IMG/VR virus record: IMGVR_UViG_2698536355_000008
Origin: a virus
Lineage: Duplodnaviria; Heunggongvirae; Uroviricota; Caudoviricetes
Reading direction: 5' to 3' (one strand)
DNA length: 7,297 nucleotides
Shown here: in pieces, positions 1 through 7,297 of the stretch
Numbering within the stretch: position 1 is the first letter of the stretch
How the letters are laid out: each line of letters opens with the position of its first letter
Program-made: the position numbers and the translations under genes
Notes under the pieces: generated by a model
Database searches by the model: none
Told to the model about the DNA's origin: nothing
Seen by the model: the letters and a program-made list of their open reading frames with translations, nothing else

Positions 1-95
1 GAGCGTACTGCCGGAATGGCCTTCCAACCGAGTTGACGAACTCCTGCCATGGAACGTAGTACTCACCAATAAATAAGCGTCAATACGGTGCTCCG

Positions 96-287
96 TTGAC
101 GCTTACAAATCTTGTTAGTCATTACCGCATTATGTGTTTGCGAAAGAATGGGGCTGCGTTAATTAATTTTGTGGATGCTCGGGTCACGGACGGATTTATC
201 TTGCGCGAAGGTGAGTTTGTCACTTCATTACAGGCATTGAAAGAGATCGGAATAAAAGCTGGCTTTTCTGCTTTTTCAGGAGAATAA
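96..287 (+). CDS. Hypothetical small ORF (63 aa from TTG at 96, 52 aa from the first ATG at 132); no recognisable family
   Basis: Open frame in the six-frame track. No convincing Shine-Dalgarno before either start. No similarity I can recognise. It sits where hokD/relE would lie in K-12 Qin by my recall, but it does not resemble Hok. Confidence 0.2.
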   Translation: MTLTNLVSHYRIMCLRKNGAALINFVDARVTDGFILREGEFVTSLQALKEIGIKAGFSAFSGE

Positions 288-353
288 ACTCATCTACAAT
301 CTTGCGCGGGGCTGAACTCCCGCTGAGTAACACCGTGCCACCGGAGAAAACCG

Positions 354-632
354 ATGGCACGCAACGCAAAATATTACAATTCTGATAATTCGCCCGTTCT
401 TGCCTGCACGCACGGGCGGTATTCTCACGCATTCAAGTCTGAATGGTTCCAGCACCCTCCATGCACTGCAGAACAGGCCGAATGGCTGATTCATTCTTAC
501 CGCAGGCGCGGGTTCGAGGTTAAGAAAGCTCTCAGTCTCGACTATCGGCACTGGATAATCTCTGTCAGGCTGCCTTATTCCGAACGCCCACCACGTGCGT
601 CCCGCACTTTCCAGCAACGGATCTGGAGGTAA
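354..632 (+). CDS. Hypothetical 92-aa protein, translationally coupled to the downstream DUF968 gene
   Basis: ATG at 354 is preceded by GGAGA at 343-347 (6-nt spacing). Its TAA stop at 630-632 lies inside the GGAGG Shine-Dalgarno of the next gene and 1 nt before that gene's GTG at 634. It occupies the position that rem holds in Qin, but I cannot confirm identity with Rem. Confidence 0.5.
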   Translation: MARNAKYYNSDNSPVLACTHGRYSHAFKSEWFQHPPCTAEQAEWLIHSYRRRGFEVKKALSLDYRHWIISVRLPYSERPPRASRTFQQRIWR

Positions 633-633
633 C

Positions 634-1683
634 GTGCGGGTATTACTTAGACCTGTTCTGGTGCCTGAGCTTGGGCTGGTGGTCCTTAAGCCGGGCCGTG
701 AATCCATACAGATATTTCATAATCCTCGAGTGCTGGTGGAACCGGAACCAAAAAGCATGCGTAATCTGCCATCCGGAGTCGTTCCTGCCGTTCGCCAGCC
801 GCTGGCGGAAGACAAAACATTGCTGCCGTTTTTTAGTAACGAACGGGTGATTCGTGCTGCTGGCGGCGTTGGCGCATTGTCCGACTGGCTATTACGTCAT
901 GTTACATCCTGCCAGTGGCCTAATGGCGATTACCATCACACTGAAACAGTCATTCACCGTTATGGTACCGGCGCAATGGTGTTGTGCTGGCACTGCGACA
1001 ACCAACTGCGTGACCAGACATCGGAATCACTGGAGCTGCTTGCTCAACAAAATCTGACAGCATGGGTGATTGACGTCATCCGTCACGCAATAAGCGGTAC
1101 GCAGGAGCGGGAATTATCTTTGGCTGAATTATCCTGGTGGGCGGTCTGCAATCAGGTGGTGGATGCACTACCTGAGGCTGTATCGCGTCGTTCGCTGGGA
1201 TTACCAGCGGAAAAAATCTGCTCGGTGTACCGCGAAAGCGACATCGTACCGGGAGAGCAGACCGCCACCAGCATATTGAAACAACGCACAAAAAATCTTG
1301 CACCGTTGCCTTACGCCCACCAGCAACAAAAATCACCACAGGAAAAGACGGTGGTAAGCATCACCGTTGATCCAGAGTCTCCGGAATCTTTCATGAAGCT
1401 GCCTAAACGTCGCCGCTGGGTTAAGGAGAAATACACACGTTGGGTTAAGACACAGCCGTGTGCTTGCTGCGGTATGCCAGCCGACGATCCGCATCATCTG
1501 ATTGGTCACGGGCAGGGCGGAATGGGAACAAAAGCACATGATCTCTTTGTGTTGCCTTTGTGCAGAAAGCATCACAACGAGCTGCATACGGATACAGTGG
1601 CATTTGAAGATAAGTATGGCTCCCAACTGGAGCTGATATTTCGTTTTATCGATCGCGCGCTGGCAATTGGCGTACTGGCGTAA
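634..1683 (+). CDS. ydfU: DUF968-family prophage protein (YdfU-like) with a Cys/His-rich, HNH-like C-terminal motif
   Basis: Long ORF in the track (595..1683). GTG at 634 is in frame and preceded by GGAGG at 625-629, giving 349 aa, which matches my recollection of YdfU length. The C-terminus contains CACCG...DPHH...LCRKHHNELH. It lies immediately upstream of the Q gene, as in Qin. Confidence 0.75.
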   Translation: MRVLLRPVLVPELGLVVLKPGRESIQIFHNPRVLVEPEPKSMRNLPSGVVPAVRQPLAEDKTLLPFFSNERVIRAAGGVGALSDWLLRHVTSCQWPNGDYHHTETVIHRYGTGAMVLCWHCDNQLRDQTSESLELLAQQNLTAWVIDVIRHAISGTQERELSLAELSWWAVCNQVVDALPEAVSRRSLGLPAEKICSVYRESDIVPGEQTATSILKQRTKNLAPLPYAHQQQKSPQEKTVVSITVDPESPESFMKLPKRRRWVKEKYTRWVKTQPCACCGMPADDPHHLIGHGQGGMGTKAHDLFVLPLCRKHHNELHTDTVAFEDKYGSQLELIFRFIDRALAIGVLA

Positions 1684-1696
1684 GTGGAGAACGAGC

Positions 1697-2449
1697 ATGA
1701 ACCTTGAAGCCTTACCAAAATATTACTCCCCAAAATCTCCAAAATTGAGCGATGACGCTCCAGCGACAGGCACCGGTTGTTTAACAATTACGGATGTAAT
1801 GGCAGCGCAGGGGATGGTGCAGTCGAAAGCACCACTTGGGTTGGCCTTATTTCTGGCAAAAGTTGGTGTTCAGGACCCTCAGTTTGCGATTGAAGGCCTG
1901 CTAAATTACGCGATGGCACTGGATAACCCGACATTGAACAAATTGAGTGAAGAAATCCGGTTACAGATTATTCCTTACCTCGTGAGTTTTGCCTTTGCTG
2001 ATTACTCCAGGTCTGCGGCAAGTAAGGCTCGCTGTGAGCATTGTTCAGGTACGGGATTTTATAATGTATTGCGCGAAGTGGTGAAACACTACAGACGCGG
2101 GGAATCTGTAATCAAGGAAGAATGGGTGAAGGAACTATGTCAGCATTGCCATGGTAAGGGCGAAGCCAGCACAGCGTGCAGAGGGTGTAAGGGTAAAGGG
2201 ATTGTTCTGGATGAAAAAAGAACCCGGTTTCATGGCGTACCGGTATATAAGATTTGTGGGCGTTGTAATGGAAACCGGTTTAGTCGTTTACCGACCACGC
2301 TGGCACGACGTCATGTCCAGAAGCTGGTACCAGACCTGACCGATTATCAGTGGTATAAGGGGTATGCGGACGTCATTGGTAAACTGGTAACAAAGTGCTG
2401 GCAGGAAGAAGCATACGCGGAAGCGCAATTGAGGAAGGTGACGAGATAA
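1697..2449 (+). CDS. quuQ: Late-gene antitermination protein Q (QuuQ-like)
   Basis: ATG at 1697 with GGAGAA at 1685-1690 gives 250 aa (the track ORF from 1667 is 260 aa). The protein has four CxxCxG-type motifs (CEHCSGTG, CQHCHGKG, CRGCKGKG, CGRCNGN). Position upstream of the lysis genes fits a Q antiterminator. Family assignment is from memory. Confidence 0.8.
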   Translation: MNLEALPKYYSPKSPKLSDDAPATGTGCLTITDVMAAQGMVQSKAPLGLALFLAKVGVQDPQFAIEGLLNYAMALDNPTLNKLSEEIRLQIIPYLVSFAFADYSRSAASKARCEHCSGTGFYNVLREVVKHYRRGESVIKEEWVKELCQHCHGKGEASTACRGCKGKGIVLDEKRTRFHGVPVYKICGRCNGNRFSRLPTTLARRHVQKLVPDLTDYQWYKGYADVIGKLVTKCWQEEAYAEAQLRKVTR

Positions 2450-2480
2450 ATGATTTTTGCTGAAGATGGCGACATGATGT

Positions 2481-2509
2481 TTGCATTTTTCAAAAAATAT
2501 GGATAAAAT
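2481..2509 (+). promoter_or_regulatory. Candidate sigma70 late promoter (PR'-like) just downstream of Q
   Basis: TTGCAT (2481-2486), 17-nt spacer, TAAAAT (2504-2509), beginning 32 nt after the quuQ stop. This matches the lambda arrangement in which PR' follows Q. Predicted start site near 2516. Confidence 0.4.
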
Positions 2510-2554
2510 TTTTTCAACGATGGGCTTTGTATACCCGACGTTAAGAAAAAGTAG

Positions 2555-2585
2555 AAAACCCGCTGATGAGCGGGTTTTGTGCTTT
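2555..2585. terminator. Intrinsic terminator (tR'-like), probably bidirectional
   Basis: Stem AACCCGC (2557-2563), loop TGATGA, stem GCGGGTT (2570-2576), then a T-run TTTTGTGCTTT. An A-run on the 5' side gives a T-run on the opposite strand. It lies about 40-70 nt downstream of the candidate late promoter. Confidence 0.6.
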
Positions 2586-2870
2586 AAATGGGGCAATGGT
2601 AATGTTGAATCTCATCCCGGGACTCATGTCTGTTAACTTATTATTTAGCTGGTGACTTGGTTATTTGCCTGATGTTTAAAATGTTTTCTTCCAGTACAAT
2701 GTCCCTAAACACAATGAGTCTGCTTATTATATTATTAGCAGAGCTATTACGGCCAAAGTACAGCATAAGCTTTTAAAGCCAATCAACCAGTCATCAAGAC
2801 AGACGGGGTTATTCATAAAAACTCTCCATGTGTGATCCGATGGGGCCTGAAATTAAAGCTTTAATATAGC

Positions 2871-3083
2871 TCATGAAAGGTAAACATTGGCAGCTGAAGG
2901 GCCACGCAGACCATTTATCCGGCAAAATTCCACGCGTAATCCGGTGGTAATTTCTTCTGCATCGCGGAGATTGAGCGCTGAAACATGAAGCTGGACATCG
3001 ATACGACCATCGGATGGGGTGATAAGACCCTTGCCGCTTTTGCCGTCAAAGGTTTTGACAATTCCTGTCATTTTACGGGACAA
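2871..3083 (-). CDS. cspF: Cold-shock-domain protein, CspF/CspH subfamily
   Basis: 70-aa product [26 protein letters not shown]...[10 protein letters not shown] matches the CspF/CspH subfamily from memory. The first codon is TTG at 3081-3083, with TAAGGAA upstream on the minus strand. It is divergent from cspB, as in Qin. Confidence 0.85.
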
Positions 3084-3187
3084 AAAAATTCCTTAATACT
3101 GATAACTTGGCGCACTATACACACGTTCCTGAAGAAAGCTATAGTTTTTTGATGGGGTTGAAGATGGCTGGATGTCTAAAATAAACA

Positions 3188-3216
3188 TTGCTTCATATGT
3201 TCAACTATGCGTTAAT
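3188..3216 (+). promoter_or_regulatory. cspB promoter (CspA-like architecture)
   Basis: TTGCTT (3188-3193), 17-nt spacer, GTTAAT (3211-3216), followed by GGTTTGA at 3226. This parallels the cspA promoter and start region (CTTAAT ... ACGGTTTGACG) as I recall it. Confidence 0.55.
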
Positions 3217-3223
3217 GATTGCG

Positions 3224-3383
3224 TCGGTTTGAAGAACAGACGATATACGAAGTAGTTTACTAAAGCAGTTCTCATTTCAGGTGTTATTCACTTATTCCTT
3301 CTTTGAGTCTCTCCAATTAAGTACGAAGTCGTTTCTGTTATGCAAACCATTTATGCCGAAAGGCTCAAGTTAAGGAATGTAGA
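3224..3383 (+). promoter_or_regulatory. cspB long 5' untranslated leader with cold-box-like and upstream-box elements
   Basis: About 160 nt lie between the predicted start site and the ATG. GGTTTGAAGAACAGACGATATACG (3226-3249) resembles the cspA cold box. GCCGAAAGGC (3355-3364) is identical to the conserved element in the cspA leader. Confidence 0.55.
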
Positions 3384-3599
3384 ATGTCAAATAAAATGAC
3401 TGGTTTAGTAAAATGGTTTAACGCTGATAAAGGTTTCGGCTTTATTTCTCCTGTTGATGGTAGTAAAGATGTGTTTGTGCATTTTTCTGCGATTCAGAAT
3501 GATAATTATCGAACCTTATTTGAAGGTCAAAAGGTTACCTTCTCTATAGAGAGTGGTGCTAAAGGTCCTGCAGCAGCAAATGTCATCATTACTGATTAA
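3384..3599 (+). CDS. cspB: Major cold-shock protein CspB
   Basis: 71-aa product [38 protein letters not shown]... carries the RNP1-like (KGFGFI) and RNP2-like (VFVHF) motifs. Shine-Dalgarno TAAGGAA precedes the ATG at 3384. Confidence 0.9.
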
Positions 3600-3880
3600 A
3601 ATTCATCGCTCGTCTGTATACGATAACGAAGAAGGCTGATGCCTGAGTAGAGATACGGACAGAGTAGTGAATATTGGATCTCTTTAATAAAAAGTAAGGA
3701 GGTCCAATACATGAAACAATGGCTAGCATATTTGGCAAAATCTTAATCAGGAAAAGTATGCTAACCATTGTGGTGAAGTGCAGGTTTGCTGCATGAATAG
3801 TTTTACAGCAGAAGCTAACTGCTGGCATGGCAAAACAAAGTGCGTAAGTGGATGACTCCCACAAAAAGCACCACAATCTC

Positions 3881-3906
3881 AAACCCGCTCAGGCGGGTTT
3901 TTTATT
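3881..3906. terminator. Intrinsic terminator, bidirectional, shared by the convergent cspB region and ynfU
   Basis: Stem AAACCCGC (3881-3888), loop TCAG, stem GCGGGTTT (3893-3900), then a T-run. An A-run precedes it. It lies 57 nt beyond the ynfU stop on the minus strand and about 280 nt beyond the cspB stop on the plus strand. Confidence 0.7.
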
Positions 3907-3962
3907 ATCTGCTTTAAATATATTATTAAAATATAAAAAATACTTGTTACTAATAAAATCAA

Positions 3963-4133
3963 TCAGGCTACAGCTTTAAGATTTGTCTGGAATACTTTGT
4001 TGCAATGAGGGCAGATCAAAAGGGCACCTTTTTGTACTCTTGAAAAACTGTGTTCTGACTCTTGGGTGCAGTTTGGGCAGGAACATTTAACGAGATAATT
4101 ACGGCGTGATTTTGAGTTTTTACGTTCTGACAT
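3963..4133 (-). CDS. ynfU: Small zinc-ribbon protein (YnfU-like, 56 aa)
   Basis: Taking the internal Met of the 73-aa track ORF gives MSERKNSKSRRNYLVKCSCPNCTQESEHSFSRVQKGALLICPHCNKVFQTNLKAVA. It has two Cys pairs (CxCxxC and CxxC) and a basic N-terminus. The 56-aa length and location match my recollection of Qin YnfU. Confidence 0.6.
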   Translation of the reverse strand: MSERKNSKSRRNYLVKCSCPNCTQESEHSFSRVQKGALLICPHCNKVFQTNLKAVA

Positions 4134-4352
4134 AGGCTTTTCCTGTATAAATGGCCGTATACAGTACACTAAATATGAAAACATTTCTCGTATTATTATT
4201 TTATATATGACTTTCTTTCAAAATAATTACCCACATTTTTAATGTGTATGTTTTTTTAGCGCCGTTGAGAACAACGTGTGCTGTCAAAACTACCCCGTAG
4301 ACTCCGATCTTTTCAAACATATTGCACCATCCGTGTACATCGGGGTGAGGAT

Positions 4353-4568
4353 ATGAAATCAATGGATAAGTTAACAACAGGTGTTGCCTATGGCACATCG
4401 GCGGGTAATGCTGGTTTCTGGGCATTGCAGTTACTCGATAAAGTAACTCCGTCACAGTGGGCTGCAATCGGTGTGCTGGGTAGCCTGGTTTTTGGCCTGC
4501 TGACGTATCTGACAAATCTTTATTTCAAGATTAAAGAAGACAGGCGTAAGGCTGCGAGAGGAGAGTAA
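4353..4568 (+). CDS. essQ: Class II holin / pinholin (S21-like) with dual-start motif
   Basis: 71-aa product beginning MKSMDK, with Met1 and Met4 as in phage 21 S (S71 antiholin, S68 holin). Two hydrophobic segments. GGTGAGG lies upstream of the ATG at 4353. It is immediately upstream of an endolysin. Confidence 0.85.
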
Positions 4569-4572
4569 TCCA

Positions 4573-4880
4573 ATGACTCAAGACTATGAACTGGTTGTGA
4601 AAGGAGTCCGTAATTTTGAGAATAAAGTTACGGTAACTGTAGCCTTACAGGACAAAGAACGCTTTGACGGTGAAATTTTTGACCTGGATGTCGCCATGGA
4701 CCGTGTTGAAGGAGCTGCGCTGGAGTTTTATGAGGCAGCAGCCAGAAGGAGCGTCCGGCAAGTCTTCCTGGAAGTAGCAGAAAAATTGTCAGAAAAAGTT
4801 GAGTCTTATCTGCAGCATCAGTACTCCTTTAAGATTGAAAATCCTGCCAATAAGCACGAGCGTCCTCATCATAAATATCT

Positions 4881-4884
<4 letters not shown>
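4573..4884 (+). CDS. ydfR: DUF1327-family protein of unknown function (YdfR-like), inserted between holin and endolysin
   Basis: 103-aa ORF. Its ATG at 4573 is 4 nt after the essQ stop, and its stop overlaps the rrrQ start (ATGA at 4881-4884). Position and length match Qin YdfR from memory. Confidence 0.7.
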
Positions 4885-5908
<1,024 letters not shown>

Positions 5909-6090
5909 GGTAATATTAAATCGGAACATTTACATCGCGGAATGTAAAATTTAAATAAAAAGGACTCTTCCATGAGCCAAAATTCCTGAAATCTTAAGGG
6001 TAAGATAAAAGGTCTTAATCAGAATGACACGTTTTATTAATAAATAAAGCCATTCTTTCATTGCTGTGTTTTTCTTTACAAAAGTAATCC

Positions 6091-6119
6091 TTGCTATGGG
6101 TGGTTAATCATGCGTTAAT
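6091..6119 (+). promoter_or_regulatory. cspI promoter (CspA-like) with long AT-rich leader
   Basis: TTGCTA (6091-6096), 17-nt spacer, GTTAAT (6114-6119), followed by GGTTTG at 6128-6133, the same arrangement as upstream of cspB. The leader to the ATG at 6271 is about 145 nt. Confidence 0.45.
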
Positions 6120-6270
6120 GGTGTTCTGGTTTGTTACAAATTTATCTGAAGCAGTCATTGTTATAATTTTATTATTTGTACCTCTTGAGATTTCCTTGTT
6201 GGTTTTTCTCTCTGATATTTTTTTTCGGACCATTCTGCCCAAGGGCTAATTTCTTCAAAAGGTAATAATT

Positions 6271-6483
6271 ATGTCTAACAAAATGACTGGTTTAGTGAAA
6301 TGGTTTAACCCTGAAAAAGGTTTTGGTTTCATCACGCCGAAAGATGGCAGCAAAGATGTGTTTGTCCATTTCTCAGCAATTCAGAGCAACGATTTCAAAA
6401 CATTAACTGAGAATCAGGAAGTTGAATTTGGTATTGAGAACGGACCTAAAGGTCCTGCCGCTGTTCATGTAGTGGCGCTTTGA
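6271..6483 (+). CDS. cspI: Cold-shock protein CspI
   Basis: 70-aa product [38 protein letters not shown]... with the cold-shock-domain RNP motifs. Its position after the spanin genes matches Qin. Confidence 0.9.
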
Positions 6484-6571
6484 GGTAGACAATATTACAA
6501 ACCATATTCACTTTAGATGCCCGTGTTGTCATGGTTCCCAGTATAGAACATCATCTTTTGATGTTTCTGAC

Positions 6572-6682
6572 ATGAATCCTTTCGGGGCAAAATGTATCTT
6601 TTGTAAATCAATGATGATTACATTTGATAATATTTCACAATACTTAAATGCCAGCCGTCTGTCGTTGGATTTAAAAAAGTGA
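6572..6682 (+). CDS. Small zinc-ribbon-like ORF downstream of cspI; 36 aa from the only ATG, but the Cys motif extends upstream (see findings)
   Basis: The frame is open from 6479 to the TGA at 6680-6682 and encodes ...RCPCCHGSQYRTSSFDVSDMNPFGAKCIFCKSMM.... The only in-frame ATG (6572) lies after the first Cys cluster. An intrinsic terminator follows 6 nt after the stop. Confidence 0.3.
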   Translation: MNPFGAKCIFCKSMMITFDNISQYLNASRLSLDLKK

Positions 6683-6687
6683 AAATG

Positions 6688-6711
6688 AAGGCTCCTTCGG
6701 GAGCTTTTTTG
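6688..6711 (+). terminator. Intrinsic terminator ending the cspI transcription unit
   Basis: Stem GGCTCC (6690-6695), loop TTCG, stem GGAGCT (6700-6705), then TTTTTT (6705-6710). Confidence 0.65.
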
Positions 6712-6829
6712 CTTGGTGTCTATTCGATGGATACTCACATACTACGGTAACATCATGAAAAAAATCATAGTTTTTTTTAACTCTGAACCAGCAGTGGTAG
6801 TGCCAGCGATGACTGGAGTTAACACCATC

Positions 6830-6985
6830 ATGCGTGAATATCCAAATGGCGAAAAAACACACCTTACTGTAATGGCCGCAGGGTTTCCATCTCTGACCGG
6901 AGATCATAAAGTCATTTATGTAGCCGCGGATCGACATGTTACTTCAGAAGAAATTCTGGAAGCAGCAATAAGGCTCTTGAGTTGA
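6830..6985 (+). CDS. ynfN: Small hypothetical protein (YnfN-like, 51 aa; an in-frame upstream ATG at 6755 would give 76 aa)
   Basis: MREYPNGEKTHLTVMAAGFPSLTGDHKVIYVAADRHVTSEEILEAAIRLLS, with GGAG at 6815-6818 upstream of the ATG at 6830. The 51-aa length and position after cspI match Qin ynfN from memory. The protein sequence itself is not verified. Confidence 0.45.
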   Translation: MREYPNGEKTHLTVMAAGFPSLTGDHKVIYVAADRHVTSEEILEAAIRLLS

Positions 6986-7153
6986 TTTGATGCTATTGCA
7001 TTGATAATTCAGGAAAATTCTCTTTGTCTGTTTGTGTAAAATTTAGACTATCGTATGTTGATTATTGCGATGTTTCATCTTATCTTTTACACGTTTGCAC
7101 CATATAATCGACTTACTGTGTAACTGGAAAGTCATAACAGACTAAAAGAGGAA

Positions 7154-7175
7154 ATGATGAATATTGAAAACTTAA
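7154..7175 (+). pseudogene. gnsB: 5' fragment of a gnsB-like gene truncated by an IS5 insertion
   Basis: AAAGAGGA Shine-Dalgarno (7144-7151) followed by ATG ATG AAT ATT GAA AAC TTA (M-M-N-I-E-N-L). This resembles the GnsA/GnsB N-terminus MNIEELKK as I recall it. The frame runs straight into the IS5 terminal repeat at 7176 and stops after 7 IS-encoded codons. Confidence 0.4.
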
Positions 7176-7297
7176 GGAAGGTGCGAACAAGTTCCTGATA
7201 TGAGATCATCATATTCATCCGGAGCGCATCCCAGAGGGACATCATGAGCCATCAACTCACCTTCGCCGATAGTGAATTCAGCACTAAGCGCCGTCAG
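7176..7297 (+). mobile_element. IS5-family insertion sequence, left end (partial; continues beyond the window)
   Basis: Terminal inverted repeat GGAAGGTGCGAACAAG at 7176-7191, immediately preceded by TTAA (7172-7175), which fits the IS5 YTAR target. The transposase N-terminus follows. Confidence 0.85.
7244..7297 (+). CDS. insH: IS5 transposase (InsH-like), N-terminal 18 codons, truncated by the window edge
   Basis: ATG at 7244 encodes MSHQLTFADSEFSTKRRQ, matching the IS5 transposase N-terminus from memory. Confidence 0.85.
   Translation, partial: MSHQLTFADSEFSTKRRQ

Follow-up and report, generated by a model that had tools for sequence, protein, structure and literature searches.

Phage P1 Ref (PDB 3PLW; Pfam RecA_dep_nuc) is an HNH endonuclease that cuts the D-loops made by RecA, and NinG/Rap of lambda (PF05766) is a branch-specific endonuclease. 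To our knowledge, no activity has been published for YbcO (DLP12 / phage 82; PF07102, DUF1364; PDB 3G27), a bare 96-aa catalytic domain usually followed by RusA. Xu et al. (NAR 2026, PMC12817073) described Gp16 of the staphylococcal phage ΦNM1 (HNHc_6, PF16784) as an HNH nickase that depends on RecA. As judged by sequence comparison, the C-terminal ~100 residues of YdfU, encoded by the Qin prophage of E. coli, are of the same domain type as YbcO, Ref and Gp16. An HNH assignment of YdfU has already been published (Jablonska et al. 2017; Curtis et al. 2014), and the protein was placed in His-Me group 7 (PMC5714182), versus group 24 for NinG/Rap. An earlier note on this DNA, made from its sequence, had called the function of the module formed by the small gene and the DUF968 gene uncharacterised, and ydfU is indeed still listed as an uncharacterised y-ome gene (PMC11551758).

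The window, that is, the whole stretch of 7,297 nucleotides analysed here, is the Qin cryptic prophage of E. coli, with a 100% match. The first base with Qin homology is position 107, and the IS insertion (Table 1) removed the first ~23 codons of rem. In L001, a Qin prophage with 100% identity (window position x equals L001 position x+5894), RefSeq/PGAP calls precisely both coding sequences studied here, at 6248-6526 and 6528-7577, which correspond to window positions 354-632 and 634-1683. Both genes lie at the distal end of this lambdoid prophage's nin (delayed-early) region; Q begins 13 nt downstream of ydfU, and the module occupies, as proposed earlier, the slot directly upstream of Q where other lambdoid phages have NinG or YbcO-RusA. 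ydfU is a known but unstudied Qin gene, and the small gene preceding it is real and omitted from the K-12 reference annotation. In the spacer between rem and the small gene, a stem-loop (305-323) folded no better than shuffled sequences (z-score -0.22). Promoter and terminator scans gave scores at chance level.

Table 1. Features of the small gene-ydfU module and its surroundings (window positions).
Feature	Position	Strand	Evidence
ISEc23 (IS66-family) right end, inserted into rem; module context only	1-106	+	100% match to ISEc23 transposase ends, thousands of E. coli records
rem (b1561) 3' remnant	107-287	+	Annotation of L001 and MG1655
Shine-Dalgarno (SD) GGAG, 7 nt 5' of small-gene ATG	343-346	+	Direct sequence reading
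92-aa gene (WP_012304870.1, PHROG 1212), basic, pI 10.2	354-632	+	
Codons 1-26, N-terminal extension, variable, predicted disordered	354-431	+	dN/dS 0.81; pLDDT below 50
Codons 27-92, conserved core	432-629	+	PHROG 1212 E 1.7e-35; dN/dS 0.10; AF2 pLDDT about 90 (residues 30-70)
Predicted coupling junction GGAGG-TAA-C-GTG	625-636	+	Same in 81/81 YdfU-linked loci
ydfU (b1560 orthologue), 349 aa, GTG start, DUF968 / PHROG 96 family	634-1683	+	
Residues 1-55, small beta-rich N-terminal domain	634-798	+	AF2 strands 2-4, 7-10, 15-18, 48-50
Residues 56-190, helical domain with beta-beta-alpha hairpin	799-1203	+	Alignment of homologues; AF2 E105-110, E113-118, H119-125
Residues 191-250, variable linker, partly disordered	1204-1383	+	pLDDT 40-68; indel-rich in homologue alignment
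Residues 251-349, predicted Zn-finger His-Me (HNH) nuclease domain	1384-1680	+	
ydfT/quuQ, late-gene antiterminator Q	1697-2449	+	Pfam Antiterm E 3.6e-54; annotation

Conservation indicates that the 92-aa ORF, which starts with ATG and stops with TAA at 630-632, is a genuine gene and not a chance ORF. The low dN/dS of its core was obtained with 40 distinct alleles, and the homologues formed 129 and then 555 clusters. Residues 27-92 align with positions 1-66 of PHROG 1212, i.e. with the full profile, while the N-terminal extension is confined to the Escherichia (YdfU-linked) clade and is missing from the 66-aa homologues. In the AF2 model, built from database homologues only, the core adopts a beta-alpha-beta-beta fold followed by a basic, aromatic C-terminal tail, PRxSRxxQQ+xW+. 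The small protein matched no Pfam, NCBIfam or PADLOC family. It was also rejected as NinE or NinF, with no Pfam match to either at E ≤ 0.1; an identity with NinF is further contradicted by Erwinia and Pantoea phages, where an annotated NinF co-exists with the small gene. The identical sequence is present in MG1655 (NC_000913.3, c1644306-1644584), without annotation.

At the boundary of the two genes, GGAGG occupies 625-629, followed by the stop codon, a C at 633 and the GTG at 634, from which the ydfU frame is open until the TAA at 1681-1683. The stop had been claimed to lie inside the Shine-Dalgarno sequence of ydfU, 1 nt before the GTG; the distance is right, but the TAA comes directly after GGAGG. 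The SD is supplied by the final two sense codons of the small gene, TGG AGG (Trp-Arg). This tight arrangement of stop, SD and start is real and conserved, with the +1 nt junction unchanged in all 81 YdfU-linked loci. An analogous junction, TGGGGG-TGA-nn-ATG, is found in front of NinG and YbcO, and direct inspection of the spacing from the small gene to NinG gave stop + 2 nt + ATG. In PY54, where no nuclease stands downstream of the small gene, the SD-bearing junction is gone. With stop and start a few nucleotides apart and the SD inside the upstream ORF, an arrangement kept in relatives, the small gene and ydfU are predicted to be translationally coupled.

An alternative upstream GTG at 595 would give a YdfU of 362 aa, the length of the old UniProt entry P76162. 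The GTG at 634 appears better supported, since homologues without an upstream small gene (cdtI-type, mEp390 and P1 PdcB) start at the equivalent codon, all of them with GTG-(R/K)-A-(L/I) and each behind its own SD, and since the PHROG 96 alignment also begins at residue 1. As the ydfU frame is open from 595, a programmed +1 frameshift fusing both ORFs was considered as well; it was rejected because, by inspection, AGG-TAA-C does not appear to contain a prfB-type slippery codon.

YdfU matched DUF968 (Pfam PF06147) with residues 160-346 over the full 171-position profile, with an E value of 1.4e-76 and 256.8 bits against a gathering threshold of 27.8, and dN/dS was 0.09-0.27 in all four regions of the protein, so that ydfU, too, is a genuine gene. 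No relative is known for the N-terminal 190 residues, nor for the domain formed by residues 1-55; phrog_11007 covers residues 2-134. In residues 56-190, the conserved set C93, Q94, H/C101, C118, W119, H/C121 and D122 (nt 910-1002) is probably a structural module whose Cys and His residues would bind Zn. When this CQ..HH..CWHxDN module was compared with the C-terminal HNH finger by hhalign, a weak in-register match over 67 columns was obtained (E 0.058), and an internal duplication in YdfU, for which this value is suggestive only, was not retained.

The nuclease domain carries the motif C276xxC279-x8-H288 ... C310xxH313-H314-x3-H318 (residues 276-318, nt 1459-1587). In an alignment of 28 homologues with 26-80% identity, H287, H288, H314, H318, C276, D303 and K300 were invariant or nearly so, the four histidines being conserved in at least 90% and C276 in all of them; YdfU and most homologues also have C279, C310 and H313. 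The model contains the beta-beta-alpha-metal fold of His-Me finger proteins, and the conserved catalytic His, the metal-binding His/Asn and the CxxC...CxxH zinc site are all in place. The HNH-type Cys/His C-terminus read from the sequence in the earlier note has withstood both fold and conserved-site tests, but it is not new. When YdfU or its profile was searched against PDB sequences, YbcO was the sole match, at E 0.38.

The YdfU profile aligned with Gp16 with a probability of 95% and an E value of 3e-8 (hhalign), and Gp16, which matched HNHc_6 at 4.9e-117, also scored above the DUF968 threshold. Both proteins have a Zn-finger HNH core with equal spacing, CxxC-8 residues-H ... CxxH-H-xxx-H. 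The residues mutated in Gp16 follow the same CxxC-H...CxxHH-H spacing (PMC12817073), and the conserved catalytic and Zn positions of YdfU align with them. Moreover, both phage genes are of the early or delayed-early class and have SSB, RusA or replication genes nearby. YdfU itself falls outside HNHc_6 (PF16784), a family taken here as a score above threshold plus an N-terminal NinB/Orf-like (RAGNYA) domain, with 26.3 bits against a threshold of 26.6. It also falls outside the family of Ref, RecA_dep_nuc (PF16786), with 17.8 against 26.9 bits, a RecA-dependent nuclease being defined by a score above threshold plus cleavage that requires a RecA filament. The N-terminus of Ref is disordered and basic, whereas the N-terminal domains of YdfU are folded; with respect to YbcO, YdfU is longer by about 250 N-terminal residues. 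NinG/Rap belongs to the same superfamily and shares its genomic slot with YdfU, lying between orf/ninB-type genes and Q, and NinG of Gifsy-2-like and GF-2 phages is also preceded by a PHROG 1212 gene. However, YdfU gave no match to PF05766 at E ≤ 0.1, and within the superfamily only the slot is common to the two.

As a gene separate from Ref, P1 has a full-length YdfU homologue, PdcB, with 26% identity over 91% of its length and matches to PHROG 96 at 2e-128 and DUF968 at 3.6e-50; the P1 record labels it 'unknown protein function'. Like ydfU, pdcB has a GTG start and lies directly upstream of a late activator. The 66-aa gene upstream of it, pdcA, belongs to another family than the Qin small gene (PHROG 3345 versus 1212), and PdcA, which shows no similarity to the 92-aa protein, was dismissed as its homologue.

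From these comparisons, YdfU most likely serves as a recombination nuclease of the nin region, perhaps directed by RecA, with a small, basic and conserved nin protein encoded next to it. We assign a probability of roughly 65% to the joint reading that YdfU is a Zn-finger His-Me/HNH nuclease of the Qin nin region, acting on recombination or replication DNA, and that the small protein is an independent neighbour. YdfU would nick or cut intermediates of recombination or replication, for example D-loops, branched DNA or DNA bound by RecA. H288 (or H287) would be the general base, H314/H318 would hold the catalytic metal, C276, C279, C310 and H313 would bind a structural Zn, and the N-terminal two thirds would provide substrate or partner recognition. 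The suggested dependence on RecA and specificity for branched DNA are carried over from Ref, Gp16 and Rap, which share with YdfU only a catalytic core of roughly 60 residues. Expression of ydfU is probably low, owing to the GTG start that its homologues share and, in K-12, also to Rho-dependent termination upstream; Rho silencing of ydfU in K-12 has been reported (PMC9160355). The small protein would most probably be an independent nucleic-acid-binding or recombination accessory protein. Its adjacency to the nuclease would reflect the conserved gene order of nin regions, and its gene would be coupled to whichever His-Me nuclease comes next, be it NinG, YbcO or YdfU.

The distribution of the small gene marks it as a neighbour of phage nucleases of this kind in general and not as a dedicated partner or subunit of YdfU. 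None of 80 cdtI-type YdfU loci carries it, nor do the mEp390 and P1 PdcB loci, and it accompanies YdfU homologues in only about 20 of 173 phage records. Its homologues adjoin NinG in 92 loci and YbcO in 5 loci, in a redundant sample dominated by two lineages; distinct small-protein sequences number 28 before YdfU, 23 before NinG and 5 before YbcO. The pair is not obligate, co-occurrence is not of the toxin-antitoxin kind, and the 'likely functional pair' proposed earlier is not supported.

The small basic protein might instead be a co-translated accessory subunit of a dedicated two-component nuclease, serving NinG/Rap, YbcO and YdfU alike; it could have a targeting, DNA-binding or restraining role on the shared catalytic core or on the same substrate. 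Since a His-Me nuclease lies immediately 3' of the small gene in 178 of ~182 evaluable loci, whichever of the three families supplies it, and the gene on the 5' side changes from locus to locus (Rem, DUF1367, YbcN and others), a real functional link to the shared catalytic core is conceivable. The SD-in-last-two-codons junction, kept in all three nuclease contexts and lost in PY54 together with the nuclease, points in the same direction, as do the basic character of the protein (pI 10.2-10.6) and its conserved Arg/Trp tail. Nevertheless, we regard such a subunit as rather unlikely. Besides the many YdfU homologues that do without it, lambda-type NinG phages have NinF in its place, Erwinia and Pantoea phages have a methylase, NinF or other ORFs between the small gene and NinG, and in PhiR46_1 and PY54 the small gene adjoins RecE-like or RdgC-like genes instead. 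Other genes intervene between small gene and nuclease in more distant phages. Small proteins with 88% identity stand before different nuclease families, which argues against co-variation with a partner, and tight coupling is the norm at every gene junction of these nin regions.

Quite improbable, in our estimation, is the combined proposal that PHROG 1212 is a common cofactor of the nin His-Me nucleases (Rap/NinG, YbcO and YdfU) and that YdfU/PdcB represent a new class of RecA-directed nickases. Its details would be co-translation through an SD embedded in the invariant C-terminal Trp-Gly/Arg codons, a small protein directing or restraining nucleases on RecA-bound or branched DNA, and, in YdfU/PdcB, a second, degenerate beta-beta-alpha Zn module.

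Overexpression of Gp16, a distant YdfU homologue, stops host growth (PMC12817073), ydfU has been named among the strongly Rho-silenced 'toxic prophage genes' of K-12 (PMC9160355), and the TA loci relBE and hokD are located just upstream in Qin. These observations would suit a toxin-immunity, abortive-infection or anti-defence module, with YdfU as toxic nuclease and the small protein as its antidote or regulator. Against it, neither protein matched a PADLOC 2.0 family at E ≤ 0.01 or an NCBIfam model, and most phages with the nuclease lack the small gene, which for its part also accompanies non-toxic Rap-type nucleases. In addition, the gene order, with the small gene first and coupled, and the nin-region position are those of ordinary delayed-early phage genes. 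We found nothing to support a role of the pair in toxin immunity or defence, and we consider it very improbable; the earlier note had raised an anti-defence or abortive-infection nuclease. That YdfU serves the late-gene switch or DNA packaging, like the terminase-associated HK97 gp74, and not recombination, is hardly credible: although genes of its family always lie directly upstream of a late activator, even of unrelated ones (three Q families, and Lpa in P1, where pacA/pacB come after Lpa), Q and the lysis cassette stand between ydfU and the terminase in lambdoid phages, ydfU is transcribed with the early nin genes upstream of Q, RusA is a frequent neighbour, and the nearest solved or characterised relatives (Ref, YbcO and Gp16) are linked to recombination or RecA and are not packaging HNHs.

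These results do not overturn current understanding, and their importance is therefore moderate. Two of the most thoroughly studied genetic systems have, in ydfU and P1 pdcB, genes whose function has long been unknown, and tying the YdfU/PdcB core by profile and residue spacing to the Gp16 nickase and to Ref provides a concrete, directly testable hypothesis. The K-12 Qin map gains a real, conserved protein-coding gene in the supposed intergenic region upstream of ydfU, at the place where a strong Rho-dependent terminator zone has been located (PMC9160355). Finally, the conservation of the SD-in-last-two-codons boundary while three nucleases were swapped behind it illustrates a lambdoid mosaicism that preserves expression signals.

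The 92-aa ORF immediately upstream of ydfU is a real gene. Homologues of its product formed 129 close clusters and then 555 clusters at the profile level, all of them from Enterobacterales and all labelled 'hypothetical', and the exact 92-aa sequence was found on at least 1000 contigs. Residues 27-92 match PHROG 1212 (66-position profile, function unknown) with an E value of 1.7e-35, and over these core codons dN/dS was 0.10 (40 distinct alleles). The N-terminal 26 codons are Escherichia-specific, have a dN/dS of 0.81 and are predicted to be disordered. In the model of this protein (pI 10.2), the core folds as beta-alpha-beta-beta (pLDDT about 90) and leads into a conserved tail that is basic and aromatic; a structural-neighbour search returned nothing informative. 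No family was found in Pfam, NCBIfam or PADLOC, and the anti-defence role that had been proposed is not supported. In MG1655, the identical ORF (NC_000913.3 c1644306-1644584) lies inside a 346-nt gap between ydfU and rem which the reference annotation leaves empty, while PGAP calls the gene in other assemblies, a K-12 MG1655 re-sequence among them.

The coordinates proposed for both ORFs, an ATG ORF of 92 aa and a GTG ORF of 349 aa, coincide with PGAP CDSs in identical genomes. Their junction reads TGG-AGG-TAA-C-GTG, with one base between stop and start as described. The earlier note had placed the stop codon inside the Shine-Dalgarno (SD) sequence; the GGAGG is present, but it is provided by the last two sense codons and the stop adjoins it. 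GTG 634 is a better supported start for ydfU than GTG 595, which gives the historical 362-aa form; in homologues without the small gene upstream (cdtI-type, mEp390, P1 PdcB) the start is always the equivalent GTG-(R/K)-A-(L/I)-(L/I)-T-P with its own SD in front. A junction of the form TGG-GGG/AGG, stop, 1-2 nt, start is common to all nuclease contexts, so that the invariant C-terminal Trp-Gly/Arg codons of the small protein also serve as SD of the nuclease gene. In PY54, without a nuclease downstream, the small gene ends TGG-AAA-TAA. Coupling alone carries little information, since gaps of 1-5 nt or stop/start overlaps are found at every gene in these nin regions. Databases also hold fusions, with 99-100% identity, of the small ORF to YdfU (P0122, 438 aa) and of YdfU to Q with DUF968 and Antiterm Pfam domains (P0123-P0126, 607 aa), which probably arose from indels of one base, or from sequencing errors, in the 1-nt and 13-nt spacers.

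Features of the window and predicted regions of YdfU
Feature	Position	Remark
ISEc23 (IS66-family) right end	window 1-106	interrupts rem at ~codon 24
rem remnant	window 107-287
Small gene	window 354-632	ATG start
SD of ydfU (GGAGG)	window 625-629
ydfU	window 634-1683	GTG start
cspA thermoregulator 5'UTR (Rfam RF01766), full-length match	window 3223-3615	158.8 bits; precedes cspB
cspA thermoregulator 5'UTR (Rfam RF01766), full-length match	window 6125-6510	112.8 bits; precedes cspI
YdfU beta-rich domain	residues 1-55	AlphaFold2
YdfU helical domain	beta-beta-alpha hairpin at residues 105-125	AlphaFold2
YdfU linker	residues 190-250	AlphaFold2; poorly ordered
YdfU beta-beta-alpha finger	C-terminal end	AlphaFold2

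Neighbouring genes were counted at 190 loci with a PHROG 1212 gene, taken from viral contigs and one genome per species. The next gene downstream was NinG in 92, YdfU in 81, YbcO in five, and RusA, a PY54 ORF and another gene in one each, the rest being contig ends; distinct small-protein sequences numbered 28 before YdfU, 23 before NinG and five before YbcO. The order DUF1367, small gene, NinG is found in the annotated phage Gifsy-2, small gene and NinG in GF-2, and small gene, YbcO, RusA in mEp237, phiES15 and a Klebsiella phage. The small gene is thus a conserved nin-region gene which accompanies recombination functions and is co-expressed with whichever nuclease follows. A less strict functional tie to the His-Me core that these nucleases share is conceivable, although we consider it unlikely. 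The earlier note had gone further and taken the small gene and ydfU for a likely functional pair, but their co-occurrence does not bear this out. The small gene was present within 3 kb in none of 80 cdtI-type YdfU loci (57% identity), the gene directly upstream of the mEp390 homologue is RusA, P1 has the unrelated pdcA, and only about 20 of the 173 YdfU-bearing phage records contain the 92-aa form. Small proteins that share 88% identity are followed by NinG in one genome but by YbcO in a second; in Erwinia 59 a methylase and NinF separate the small gene from NinG, in Pantoea PA-1 three ORFs do so, and in Hafnia Pocitis76 a single ORF; and in PhiR46_1 and PY54 RecE-like or RdgC-like genes lie beside it. 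The small gene is not a YdfU-specific subunit.

RecA-related functions recur around the small gene. A homologue of DinI, a RecA-filament modulator, lies two to three genes upstream of the DUF1367/small gene/nuclease block in NinG- and YbcO-type nin regions (Gifsy-2, mEp237, Klebsiella phage), and the RdgC-like gene of PY54 is directly upstream of the small gene.

YdfU matches Pfam DUF968 over residues 160-346 (E 1.4e-76), and PHROG 96 'HNH endonuclease' spans the entire protein (E 3e-171). Pfam matches to HNHc_6 (residues 271-328, 26.3 bits) and RecA_dep_nuc (residues 268-316, 17.8 bits) fell below the thresholds of 26.6 and 26.9 bits, respectively. The HNH-type C-terminus claimed previously is correct but already known, since an HNH motif in DUF968 proteins was pointed out by Curtis et al. 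2014, and YdfU and YbcO (PDB 3G27) were placed in His-Me finger group 7 with a proposed role in recombination (Jablonska et al. 2017, PMC5714182). The finger is also present in the AlphaFold2 model (pLDDT 85). Both ydfU and the superfamily it belongs to are already known; the 2024 y-ome survey (PMC11551758) still counts ydfU, like rem, among the uncharacterised genes. When 1.84 billion representatives were searched exhaustively, 96 homologous clusters reached E <= 1e-30, many being full-length, at about 320-370 aa, with 26-58% identity, and tblastn found full-length homologues in 173 phage records, including Stx phages, cdtI, mEp390, Klebsiella, Yersinia, Serratia and Vibrio phages and P1 (PdcB).

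An alignment of 28 diverse members showed conservation of C276, H287, H288, K300, D303, H314 and H318 and, in the N-terminal half, of C93, Q94, C118, W119 and D122. The latter set belongs to a conserved CQ...(H/C)H...LCWH(H/C)DN at residues 93-123 (window 910-1002) on the predicted hairpin, probably a structural Zn module. It aligned in register with the C-terminal finger, at a non-significant E value (hhalign, 0.058), and could be an ancient internal duplication now serving as such a module. Two full-length homologues (P0331, P0386) are missing the catalytic HH together with part of their Zn/His motif (e.g. SPYLVVNHR...LCHQCQAEIAR); they are probably catalytically dead variants kept for another role.

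It has been reported that Gp16 of ΦNM1 is a RecA-dependent HNH nickase that stops host replication and aids phage propagation, with mutated residues in a zinc site (C148, C181, H184) and a catalytic centre (H157, H185, H189) (PMC12817073, 2026). Gp16 matches HNHc_6 (4.9e-117) and passes the DUF968 threshold too, and the YdfU family profile aligned with it at 95% probability (hhalign, E 3e-8). Both share the spacing CxxC-8 residues-H...CxxH-H-xxx-H, in YdfU C276, C279, H288, C310, H313, H314 and H318. Given this homology and the Ref match, the most concrete hypothesis for how YdfU works is that of a RecA-directed or D-loop/branch-directed nickase. Such an activity would be an extrapolation, because the shared part is only a core of ~60 residues, whereas the NinB-like domain of Gp16 and the disordered tail of Ref are unrelated to the N-terminal domains of YdfU.

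Q lies next to the module, as claimed, 13 nt downstream of ydfU (Pfam Antiterm, E 3.6e-54). A late activator always directly follows YdfU-family genes, even though the activators themselves can be unrelated: Qin-type Q, the short Q of cdtI and mEp390, or Lpa in P1. All these YdfU-family genes, P1 pdcB (L193:2405-3448) among them, are GTG-initiated. Upstream of ydfU, K-12 has one of the strongest Rho-dependent terminators that were measured (PMC9160355); it may correspond to a C-rich, G-poor stretch across the small ORF (window 276-625; C minus G up to +17% in 70-nt windows).

From base 107 to base 7297 the window matches the Qin cryptic prophage of E. coli at 100% identity; of 5426 complete E. 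coli genomes, 1435 contain at least 80% of the window. Its genes follow the order rem, 92-aa CDS, ydfU, ydfT/quuQ, cspF, cspB, ynfU, essQ, ydfR, rrrQ, rzpQ, cspI. At the corresponding place rem is intact in most Qin copies, K-12 included; here ISEc23 cuts off the small gene/ydfU/Q block from its usual upstream transcription. Most E. coli matches stop at 7175, and in the best match bases 7176-7297 come from ISKpn26, an IS5-like element inserted downstream of ynfN, so that this Qin copy has two IS insertions.

What the analysis adds for the family is the full-length YdfU/PdcB architecture, including a putative second Zn-like module, and the homology bridge from YdfU to Gp16 and Ref. For the nin region, it is the recognition in K-12 of a small gene omitted from the reference annotation, and a junction with the SD inside its codons that is conserved over three nuclease families.

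Follow-up and report, generated by a model that had tools for sequence, protein, structure and literature searches.

Does a gene for a Q-like antiterminator with four CxxCxG cysteine motifs, followed closely by a promoter and a strong hairpin, form a late-gene switch of the lambda type, and is its cysteine-rich segment peculiar to this protein or a feature of its family? The locus that raises these questions, positions 1,697 to 2,585, lies in a 7,297-nt stretch of viral-record DNA (hereafter the window), the whole of which is 100% identical to the Qin prophage of E. coli K-12 (MG1655). The gene order there is ydfU-ydfT-cspF, and ydfT is annotated as ‘antitermination protein’. Positions 1697-2585 make up the late-gene regulatory cassette of this defective lambdoid prophage. 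Our main reading, to which we assign a probability of roughly 85%, is that the cassette is composed of quuQ (ydfT), PR', a Q-binding element (QBE), a pause element and tR', that it works in the manner of lambda Q, and that its arm of tandem ribbons is the standard form of the family. The gene already bears a name in K-12 and the cassette as read here follows the textbook lambda Q mechanism; there is little novelty in either.

The quuQ reading frame runs on the plus strand from an ATG at 1697 to a stop codon at 2447-2449 (1697..2449) and encodes a protein of 250 residues. QuuQ matches Pfam PF03589 with an E-value of 3.6e-54 (181 bits against a cut-off of 26.7), is covered end to end by PHROG 127 ‘anti-termination protein Q-like’ (E 2.9e-105), and is aligned by phmmer with the lambda Q structure 7ubm_Q at E 4.6e-36. 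Its AF2 model, which has a pLDDT of 74, matches 7ubn_Q in Foldseek (E 6.6e-12, TM 0.70) and superposes on 7ubn_Q and 7ubm_Q with TM values of 0.70-0.75 normalised to the target. Both the four-helix ‘body’ with its helix-turn-helix (HTH) and a zinc-ribbon ‘arm’ with two CxxC knuckles can be recognised in the predicted structure. Together with the identity to MG1655, the PF03589 and lambda Q structure matches bear out the suggestion, made from the letters alone in an earlier note on this DNA, that the gene encodes a Q antiterminator, and they place it in the Q-lambda family of late-gene antiterminators. The same note had pointed to Q82, Q21 and QStx for comparison, which was misdirected for a Q-lambda-family protein: PF06530 and PF06323, the Q21 and Q82 families, respectively (PMC9388147), are not among the Pfam matches of QuuQ at E-values up to 0.1.

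Lambda Q, represented with PR'/QBE/SDPE/tR' by structures 4MO1 and 7UBJ-7UBN, belongs to the same PF03589 family and has the same body fold as QuuQ, with an overall identity of 33-41% depending on the alignment method. The two proteins are further alike in an N-terminal nozzle segment, a C-terminal VTR and a zinc-ribbon arm, which in QuuQ corresponds to motifs 3 and 4. The N-terminal ~44 residues of QuuQ (1697..1828, plus strand) are homologous to the ‘torus/nozzle’ segment that lambda Q places at the RNA-exit channel. Of the 42 invariant columns of the family alignment, 18 fall within residues 1-44, including D33, V34, M35, A36, A37 and G39; towards the C-terminus, L245 and T249 are likewise invariant across the family. 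The torus of lambda Q comprises residues 1-44, and antitermination is abolished by V6A and G39A; the N-terminal invariants of QuuQ, as well as L245 and T249, match lambda residues at which mutation kills antitermination (PMC9388147). Residues 1-27 of the QuuQ model are disordered, with pLDDT values below 50, and the N-terminus of free lambda Q is disordered too.

Downstream of the gene, the PR' -35 hexamer TTGCAT (2481..2486) starts 32 nt past the quuQ stop codon and is followed on the plus strand by a 17-nt spacer, TTTTCAAAAAATATGGA (2487..2503), the -10 hexamer TAAAAT (2504..2509) and, after a further 6 nt, the element AACGATGGG (2516..2524). This layout is in identical register to lambda PR', with the same spacer length and the same distance from the -10 to the pause element. 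The -35 hexamer takes the place of lambda TTGACT and of the TTGCAT annotated as the pR' -35 of phi80, the -10 hexamer takes that of lambda TAAATT, and AACGATGGG is the same 9-mer as the sigma-dependent pause element (SDPE) of lambda, whose role is described elsewhere (PMC9388147). It contains the -10-like AACGAT, and the start of transcription is predicted at its first base, A2516. A consensus promoter scan of the window returned 14 sites against 14.4 expected in shuffled sequences, which is chance level; the case for a real promoter is therefore its register-exact homology to lambda PR' and its conservation across genera, not its match to the consensus.

Both this layout and the terminator are kept, together with (C/T)TTGCA at the -35, in 11 loci of the Qin type that come from 9 genera and have Q proteins of 63-94% identity, whereas the flanking intergenic DNA diverges. 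The spacer blocks TTC(A/G)(A/G)AAA and TGG are kept in Qin-type loci as well, and AACG.TGG is invariant in lambda, P22, phi80, HK225, SF6, mEp460 and Qin. On these grounds, the sigma70 promoter TTGCAT-17-TAAAAT proposed in the earlier note is supported, as is the pause site that it expected downstream, and homology provides a good basis for the start that it predicted near 2516. In lambda, the QBE is located in the PR' spacer, between the -35 and -10 hexamers (PMC9388147), and in the record of phi80 a Q site is annotated at the place equivalent to the Qin spacer. By homology, the Qin spacer, with its upstream TTCAAAAA block and downstream TGG block, is a candidate Q-binding element; its upstream half differs from that of lambda.

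The cassette ends in tR' (2555..2585, plus strand), an intrinsic terminator with a 9-bp stem and a 6-nt loop, AAAACCCGC-TGATGA-GCGGGTTTT at 2555-2578, followed by GTGCTTT and its U-tract. No other hairpin in the window is as strong, and the 70-nt leader that contains it has a folding energy of -29.7 kcal/mol, with z = -6.6 relative to shuffled sequences. The terminator is bidirectional: the hairpin scan listed it on the minus strand only, but U-tracts are actually present on both strands. With +1 at A2516 it extends from +40 to +70, as had been estimated, and 10 other Qin-type loci have a hairpin and T-tract at the same place with differing stems (CCCGC/GCGGG versus CCTCGC/GCGGGG).

A leader of this size had been called unusually short, which proves to be wrong. 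The terminator ends 53-69 nt past the start of the pause element in P22, phi80, HK225, a Proteus phage, an Stx2a phage and all Qin-type loci examined, so that this is the usual length, and among the loci compared a long 6S-type leader occurs only in lambda and SF6. The lambda 6S RNA is 194 nt long, compared with a leader of ~65 nt in Qin. For phi80 and HK225, the phage records already annotate the terminator of a short PR' leader, at about +46 to +74 in the former and +29 to +55 in the latter. In P22, PR' and a terminator likewise follow the gene of a Q-lambda-family protein, gp23, and the terminator ends about 57 nt past the pause-element start; unlike QuuQ, gp23 has two motifs in its 207 residues and is almost identical to lambda Q, and short leaders thus occur with the short Q too. 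K-12 and many other E. coli are predicted to make a short PR' RNA that is terminated constitutively.

If the cassette works as lambda does, RNA polymerase would start at about A2516 and would pause within the first ~13-17 nt as the -10-like AACGAT is bound once more by sigma region 2. If Q is absent, transcription would terminate at the 2555-2578 hairpin, giving a leader RNA of ~63-70 nt. With Q, the HTH body and the zinc-ribbon arm would bind the promoter spacer, Q would then load onto the paused complex, and its N-terminal ~44 residues would refold at the RNA-exit channel into a nozzle, which keeps the terminator hairpin from forming.

A feature that QuuQ has and lambda Q does not is an extra module of ~43 residues with two more Cys pairs. 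Its sequence does contain, as claimed, four CxxCxG motifs compared with two in lambda Q: CEHCSGTG (residues 113-120), CQHCHGKG (148-155), CRGCKGKG (161-168) and CGRCNGNR (187-194), the fourth lacking the final Gly and ending in R. The eight motif cysteines are invariant or nearly so in 27 homologues of 64-94% identity. By alignment and spacing, motifs 3 and 4 (residues 161-194; 2177..2278, plus strand) are homologous to the zinc-ribbon arm of lambda Q, as lambda C118-C147 can be aligned with them (C118/C121/C144/C147) at the same 26-residue spacing. The lambda Q arm, residues 114-152, touches QBE positions 11-13 (PMC9388147), and residues 161-197 of QuuQ carry a net charge of +8. The extra module, here termed ribbon A (residues 113-155; 2033..2161, plus strand), is comprised of motif 1, a β-hairpin (121-131/137-147) and motif 2, as defined by alignment and DSSP of the AF2 model. 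In alignments with lambda Q it stands out as an insertion of 47-66 aa directly after DY(S/C)RSAA, and across homologues its cysteines are kept while the length of its hairpin varies.

The four-motif arm, noted earlier as more elaborate than the single zinc finger of lambda Q, is not peculiar to this gene but the majority form, as four Cys pairs are found in 30 of the 35 full-length representatives of 50%-identity clusters and also in phi80 and HK225. Judged by these sequence clusters, the four-Cys arm is the family norm and lambda Q a reduced minority form, such that the structural paradigm, lambda Q, stands for no more than about one in seven sequence clusters. The diversity of homologues comes from phage tblastn, a genome scan and a search of representatives; two scans of viral contigs brought up nothing but close copies, nearly identical to QuuQ or to lambda Q, and so added no diversity. 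Among the solved structures searched the four-Cys arm is absent, all those of the Q-lambda family being of the lambda form with two Cys pairs, and we found no test of the role of the four-Cys arm in the literature. The closest named counterparts in architecture, phi80 gp17 (Q80) and HK225 Q, have four Cys motifs in the same order as QuuQ, with spacings of 13 residues from motif 2 to motif 3 and of 25-26 from motif 3 to motif 4, and the same kind of variable hairpin between motifs 1 and 2, the third motif of phi80 Q being CxC. They differ from QuuQ in being only 36-41% identical to it, in their longer inserts (269-271 aa in all) and in their QBE sequences. The biochemistry of Q80, lambda versus phi80 Q, was reportedly described by Guo and Roberts in 2004, a study cited in PMC9388147.

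How the four motifs pair is suggested by three observations taken together: the homology of motifs 3 and 4 to the lambda ribbon, the pattern of spacings, and the AF2 secondary structure. The spacings are 35, 13 and 26 residues in QuuQ and, over the 30 four-Cys cluster representatives, 14-63 between motifs 1 and 2, near 13 between motifs 2 and 3, and 25-26 between motifs 3 and 4. DSSP assigns to the AF2 model, which is of medium confidence, two consecutive strand-knuckle-hairpin-knuckle-strand units. These observations favour the pairing of motif 1 with 2 and of motif 3 with 4. Motifs 1 and 2 with their hairpin would then most likely be a second zinc ribbon, in tandem with that of motifs 3 and 4 (ribbon B), which would give QuuQ a bulkier arm, and we infer that ribbon A also binds zinc. 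Comparing ribbons A and B by BLASTP revealed nothing significant in common apart from the Cys motif itself (E 0.06), and thus lends no support to a recent tandem duplication.

The four motifs could instead be a genuine DnaJ-type cysteine-rich domain, with interleaved zinc centres (motif 1 with 4 and 2 with 3) in a V-shaped hairpin and possibly chaperone or thiol-redox activity, which we consider very unlikely. The DnaJ-type spacing ascribed to QuuQ in the earlier note holds at the level of the motif, as four CXXCXGXG-type repeats are shared with the DnaJ cysteine-rich domain and the anti-TRAP motif, and Pfam DnaJ_CXXCXGXG (PF00684) matches residues 148-193 with 35.4 bits, above its cut-off of 32.7. 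QuuQ also has weak matches to DnaJ and anti-TRAP models, and its spacing of 13 between motifs 2 and 3 is similar to that of the anti-TRAP zinc site. The spacings themselves do not hold, as the 35/13/26 of QuuQ are unlike those of DnaJ, which are about 17/22/14. DnaJA2 is the first Foldseek match outside the Q family, but at E 0.68 it is not significant, and the DnaJ equivalog models score 18-23 bits on QuuQ, far under their cut-offs of 338-585. The J domain and G/F region of DnaJ are absent, with no J-domain match in Pfam or NCBIfam. Interleaving is also argued against by the homology of motifs 3 and 4 and their intervening segment to the single ribbon of lambda Q, which is itself one zinc site (PMC9388147), by the self-paired β-hairpin between motifs 1 and 2 in the AF2 model, and by a segment of 14-63 residues between motifs 1 and 2 that, against a fixed 25-26 between motifs 3 and 4, is hard to fit into one interleaved hairpin. 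The evidence thus favours tandem over interleaved ribbons. What a second ribbon might do bears on one difference from lambda in the promoter region: the -35-like TTGACT that lies beside the lambda pause element, as an anchor for sigma region 4, is absent in Qin, which has TTTTTT instead, and the details of Q loading may therefore differ from those of lambda. The anchor is shared by lambda and P22 and lacking in the long-arm loci, a correlation that we do not claim, as the short form is effectively one clade (lambda and P22) and offers no independent replicate. One extension of the tandem reading holds that the double-ribbon arm of the majority is possibly ancestral and that its extra ribbon makes a contact, be it with sigma region 4, with RNA polymerase or with the DNA that separates the two QBE half-sites, replacing the TTGACT anchor. 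We judge this unlikely; were it true, Q loading in most family members would be mechanistically unlike the lambda paradigm.

Two further alternatives concern what the cassette does rather than what it is. It is possible, although somewhat unlikely, that the cassette is a fossil, its features intact by descent and its control of late genes lost in K-12, with the hairpin serving mainly to terminate the convergent cspF transcript. Qin is a defective, cryptic prophage, cspF and a small ORF, both on the minus strand, run towards the hairpin, which the scan scored on that strand, and pseudogenised copies of quuQ are known, such as one (L025) with a 67-aa reading frame; moreover, a full-text literature search found no functional study of quuQ/ydfT. 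Yet quuQ has an intact reading frame that recurs unchanged in very many genomes, and its pN/pS of 0.11 relative to the copy in the plaque-forming phage mEp460 argues against a fossil, so that quuQ looks maintained. All of the cis elements match those of active phages, with the same Q at 94% identity and the same PR'-tR' in mEp460 and in Stx2c-converting phages (named so by record). The hairpin also stands at the same position in loci without cspF, which indicates that its role as tR' came first. Alternatively, the terminated PR' leader of ~65 nt may be a trans-acting small RNA like StxS, from the PR' of a Shiga-toxin phage, a reading that we find highly improbable. StxS demonstrates that constitutively terminated PR' transcripts can turn into Hfq-dependent regulators (PMC7547250), and the Qin leader has a stable terminator hairpin at its end and a conserved 5' stem; however, the leader matches no Rfam family, even at permissive thresholds, and Qin-type loci show little conservation in the stretch from +28 up to the hairpin. 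Like StxS (PMC7547250) and the lambda 6S RNA, the Qin leader is predicted to be a constitutive PR' transcript ending at tR' without Q, but the comparison is one of transcript type, not of sequence, and the 258-nt transcript that gives rise to StxS belongs to a different phage.

Under the lambda-like reading of the cassette, a QuuQ-type Q would bear on the expression of the Stx2c toxin if the toxin genes sit in the late operon, as in other Stx phages. In K-12, cspF (on the opposite strand), cspB and ynfU interrupt the late operon between the quuQ cassette and the lysis genes, which weighs against the lambda-like reading as far as the output of read-through in K-12 is concerned. Elsewhere in the window, Rfam identifies cspA thermoregulators and a Trp_leader match at chance level.

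Positions 1600-2900 of the window agree with E. coli K-12 MG1655 at every base (100% identity). Of 5426 complete E. coli genomes, 3357 contain a match to this segment, and in 1354 of them the match extends across 80% or more of it. In MG1655, rem and ydfU (DUF968) come before ydfT, which is annotated 'antitermination protein'; after it lie a small ORF and cspF, both in opposite orientation, followed by cspB, ynfU and the lysis genes essD, ydfR, rrrQ and rzpQ. We take this to be late-region DNA of Qin, a defective lambdoid prophage in which ydfT also goes by the name quuQ. The quuQ ORF runs from an ATG at 1697 to a stop codon at 2447-2449 and encodes a 250-aa protein, QuuQ, whose proposed identity as a Q antiterminator was borne out by a match to PF03589, 'Antitermination protein Q' (E 3.6e-54); the Q21 and Q82 family models gave no match in the Pfam search. 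Among solved structures, QuuQ matches lambda Q best (7UBM chain Q, E 4.6e-36), in an alignment of two pieces: lambda Q 1-125 falls on QuuQ 1-120 and lambda Q 117-207 on QuuQ 160-250. The first Cys motif of lambda is thereby aligned twice, once with motif 1 and once with motif 3.

The four CxxCxG motifs, within residues 113-194, are exactly as first described: CEHCSGTG (motif 1, residues 113-120), CQHCHGKG (motif 2, 148-155), CRGCKGKG (motif 3, 161-168) and CGRCNGNR (motif 4, 187-194). The earlier note had regarded this domain as more elaborate than the single zinc finger of lambda Q; four Cys pairs are found in 30 of 35 full-length representatives with a canonical ribbon, the other five having two. 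These were drawn from a search, made without a profile, of 1.84 billion representatives clustered at 50% identity, in which only 209 relatives turned up. A relative is also encoded in 250 records of the phage collection, and in an evenly spaced sample of these the match spans 714-819 nt (the long form) in about half and 621 nt (the lambda form) in the rest. Long forms include those of phi80, HK225, SF6, mEp460 and Stx2c- and Stx2a-converting phages, as well as phages of Klebsiella, Erwinia, Yersinia and Proteus; nearly all those examined carry four Cys pairs, the third sometimes being CxC, and an Erwinia phage has only three by pattern search. Across 27 QuuQ-type proteins, which represent many genera of enterobacteria, all eight Cys are invariant or nearly so. 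Given that four Cys pairs predominate among long forms and representatives, and that QuuQ aligns over its full length with the 253-position PHROG 127 profile, which lambda Q matches in two pieces, lambda Q is a reduced minority form of the Q-lambda family. In a natural variant from Salmonella (P0013, 221 aa), the stretch between motif 1 and the HGKG of motif 2 is cleanly deleted, which leaves three Cys pairs and illustrates how deletion between repeated CxxCxGxG motifs could yield shorter arms, such as that of lambda. The quuQ cassette is otherwise unremarkable: the gene is known and its system well understood. What interest remains lies in this common four-Cys arm, of which the solved structures searched offer no example, lambda Q being the only family member among them, and for whose role we found no test.

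In the cysteine-rich domain of DnaJ, the zinc centres are interleaved, motif 1 with 4 and 2 with 3. The DnaJ-type likeness proposed for QuuQ is real at the motif level, where the Pfam model DnaJ_CXXCXGXG scores 35.4 bits (cut-off 32.7 bits), and has been mentioned briefly for a phage protein that resembles lambda Q and has two of these motifs (PMC5313236). As a description of the domain, however, interleaved centres are less favoured than two tandem zinc ribbons, ribbon A (motifs 1 and 2) and ribbon B (motifs 3 and 4), to which we assign a probability of roughly 0.6-0.7 on sequence comparison and modelling. In a multiple alignment including lambda, phi80, HK225 and SF6, the entire zinc ribbon of lambda falls on motifs 3 and 4 with equal 26-residue spacing, while motif 1, the hairpin and motif 2 form a 47-66-residue insertion directly after the conserved DY(S/C)RSAA; motifs 3 and 4 and the basic segment between them are homologous to a ribbon that is self-contained in lambda Q, and residues 161-197 of QuuQ carry a net charge of +8. 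Among cluster representatives, only the spacing of pairs 1-2 varies widely (14-63 residues, median 43), whereas pairs 2-3 (13 residues, range 11-15) and 3-4 (25-26, range 23-28) are nearly fixed, as fits a hairpin tip and not a leg of an interleaved fold.

An AF2 model of QuuQ (27 homologues as input; mean pLDDT 74) likewise argues against interleaving, its DSSP assignment containing two consecutive strand-knuckle-hairpin-knuckle-strand units with a self-paired hairpin, 121-131/137-147. The model superposes on lambda Q of the RNAP-loading complexes (7ubn_Q, E 6.6e-12, TM 0.70; 7ubm_Q, TM 0.75), and its closest structural match outside Q, DnaJA2, is not significant (E 0.68). The two putative tandem ribbons are alike only in the motif, as BLASTP of one against the other finds nothing past it (E 0.06), so that a recent duplication is not supported as their origin. 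Ribbon A is near neutral in QuuQ (+1 vs a family median of +4), and this charge, together with its variable length, suggests a protein contact or spacer rather than base-specific reading of DNA.

In the multiple alignment, the N-terminal ~44 residues rank with the best-conserved stretches of the family, D33, V34, M35, A36, A37 and G39 being invariant. In lambda Q, this segment refolds with NusA to form a torus, which constricts the exit channel for RNA; the substitutions V6A and G39A in this segment abolish antitermination (PMC9388147).

A consensus promoter scan alone was uninformative (14 sites vs 14.4 expected in shuffles). The sigma70-like late promoter (PR') suggested previously is present on the plus strand, with TTGCAT at 2481-2486, a 17-nt spacer and TAAAAT at 2504-2509, in a register identical to that of lambda PR': lambda reads TTGACT, 17 nt, TAAATT, TGACTC, AACGATGGG, and the window TTGCAT, 17 nt, TAAAAT, TTTTTC, AACGATGGG. 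Lambda Q loads at a sigma-dependent pause element that resembles a -10 hexamer, AACGAT (PMC9388147). By analogy with the lambda register, transcription would start at A2516, in agreement with the earlier guess of a start near 2516 and a pause site. In the GenBank record of phi80, annotated counterparts of the -35, Q-binding site, -10 and a terminator lie within ~85 nt; that of HK225 marks the terminator.

We compared 11 Qin-type loci, with a QuuQ-like Q and PR'-terminator region, from Escherichia, Enterobacter, Mangrovibacter, Kosakonia, Phytobacter, Atlantibacter, Scandinavium, Buttiauxella and an 'Enterobacter pulveris' record. Their Q proteins are 63-94% identical, and the blocks CA(T/C)GATGCTTGCA, TTC(A/G)(A/G)AAA, TGG-TA(G/A)(G/A)AT, AACGATGGGC.TTGTAT and CGTT are kept within diverging DNA. 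Directly upstream of the -35, CATGATG (2473-2479) belongs to a CA(T/C)GAT(G/A) block common to lambda and P22 (GCATGATA) and all Qin-type loci, despite only ~33-41% identity between the two groups of Q proteins. When Q loads, sigma region 4 docks on a -35-like TTGACT adjoining the pause element (PMC9388147). This TTGACT is present in lambda (1082-1087 of locus L002) and P22, both with a short Q, whereas Qin has TTTTTT at 2510-2515 and the other long-arm loci show only 2-4 of 6 matches to TTGACA by our own count. The missing anchor may be linked to the different arm, but the comparison includes only one short-form clade.

The strong intrinsic terminator expected after PR' (tR') is present as a hairpin at 2555-2578 (AAAACCCGC/TGATGA/GCGGGTTTT) followed by GTGCTTT, and the 70-nt RNA that begins at 2516 has a folding energy of -29.7 kcal/mol (z = -6.6 against shuffles). 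Hairpin and T-tract are kept in the 11 Qin-type loci with differing stems (CCCGC/GCGGG vs CCTCGC/GCGGGG), as would be expected if selection maintains the structure. The stem is followed by T-runs on either strand, which is why the scan listed the hairpin on the minus strand only; these runs and the convergent transcription of cspF (2871-3083, minus strand) indicate that 2555-2585 is probably a bidirectional terminator, whose tR' role is primary, as the hairpin occupies the same place in loci without cspF. The leader had been called unusually short, but the terminator ends 53-69 nt past the start of the pause element in most loci compared (Qin, mEp460, phi80, HK225, P22, a Proteus phage, a Stx2a phage and all genomic Qin-type loci), so both supposedly unusual features, leader and motifs, are family norms. 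Only lambda and SF6 have a long 6S-type leader, and that of P22 is short although its Q is of the short lambda type.

AACG at 2516-2519, the predicted first four transcribed bases, is complementary to CGTT at 2539-2542. A CGTT-type tetramer complementary to the leader 5' end and starting at +17 to +24 occurs in 21 of 23 diverse PR' leaders, including lambda (L002, 1088-1110), against a mean of 3.9 and a maximum of 11 in shuffles, and altered 5' ends have matching altered partners in Erwinia (AACA/TGTT) and Yersinia phage YeP3 (AAGG/TCTT). The pairing could form a conserved 5' stem of the leader RNA; alternatively, CGTT could be a DNA element at the positions where Q-modified complexes arrest, 24-28 nt in lambda (PMC4005639).

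QuuQ is a Q-lambda-family protein in identity and fold, with homologous and conserved cis elements. By homology to lambda Q, its HTH body and basic ribbon B would bind the PR' spacer, Q would load on the sigma-paused complex, its N-terminus would form the nozzle, and read-through of tR' would follow. In the window the quuQ ORF is intact, its pN/pS against phage mEp460 is 0.11 and the cis elements all match those of active phages; against activity, Qin is defective and its late operon is interrupted by csp genes. Our literature search found no functional study of quuQ. Pseudogenised copies occur as well, an apparent example being that of E. coli ECGI0523 (locus L025), where the quuQ frame breaks after 67 codons and the downstream DNA is still quuQ-like.

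Upstream, ydfU (595-1683, plus strand; DUF968/HNH-like) stops 13 nt short of quuQ. A member of the ydfU family is found directly upstream of Q in YeP3 as well and, with rusA in between, in a Stx2a phage, which suggests a conserved module. Downstream, a small annotated ORF (~2727-2816, minus strand) lies between the tR' hairpin and cspF, and Rfam cspA thermoregulator matches on the plus strand cover the 5' UTR and coding region of cspB (3223-3615, 158.8 bits) and cspI (6125-6510, 112.8 bits), which are cold-shock morons inserted into the prophage late region. A second strong intrinsic terminator follows cspB at 3881-3900 on the plus strand (AAACCCGC-TCAG-GCGGGTTT, then TTTATT), overlapping an Rfam Trp_leader match at chance level (E 0.78). 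The E. coli quuQ-PR' region recurs with 99% identity in a contig labelled 'MAG: Veillonella parvula' (L012, JAGZPX010000007.1), almost certainly a binning contaminant.

Follow-up and report, generated by a model that had tools for sequence, protein, structure and literature searches.

The window, meaning the whole 7,297-nt stretch of DNA that was analysed, is the late region of Qin, a cryptic lambdoid prophage of Escherichia coli K-12, on the reverse strand of NC_000913.3, and genome positions are obtained as 1644938 minus the window position, a conversion checked against the flanking sequence printed in the Term-seq table discussed below. The Qin genes follow in the order ydfU, ydfT (the Q antiterminator gene), ynfS (minus strand), cspF (minus strand), cspB (plus strand), ynfU (minus strand), essQ, ydfR, rrrQ, rzpQ and cspI. 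The interval between cspB and ynfU contains no annotated feature in RefSeq K-12 (NC_000913.3). No same-strand gene follows this interval in Qin, the next gene being ynfU on the opposite strand, with the lysis genes lying beyond the terminator. The neighbouring small proteins ynfU, ynfS, ynfR and ynfQ, which come from ribosome profiling or tagging, carry annotation in the same record. The genes and related features are:

1667-2449: ydfT, the Q antiterminator gene
3384-3599, plus strand: cspB coding sequence (RefSeq annotation), with the stop codon TAA at 3597-3599
3711-3746, plus strand: 11-codon micro-ORF (MKQWLAYLAKS) with its stop, present in Qin-type sequences only and overlapping the linker and, in P0, the 5' strand and the loop
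3881-3906, no strand assigned: GC-rich hairpin and T run (terminator scan), outside the conserved element and missing from many lineages
3963-4133, minus strand: ynfU (RefSeq), convergent to cspB

The Rfam cspA model (RF01766) aligns to 3223-3615 with 158.8 bits and leaves its terminator positions unmatched, and no cspA-type proximal terminator was found after cspB by this model. Because the model ends at 3615 without a proximal terminator, the long tail after cspB is real. This tail extends for about 280 nt to an intrinsic terminator with a stem at 3881-3900 and a T run to 3906. The distance had been pointed out in the first-pass annotation, which was made from the sequence alone, and is borne out by the sequence, the terminator scan and the end of the cspA model.

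The interval between the cspB stop and this terminator holds a conserved multi-domain RNA on the cspB strand, consisting of two hairpins (HP1 and HP2), a linker, a further hairpin (P0) and a four-way junction (P1-P4):

3601-3672, plus strand: HP1, a long hairpin in the MFE fold, with a conserved helix (3612-3620 / 3652-3660) and an apical stem (3633-3636 / 3641-3644)
3673-3708, plus strand: HP2, a 14-bp hairpin (stem 3673-3686 / 3695-3708; inverted repeat I4), the 3' arm of which includes TAAGGAGGT (3695-3703)
3709-3715, plus strand: single-stranded 7-nt linker CAUGAAA, containing the micro-ORF start codon and the 3' ends mapped in vivo at 3712 and 3714
3721-3766, plus strand: P0 hairpin, variable in its apical part, with helix 3721-3730 / 3757-3766 (inverted repeat I1, 18 nt)
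3767-3877, plus strand: four-way junction P1-P4, with helices defined by alignment A2, RNAalifold and covariance model R1
3767-3775 / 3869-3877, plus strand: P1, which closes the four-way junction
3778-3783 / 3789-3794, plus strand: P2
3806-3811 / 3819-3824, plus strand: P3, with the 7-nt loop AAGCUAA
3848-3852 / 3858-3862, plus strand: P4
3810-3820: invariant unpaired block in the P3 loop, AGAAGCUAACU
3838-3848: invariant unpaired block between P3 and P4, AAGUGCGUAAG

The junction spacers measure 11, 23 and 6 nt. Two perfect stem-loops had been noted in this region beforehand, TGCAG-gtttg-CTGCA at 3779-3793 and CAGCAG-aagctaa-CTGCTG at 3807-3825. Both exist, the former at exactly that position and the latter one base earlier, at 3806-3824; they are not standalone hairpins, and correspond to the arms P2 and P3 of the four-way junction. 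Predicted folding energies are lower than those of shuffled sequence for HP2 alone (-18.3 kcal/mol, z = -6.2), for 3597-3714 (-43.2 kcal/mol, z = -6.5) and for 3755-3906 (-48.9 kcal/mol, z = -2.5). HP1 contains a conserved asymmetric internal loop (CGAUAACGAAGAA / UGAGUAGAG) with an AGUA/GAA signature, which is inferred from its sequence to be a putative loop-E or sarcin-ricin-type module.

A search with CspB for related loci returned identical Qin copies only, and most of the copies in E. coli reach 99% identity or more. More distant relatives were recovered by BLAST: about 100-kb phage-plasmids (phage Cyrano and plasmid p503440_100) and phage PHB10 carry the 3' part of the interval, at 75-82% identity, downstream of their csp genes. 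Pattern scans extended the element to viral contigs and about 30 species representatives of Enterobacteriaceae from the genera Escherichia, Shigella, Kosakonia, Enterobacter, Kluyvera, Phytobacter, Superficieibacter, Raoultella, Leclercia, Atlantibacter and Pseudescherichia, and it is also present on Klebsiella and Citrobacter phage-plasmids, giving a spread over about 10 enterobacterial genera, phages and phage-plasmids. Every true copy has a cspB-like gene upstream on the same strand, 130-230 nt away, encoding a CspB homologue with 65-100% amino acid identity (tblastn). The usual upstream neighbour is a divergent cspF-like gene, and a convergent ynfU-like gene is often found downstream. The genomic contexts include the lambdoid late region, SSU5-like phage-plasmids of E. 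coli, Klebsiella and Citrobacter, where the copies adjoin dnaE, int-proximal phage DNA, and chromosomal islands, where the copies lie beside H-NS/LysE or UmuC/AcrB genes. The element moves with csp genes on prophages, phage-plasmids and genomic islands. In one lineage group a 75-aa ynfN-like ORF follows the element on the same strand.

The helices of the element are maintained by compensatory changes, which were found in all five modelled helices (P0-P4) and in HP1. In alignment A2 (36 distinct sequences), 96.1% of cells are paired in P1-P4 and 9 pairs are changed on both sides; the junction and P0 alignments together give 94-96% of cells paired and 9-13 pairs changed on both sides, against 23-60% of cells paired in slid controls, all sequences coming from one bacterial family and part of the co-variation reflecting a few deep lineages (about 5 types) and not many independent events. 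The P0 helix is 87.5% paired with 4 pairs altered on both sides (alignment A3). The HP1 helix has a wholly different sequence between lineages with pairing kept (85% of cells paired, 10 of 13 pairs differing on both sides, slid controls 25-46%; alignment A4, 18 sequences), and HP1 is absent from PHB10-type copies. The lineages that support the covariation encode CspB proteins 65-87% identical to K-12 CspB. RNAalifold, run independently, recovered the P1-P4 helices, and covariance model R1, built on P0 and the junction, gave a single match in the window (3709-3881, 159 bits), with no copy of the P0/junction element after cspI.

G·U pairs are frequent in these helices, as in the closing pair of P2 in 21-23 sequences, and would be A·C mismatches on the other strand, which assigns the structured RNA to the cspB-sense (plus) strand. 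Compensatory substitutions in helices and strand-specific G·U pairs, the general marks of a structured non-coding RNA, are thus both present. HP2 is conserved in position and not in sequence: its variants among Qin-type copies fall in the loop or keep pairing, with C to U opposite G and a GGAGG to GGAGA change that turns U·G into U-A, and the Cyrano, L104 and PHB10 types carry a hairpin of unrelated sequence at the same position. The blocks AGAAGCUAACU and AAGUGCGUAAG are invariant in BLAST-found relatives and in 28 of the 28 matches to a pattern made of P1 and P2 only, evidence that only partly offsets their initial use as search patterns. Regions between the modules have diverged past alignment, with the modules kept. 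The earlier suggestion that the interval is not inert spacer is upheld by this covariation, which had been proposed as a check on the hairpins, and by the non-random folding energies.

Published Term-seq data (Adams et al. 2021, PMC7815308; Supplementary file 1), obtained from MG1655 at 37 C, list an 'orphan' 3' end at genome position 1641226 / 1641224 on the minus strand, equivalent to window positions 3712 / 3714. These are the U of the micro-ORF AUG and the base after the AUG, 4-6 nt past HP2. The average read counts in that table are 604,404 (LB OD 0.4), 1,233,565 (LB OD 2.0) and 2,464,295 (M63), compared with 1,235,725 and 3,948,680 for CsrB on the same strand and 56,964 for the cspB 5'-UTR product. 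The end at 3712/3714 thus reaches one-third to one-half of the CsrB counts and about 10 times those of the cspB 5'-UTR attenuation product, abundance being comparable within one strand only, as minus-strand counts run systematically above plus-strand counts in the table. Among the 23 minus-strand ends examined in this table, 2 exceed it. At 37 C, therefore, E. coli K-12 contains a very abundant RNA whose 3' end lies 4-6 nt past HP2, on the start codon of the micro-ORF. The sequence before this end, AAUACAU(GA), has no U tail. The Term-seq table contains no curated minus-strand 3' end at the 3881-3906 terminator (no entry at 16410xx), and the 3' end that it lists at 1641060 on the plus strand (window 3878) belongs to the convergent ynfU transcript. 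A discrete transcript end within 3600-3880, which had been named as a check on the interval, is thus documented in this table, and of the roles proposed beforehand that of a small RNA gains support from it. Even in E. coli K-12, the best-annotated bacterium, an RNA 3' end with one-third to one-half of the CsrB counts is unannotated, and it adjoins a conserved junction RNA found in no family catalogue.

These results indicate, with a probability of roughly 0.6, that the interval 3600-3880 is the structured 3' UTR of a cspB-type cold-shock mRNA, non-coding, on the plus strand and trimmed to a stable HP1-HP2 fragment. Most probably this 3' UTR acts in cis, determining where cspB RNA ends and how stable it is and giving rise to a stable fragment. 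Transcripts running past the cspB stop would be cut or trimmed back within the 7-nt linker (3709-3715), HP2 together with HP1 would shield the upstream product against 3'-to-5' exonucleases, and a stable RNA made of the cspB 3' end and HP1-HP2 would accumulate. P0 and the junction would form a recognition or switch module, probably controlling whether and where processing happens. The linker sequence does not fit the RN|WUU preference of RNase E. Cold shock is the condition of cspB expression, and the element offers a testable example of cold-shock gene regulation via the 3' UTR, earlier work having dealt mostly with the 5' UTR. Rho-dependent termination early in the cspB ORF at 37 C (Adams et al. 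2021, PMC7815308) makes heavy cspB read-through at this temperature less obvious, and the fragment would need a stability far above that of the mRNA body; the abundant RNA could instead have its own promoter.

The roles proposed beforehand also included a small-protein gene and a leader-peptide-like regulator, in which ribosomes would load at TAAGGAGGT and translate MKQWLAYLAKS, the peptide or its translation being regulatory. The cspB stop, the Shine-Dalgarno sequence (SD) at 3695-3703, the ATG at 3711 and the ORF at 3711-3746 are all present as described; the SD is a perfect 9-nt match 7 nt from the ATG, the ORF is intact in most Qin-type copies, and translation would unwind P0 and could in principle modulate the RNA fold. 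Taken alone, however, the SD is only mildly unusual, the exact 9-mer occurring once in the window and 0.96 matches with at most one mismatch being expected by chance. It lies wholly within the 14-bp stem of HP2, buried in a stem of -18 kcal/mol, and the near-perfect SD is the 3' arm of this hairpin. The variants GGAGAU and GGCGGU exist among copies, and the variants of the SD-bearing stem appear to keep pairing rather than SD strength, the GGAGG to GGAGA change giving a weaker SD. The SD, ATG and ORF are restricted to Escherichia Qin-type copies and are absent from the Cyrano, L104, L131, PHB10 and L093-type lineages, in which the RNA structure is retained, so that in related prophages the hairpins are conserved and the micro-ORF is not. 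Qin-type copies encode MKQWLAYLAKS, MKQWPAYLAKS and variants ending in AIT or AKP, one copy has TGA at codon 4, and 6 of 6 ORF substitutions are non-synonymous or nonsense (0 synonymous). The only portion of the ORF conserved across lineages is GGCYAGCAUA, the 5' strand of P0. The dominant 3' end in the Term-seq table falls on the AUG and splits the SD from the ORF. The micro-ORF is also unannotated in NC_000913.3, even though ynfU, about 220 nt away, came from ribosome profiling of initiation complexes, a screen that took in intergenic ORFs down to 8 codons. A leader peptide is further disfavoured by the lack of a downstream same-strand gene in Qin and by the Rfam Trp_leader match, which is confined to the terminator part (3822-3906) and scores 21.7 bits (E = 0.78) where the threshold is 41. 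Both coding roles are accordingly improbable, and the micro-ORF is probably a lineage-specific, incidental frame over the linker and P0. This calls for caution in the search for small ORFs, as RNA structure can yield a textbook SD and ATG as by-products.

A more serious competitor, though still an unlikely one, is an independent sRNA gene, transcribed from a promoter of its own close to where cspB ends and producing a trans-acting HP1-HP2 RNA of about 105 nt and possibly a second RNA comprising P0, the junction and the terminator. It would account for the tabulated end at 3712/3714 lying far above the cspB 5'-UTR product and for Rho termination inside cspB at 37 C; a TAAAAT hexamer is present at 3597-3602, and the invariant unpaired blocks could be seed regions. 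Nevertheless, a promoter scan found no sigma-70-like site on the plus strand between 3400 and 3900, there is no conserved complement of the invariant blocks nearby, the abundant end lacks the U tail of a classical Hfq-type sRNA, and the constant spacing between the element and the csp gene that always accompanies it is more in line with a UTR than with a gene standing on its own. That the interval is a neutral spacer or decaying remnant, its conserved look stemming from recent horizontal spread of the csp cassette, would agree with the near identity of E. coli copies and the restriction of the family to Enterobacteriaceae, but is very improbable given the paired substitutions in helices and the invariant unpaired blocks across 65-87% CspB identity (slid controls 23-60%) and the retention of modules where the sequence between them is beyond alignment. 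Slighter still is the chance of coding in another frame, on the plus strand (a 41-aa 'hypothetical protein' of PHB10) or the minus strand (a 91-97-aa ORF of phage PhiR42_1). Such automatic annotations exist and the frame ..CDEVQVCCMNSLKAEANC.. is open in several lineages, yet the L093, L138, L144, L145, L003 and L104 types have frame-shifting 1-nt indels within the most conserved stretch, no start codon or SD is conserved, and the minus-strand ORF is open in the Qin type only, the longest frame elsewhere being at most 56 aa and of different sequence. It is just as implausible that the element is the leader of the lambdoid late promoter, in which a pR'-tR' unit located between Q and the lysis genes yields a 6S/StxS-like RNA. 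The position between ydfT (Q) and the holin gene and the intrinsic terminator at its end are in keeping with such a unit, but csp genes outside lambdoid surroundings (on phage-plasmids by dnaE, beside an integrase and in chromosomal islands) are followed by this RNA as well, and a better pR'/tR' candidate lies just after Q, where a promoter-like site (2480-2509) and a hairpin (2555-2578) coincide with a plus-strand 3' end at 2582 in the Term-seq table.

The structured 3' UTR has no counterpart in Rfam 15 (4227 models), which gave no match over the element in the window, only cspA (3223-3615) and a sub-threshold Trp_leader on the terminator. In four diverse homologous loci no Rfam family matched the element either, the best-scoring family being STnc370, which reached 32 bits (threshold 54) in the terminator part of the L131 locus, and neither a 3' UTR nor an sRNA of E. 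coli cspB is described in the literature searched. The element is rated here as a structured RNA family that is new and accompanies mobile cold-shock genes, and it apparently works like 3'-UTR-derived stable RNAs or stabiliser hairpins. The 3'-UTR-derived RNAs of enterobacteria, such as CpxQ (from cpxP), SroC and DapZ, end at an intrinsic terminator, the U tail of which binds Hfq. The cspB-tail RNA resembles them in coming from the 3' end of an mRNA, in standing far above its parent mRNA and in carrying conserved unpaired sequence that is possibly trans-acting, but differs in that its abundant end follows an internal hairpin without a U tract and that a conserved 160-nt structured domain lies beyond it. 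The 3' end tabulated at 3712/3714 is accordingly not at an intrinsic terminator with a U tail, as in Hfq-type 3'-UTR sRNAs. Among the 3' stabiliser hairpins are REP elements and the stem-loops of terminators, at which PNPase and RNase II stall. HP2 is likewise a stable stem with an RNA end 4-6 nt downstream, equal to the expected footprint of exonuclease stalling, but sits inside a larger conserved RNA (HP1, P0 and the four-way junction) that a simple stabiliser does not need.

Other known RNAs are more distant. The cspA thermoregulator (RF01766) and the element are both structured RNAs of CspA-family cold-shock mRNAs and here belong to the same transcript; the thermoregulator, however, covers the 5' UTR, ORF and proximal terminator, whereas the element begins where the model stops, replaces the proximal terminator and has no similarity to it in sequence or structure. 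The multi-helix junction, unpaired nucleotides that are more conserved than the stems, and an upstream strand that mimics the 3' strand of P1 recall riboswitches and other bistable RNAs. Unlike riboswitches, the element lies 3' of its gene, with no known ligand or conserved expression platform and no consistent temperature dependence in predicted energies. Leaders of the trpL type (RF00513) likewise have a short ORF preceded by an SD, with hairpins and a terminator downstream, but the micro-ORF here is not conserved, has no regulatory codons and precedes no same-strand gene, and the Rfam score is below threshold and covers the terminator only.

Several further identities were rejected. ARAGORN found no tRNA gene, and the junction spacers and loops do not fit a tRNA or tRNA-like element. 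The self-cleaving ribozymes (hatchet, HDV-like, twister-sister and hammerhead) gave no Rfam match at E values up to 1-5. Term-seq would capture 3'-OH ends and not 2',3'-cyclic phosphates, a point that bears on the ribozyme reading. One paper lists cspB among RyhB-associated, polyadenylated RNAs; a RyhB sponge was discarded, as the best duplex (-18.8 kcal/mol, against a shuffled mean of -19.7) shows complementarity not above background. No conserved cis targets of the invariant loops were found within 1.5 kb. A 13-nt direct repeat is present at 3339-3351 and 3757-3769, and pairing of the 5' UTR with the 3' UTR through it was dismissed, as it is found in no other lineage. An RNA thermometer was also set aside, the predicted gap in fold energy having no consistent trend from 37 to 10 C.

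Within the structured 3' UTR, the junction domain may be a switch. The linker sequence ACAAU (3716-3720) imitates the 3' strand of P1 and is able to base-pair with AUUGU (3767-3771), extending P0 at the cost of the base of P1. This pairing is possible in all lineages, with 5.0 of 6 positions paired compared with 4.2 of 6 in cross-lineage controls, a modest excess, and the extended-P0 and P1 folds are predicted to lie within about 0-2.4 kcal/mol of each other in 9 of 11 lineages. The evidence for two alternative folds is suggestive only. A tentative extension of it is that the P0/junction region of mobile csp cassettes is a bistable sensor of a new RNA class, toggling between extended-P0 and closed-P1 forms and so deciding the processing of the cspB transcript. 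In such a sensor the trigger could be the amount of Csp RNA chaperones present, a partner in the form of a small ligand or a protein, or dimerisation via the palindromic AAGCUAA loop, and the choice of fold would lead either to a long-lived RNA capped by HP1-HP2 or to read-through and degradation. This would couple the output of cold-shock protein, and phage late transcription passing through the element, to the RNA-folding state of the cell, and the abundant HP1-HP2 fragment might itself be a regulator.

The hairpin at 3881-3900, part of what the first-pass annotation gave as the intrinsic terminator nearest to cspB (3881-3906), coincides in the K-12 Term-seq data with the place where the convergent ynfU transcript ends (genome 1641060 +, window 3878; Adams et al., PMC7815308), and no 3' end on the cspB strand is listed at this hairpin among those data at 37 C. 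As the only end listed there belongs to the ynfU transcript, the 'cspB terminator' may mainly serve ynfU at this temperature. The same data place an abundant 3' end within the cspB 5' UTR (window 3304, genome 1641634 -, 37 C) and a region of Rho-dependent termination near the start of the cspB ORF (window 3401, genome 1641537 -, 37 C), which together are consistent with attenuation of cspB in warm conditions. In seven E. coli genomes matching the window (H1-H5, H93 and H94), IS200C or IS1 is inserted right after the terminator T run (window 3906/3907), and the alignments of these genomes stop at query position 307, which corresponds to window 3906.

The structured RNA 3' of cspB contains a second micro-ORF:

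3758-3796, + strand: second micro-ORF (MLTIVVKCRFAA), with AGGA 5 nt upstream; overlaps the P0 3' strand, P1 and P2

Many lineages have a comparable open frame, M..LTDVMKCR.AA-stop. The micro-ORF is probably another by-product, since its initiation codon falls within the P0 helix, a conserved Shine-Dalgarno sequence is absent among the lineages, and its substitutions track RNA pairing.

Variant copies of the element occur at several of the homologous loci. The four-way junction is kept without HP2, the micro-ORF and P0 in L142 (Escherichia sp. E1V33), which carries an 82-nt deletion, and in L080, which has different upstream DNA; these natural variants could act as ready-made deletion mutants. 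The copy in L139 (Raoultella lignicola) is probably degenerate, with a tandem expansion of AAGCCTGAA units replacing the 5' half of the junction at about 4500-4560. Enterobacterial cspF-cspB cassettes are also found on L155, which comes from a MAG labelled Veillonella parvula and hardly differs from E. coli Qin, and on L148, from a MAG labelled 'Proteobacteria bacterium'; both contigs are most likely mis-binned or contaminating.

The cspF-cspB-RNA cassette is accompanied by ynfU-like genes in many genera, and in K-12 the two prophage csp genes cspB and cspI are both followed by a small CxxC...CxxC zinc-ribbon protein, YnfU after cspB and YnfQ after cspI. The relevant genes in Qin are:

3963-4133, - strand: ynfU, convergent with cspB
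about 6494-6682, same strand as cspI and downstream of it: ynfQ, position mapped from the homologous locus L001; the ORF listing of the window shows none there
6713-6985: ynfN, downstream of cspI-ynfQ-ynfR

In L093, L134, L138, L144, L145, L148 and L154 the structured RNA is followed, ~60-200 nt further on, by a same-strand gene for a 75-aa YnfN homologue; several lineages of Enterobacter, Leclercia and Pseudescherichia have this arrangement. The order there is csp, RNA, ynfN-like gene, making the RNA intergenic and not terminal. Two unrelated lineages have above-threshold matches to the Rfam STnc100 sRNA 0.5-1.2 kb beyond the cassette (L131, 2941-3070, 68 bits; L004, 4288-4489, 53 bits).

Two features were identified just past the Q gene of Qin:

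2480-2509, + strand: promoter-like site, directly past Q
2555-2578, + strand: symmetric GC hairpin, downstream of the promoter-like site

In the Term-seq data an RNA ends at window 2582 (+; genome 1642356 -) with 55,000-123,000 reads (PMC7815308), and window 2480-2582 (+) is likely Qin's pR'/tR' unit of late promoter plus terminator. Together, the site, hairpin and 3' end imply a short RNA of ~65 nt, resembling lambda 6S or StxS. Transcription of ynfS/cspF, on the opposite strand, can terminate at the same hairpin.

Follow-up and report, generated by a model that had tools for sequence, protein, structure and literature searches.

Comparative evidence for an AUU start codon in the Qin prophage gene ynfQ, behind a cold-shock protein gene whose stop codon lies within the Shine-Dalgarno sequence

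Papers of 2016-2017 count infC and pcnB as the only confirmed AUU starts in Escherichia coli (PMC5499595, 10.1101/063800), and initiation at this codon has been placed at about 6-8-fold (PMC3592434) or at 50-100-fold (10.1101/063800) below that at AUG. In the case of infC the AUU lies 3 nt past the thrS stop codon, and about half of the translation of a reporter was found to come from reinitiation (PMC3592434). The gene with which we are concerned here, ynfQ, features in published work as a cold-shock-induced gene of the Qin prophage (PMC11228462, PMC11551758, PMC13348028) and is listed among the uncharacterized Qin genes (PMC11551758). In VanOrsdel 2018 (PMC6001520) the name 'ynfQ' denotes another ORF, of 37 aa, and the name has moved since then. 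The closest described relative of its product is YmcF, encoded by E. coli ymcF downstream of cspG, which is 62 aa long like YnfQ and belongs to the same Pfam family, PF23641.

The window, by which we mean the whole 7,297-nt stretch of DNA that was analysed, comes from an E. coli lambdoid prophage of the Qin type and covers the end that bears its lysis and cold-shock genes, and K-12 annotation maps onto it as locus coordinate + 4899. Mapped in this way, rrrQ falls at 4881-5414, rzpQ at 5411-5908 and rzoQ at 5586-5858, and gnsB starts from about 7177, where it is cut by an IS5-like element. On the plus strand the cold-shock protein gene cspI, the first cistron of the unit discussed below, occupies 6271-6483 (ORF and mapped RefSeq annotation). 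The reading frame behind it, at 6494-6682, is ynfQ (b4724; YP_009518790.1 / WP_071524604.1), a gene of the E. coli Qin prophage that spans 1638256-1638444 (189 nt) in the K-12 reference NC_000913.3 and begins 10 nt past cspI. Further along the same strand are ynfR (6685-6750; RefSeq annotation), a 21-aa ORF whose first codons are those of a terminator hairpin, and the 76-aa form of ynfN (6755-6985; ORF and annotation), which matched phrog_3425 over its full length. A 56-aa gene of the ynfU family (NF038384) is annotated on the minus strand at 3966-4133.

Several independent resources already hold this gene. The PGAP pipeline calls the same CDS at window 6494-6682, with the same ATT as its start, in thousands of E. 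coli genomes, naming it ynfQ or ymcF and describing it as 'cold-shock protein' or 'cold shock small protein YmcF', and the record of phage Tritos likewise has this 62-aa CDS annotated, with the same ATT start. Residues 1-62 of YnfQ align with positions 1-62 of the 62-position Pfam profile PF23641 ("YmcF-like") at 109.9 bits (E 6.9e-32), against a gathering cutoff of 27 bits. Every invariant column of the family core HFRCPxCxGSQYR...NPxGAKCIFCK is present in the window protein, the frame translation of which contains ITNHIHFRCPCCHGSQYRTSSFDVSDMNPFGAKCIFCKS. A preliminary description of this DNA had presented the frame as an unannotated gene that would be new; with ynfQ in the K-12 reference, RefSeq, PGAP, Pfam and the papers cited above, it is an already known gene and its value as a gene discovery is nil. 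The same description had also taken it for a real gene, and here the conservation across 80 loci and the full-length PF23641 match bear it out. An open frame of ~70 codons is by itself unremarkable at 35-40% GC, and the window holds many spurious ORFs of that size; it is by conservation, not by length, that this frame stands above chance.

A search of 5.8 billion proteins recovered 131 homologues, mostly of 62 aa and named YmcF, from genera that include Escherichia, Citrobacter, Salmonella, Klebsiella, Raoultella, Kosakonia, Yokenella, Leclercia and Enterobacter. The family is narrow, since an exhaustive HMM search of 1.84 billion representatives yielded just 42 clusters at 50% identity, and its distant relatives gave no functional lead. 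The NCBIfam model NF047912 (ECs_2282 putative zinc-binding protein) scored YnfQ below its curated cutoff (17.8 bits versus 37, E 0.0023), and no family matching YnfQ was found in PHROGs or PADLOC. The ynfQ ORF is absent from the annotation in five of nine phage records; because the start codon is rare, gene callers miss or shorten ynfQ and ymcF.

The explanation of the locus that we hold, as a whole, to be very probable is that ynfQ is a real gene that starts at the AUU at 6494, encodes 62 aa, is transcribed together with cspI and has a weak start that would be coupled to csp translation. Its central element, the start codon, was addressed by comparing 80 genomic loci, out of 277 matches, from about 15 enterobacterial genera, and by a codon-level comparison of 74 distinct sequences. 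Across the 80 loci the codon aligned to 6494 is ATT in 60, ATC in 4 (Salmonella and Siccibacter) and ATG in 16 (Klebsiella, Raoultella, Silvania and C. sedlakii), and nothing else. The preliminary description had proposed looking for orthologues with an AUG at the equivalent position, and these four lineages have one at exactly the aligned codon. Throughout the 74 distinct sequences the third base of the start codon is T, C or G and never A. The same sequences are essentially invariant at the first and second positions of codons 5-20 and free at the third positions, as illustrated by H6 (CAT or CAC), R8 (six Arg codons) and P10 (three codons). The ten codon positions 5' of the start contain stops and have no periodicity, except for an invariant AGG, the core of the Shine-Dalgarno sequence, which is found in 74/74 distinct sequences. 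In the Kosakonia loci the frame is closed by a stop 12 nt upstream, and no canonical start follows it ahead of CPCC, which confines the start to a span of four codons. A second in-frame ATT, at codon 5, cannot be the start of the family because this codon is CTC in E. coli ymcF.

Within the window, a GAGGT at 6482-6486 overlaps the cspI stop and is separated by 7 nt (6487-6493) from the ATT at 6494-6496. Further along come the first Cys codon (6518), the first in-frame ATG (6572) and the stop codon, TGA (6680-6682); all of these positions agree with the coordinates first given. Also in agreement, the stretch from the preceding in-frame stop to the first Cys codon holds no ATG, GTG or TTG (locus L003, identical to the window in this region), but the frame opens at 6473, behind a TAG at 6470-6472, and not at 6479 as had been stated. 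The annotation, position 1 of the PF23641 profile and the 80-locus alignment all point to the plus-strand ATT at 6494-6496 as the initiation codon, and thereby to the 62-aa product from AUU that had been favoured from the outset. By this comparative evidence, the AUU at 6494 is where translation of ynfQ starts, and its Shine-Dalgarno sequence is a GAGGU that takes in the cspI stop codon (TGA 6481-6483, inside TGAGGT 6481-6486, plus strand). The literature searched yielded neither a primary source for the ATT annotation nor an experimental mapping of initiation at the ynfQ AUU. An Onc112/retapamulin paper, a tetracycline start-site paper, an Enterobacteriaceae microproteome paper and one supplement name neither ynfQ nor its start.

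At 10 nt the gap between cspI and ynfQ is too short for a promoter; ynfQ therefore has none of its own and is transcribed with cspI, from the cold-shock-induced cspI promoter. This gap and the conserved terminator behind ynfQ support the co-transcription that was proposed earlier. The intrinsic terminator (6688-6711, plus strand; identified by folding and conservation) comprises a stem at 6688-6707 (-14.9 kcal/mol, z = -2.8) with a UUCG loop and six T, the T-run reaching 6710. A simple consensus terminator scan reported this hairpin on the minus strand only. The hairpin and T-run are thus as originally described, and it is only the spacing that needs correction, as the hairpin begins 5 nt, not 6, past the stop. 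A hairpin with a T-run is found directly 3' of the stop in 47 of 74 distinct loci with stems that differ in sequence, for instance GGCTCC/GGAGCC, GGCCCC/GGGGCC and CAGGTCAG/CTGACCTG, and because the stems differ while the hairpin and T-run persist, the terminator is conserved as a feature. Transcription in part reads through it into ynfR and ynfN. The YnfR ORF starts inside the hairpin, yet the tagged protein YnfR-SPA has been observed, with induction by cold shock (PMC6001520), and ynfN tracks cspI and ynfQ in expression tables, where the three are co-induced or co-repressed (PMC11228462, PMC11728337); both observations argue that termination is incomplete. The ynfR ORF is conserved in Qin-type loci only.

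We then considered the relationship between the start codon and the upstream csp gene. An intact csp lies directly upstream in 51 of the 80 loci. In every one of these the csp stop codon (TAA or TGA) furnishes the first three bases of the Shine-Dalgarno sequence T(A/G)AGG, 9-10 nt of variable sequence separate the csp stop from the start, and the start codon reads ATT in 47 loci and ATC in the other 4, with no ATG among them. An intact coupled csp is missing in all 16 ATG loci: just ahead of the ATG, Klebsiella and Raoultella have what is left of a csp pseudogene, interrupted by stops; csp is frameshifted in C. sedlakii; and the Silvania loci showed no trace of csp upstream. Thirteen loci without an intact coupled csp retain ATT (Pseudescherichia, Atlantibacter, L073 and L077). 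A naive Fisher test of the association between csp and the start codon gives p 2.5e-9, a value that overstates it because on the neighbour-joining tree ATG arose independently only about 3 times and coupling changed about 5 times. This csp-stop/Shine-Dalgarno/AUU-AUC arrangement, and its loss alongside csp, is not described in the literature that we searched.

The pattern suggests that the weak AUU start depends on translational coupling to csp, and a gating of the ynfQ start by csp translation is plausible. In such a mechanism AUU or AUC would be a deliberately weak, IF3-discriminated start that would become usable through ribosomes finishing csp 9-10 nt before it; the output of YnfQ would thereby be tied to Csp translation and held below Csp levels. 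Weaker IF3 discrimination at low temperature may contribute, and AUG would replace the weak start once the supply of csp-derived ribosomes was lost. On temperature, the published data are that IF3 discriminates less strongly against AUU when it is cold and that, contrary to the idea of relief by cold, AUU mRNAs are more cold-sensitive than AUG mRNAs in vitro (PMC5499595). The full form of the proposal is that the csp stop within the Shine-Dalgarno sequence, the 9-10 nt gap and the AUU/AUC codon together make a translational gate, through which YmcF and YnfQ are produced only under heavy csp translation combined with relaxed IF3 discrimination in the cold; we regard this as rather unlikely. If true, it would constitute the second natural IF3-sensed AUU system after infC, and the dependence on coupling would explain the switch to AUG in lineages that lost csp. 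A hairpin in the window pairs the cspI stop and Shine-Dalgarno sequence with codons 5-9 (z = -2.0). A conserved RNA structure that hides the Shine-Dalgarno sequence or the AUU was considered and rejected, as RNAalifold on 17 diverse coupled loci returned only a 4-bp invariant stem within the CPCC codons and no covariation. With no conserved structure that occludes the Shine-Dalgarno sequence or the start, coupling by unwinding is unsupported.

The most serious competitor holds that AUU is simply a weak start for low expression, used de novo from its own Shine-Dalgarno sequence with no dependence on csp, IF3 or temperature, and we consider it possible, if somewhat doubtful. The lack of a conserved occluding structure agrees with it, as do the small number of independent ATG origins, the retention of ATT without an upstream csp in Pseudescherichia and others, and the AGG core, found unchanged and correctly spaced in every locus, the csp-less ones included. 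However, it gives no account of why AUU or AUC accompanies the intact csp in 51/51 loci and ATG in none, or of why ATG is found only where csp is decayed, frameshifted or absent. It likewise leaves aside the third base that is never A, the same AUU/AUC choice as in infC (PMC5499595). Nor does it address a gap held rigidly at 9-10 nt despite a variable spacer, or a csp stop that always falls within the Shine-Dalgarno sequence.

Production of the protein as a CspI-YnfQ fusion, by a +1 frameshift at the end of cspI like that of prfB, is very improbable in our view. CUU-UGA is the shift site of prfB; a CUU UGA occurs at 6478-6483, and ynfQ lies in the +1 frame relative to cspI, in a frame open from 6473. 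Nevertheless, CTT-TGA is present in only 7 of the 51 coupled loci; elsewhere csp ends in CTC, CGC, CGT or GTA, in many cases followed by TAA. Moreover, csp and ymcF share the same frame in 7 loci, there is no Shine-Dalgarno-like stimulator 3 nt upstream of the CUU, where the sequence is GUAGUGGCG, and csp-less lineages make the protein from ATG. The comparison of loci indicates that recoding is not the mechanism of the YmcF family.

Even less credible is a 36-aa peptide that starts at the internal ATG (codon 27, 6572-6574, plus strand) and carries the second Cys pair only, which the preliminary description had listed as an alternative. The ATG and the open 36-aa frame are certainly there, and the database entries P0142, P0145 and P0146 are shortened to about this position. 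But codon 27 is hypervariable (K36/R12/A7/S7/Q5/G3 in the 74 distinct sequences), being R in the closest E. coli allele, P0001, and the 26 codons ahead of it, with the invariant C9 and C12, are under strong purifying selection, so that the alignment contradicts a conserved start here. The shortened entries, like the 70-71-aa Citrobacter entries that are N-extended and have an 'I' at the start position, are the product of gene callers unable to use ATT. The other listed alternative, a decaying pseudogene with a lost start codon, fits a frame without a canonical start in a cryptic prophage but is equally hard to credit, being contradicted by a frame of 57-64 codons with no stop or frameshift in its core in 80/80 loci, by variation of a kind typical of coding sequence, by the retention of this ATT both in ymcF, the paralogue on the chromosome, and throughout about 15 genera, and by the intact ynfQ of inducible Escherichia phages.

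The 62-aa protein encoded at 6494-6682 (plus strand; 62 aa plus stop) is a small protein of the YmcF family, as PF23641 and the 131 homologues indicate, and a predicted zinc ribbon. Its first Cys knuckle, C9-P-C11-C12, is encoded at 6518-6529 and its second, C34-I-F-C37, at 6593-6604, both on the plus strand, and C9, C12, C34 and C37 are invariant in 74/74 distinct sequences. C11, in contrast, is not fixed: 3 loci have H, R or Y in its place, and the distant members generally have K/T/S/A/H/Q/N/R there (giving CPKC, CPTC, CPSC and the like) and differ at H13 as well. Two Cys knuckles had been recognized from the start, but the 'C-x-C-C' signature assigned to the first is really CxxC (C9, C12) with an extra, dispensable Cys11. 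The metal ligands of the first knuckle are thus likely to be C9 and C12, and this conservation identifies the predicted site as a classical four-Cys, two-knuckle one. The top AlphaFold2 model, computed from 31 sequences and of only moderate confidence (mean pLDDT 73.8, with 83-89 over residues 11-40; 50-55 in the other four models), surrounds each knuckle with short strands and has a C-terminal helix (residues 44-57); YnfQ is probably a zinc ribbon followed by such a helix.

Fold searches with YnfQ gave zinc ribbons as top matches, namely the TFIIE-alpha zinc finger (1vd4), ribosomal eL43 and the zinc fingers of PolD and MCM, none of them significant, and a profile search of PDB sequences likewise returned nothing significant. 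One database source labels the homologue P0006 as 'TFIIE alpha finger'. A Rieske [2Fe-2S] site was entertained on account of a marginal match of CPCCHGSQY to the box II motif CPCHGS (E 0.04-1), and was rejected as there is no box I and both C11 and H13 vary in distant members. Given a conserved basic and aromatic surface (R8, Q16, Y17, R18, K33, K38) and the linkage to csp, our best guess is that YnfQ works beside the Csp RNA chaperone by binding to nucleic acid or to the ribosome.

The interest of the locus lies in the start codon. Both ymcF and ynfQ are annotated as AUU starts, beside the infC and pcnB of the 2016-2017 papers, and the comparative data, in which Klebsiella and Raoultella have ATG at this very codon and the coding signature sets in directly behind it, provide independent support for that annotation. 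The association of AUU or AUC with an intact csp 9-10 nt upstream offers a lead both on how rare start codons are maintained and on how the output of a small protein might be tied to a cold-shock chaperone.

Comparison with known systems places YnfQ as follows. At the level of the protein, the zinc-ribbon modules of the TFIIE-alpha zinc finger, eL43, PolD and MCM have two CxxC knuckles on short beta-hairpins, as predicted for YnfQ. Among Qin proteins, YnfU (NF038384) is another small zinc-binding protein with two CxxC pairs, and its gene likewise adjoins a csp gene, but that gene starts at a canonical ATG and is on the strand opposite to ynfQ; kinship of the two proteins was considered and set aside, there being no detectable sequence similarity between them. 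At the level of the start codon, pcnB shares with ynfQ a rare AUU initiation codon, which limits expression (PMC5499595, 10.1101/063800), and differs in encoding a large enzyme unrelated in sequence to YnfQ. The likeness to infC goes further: it too has a conserved AUU/AUC start just past an upstream stop with GG adjoining (UAA GGU AUU in infC versus UGA GGU AGA CAA U AUU in ynfQ), and it is cold-stress-inducible like ynfQ (PMC5499595, PMC3592434). The proteins are unrelated, however, the gap is 3 nt in infC and 10 nt in ynfQ, and IF3 autoregulation through the AUU is shown for infC only (PMC5499595). The closest parallel by far is ymcF, of which the prophage-borne ynfQ, present in Qin and in inducible lambdoid phages, is the Qin paralogue. 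The chromosomal ymcF (locus L057) has the same ATT start, 10 nt past a csp stop embedded in TAAGG, its product is about 63-66% identical to YnfQ, and the two loci run parallel in gene order, cspG-ymcF-ymcE-gnsA against cspI-ynfQ-ynfR-ynfN-gnsB.

Comparison of the ymcF/ynfQ genomic loci revealed that both the upstream csp gene and the start codon of the small Cys-rich protein vary in other genera. In Klebsiella and Raoultella ymcF starts with ATG and is directly preceded by the remains of a csp gene, a pseudogene with internal stops (loci L029, L033, L046, L061 and related loci, at about 1380-1485); this is a lineage where the rare start gave way to ATG. The Atlantibacter loci (L069-L071) display tandem starts, with the rare ATT immediately followed by a canonical ATG (ATT ATG TTA CAT..., 1501-1506), and here the upstream csp has shrunk to a remnant ORF of 29 aa, its TGA still lying within TGAGGA. 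In Citrobacter sedlakii NBRC 105722 (L012, about 1297-1689) a frameshift near codon 62 takes csp into the ymcF frame, resulting in a single uninterrupted Csp-YmcF reading frame in which an ATG opens the YmcF part; either a genuine fusion or an error of the draft assembly may account for it.

The ynfQ-type gene is unannotated in five of the nine phage GenBank records that carry it (H32-H35 and H37), a blind spot that we attribute to its ATT start. PHROGs has no family for YnfQ; the neighboring ynfN has phrog_3425. The name ynfQ has itself moved between genes, which is a trap when searching the literature: VanOrsdel et al. 2018 applied it to another ORF of 37 aa located between ydfJ and ydfK, which is identical to ynaM (PMC6001520, table). 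The start of the Qin region in PMC11551758, where ynfT is listed first, is 1632890, which is also the coordinate of the 37-aa ORF. Given this shared coordinate and the position of ynfT in the list, that ORF may be the present ynfT.

The terminator hairpin of ynfQ itself codes for the 21-aa YnfR (MKAPSGAFLLGVYSMDTHILR; window 6685-6750, plus strand). YnfR-SPA has been detected and is cold-induced (PMC6001520), implying read-through of the terminator. Similar peptides, with the pattern 'APxGAF', are also present at other loci, where they seem to be incidental products that arise when GGCTCC..GGAGCCTTTTTT is translated.

A second small protein with two CxxC pairs, the 56-aa YnfU (window 3966-4133, minus strand; NF038384 match, 79.4 bits), is encoded between cspB (window 3384-3599) and essQ. 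Sequence comparison of YnfU with YnfQ recovered no similarity; a ynfU homologue also occurs upstream of an Atlantibacter ymcF locus (L070 845-1015, minus strand). At the end of the window (about 7155-7297, plus strand), the start of gnsB (MMNIENLR...) runs for only about 8 codons before the left end of an IS5-like element of the ISKpn26 family interrupts it. Among 5,426 complete E. coli genomes, this exact junction was found in only one, that of strain SCPM-O-B-12142 (NZ_CP144928.1).

Two features of this region recall known systems. The YnfQ motif CPCCHGSQY (window 6518-6538, plus strand) resembles the Rieske box II, CPCHGS, and profile searches recovered marginal matches to b6f Rieske proteins (E 0.04-1); C11 and H13 of this motif are not conserved in distant family members. 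The second is CUU-UGA at the end of cspI (window 6478-6483, plus strand), which is found in only 7 of the 51 loci with an intact csp ending 9-10 nt upstream of ymcF/ynfQ. CUU-UGA is the +1 frameshift site of prfB, and the end of cspI has the identical site, with ynfQ lying in the +1 frame relative to cspI.

Follow-up and report, generated by a model that had tools for sequence, protein, structure and literature searches.

The gnsB gene of the Escherichia coli Qin cryptic prophage, as identified from its sequence, is interrupted by an insertion sequence of the IS5 family, ISKpn26, in the 7,297-nucleotide stretch of DNA analyzed here (hereafter the window). The left junction of this insertion lies within the window, and the full element, the duplication of its TTAA target and the remainder of gnsB are present in an independent complete genome, that of strain SCPM-O-B-12142. 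A simple insertion of ISKpn26 at the gnsB TTAA, with probable loss of GnsB, is the best explanation overall and can be held with considerable confidence. Events of this kind are textbook IS insertions, and a public complete genome already contains this one in annotated form.

According to this explanation, a complete 1196-bp ISKpn26 would have entered the Qin gnsB gene by transposition, in the orientation of that gene, at the TTAA formed by codon 6 together with the first base of codon 7, and the four target bases would have been duplicated upon insertion. The insertion puts 1.2 kb between the gnsB promoter, Shine-Dalgarno sequence and codons 1-6 on one side and the other 51 codons on the other, and the upstream remnant codes only for a peptide of 13-14 amino acids. 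The most likely outcome would be that GnsB is lost or strongly reduced, and transcription starting at the gnsB promoter would run into the transposase gene.

The Qin segment and the left junction

Judged from its open reading frames and from the annotation of matching records, the window is a segment of the E. coli Qin cryptic prophage, with the gene order rem', ydfU, ydfT/quuQ, cspF, cspB, ynfU, essD, ydfR, rrrQ, rzpQ, cspI, ynfQ, ynfR, ynfN, and gnsB', where the prime marks the two interrupted genes at its ends. Positions 107-7297 are 100% identical to the chromosome of SCPM-O-B-12142 (NZ_CP144928.1; the extracted locus is called L001 below). This 7-kb Qin allele occurs at 100% identity across many unrelated strains, so that identity over the segment alone is no proof of common descent with SCPM-O-B-12142, and an assignment to its lineage on these grounds was rejected.

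At the opposite end of the window, positions 1-106 correspond to the last 106 bases of the IS66-family element ISEc23, terminating in ...GACGCTTAC, which is inserted 71 nt into rem (junction 106/107). This ISEc23/rem junction occurred neither in SCPM-O-B-12142 nor in any other of the 5,426 complete E. coli genomes searched; the extra ISEc23 in rem means that the source genome of the window differs from SCPM-O-B-12142. The window is bounded by 106 and 122 bases, respectively, of two multicopy IS elements and is probably an entire short-read contig broken at repeats. Within it, Rfam searches placed cspA-type thermoregulator elements on the plus strand at 3223-3615, spanning cspB (159 bits), and at 6125-6510, spanning cspI (113 bits); no such element was reported by Rfam for the divergent cspF gene. 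The ynfN gene, at 6755-6985, is an intact 76-codon open reading frame both here and in most strains; one record of K-12 MG1655 (NZ_CP032667.1), whose match is one base shorter, lists it as frameshifted. No Pfam family was found for its product.

The left junction reads ...gactAAAGAGGAaATGATGAATATTGAAAACTTAA|GGAAGGTGCGAACAAGTTCCTGATATGAGATCATC.... The native gnsB Shine-Dalgarno sequence, AAAGAGGA, is found on the plus strand at 7145-7152 by direct reading, with a predicted duplex of -6.0 kcal/mol with the 3' end of 16S rRNA, and is followed by a run with two in-frame ATG codons, at 7154 and 7157, that continues through the TTAA (ATGATGAATATTGAAAACTTAA, plus strand, 7154-7175). The TTAA itself (7172-7175) is the left copy of a 4-bp target-site duplication, since the same tetranucleotide occurs at both ends of the element in SCPM-O-B-12142 (L001 8183-8186 and 9383-9386), and the IS begins at 7176. 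A preliminary description of this DNA, made from the sequence alone, had reported the Shine-Dalgarno sequence, the ATG run, the TTAA and a terminal repeat starting at 7176, and every one of these elements was recovered at those positions.

The RefSeq start of K-12 gnsB corresponds to the second ATG, at window position 7157 (MNIENL..., 57 amino acids). The 5' fragment of gnsB therefore occupies 7157-7175 on the plus strand and is 100% identical to K-12, comprising codons 1-6 (MNIENL) and one base of codon 7; with this start, the break falls after codon 6 (Leu, TTA) plus that single base. The preliminary description placed the break after about seven codons, a count that holds from the first ATG (7154), where it falls after codon 7 plus one base, but is one codon too long from the annotated start. 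Translation from 7154 runs out of gnsB into the inverted repeat of the IS and gives the truncated fusion frame MMNIENLRKVRTSS* (plus strand, 7154-7198), closed by a TGA stop codon at 7196-7198. K-12 and hundreds of other E. coli genomes match the region upstream of gnsB together with the first 19 nt of the gene (window 6990-7175) at 100% identity.

Tetranucleotides of the YTAR type (CTAA, CTAG, TTAA, and TTAG) account for only 1.1% of the positions in the window, and because of this rarity the presence of an IS end directly adjoining a TTAA is what target specificity would lead one to expect, rather than a coincidence. The proposal that TTAA served as an IS5-type target is further borne out by its presence on both sides of the element in L001 and by its agreement with the YTAR consensus. 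The GC content is 24% within 50 bp on each side of the insertion site, compared with 44% for the whole window. IS5 prefers AT-rich targets (PMC11677980), and the insertion site in gnsB fits this preference.

The ISKpn26 element and its other copies

The window contains the first 122 bases of the element (7176-7297, plus strand), corresponding to its transposase-proximal end. They are 100% identical to L001 8187-8308, which belongs to an element whose gene is annotated by PGAP as 'IS5-like element ISKpn26 family transposase'. The terminus is formed by a 16-bp inverted repeat, GGAAGGTGCGAACAAG (7176-7191), and the terminal repeats, which begin with GGAAGGTGCGAA, are imperfect, with 15 of 16 positions matching the reverse complement of the other end in L001. 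A core of the IS5-type transposase promoter, PIS, is predicted on the plus strand at 7181-7209, with a -35 hexamer GTGCGA (7181-7186), a 17-nt spacer and a -10 hexamer GATCAT (7204-7209), and the first 18 codons of the DDE transposase (MSHQLTFADSEFSTKRRQ...) occupy 7244-7297 on the same strand.

The complete copy in L001 extends over 8187-9382 (1196 bp). Its transposase gene (L001 8255-9235, corresponding to IS positions 69-1049) encodes a 326-amino acid protein (WP_000019473.1) that matches Pfam families DDE_Tnp_1 (PF01609, E=1.7e-35) and, at its N-terminus, DUF772 (PF05598, E=3.2e-21), both above the gathering scores. The ISKpn26 reference element is also 1196 bp long and has a single 326-aa transposase reading frame at 69-1049 (PMC8796155); the copy in gnsB is equal to it in both length and reading frame, shows no structural difference and differs only in its target. 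ISKpn26 has become known mainly through its disruption of mgrB and of capsule loci in Klebsiella pneumoniae.

The preliminary description had named the element IS5. This was right as to the family and in taking the repeat for a true IS terminus, but canonical IS5 in the strict sense was rejected. When compared with the IS5A copy of K-12 MG1655 (IS5A/insH1; NC_000913.3), the element has the same family, organization, terminal GGAAGGTGCGAA repeats, 4-bp target type and PIS hexamers, whereas its length is 1196 bp instead of 1195 bp and its full-length nucleotide identity is 92.2% over 1198 aligned columns. By the ISfinder convention, elements with less than about 95% nucleotide identity are considered different IS. 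Copies of ISKpn26 with at least 99% identity occur widely in E. coli, both on chromosomes and on plasmids. The assignment of the element to ISKpn26 is thus based on its naming by PGAP, on its matching architecture and on this identity of at least 99% to many annotated ISKpn26 copies.

Identical 4-bp duplications were found at four other ISKpn26 copies, namely CTAG (L003), TTAG (L006), CTAA (L007), and CTTG (L005), and a fifth copy (L009) is flanked by TTAG with a 1-nt ambiguity; in this small sample the duplications thus lie mostly at YTAR targets. The flanks at L008 are imperfect (TTAG / ATAG). The CTTG copy, in NZ_CP122315.1 (L005 57-60 and 1257-1260), lies within an Ail/Lom gene and has a clean, non-canonical duplication outside the YTAR consensus. 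The K-12 IS5A copy in CP4-6 (NC_000913.3, L004 2956-4150) is flanked by TTAT / GGAG, without a target-site duplication, and this mismatch suggests a later rearrangement at that copy.

The only other record covering at least 80% of the query is that of strain CH4804 (NZ_CM166344.1), and it carries an insertion different from that of the window: an independent ISKpn26 (L003 3339-4542) whose CTAG target, duplicated on either side of the element, overlaps the stop codon of gnsB. Downstream of it, CH4804 has SLATT and SMODS (CBASS-like) genes in place of ydfO.

In all ISKpn26 copies, a reading frame annotated as 'hypothetical protein' starts at one fixed position close to the stop codon of the transposase gene and leaves the element, so that its C-terminus is specific to each site (L001 9217-9414, L003 4373-4552, L005 1091-1316, L007 1091-1282, and L008 1091-1279). 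It gave no Pfam match.

The complete allele and alternative explanations

A left junction identical to that of the window was found in one of the 5,426 complete genomes, SCPM-O-B-12142 (NZ_CP144928.1, 100% match), and there were no matches in the metagenome contigs searched. In this genome the element ends in ...CTTATTCGCACCTTCC, followed by TTAA and then by AAACAAAAGCAGAAGCAGATATTTCTG..., which is the K-12 gnsB sequence after its TTAA; the remainder of gnsB, AAACAAAAGCAGAAG..., is the in-frame continuation of K-12 gnsB. K-12, which lacks the insertion, has an uninterrupted gnsB, and its empty site is identical to L001 with the insertion removed. The other IS end, the TTAA duplication and the rest of gnsB, all anticipated by the preliminary description, have thus been observed, albeit in a relative, as the window itself reaches no further than 122 bases into the element. 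Under a simple insertion, the right junction in the window's own genome would read CTTATTCGCACCTTCC-TTAA-AAACAAAAGCAGAAGC, that is, the distal ISKpn26 end followed by TTAAAAACAAAAGCAG.

The interrupted gene had been described as gnsB-like, from a resemblance of its N-terminus to the Gns family, and this resemblance proved to be real. The restored 57-aa protein (MNIENLKTKAEADISEY...) covers the Pfam GnsAB profile (PF08178) from end to end (positions 1-54 of 54, E~3e-35; 3.1e-35) and shows similarity to GnsA of known structure (4XO1 and 4XO2; E=5e-20). The gene lies between ynfN and ydfO in Qin, in the same order in L001 and in K-12 (L002). The 5' fragment and the region upstream of it show 100% identity to K-12 gnsB, of which gnsA is a paralogue; what sets the gene apart here is that the IS splits it. 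By sequence and position, the interrupted gene is gnsB (ydfY) itself and not merely a gnsB-like gene.

Since a single junction is visible in the window, the IS might instead mark a rearrangement in the window's own genome, whereby recombination between two ISKpn26 copies deleted or inverted the flanking DNA and left the remainder of gnsB no longer adjacent. Substrates for such IS-IS recombination exist, as eight places in the reference genome match the query, and some copies are devoid of matching duplications, as at L008 (TTAG / ATAG) and at the K-12 IS5A (TTAT / GGAG). However, the complete genome having this same junction shows a clean insertion with a duplicated TTAA, and the protein encoded across the right junction (see below) was recorded, with its exact sequence, on 12 contigs represented in a large protein collection, which places the simple-insertion allele in more than one assembly; a rearrangement is accordingly very improbable. 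Still more remote, to the point of being hardly credible, is that the junction is an assembly artefact, a chimeric contig end formed at a repeat. The window has 106 bases of ISEc23 at its start and 122 bases of ISKpn26 at its end, the pattern of short-read contig breaks, but contig ends of this kind normally reflect true junctions, the junction shows a correct inverted-repeat terminus next to a canonical target site, and the identical junction is present in an independently assembled complete genome.

A third alternative accepts the insertion and concerns the fate of the gene. An ATG located at the distal end of the element, 24 nt inside the IS, is in frame with gnsB and opens a 60-aa chimera (L001 9359-9541; peptide start MTCLFAPSLKTK...), in which MTCLFAPS, encoded by eight codons from the ISKpn26 inverted repeat, replaces MNIEN and is followed by GnsB residues 6-57 (LKTKAEAD...). 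The insertion would then remodel gnsB rather than abolish it, with read-through from the gnsB or the transposase promoter and the distal ATG yielding a functional 60-aa GnsB. Consistent with this, the chimera retains positions 5-54 of the 54 in PF08178 (E~1e-31; 1.2e-31) and is called by PGAP a 'GnsA/GnsB family addiction module toxin' (WP_053883937.1); its exact sequence recurs on the 12 contigs mentioned above; no terminator-like site was found on the plus strand from the stop codon of the transposase gene to the end of the element; and transcription from the transposase promoter region of IS5 crosses the whole element and drives the downstream fucAO operon (PMC11894529). The chimeric ATG, however, has a weak Shine-Dalgarno match, of -4.2 as against -6.0 kcal/mol for the native one, at a distance of just 2-4 nt from the ATG, and a score of -4.0 kcal/mol or better is reached by 36% of all ATGs in the window. 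An in-frame ATG arises with a chance of about one in three and so needs no special explanation, and gene callers report any open frame with similarity to a family. A functional remodelled GnsB is for these reasons distinctly unlikely, and the chimera is probably for the most part a product of annotation.

The simple insertion with probable loss of GnsB is thus preferred. The statement in the preliminary description that the insertion inactivates gnsB agrees with the separation of promoter, Shine-Dalgarno sequence and codons 1-6 from the rest of the gene, but inactivation should be called likely rather than certain, as the in-frame chimera keeps 52 of the 57 residues.

Consequences for GnsB, adjacent genes and the transposase

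Overexpression of gnsA or gnsB is reported to raise the unsaturated fatty-acid content and to suppress the defects of fabA6(Ts) and secG-null mutants (Sugai et al. 2001). The insertion probably knocks out a non-essential prophage gene which, when overexpressed, is tied to unsaturated fatty-acid content. GnsA-YmcE is listed in the literature as a type II toxin-antitoxin pair; for GnsB, 'addiction module toxin' is a family annotation name, and the protein is a putative toxin. In the output of annotation pipelines, the IS-gene chimera passes for an intact GnsA/GnsB 'toxin', which conceals the disruption. The gnsB::ISKpn26 allele is a strain-level marker: it occurs in one of the 5,426 complete E. 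coli genomes, and its right-junction protein is on 12 contigs.

It had also been suggested that the IS end could alter the expression of neighboring prophage genes. This is not favored by the gene arrangement: gnsB closes the run of co-directional genes, carries an intrinsic terminator of its own (L001 9568-9589) and faces ydfO and ynfO, which are convergent with it, and because of this terminator and the convergent genes, polar or activating effects on the neighbors were rejected as unlikely. A scan for consensus sigma-70 promoters on both strands of L001 7990-9700 yielded no promoter-like site. As the native gnsB promoter escaped the scan too, this is a weak negative, and to this extent there is no support for a sigma-70 promoter, outward or hybrid, at the junction between the IS and the gnsB remainder.

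The -35 and -10 elements of PIS were defined experimentally for IS5 (PMC11894529); the hexamers are conserved in the window copy, and the gnsB promoter lies directly upstream. Since ISKpn26 and gnsB point in the same direction, the transposase gene may be transcribed from the gnsB promoter. The IS5 copy nested in nmpC, in prophage DLP12 of K-12, has the same geometry, with an IS5-type element inside a prophage gene, co-oriented with it and preceded by a host promoter, and there the host promoter makes the copy the main transposition donor (PMC11677980). The donor role was demonstrated for the nmpC copy, whereas for ISKpn26 in gnsB the parallel is hypothetical. By this analogy, transcription from the gnsB promoter could make the copy a hyperactive 'master' donor in its lineage, and read-through could also give an N-terminally remodelled GnsB; both together are an unlikely, speculative extension of the simple insertion. 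If ISKpn26 is expanding in the lineage, the co-oriented, promoter-proximal copy in gnsB would be a candidate driver.
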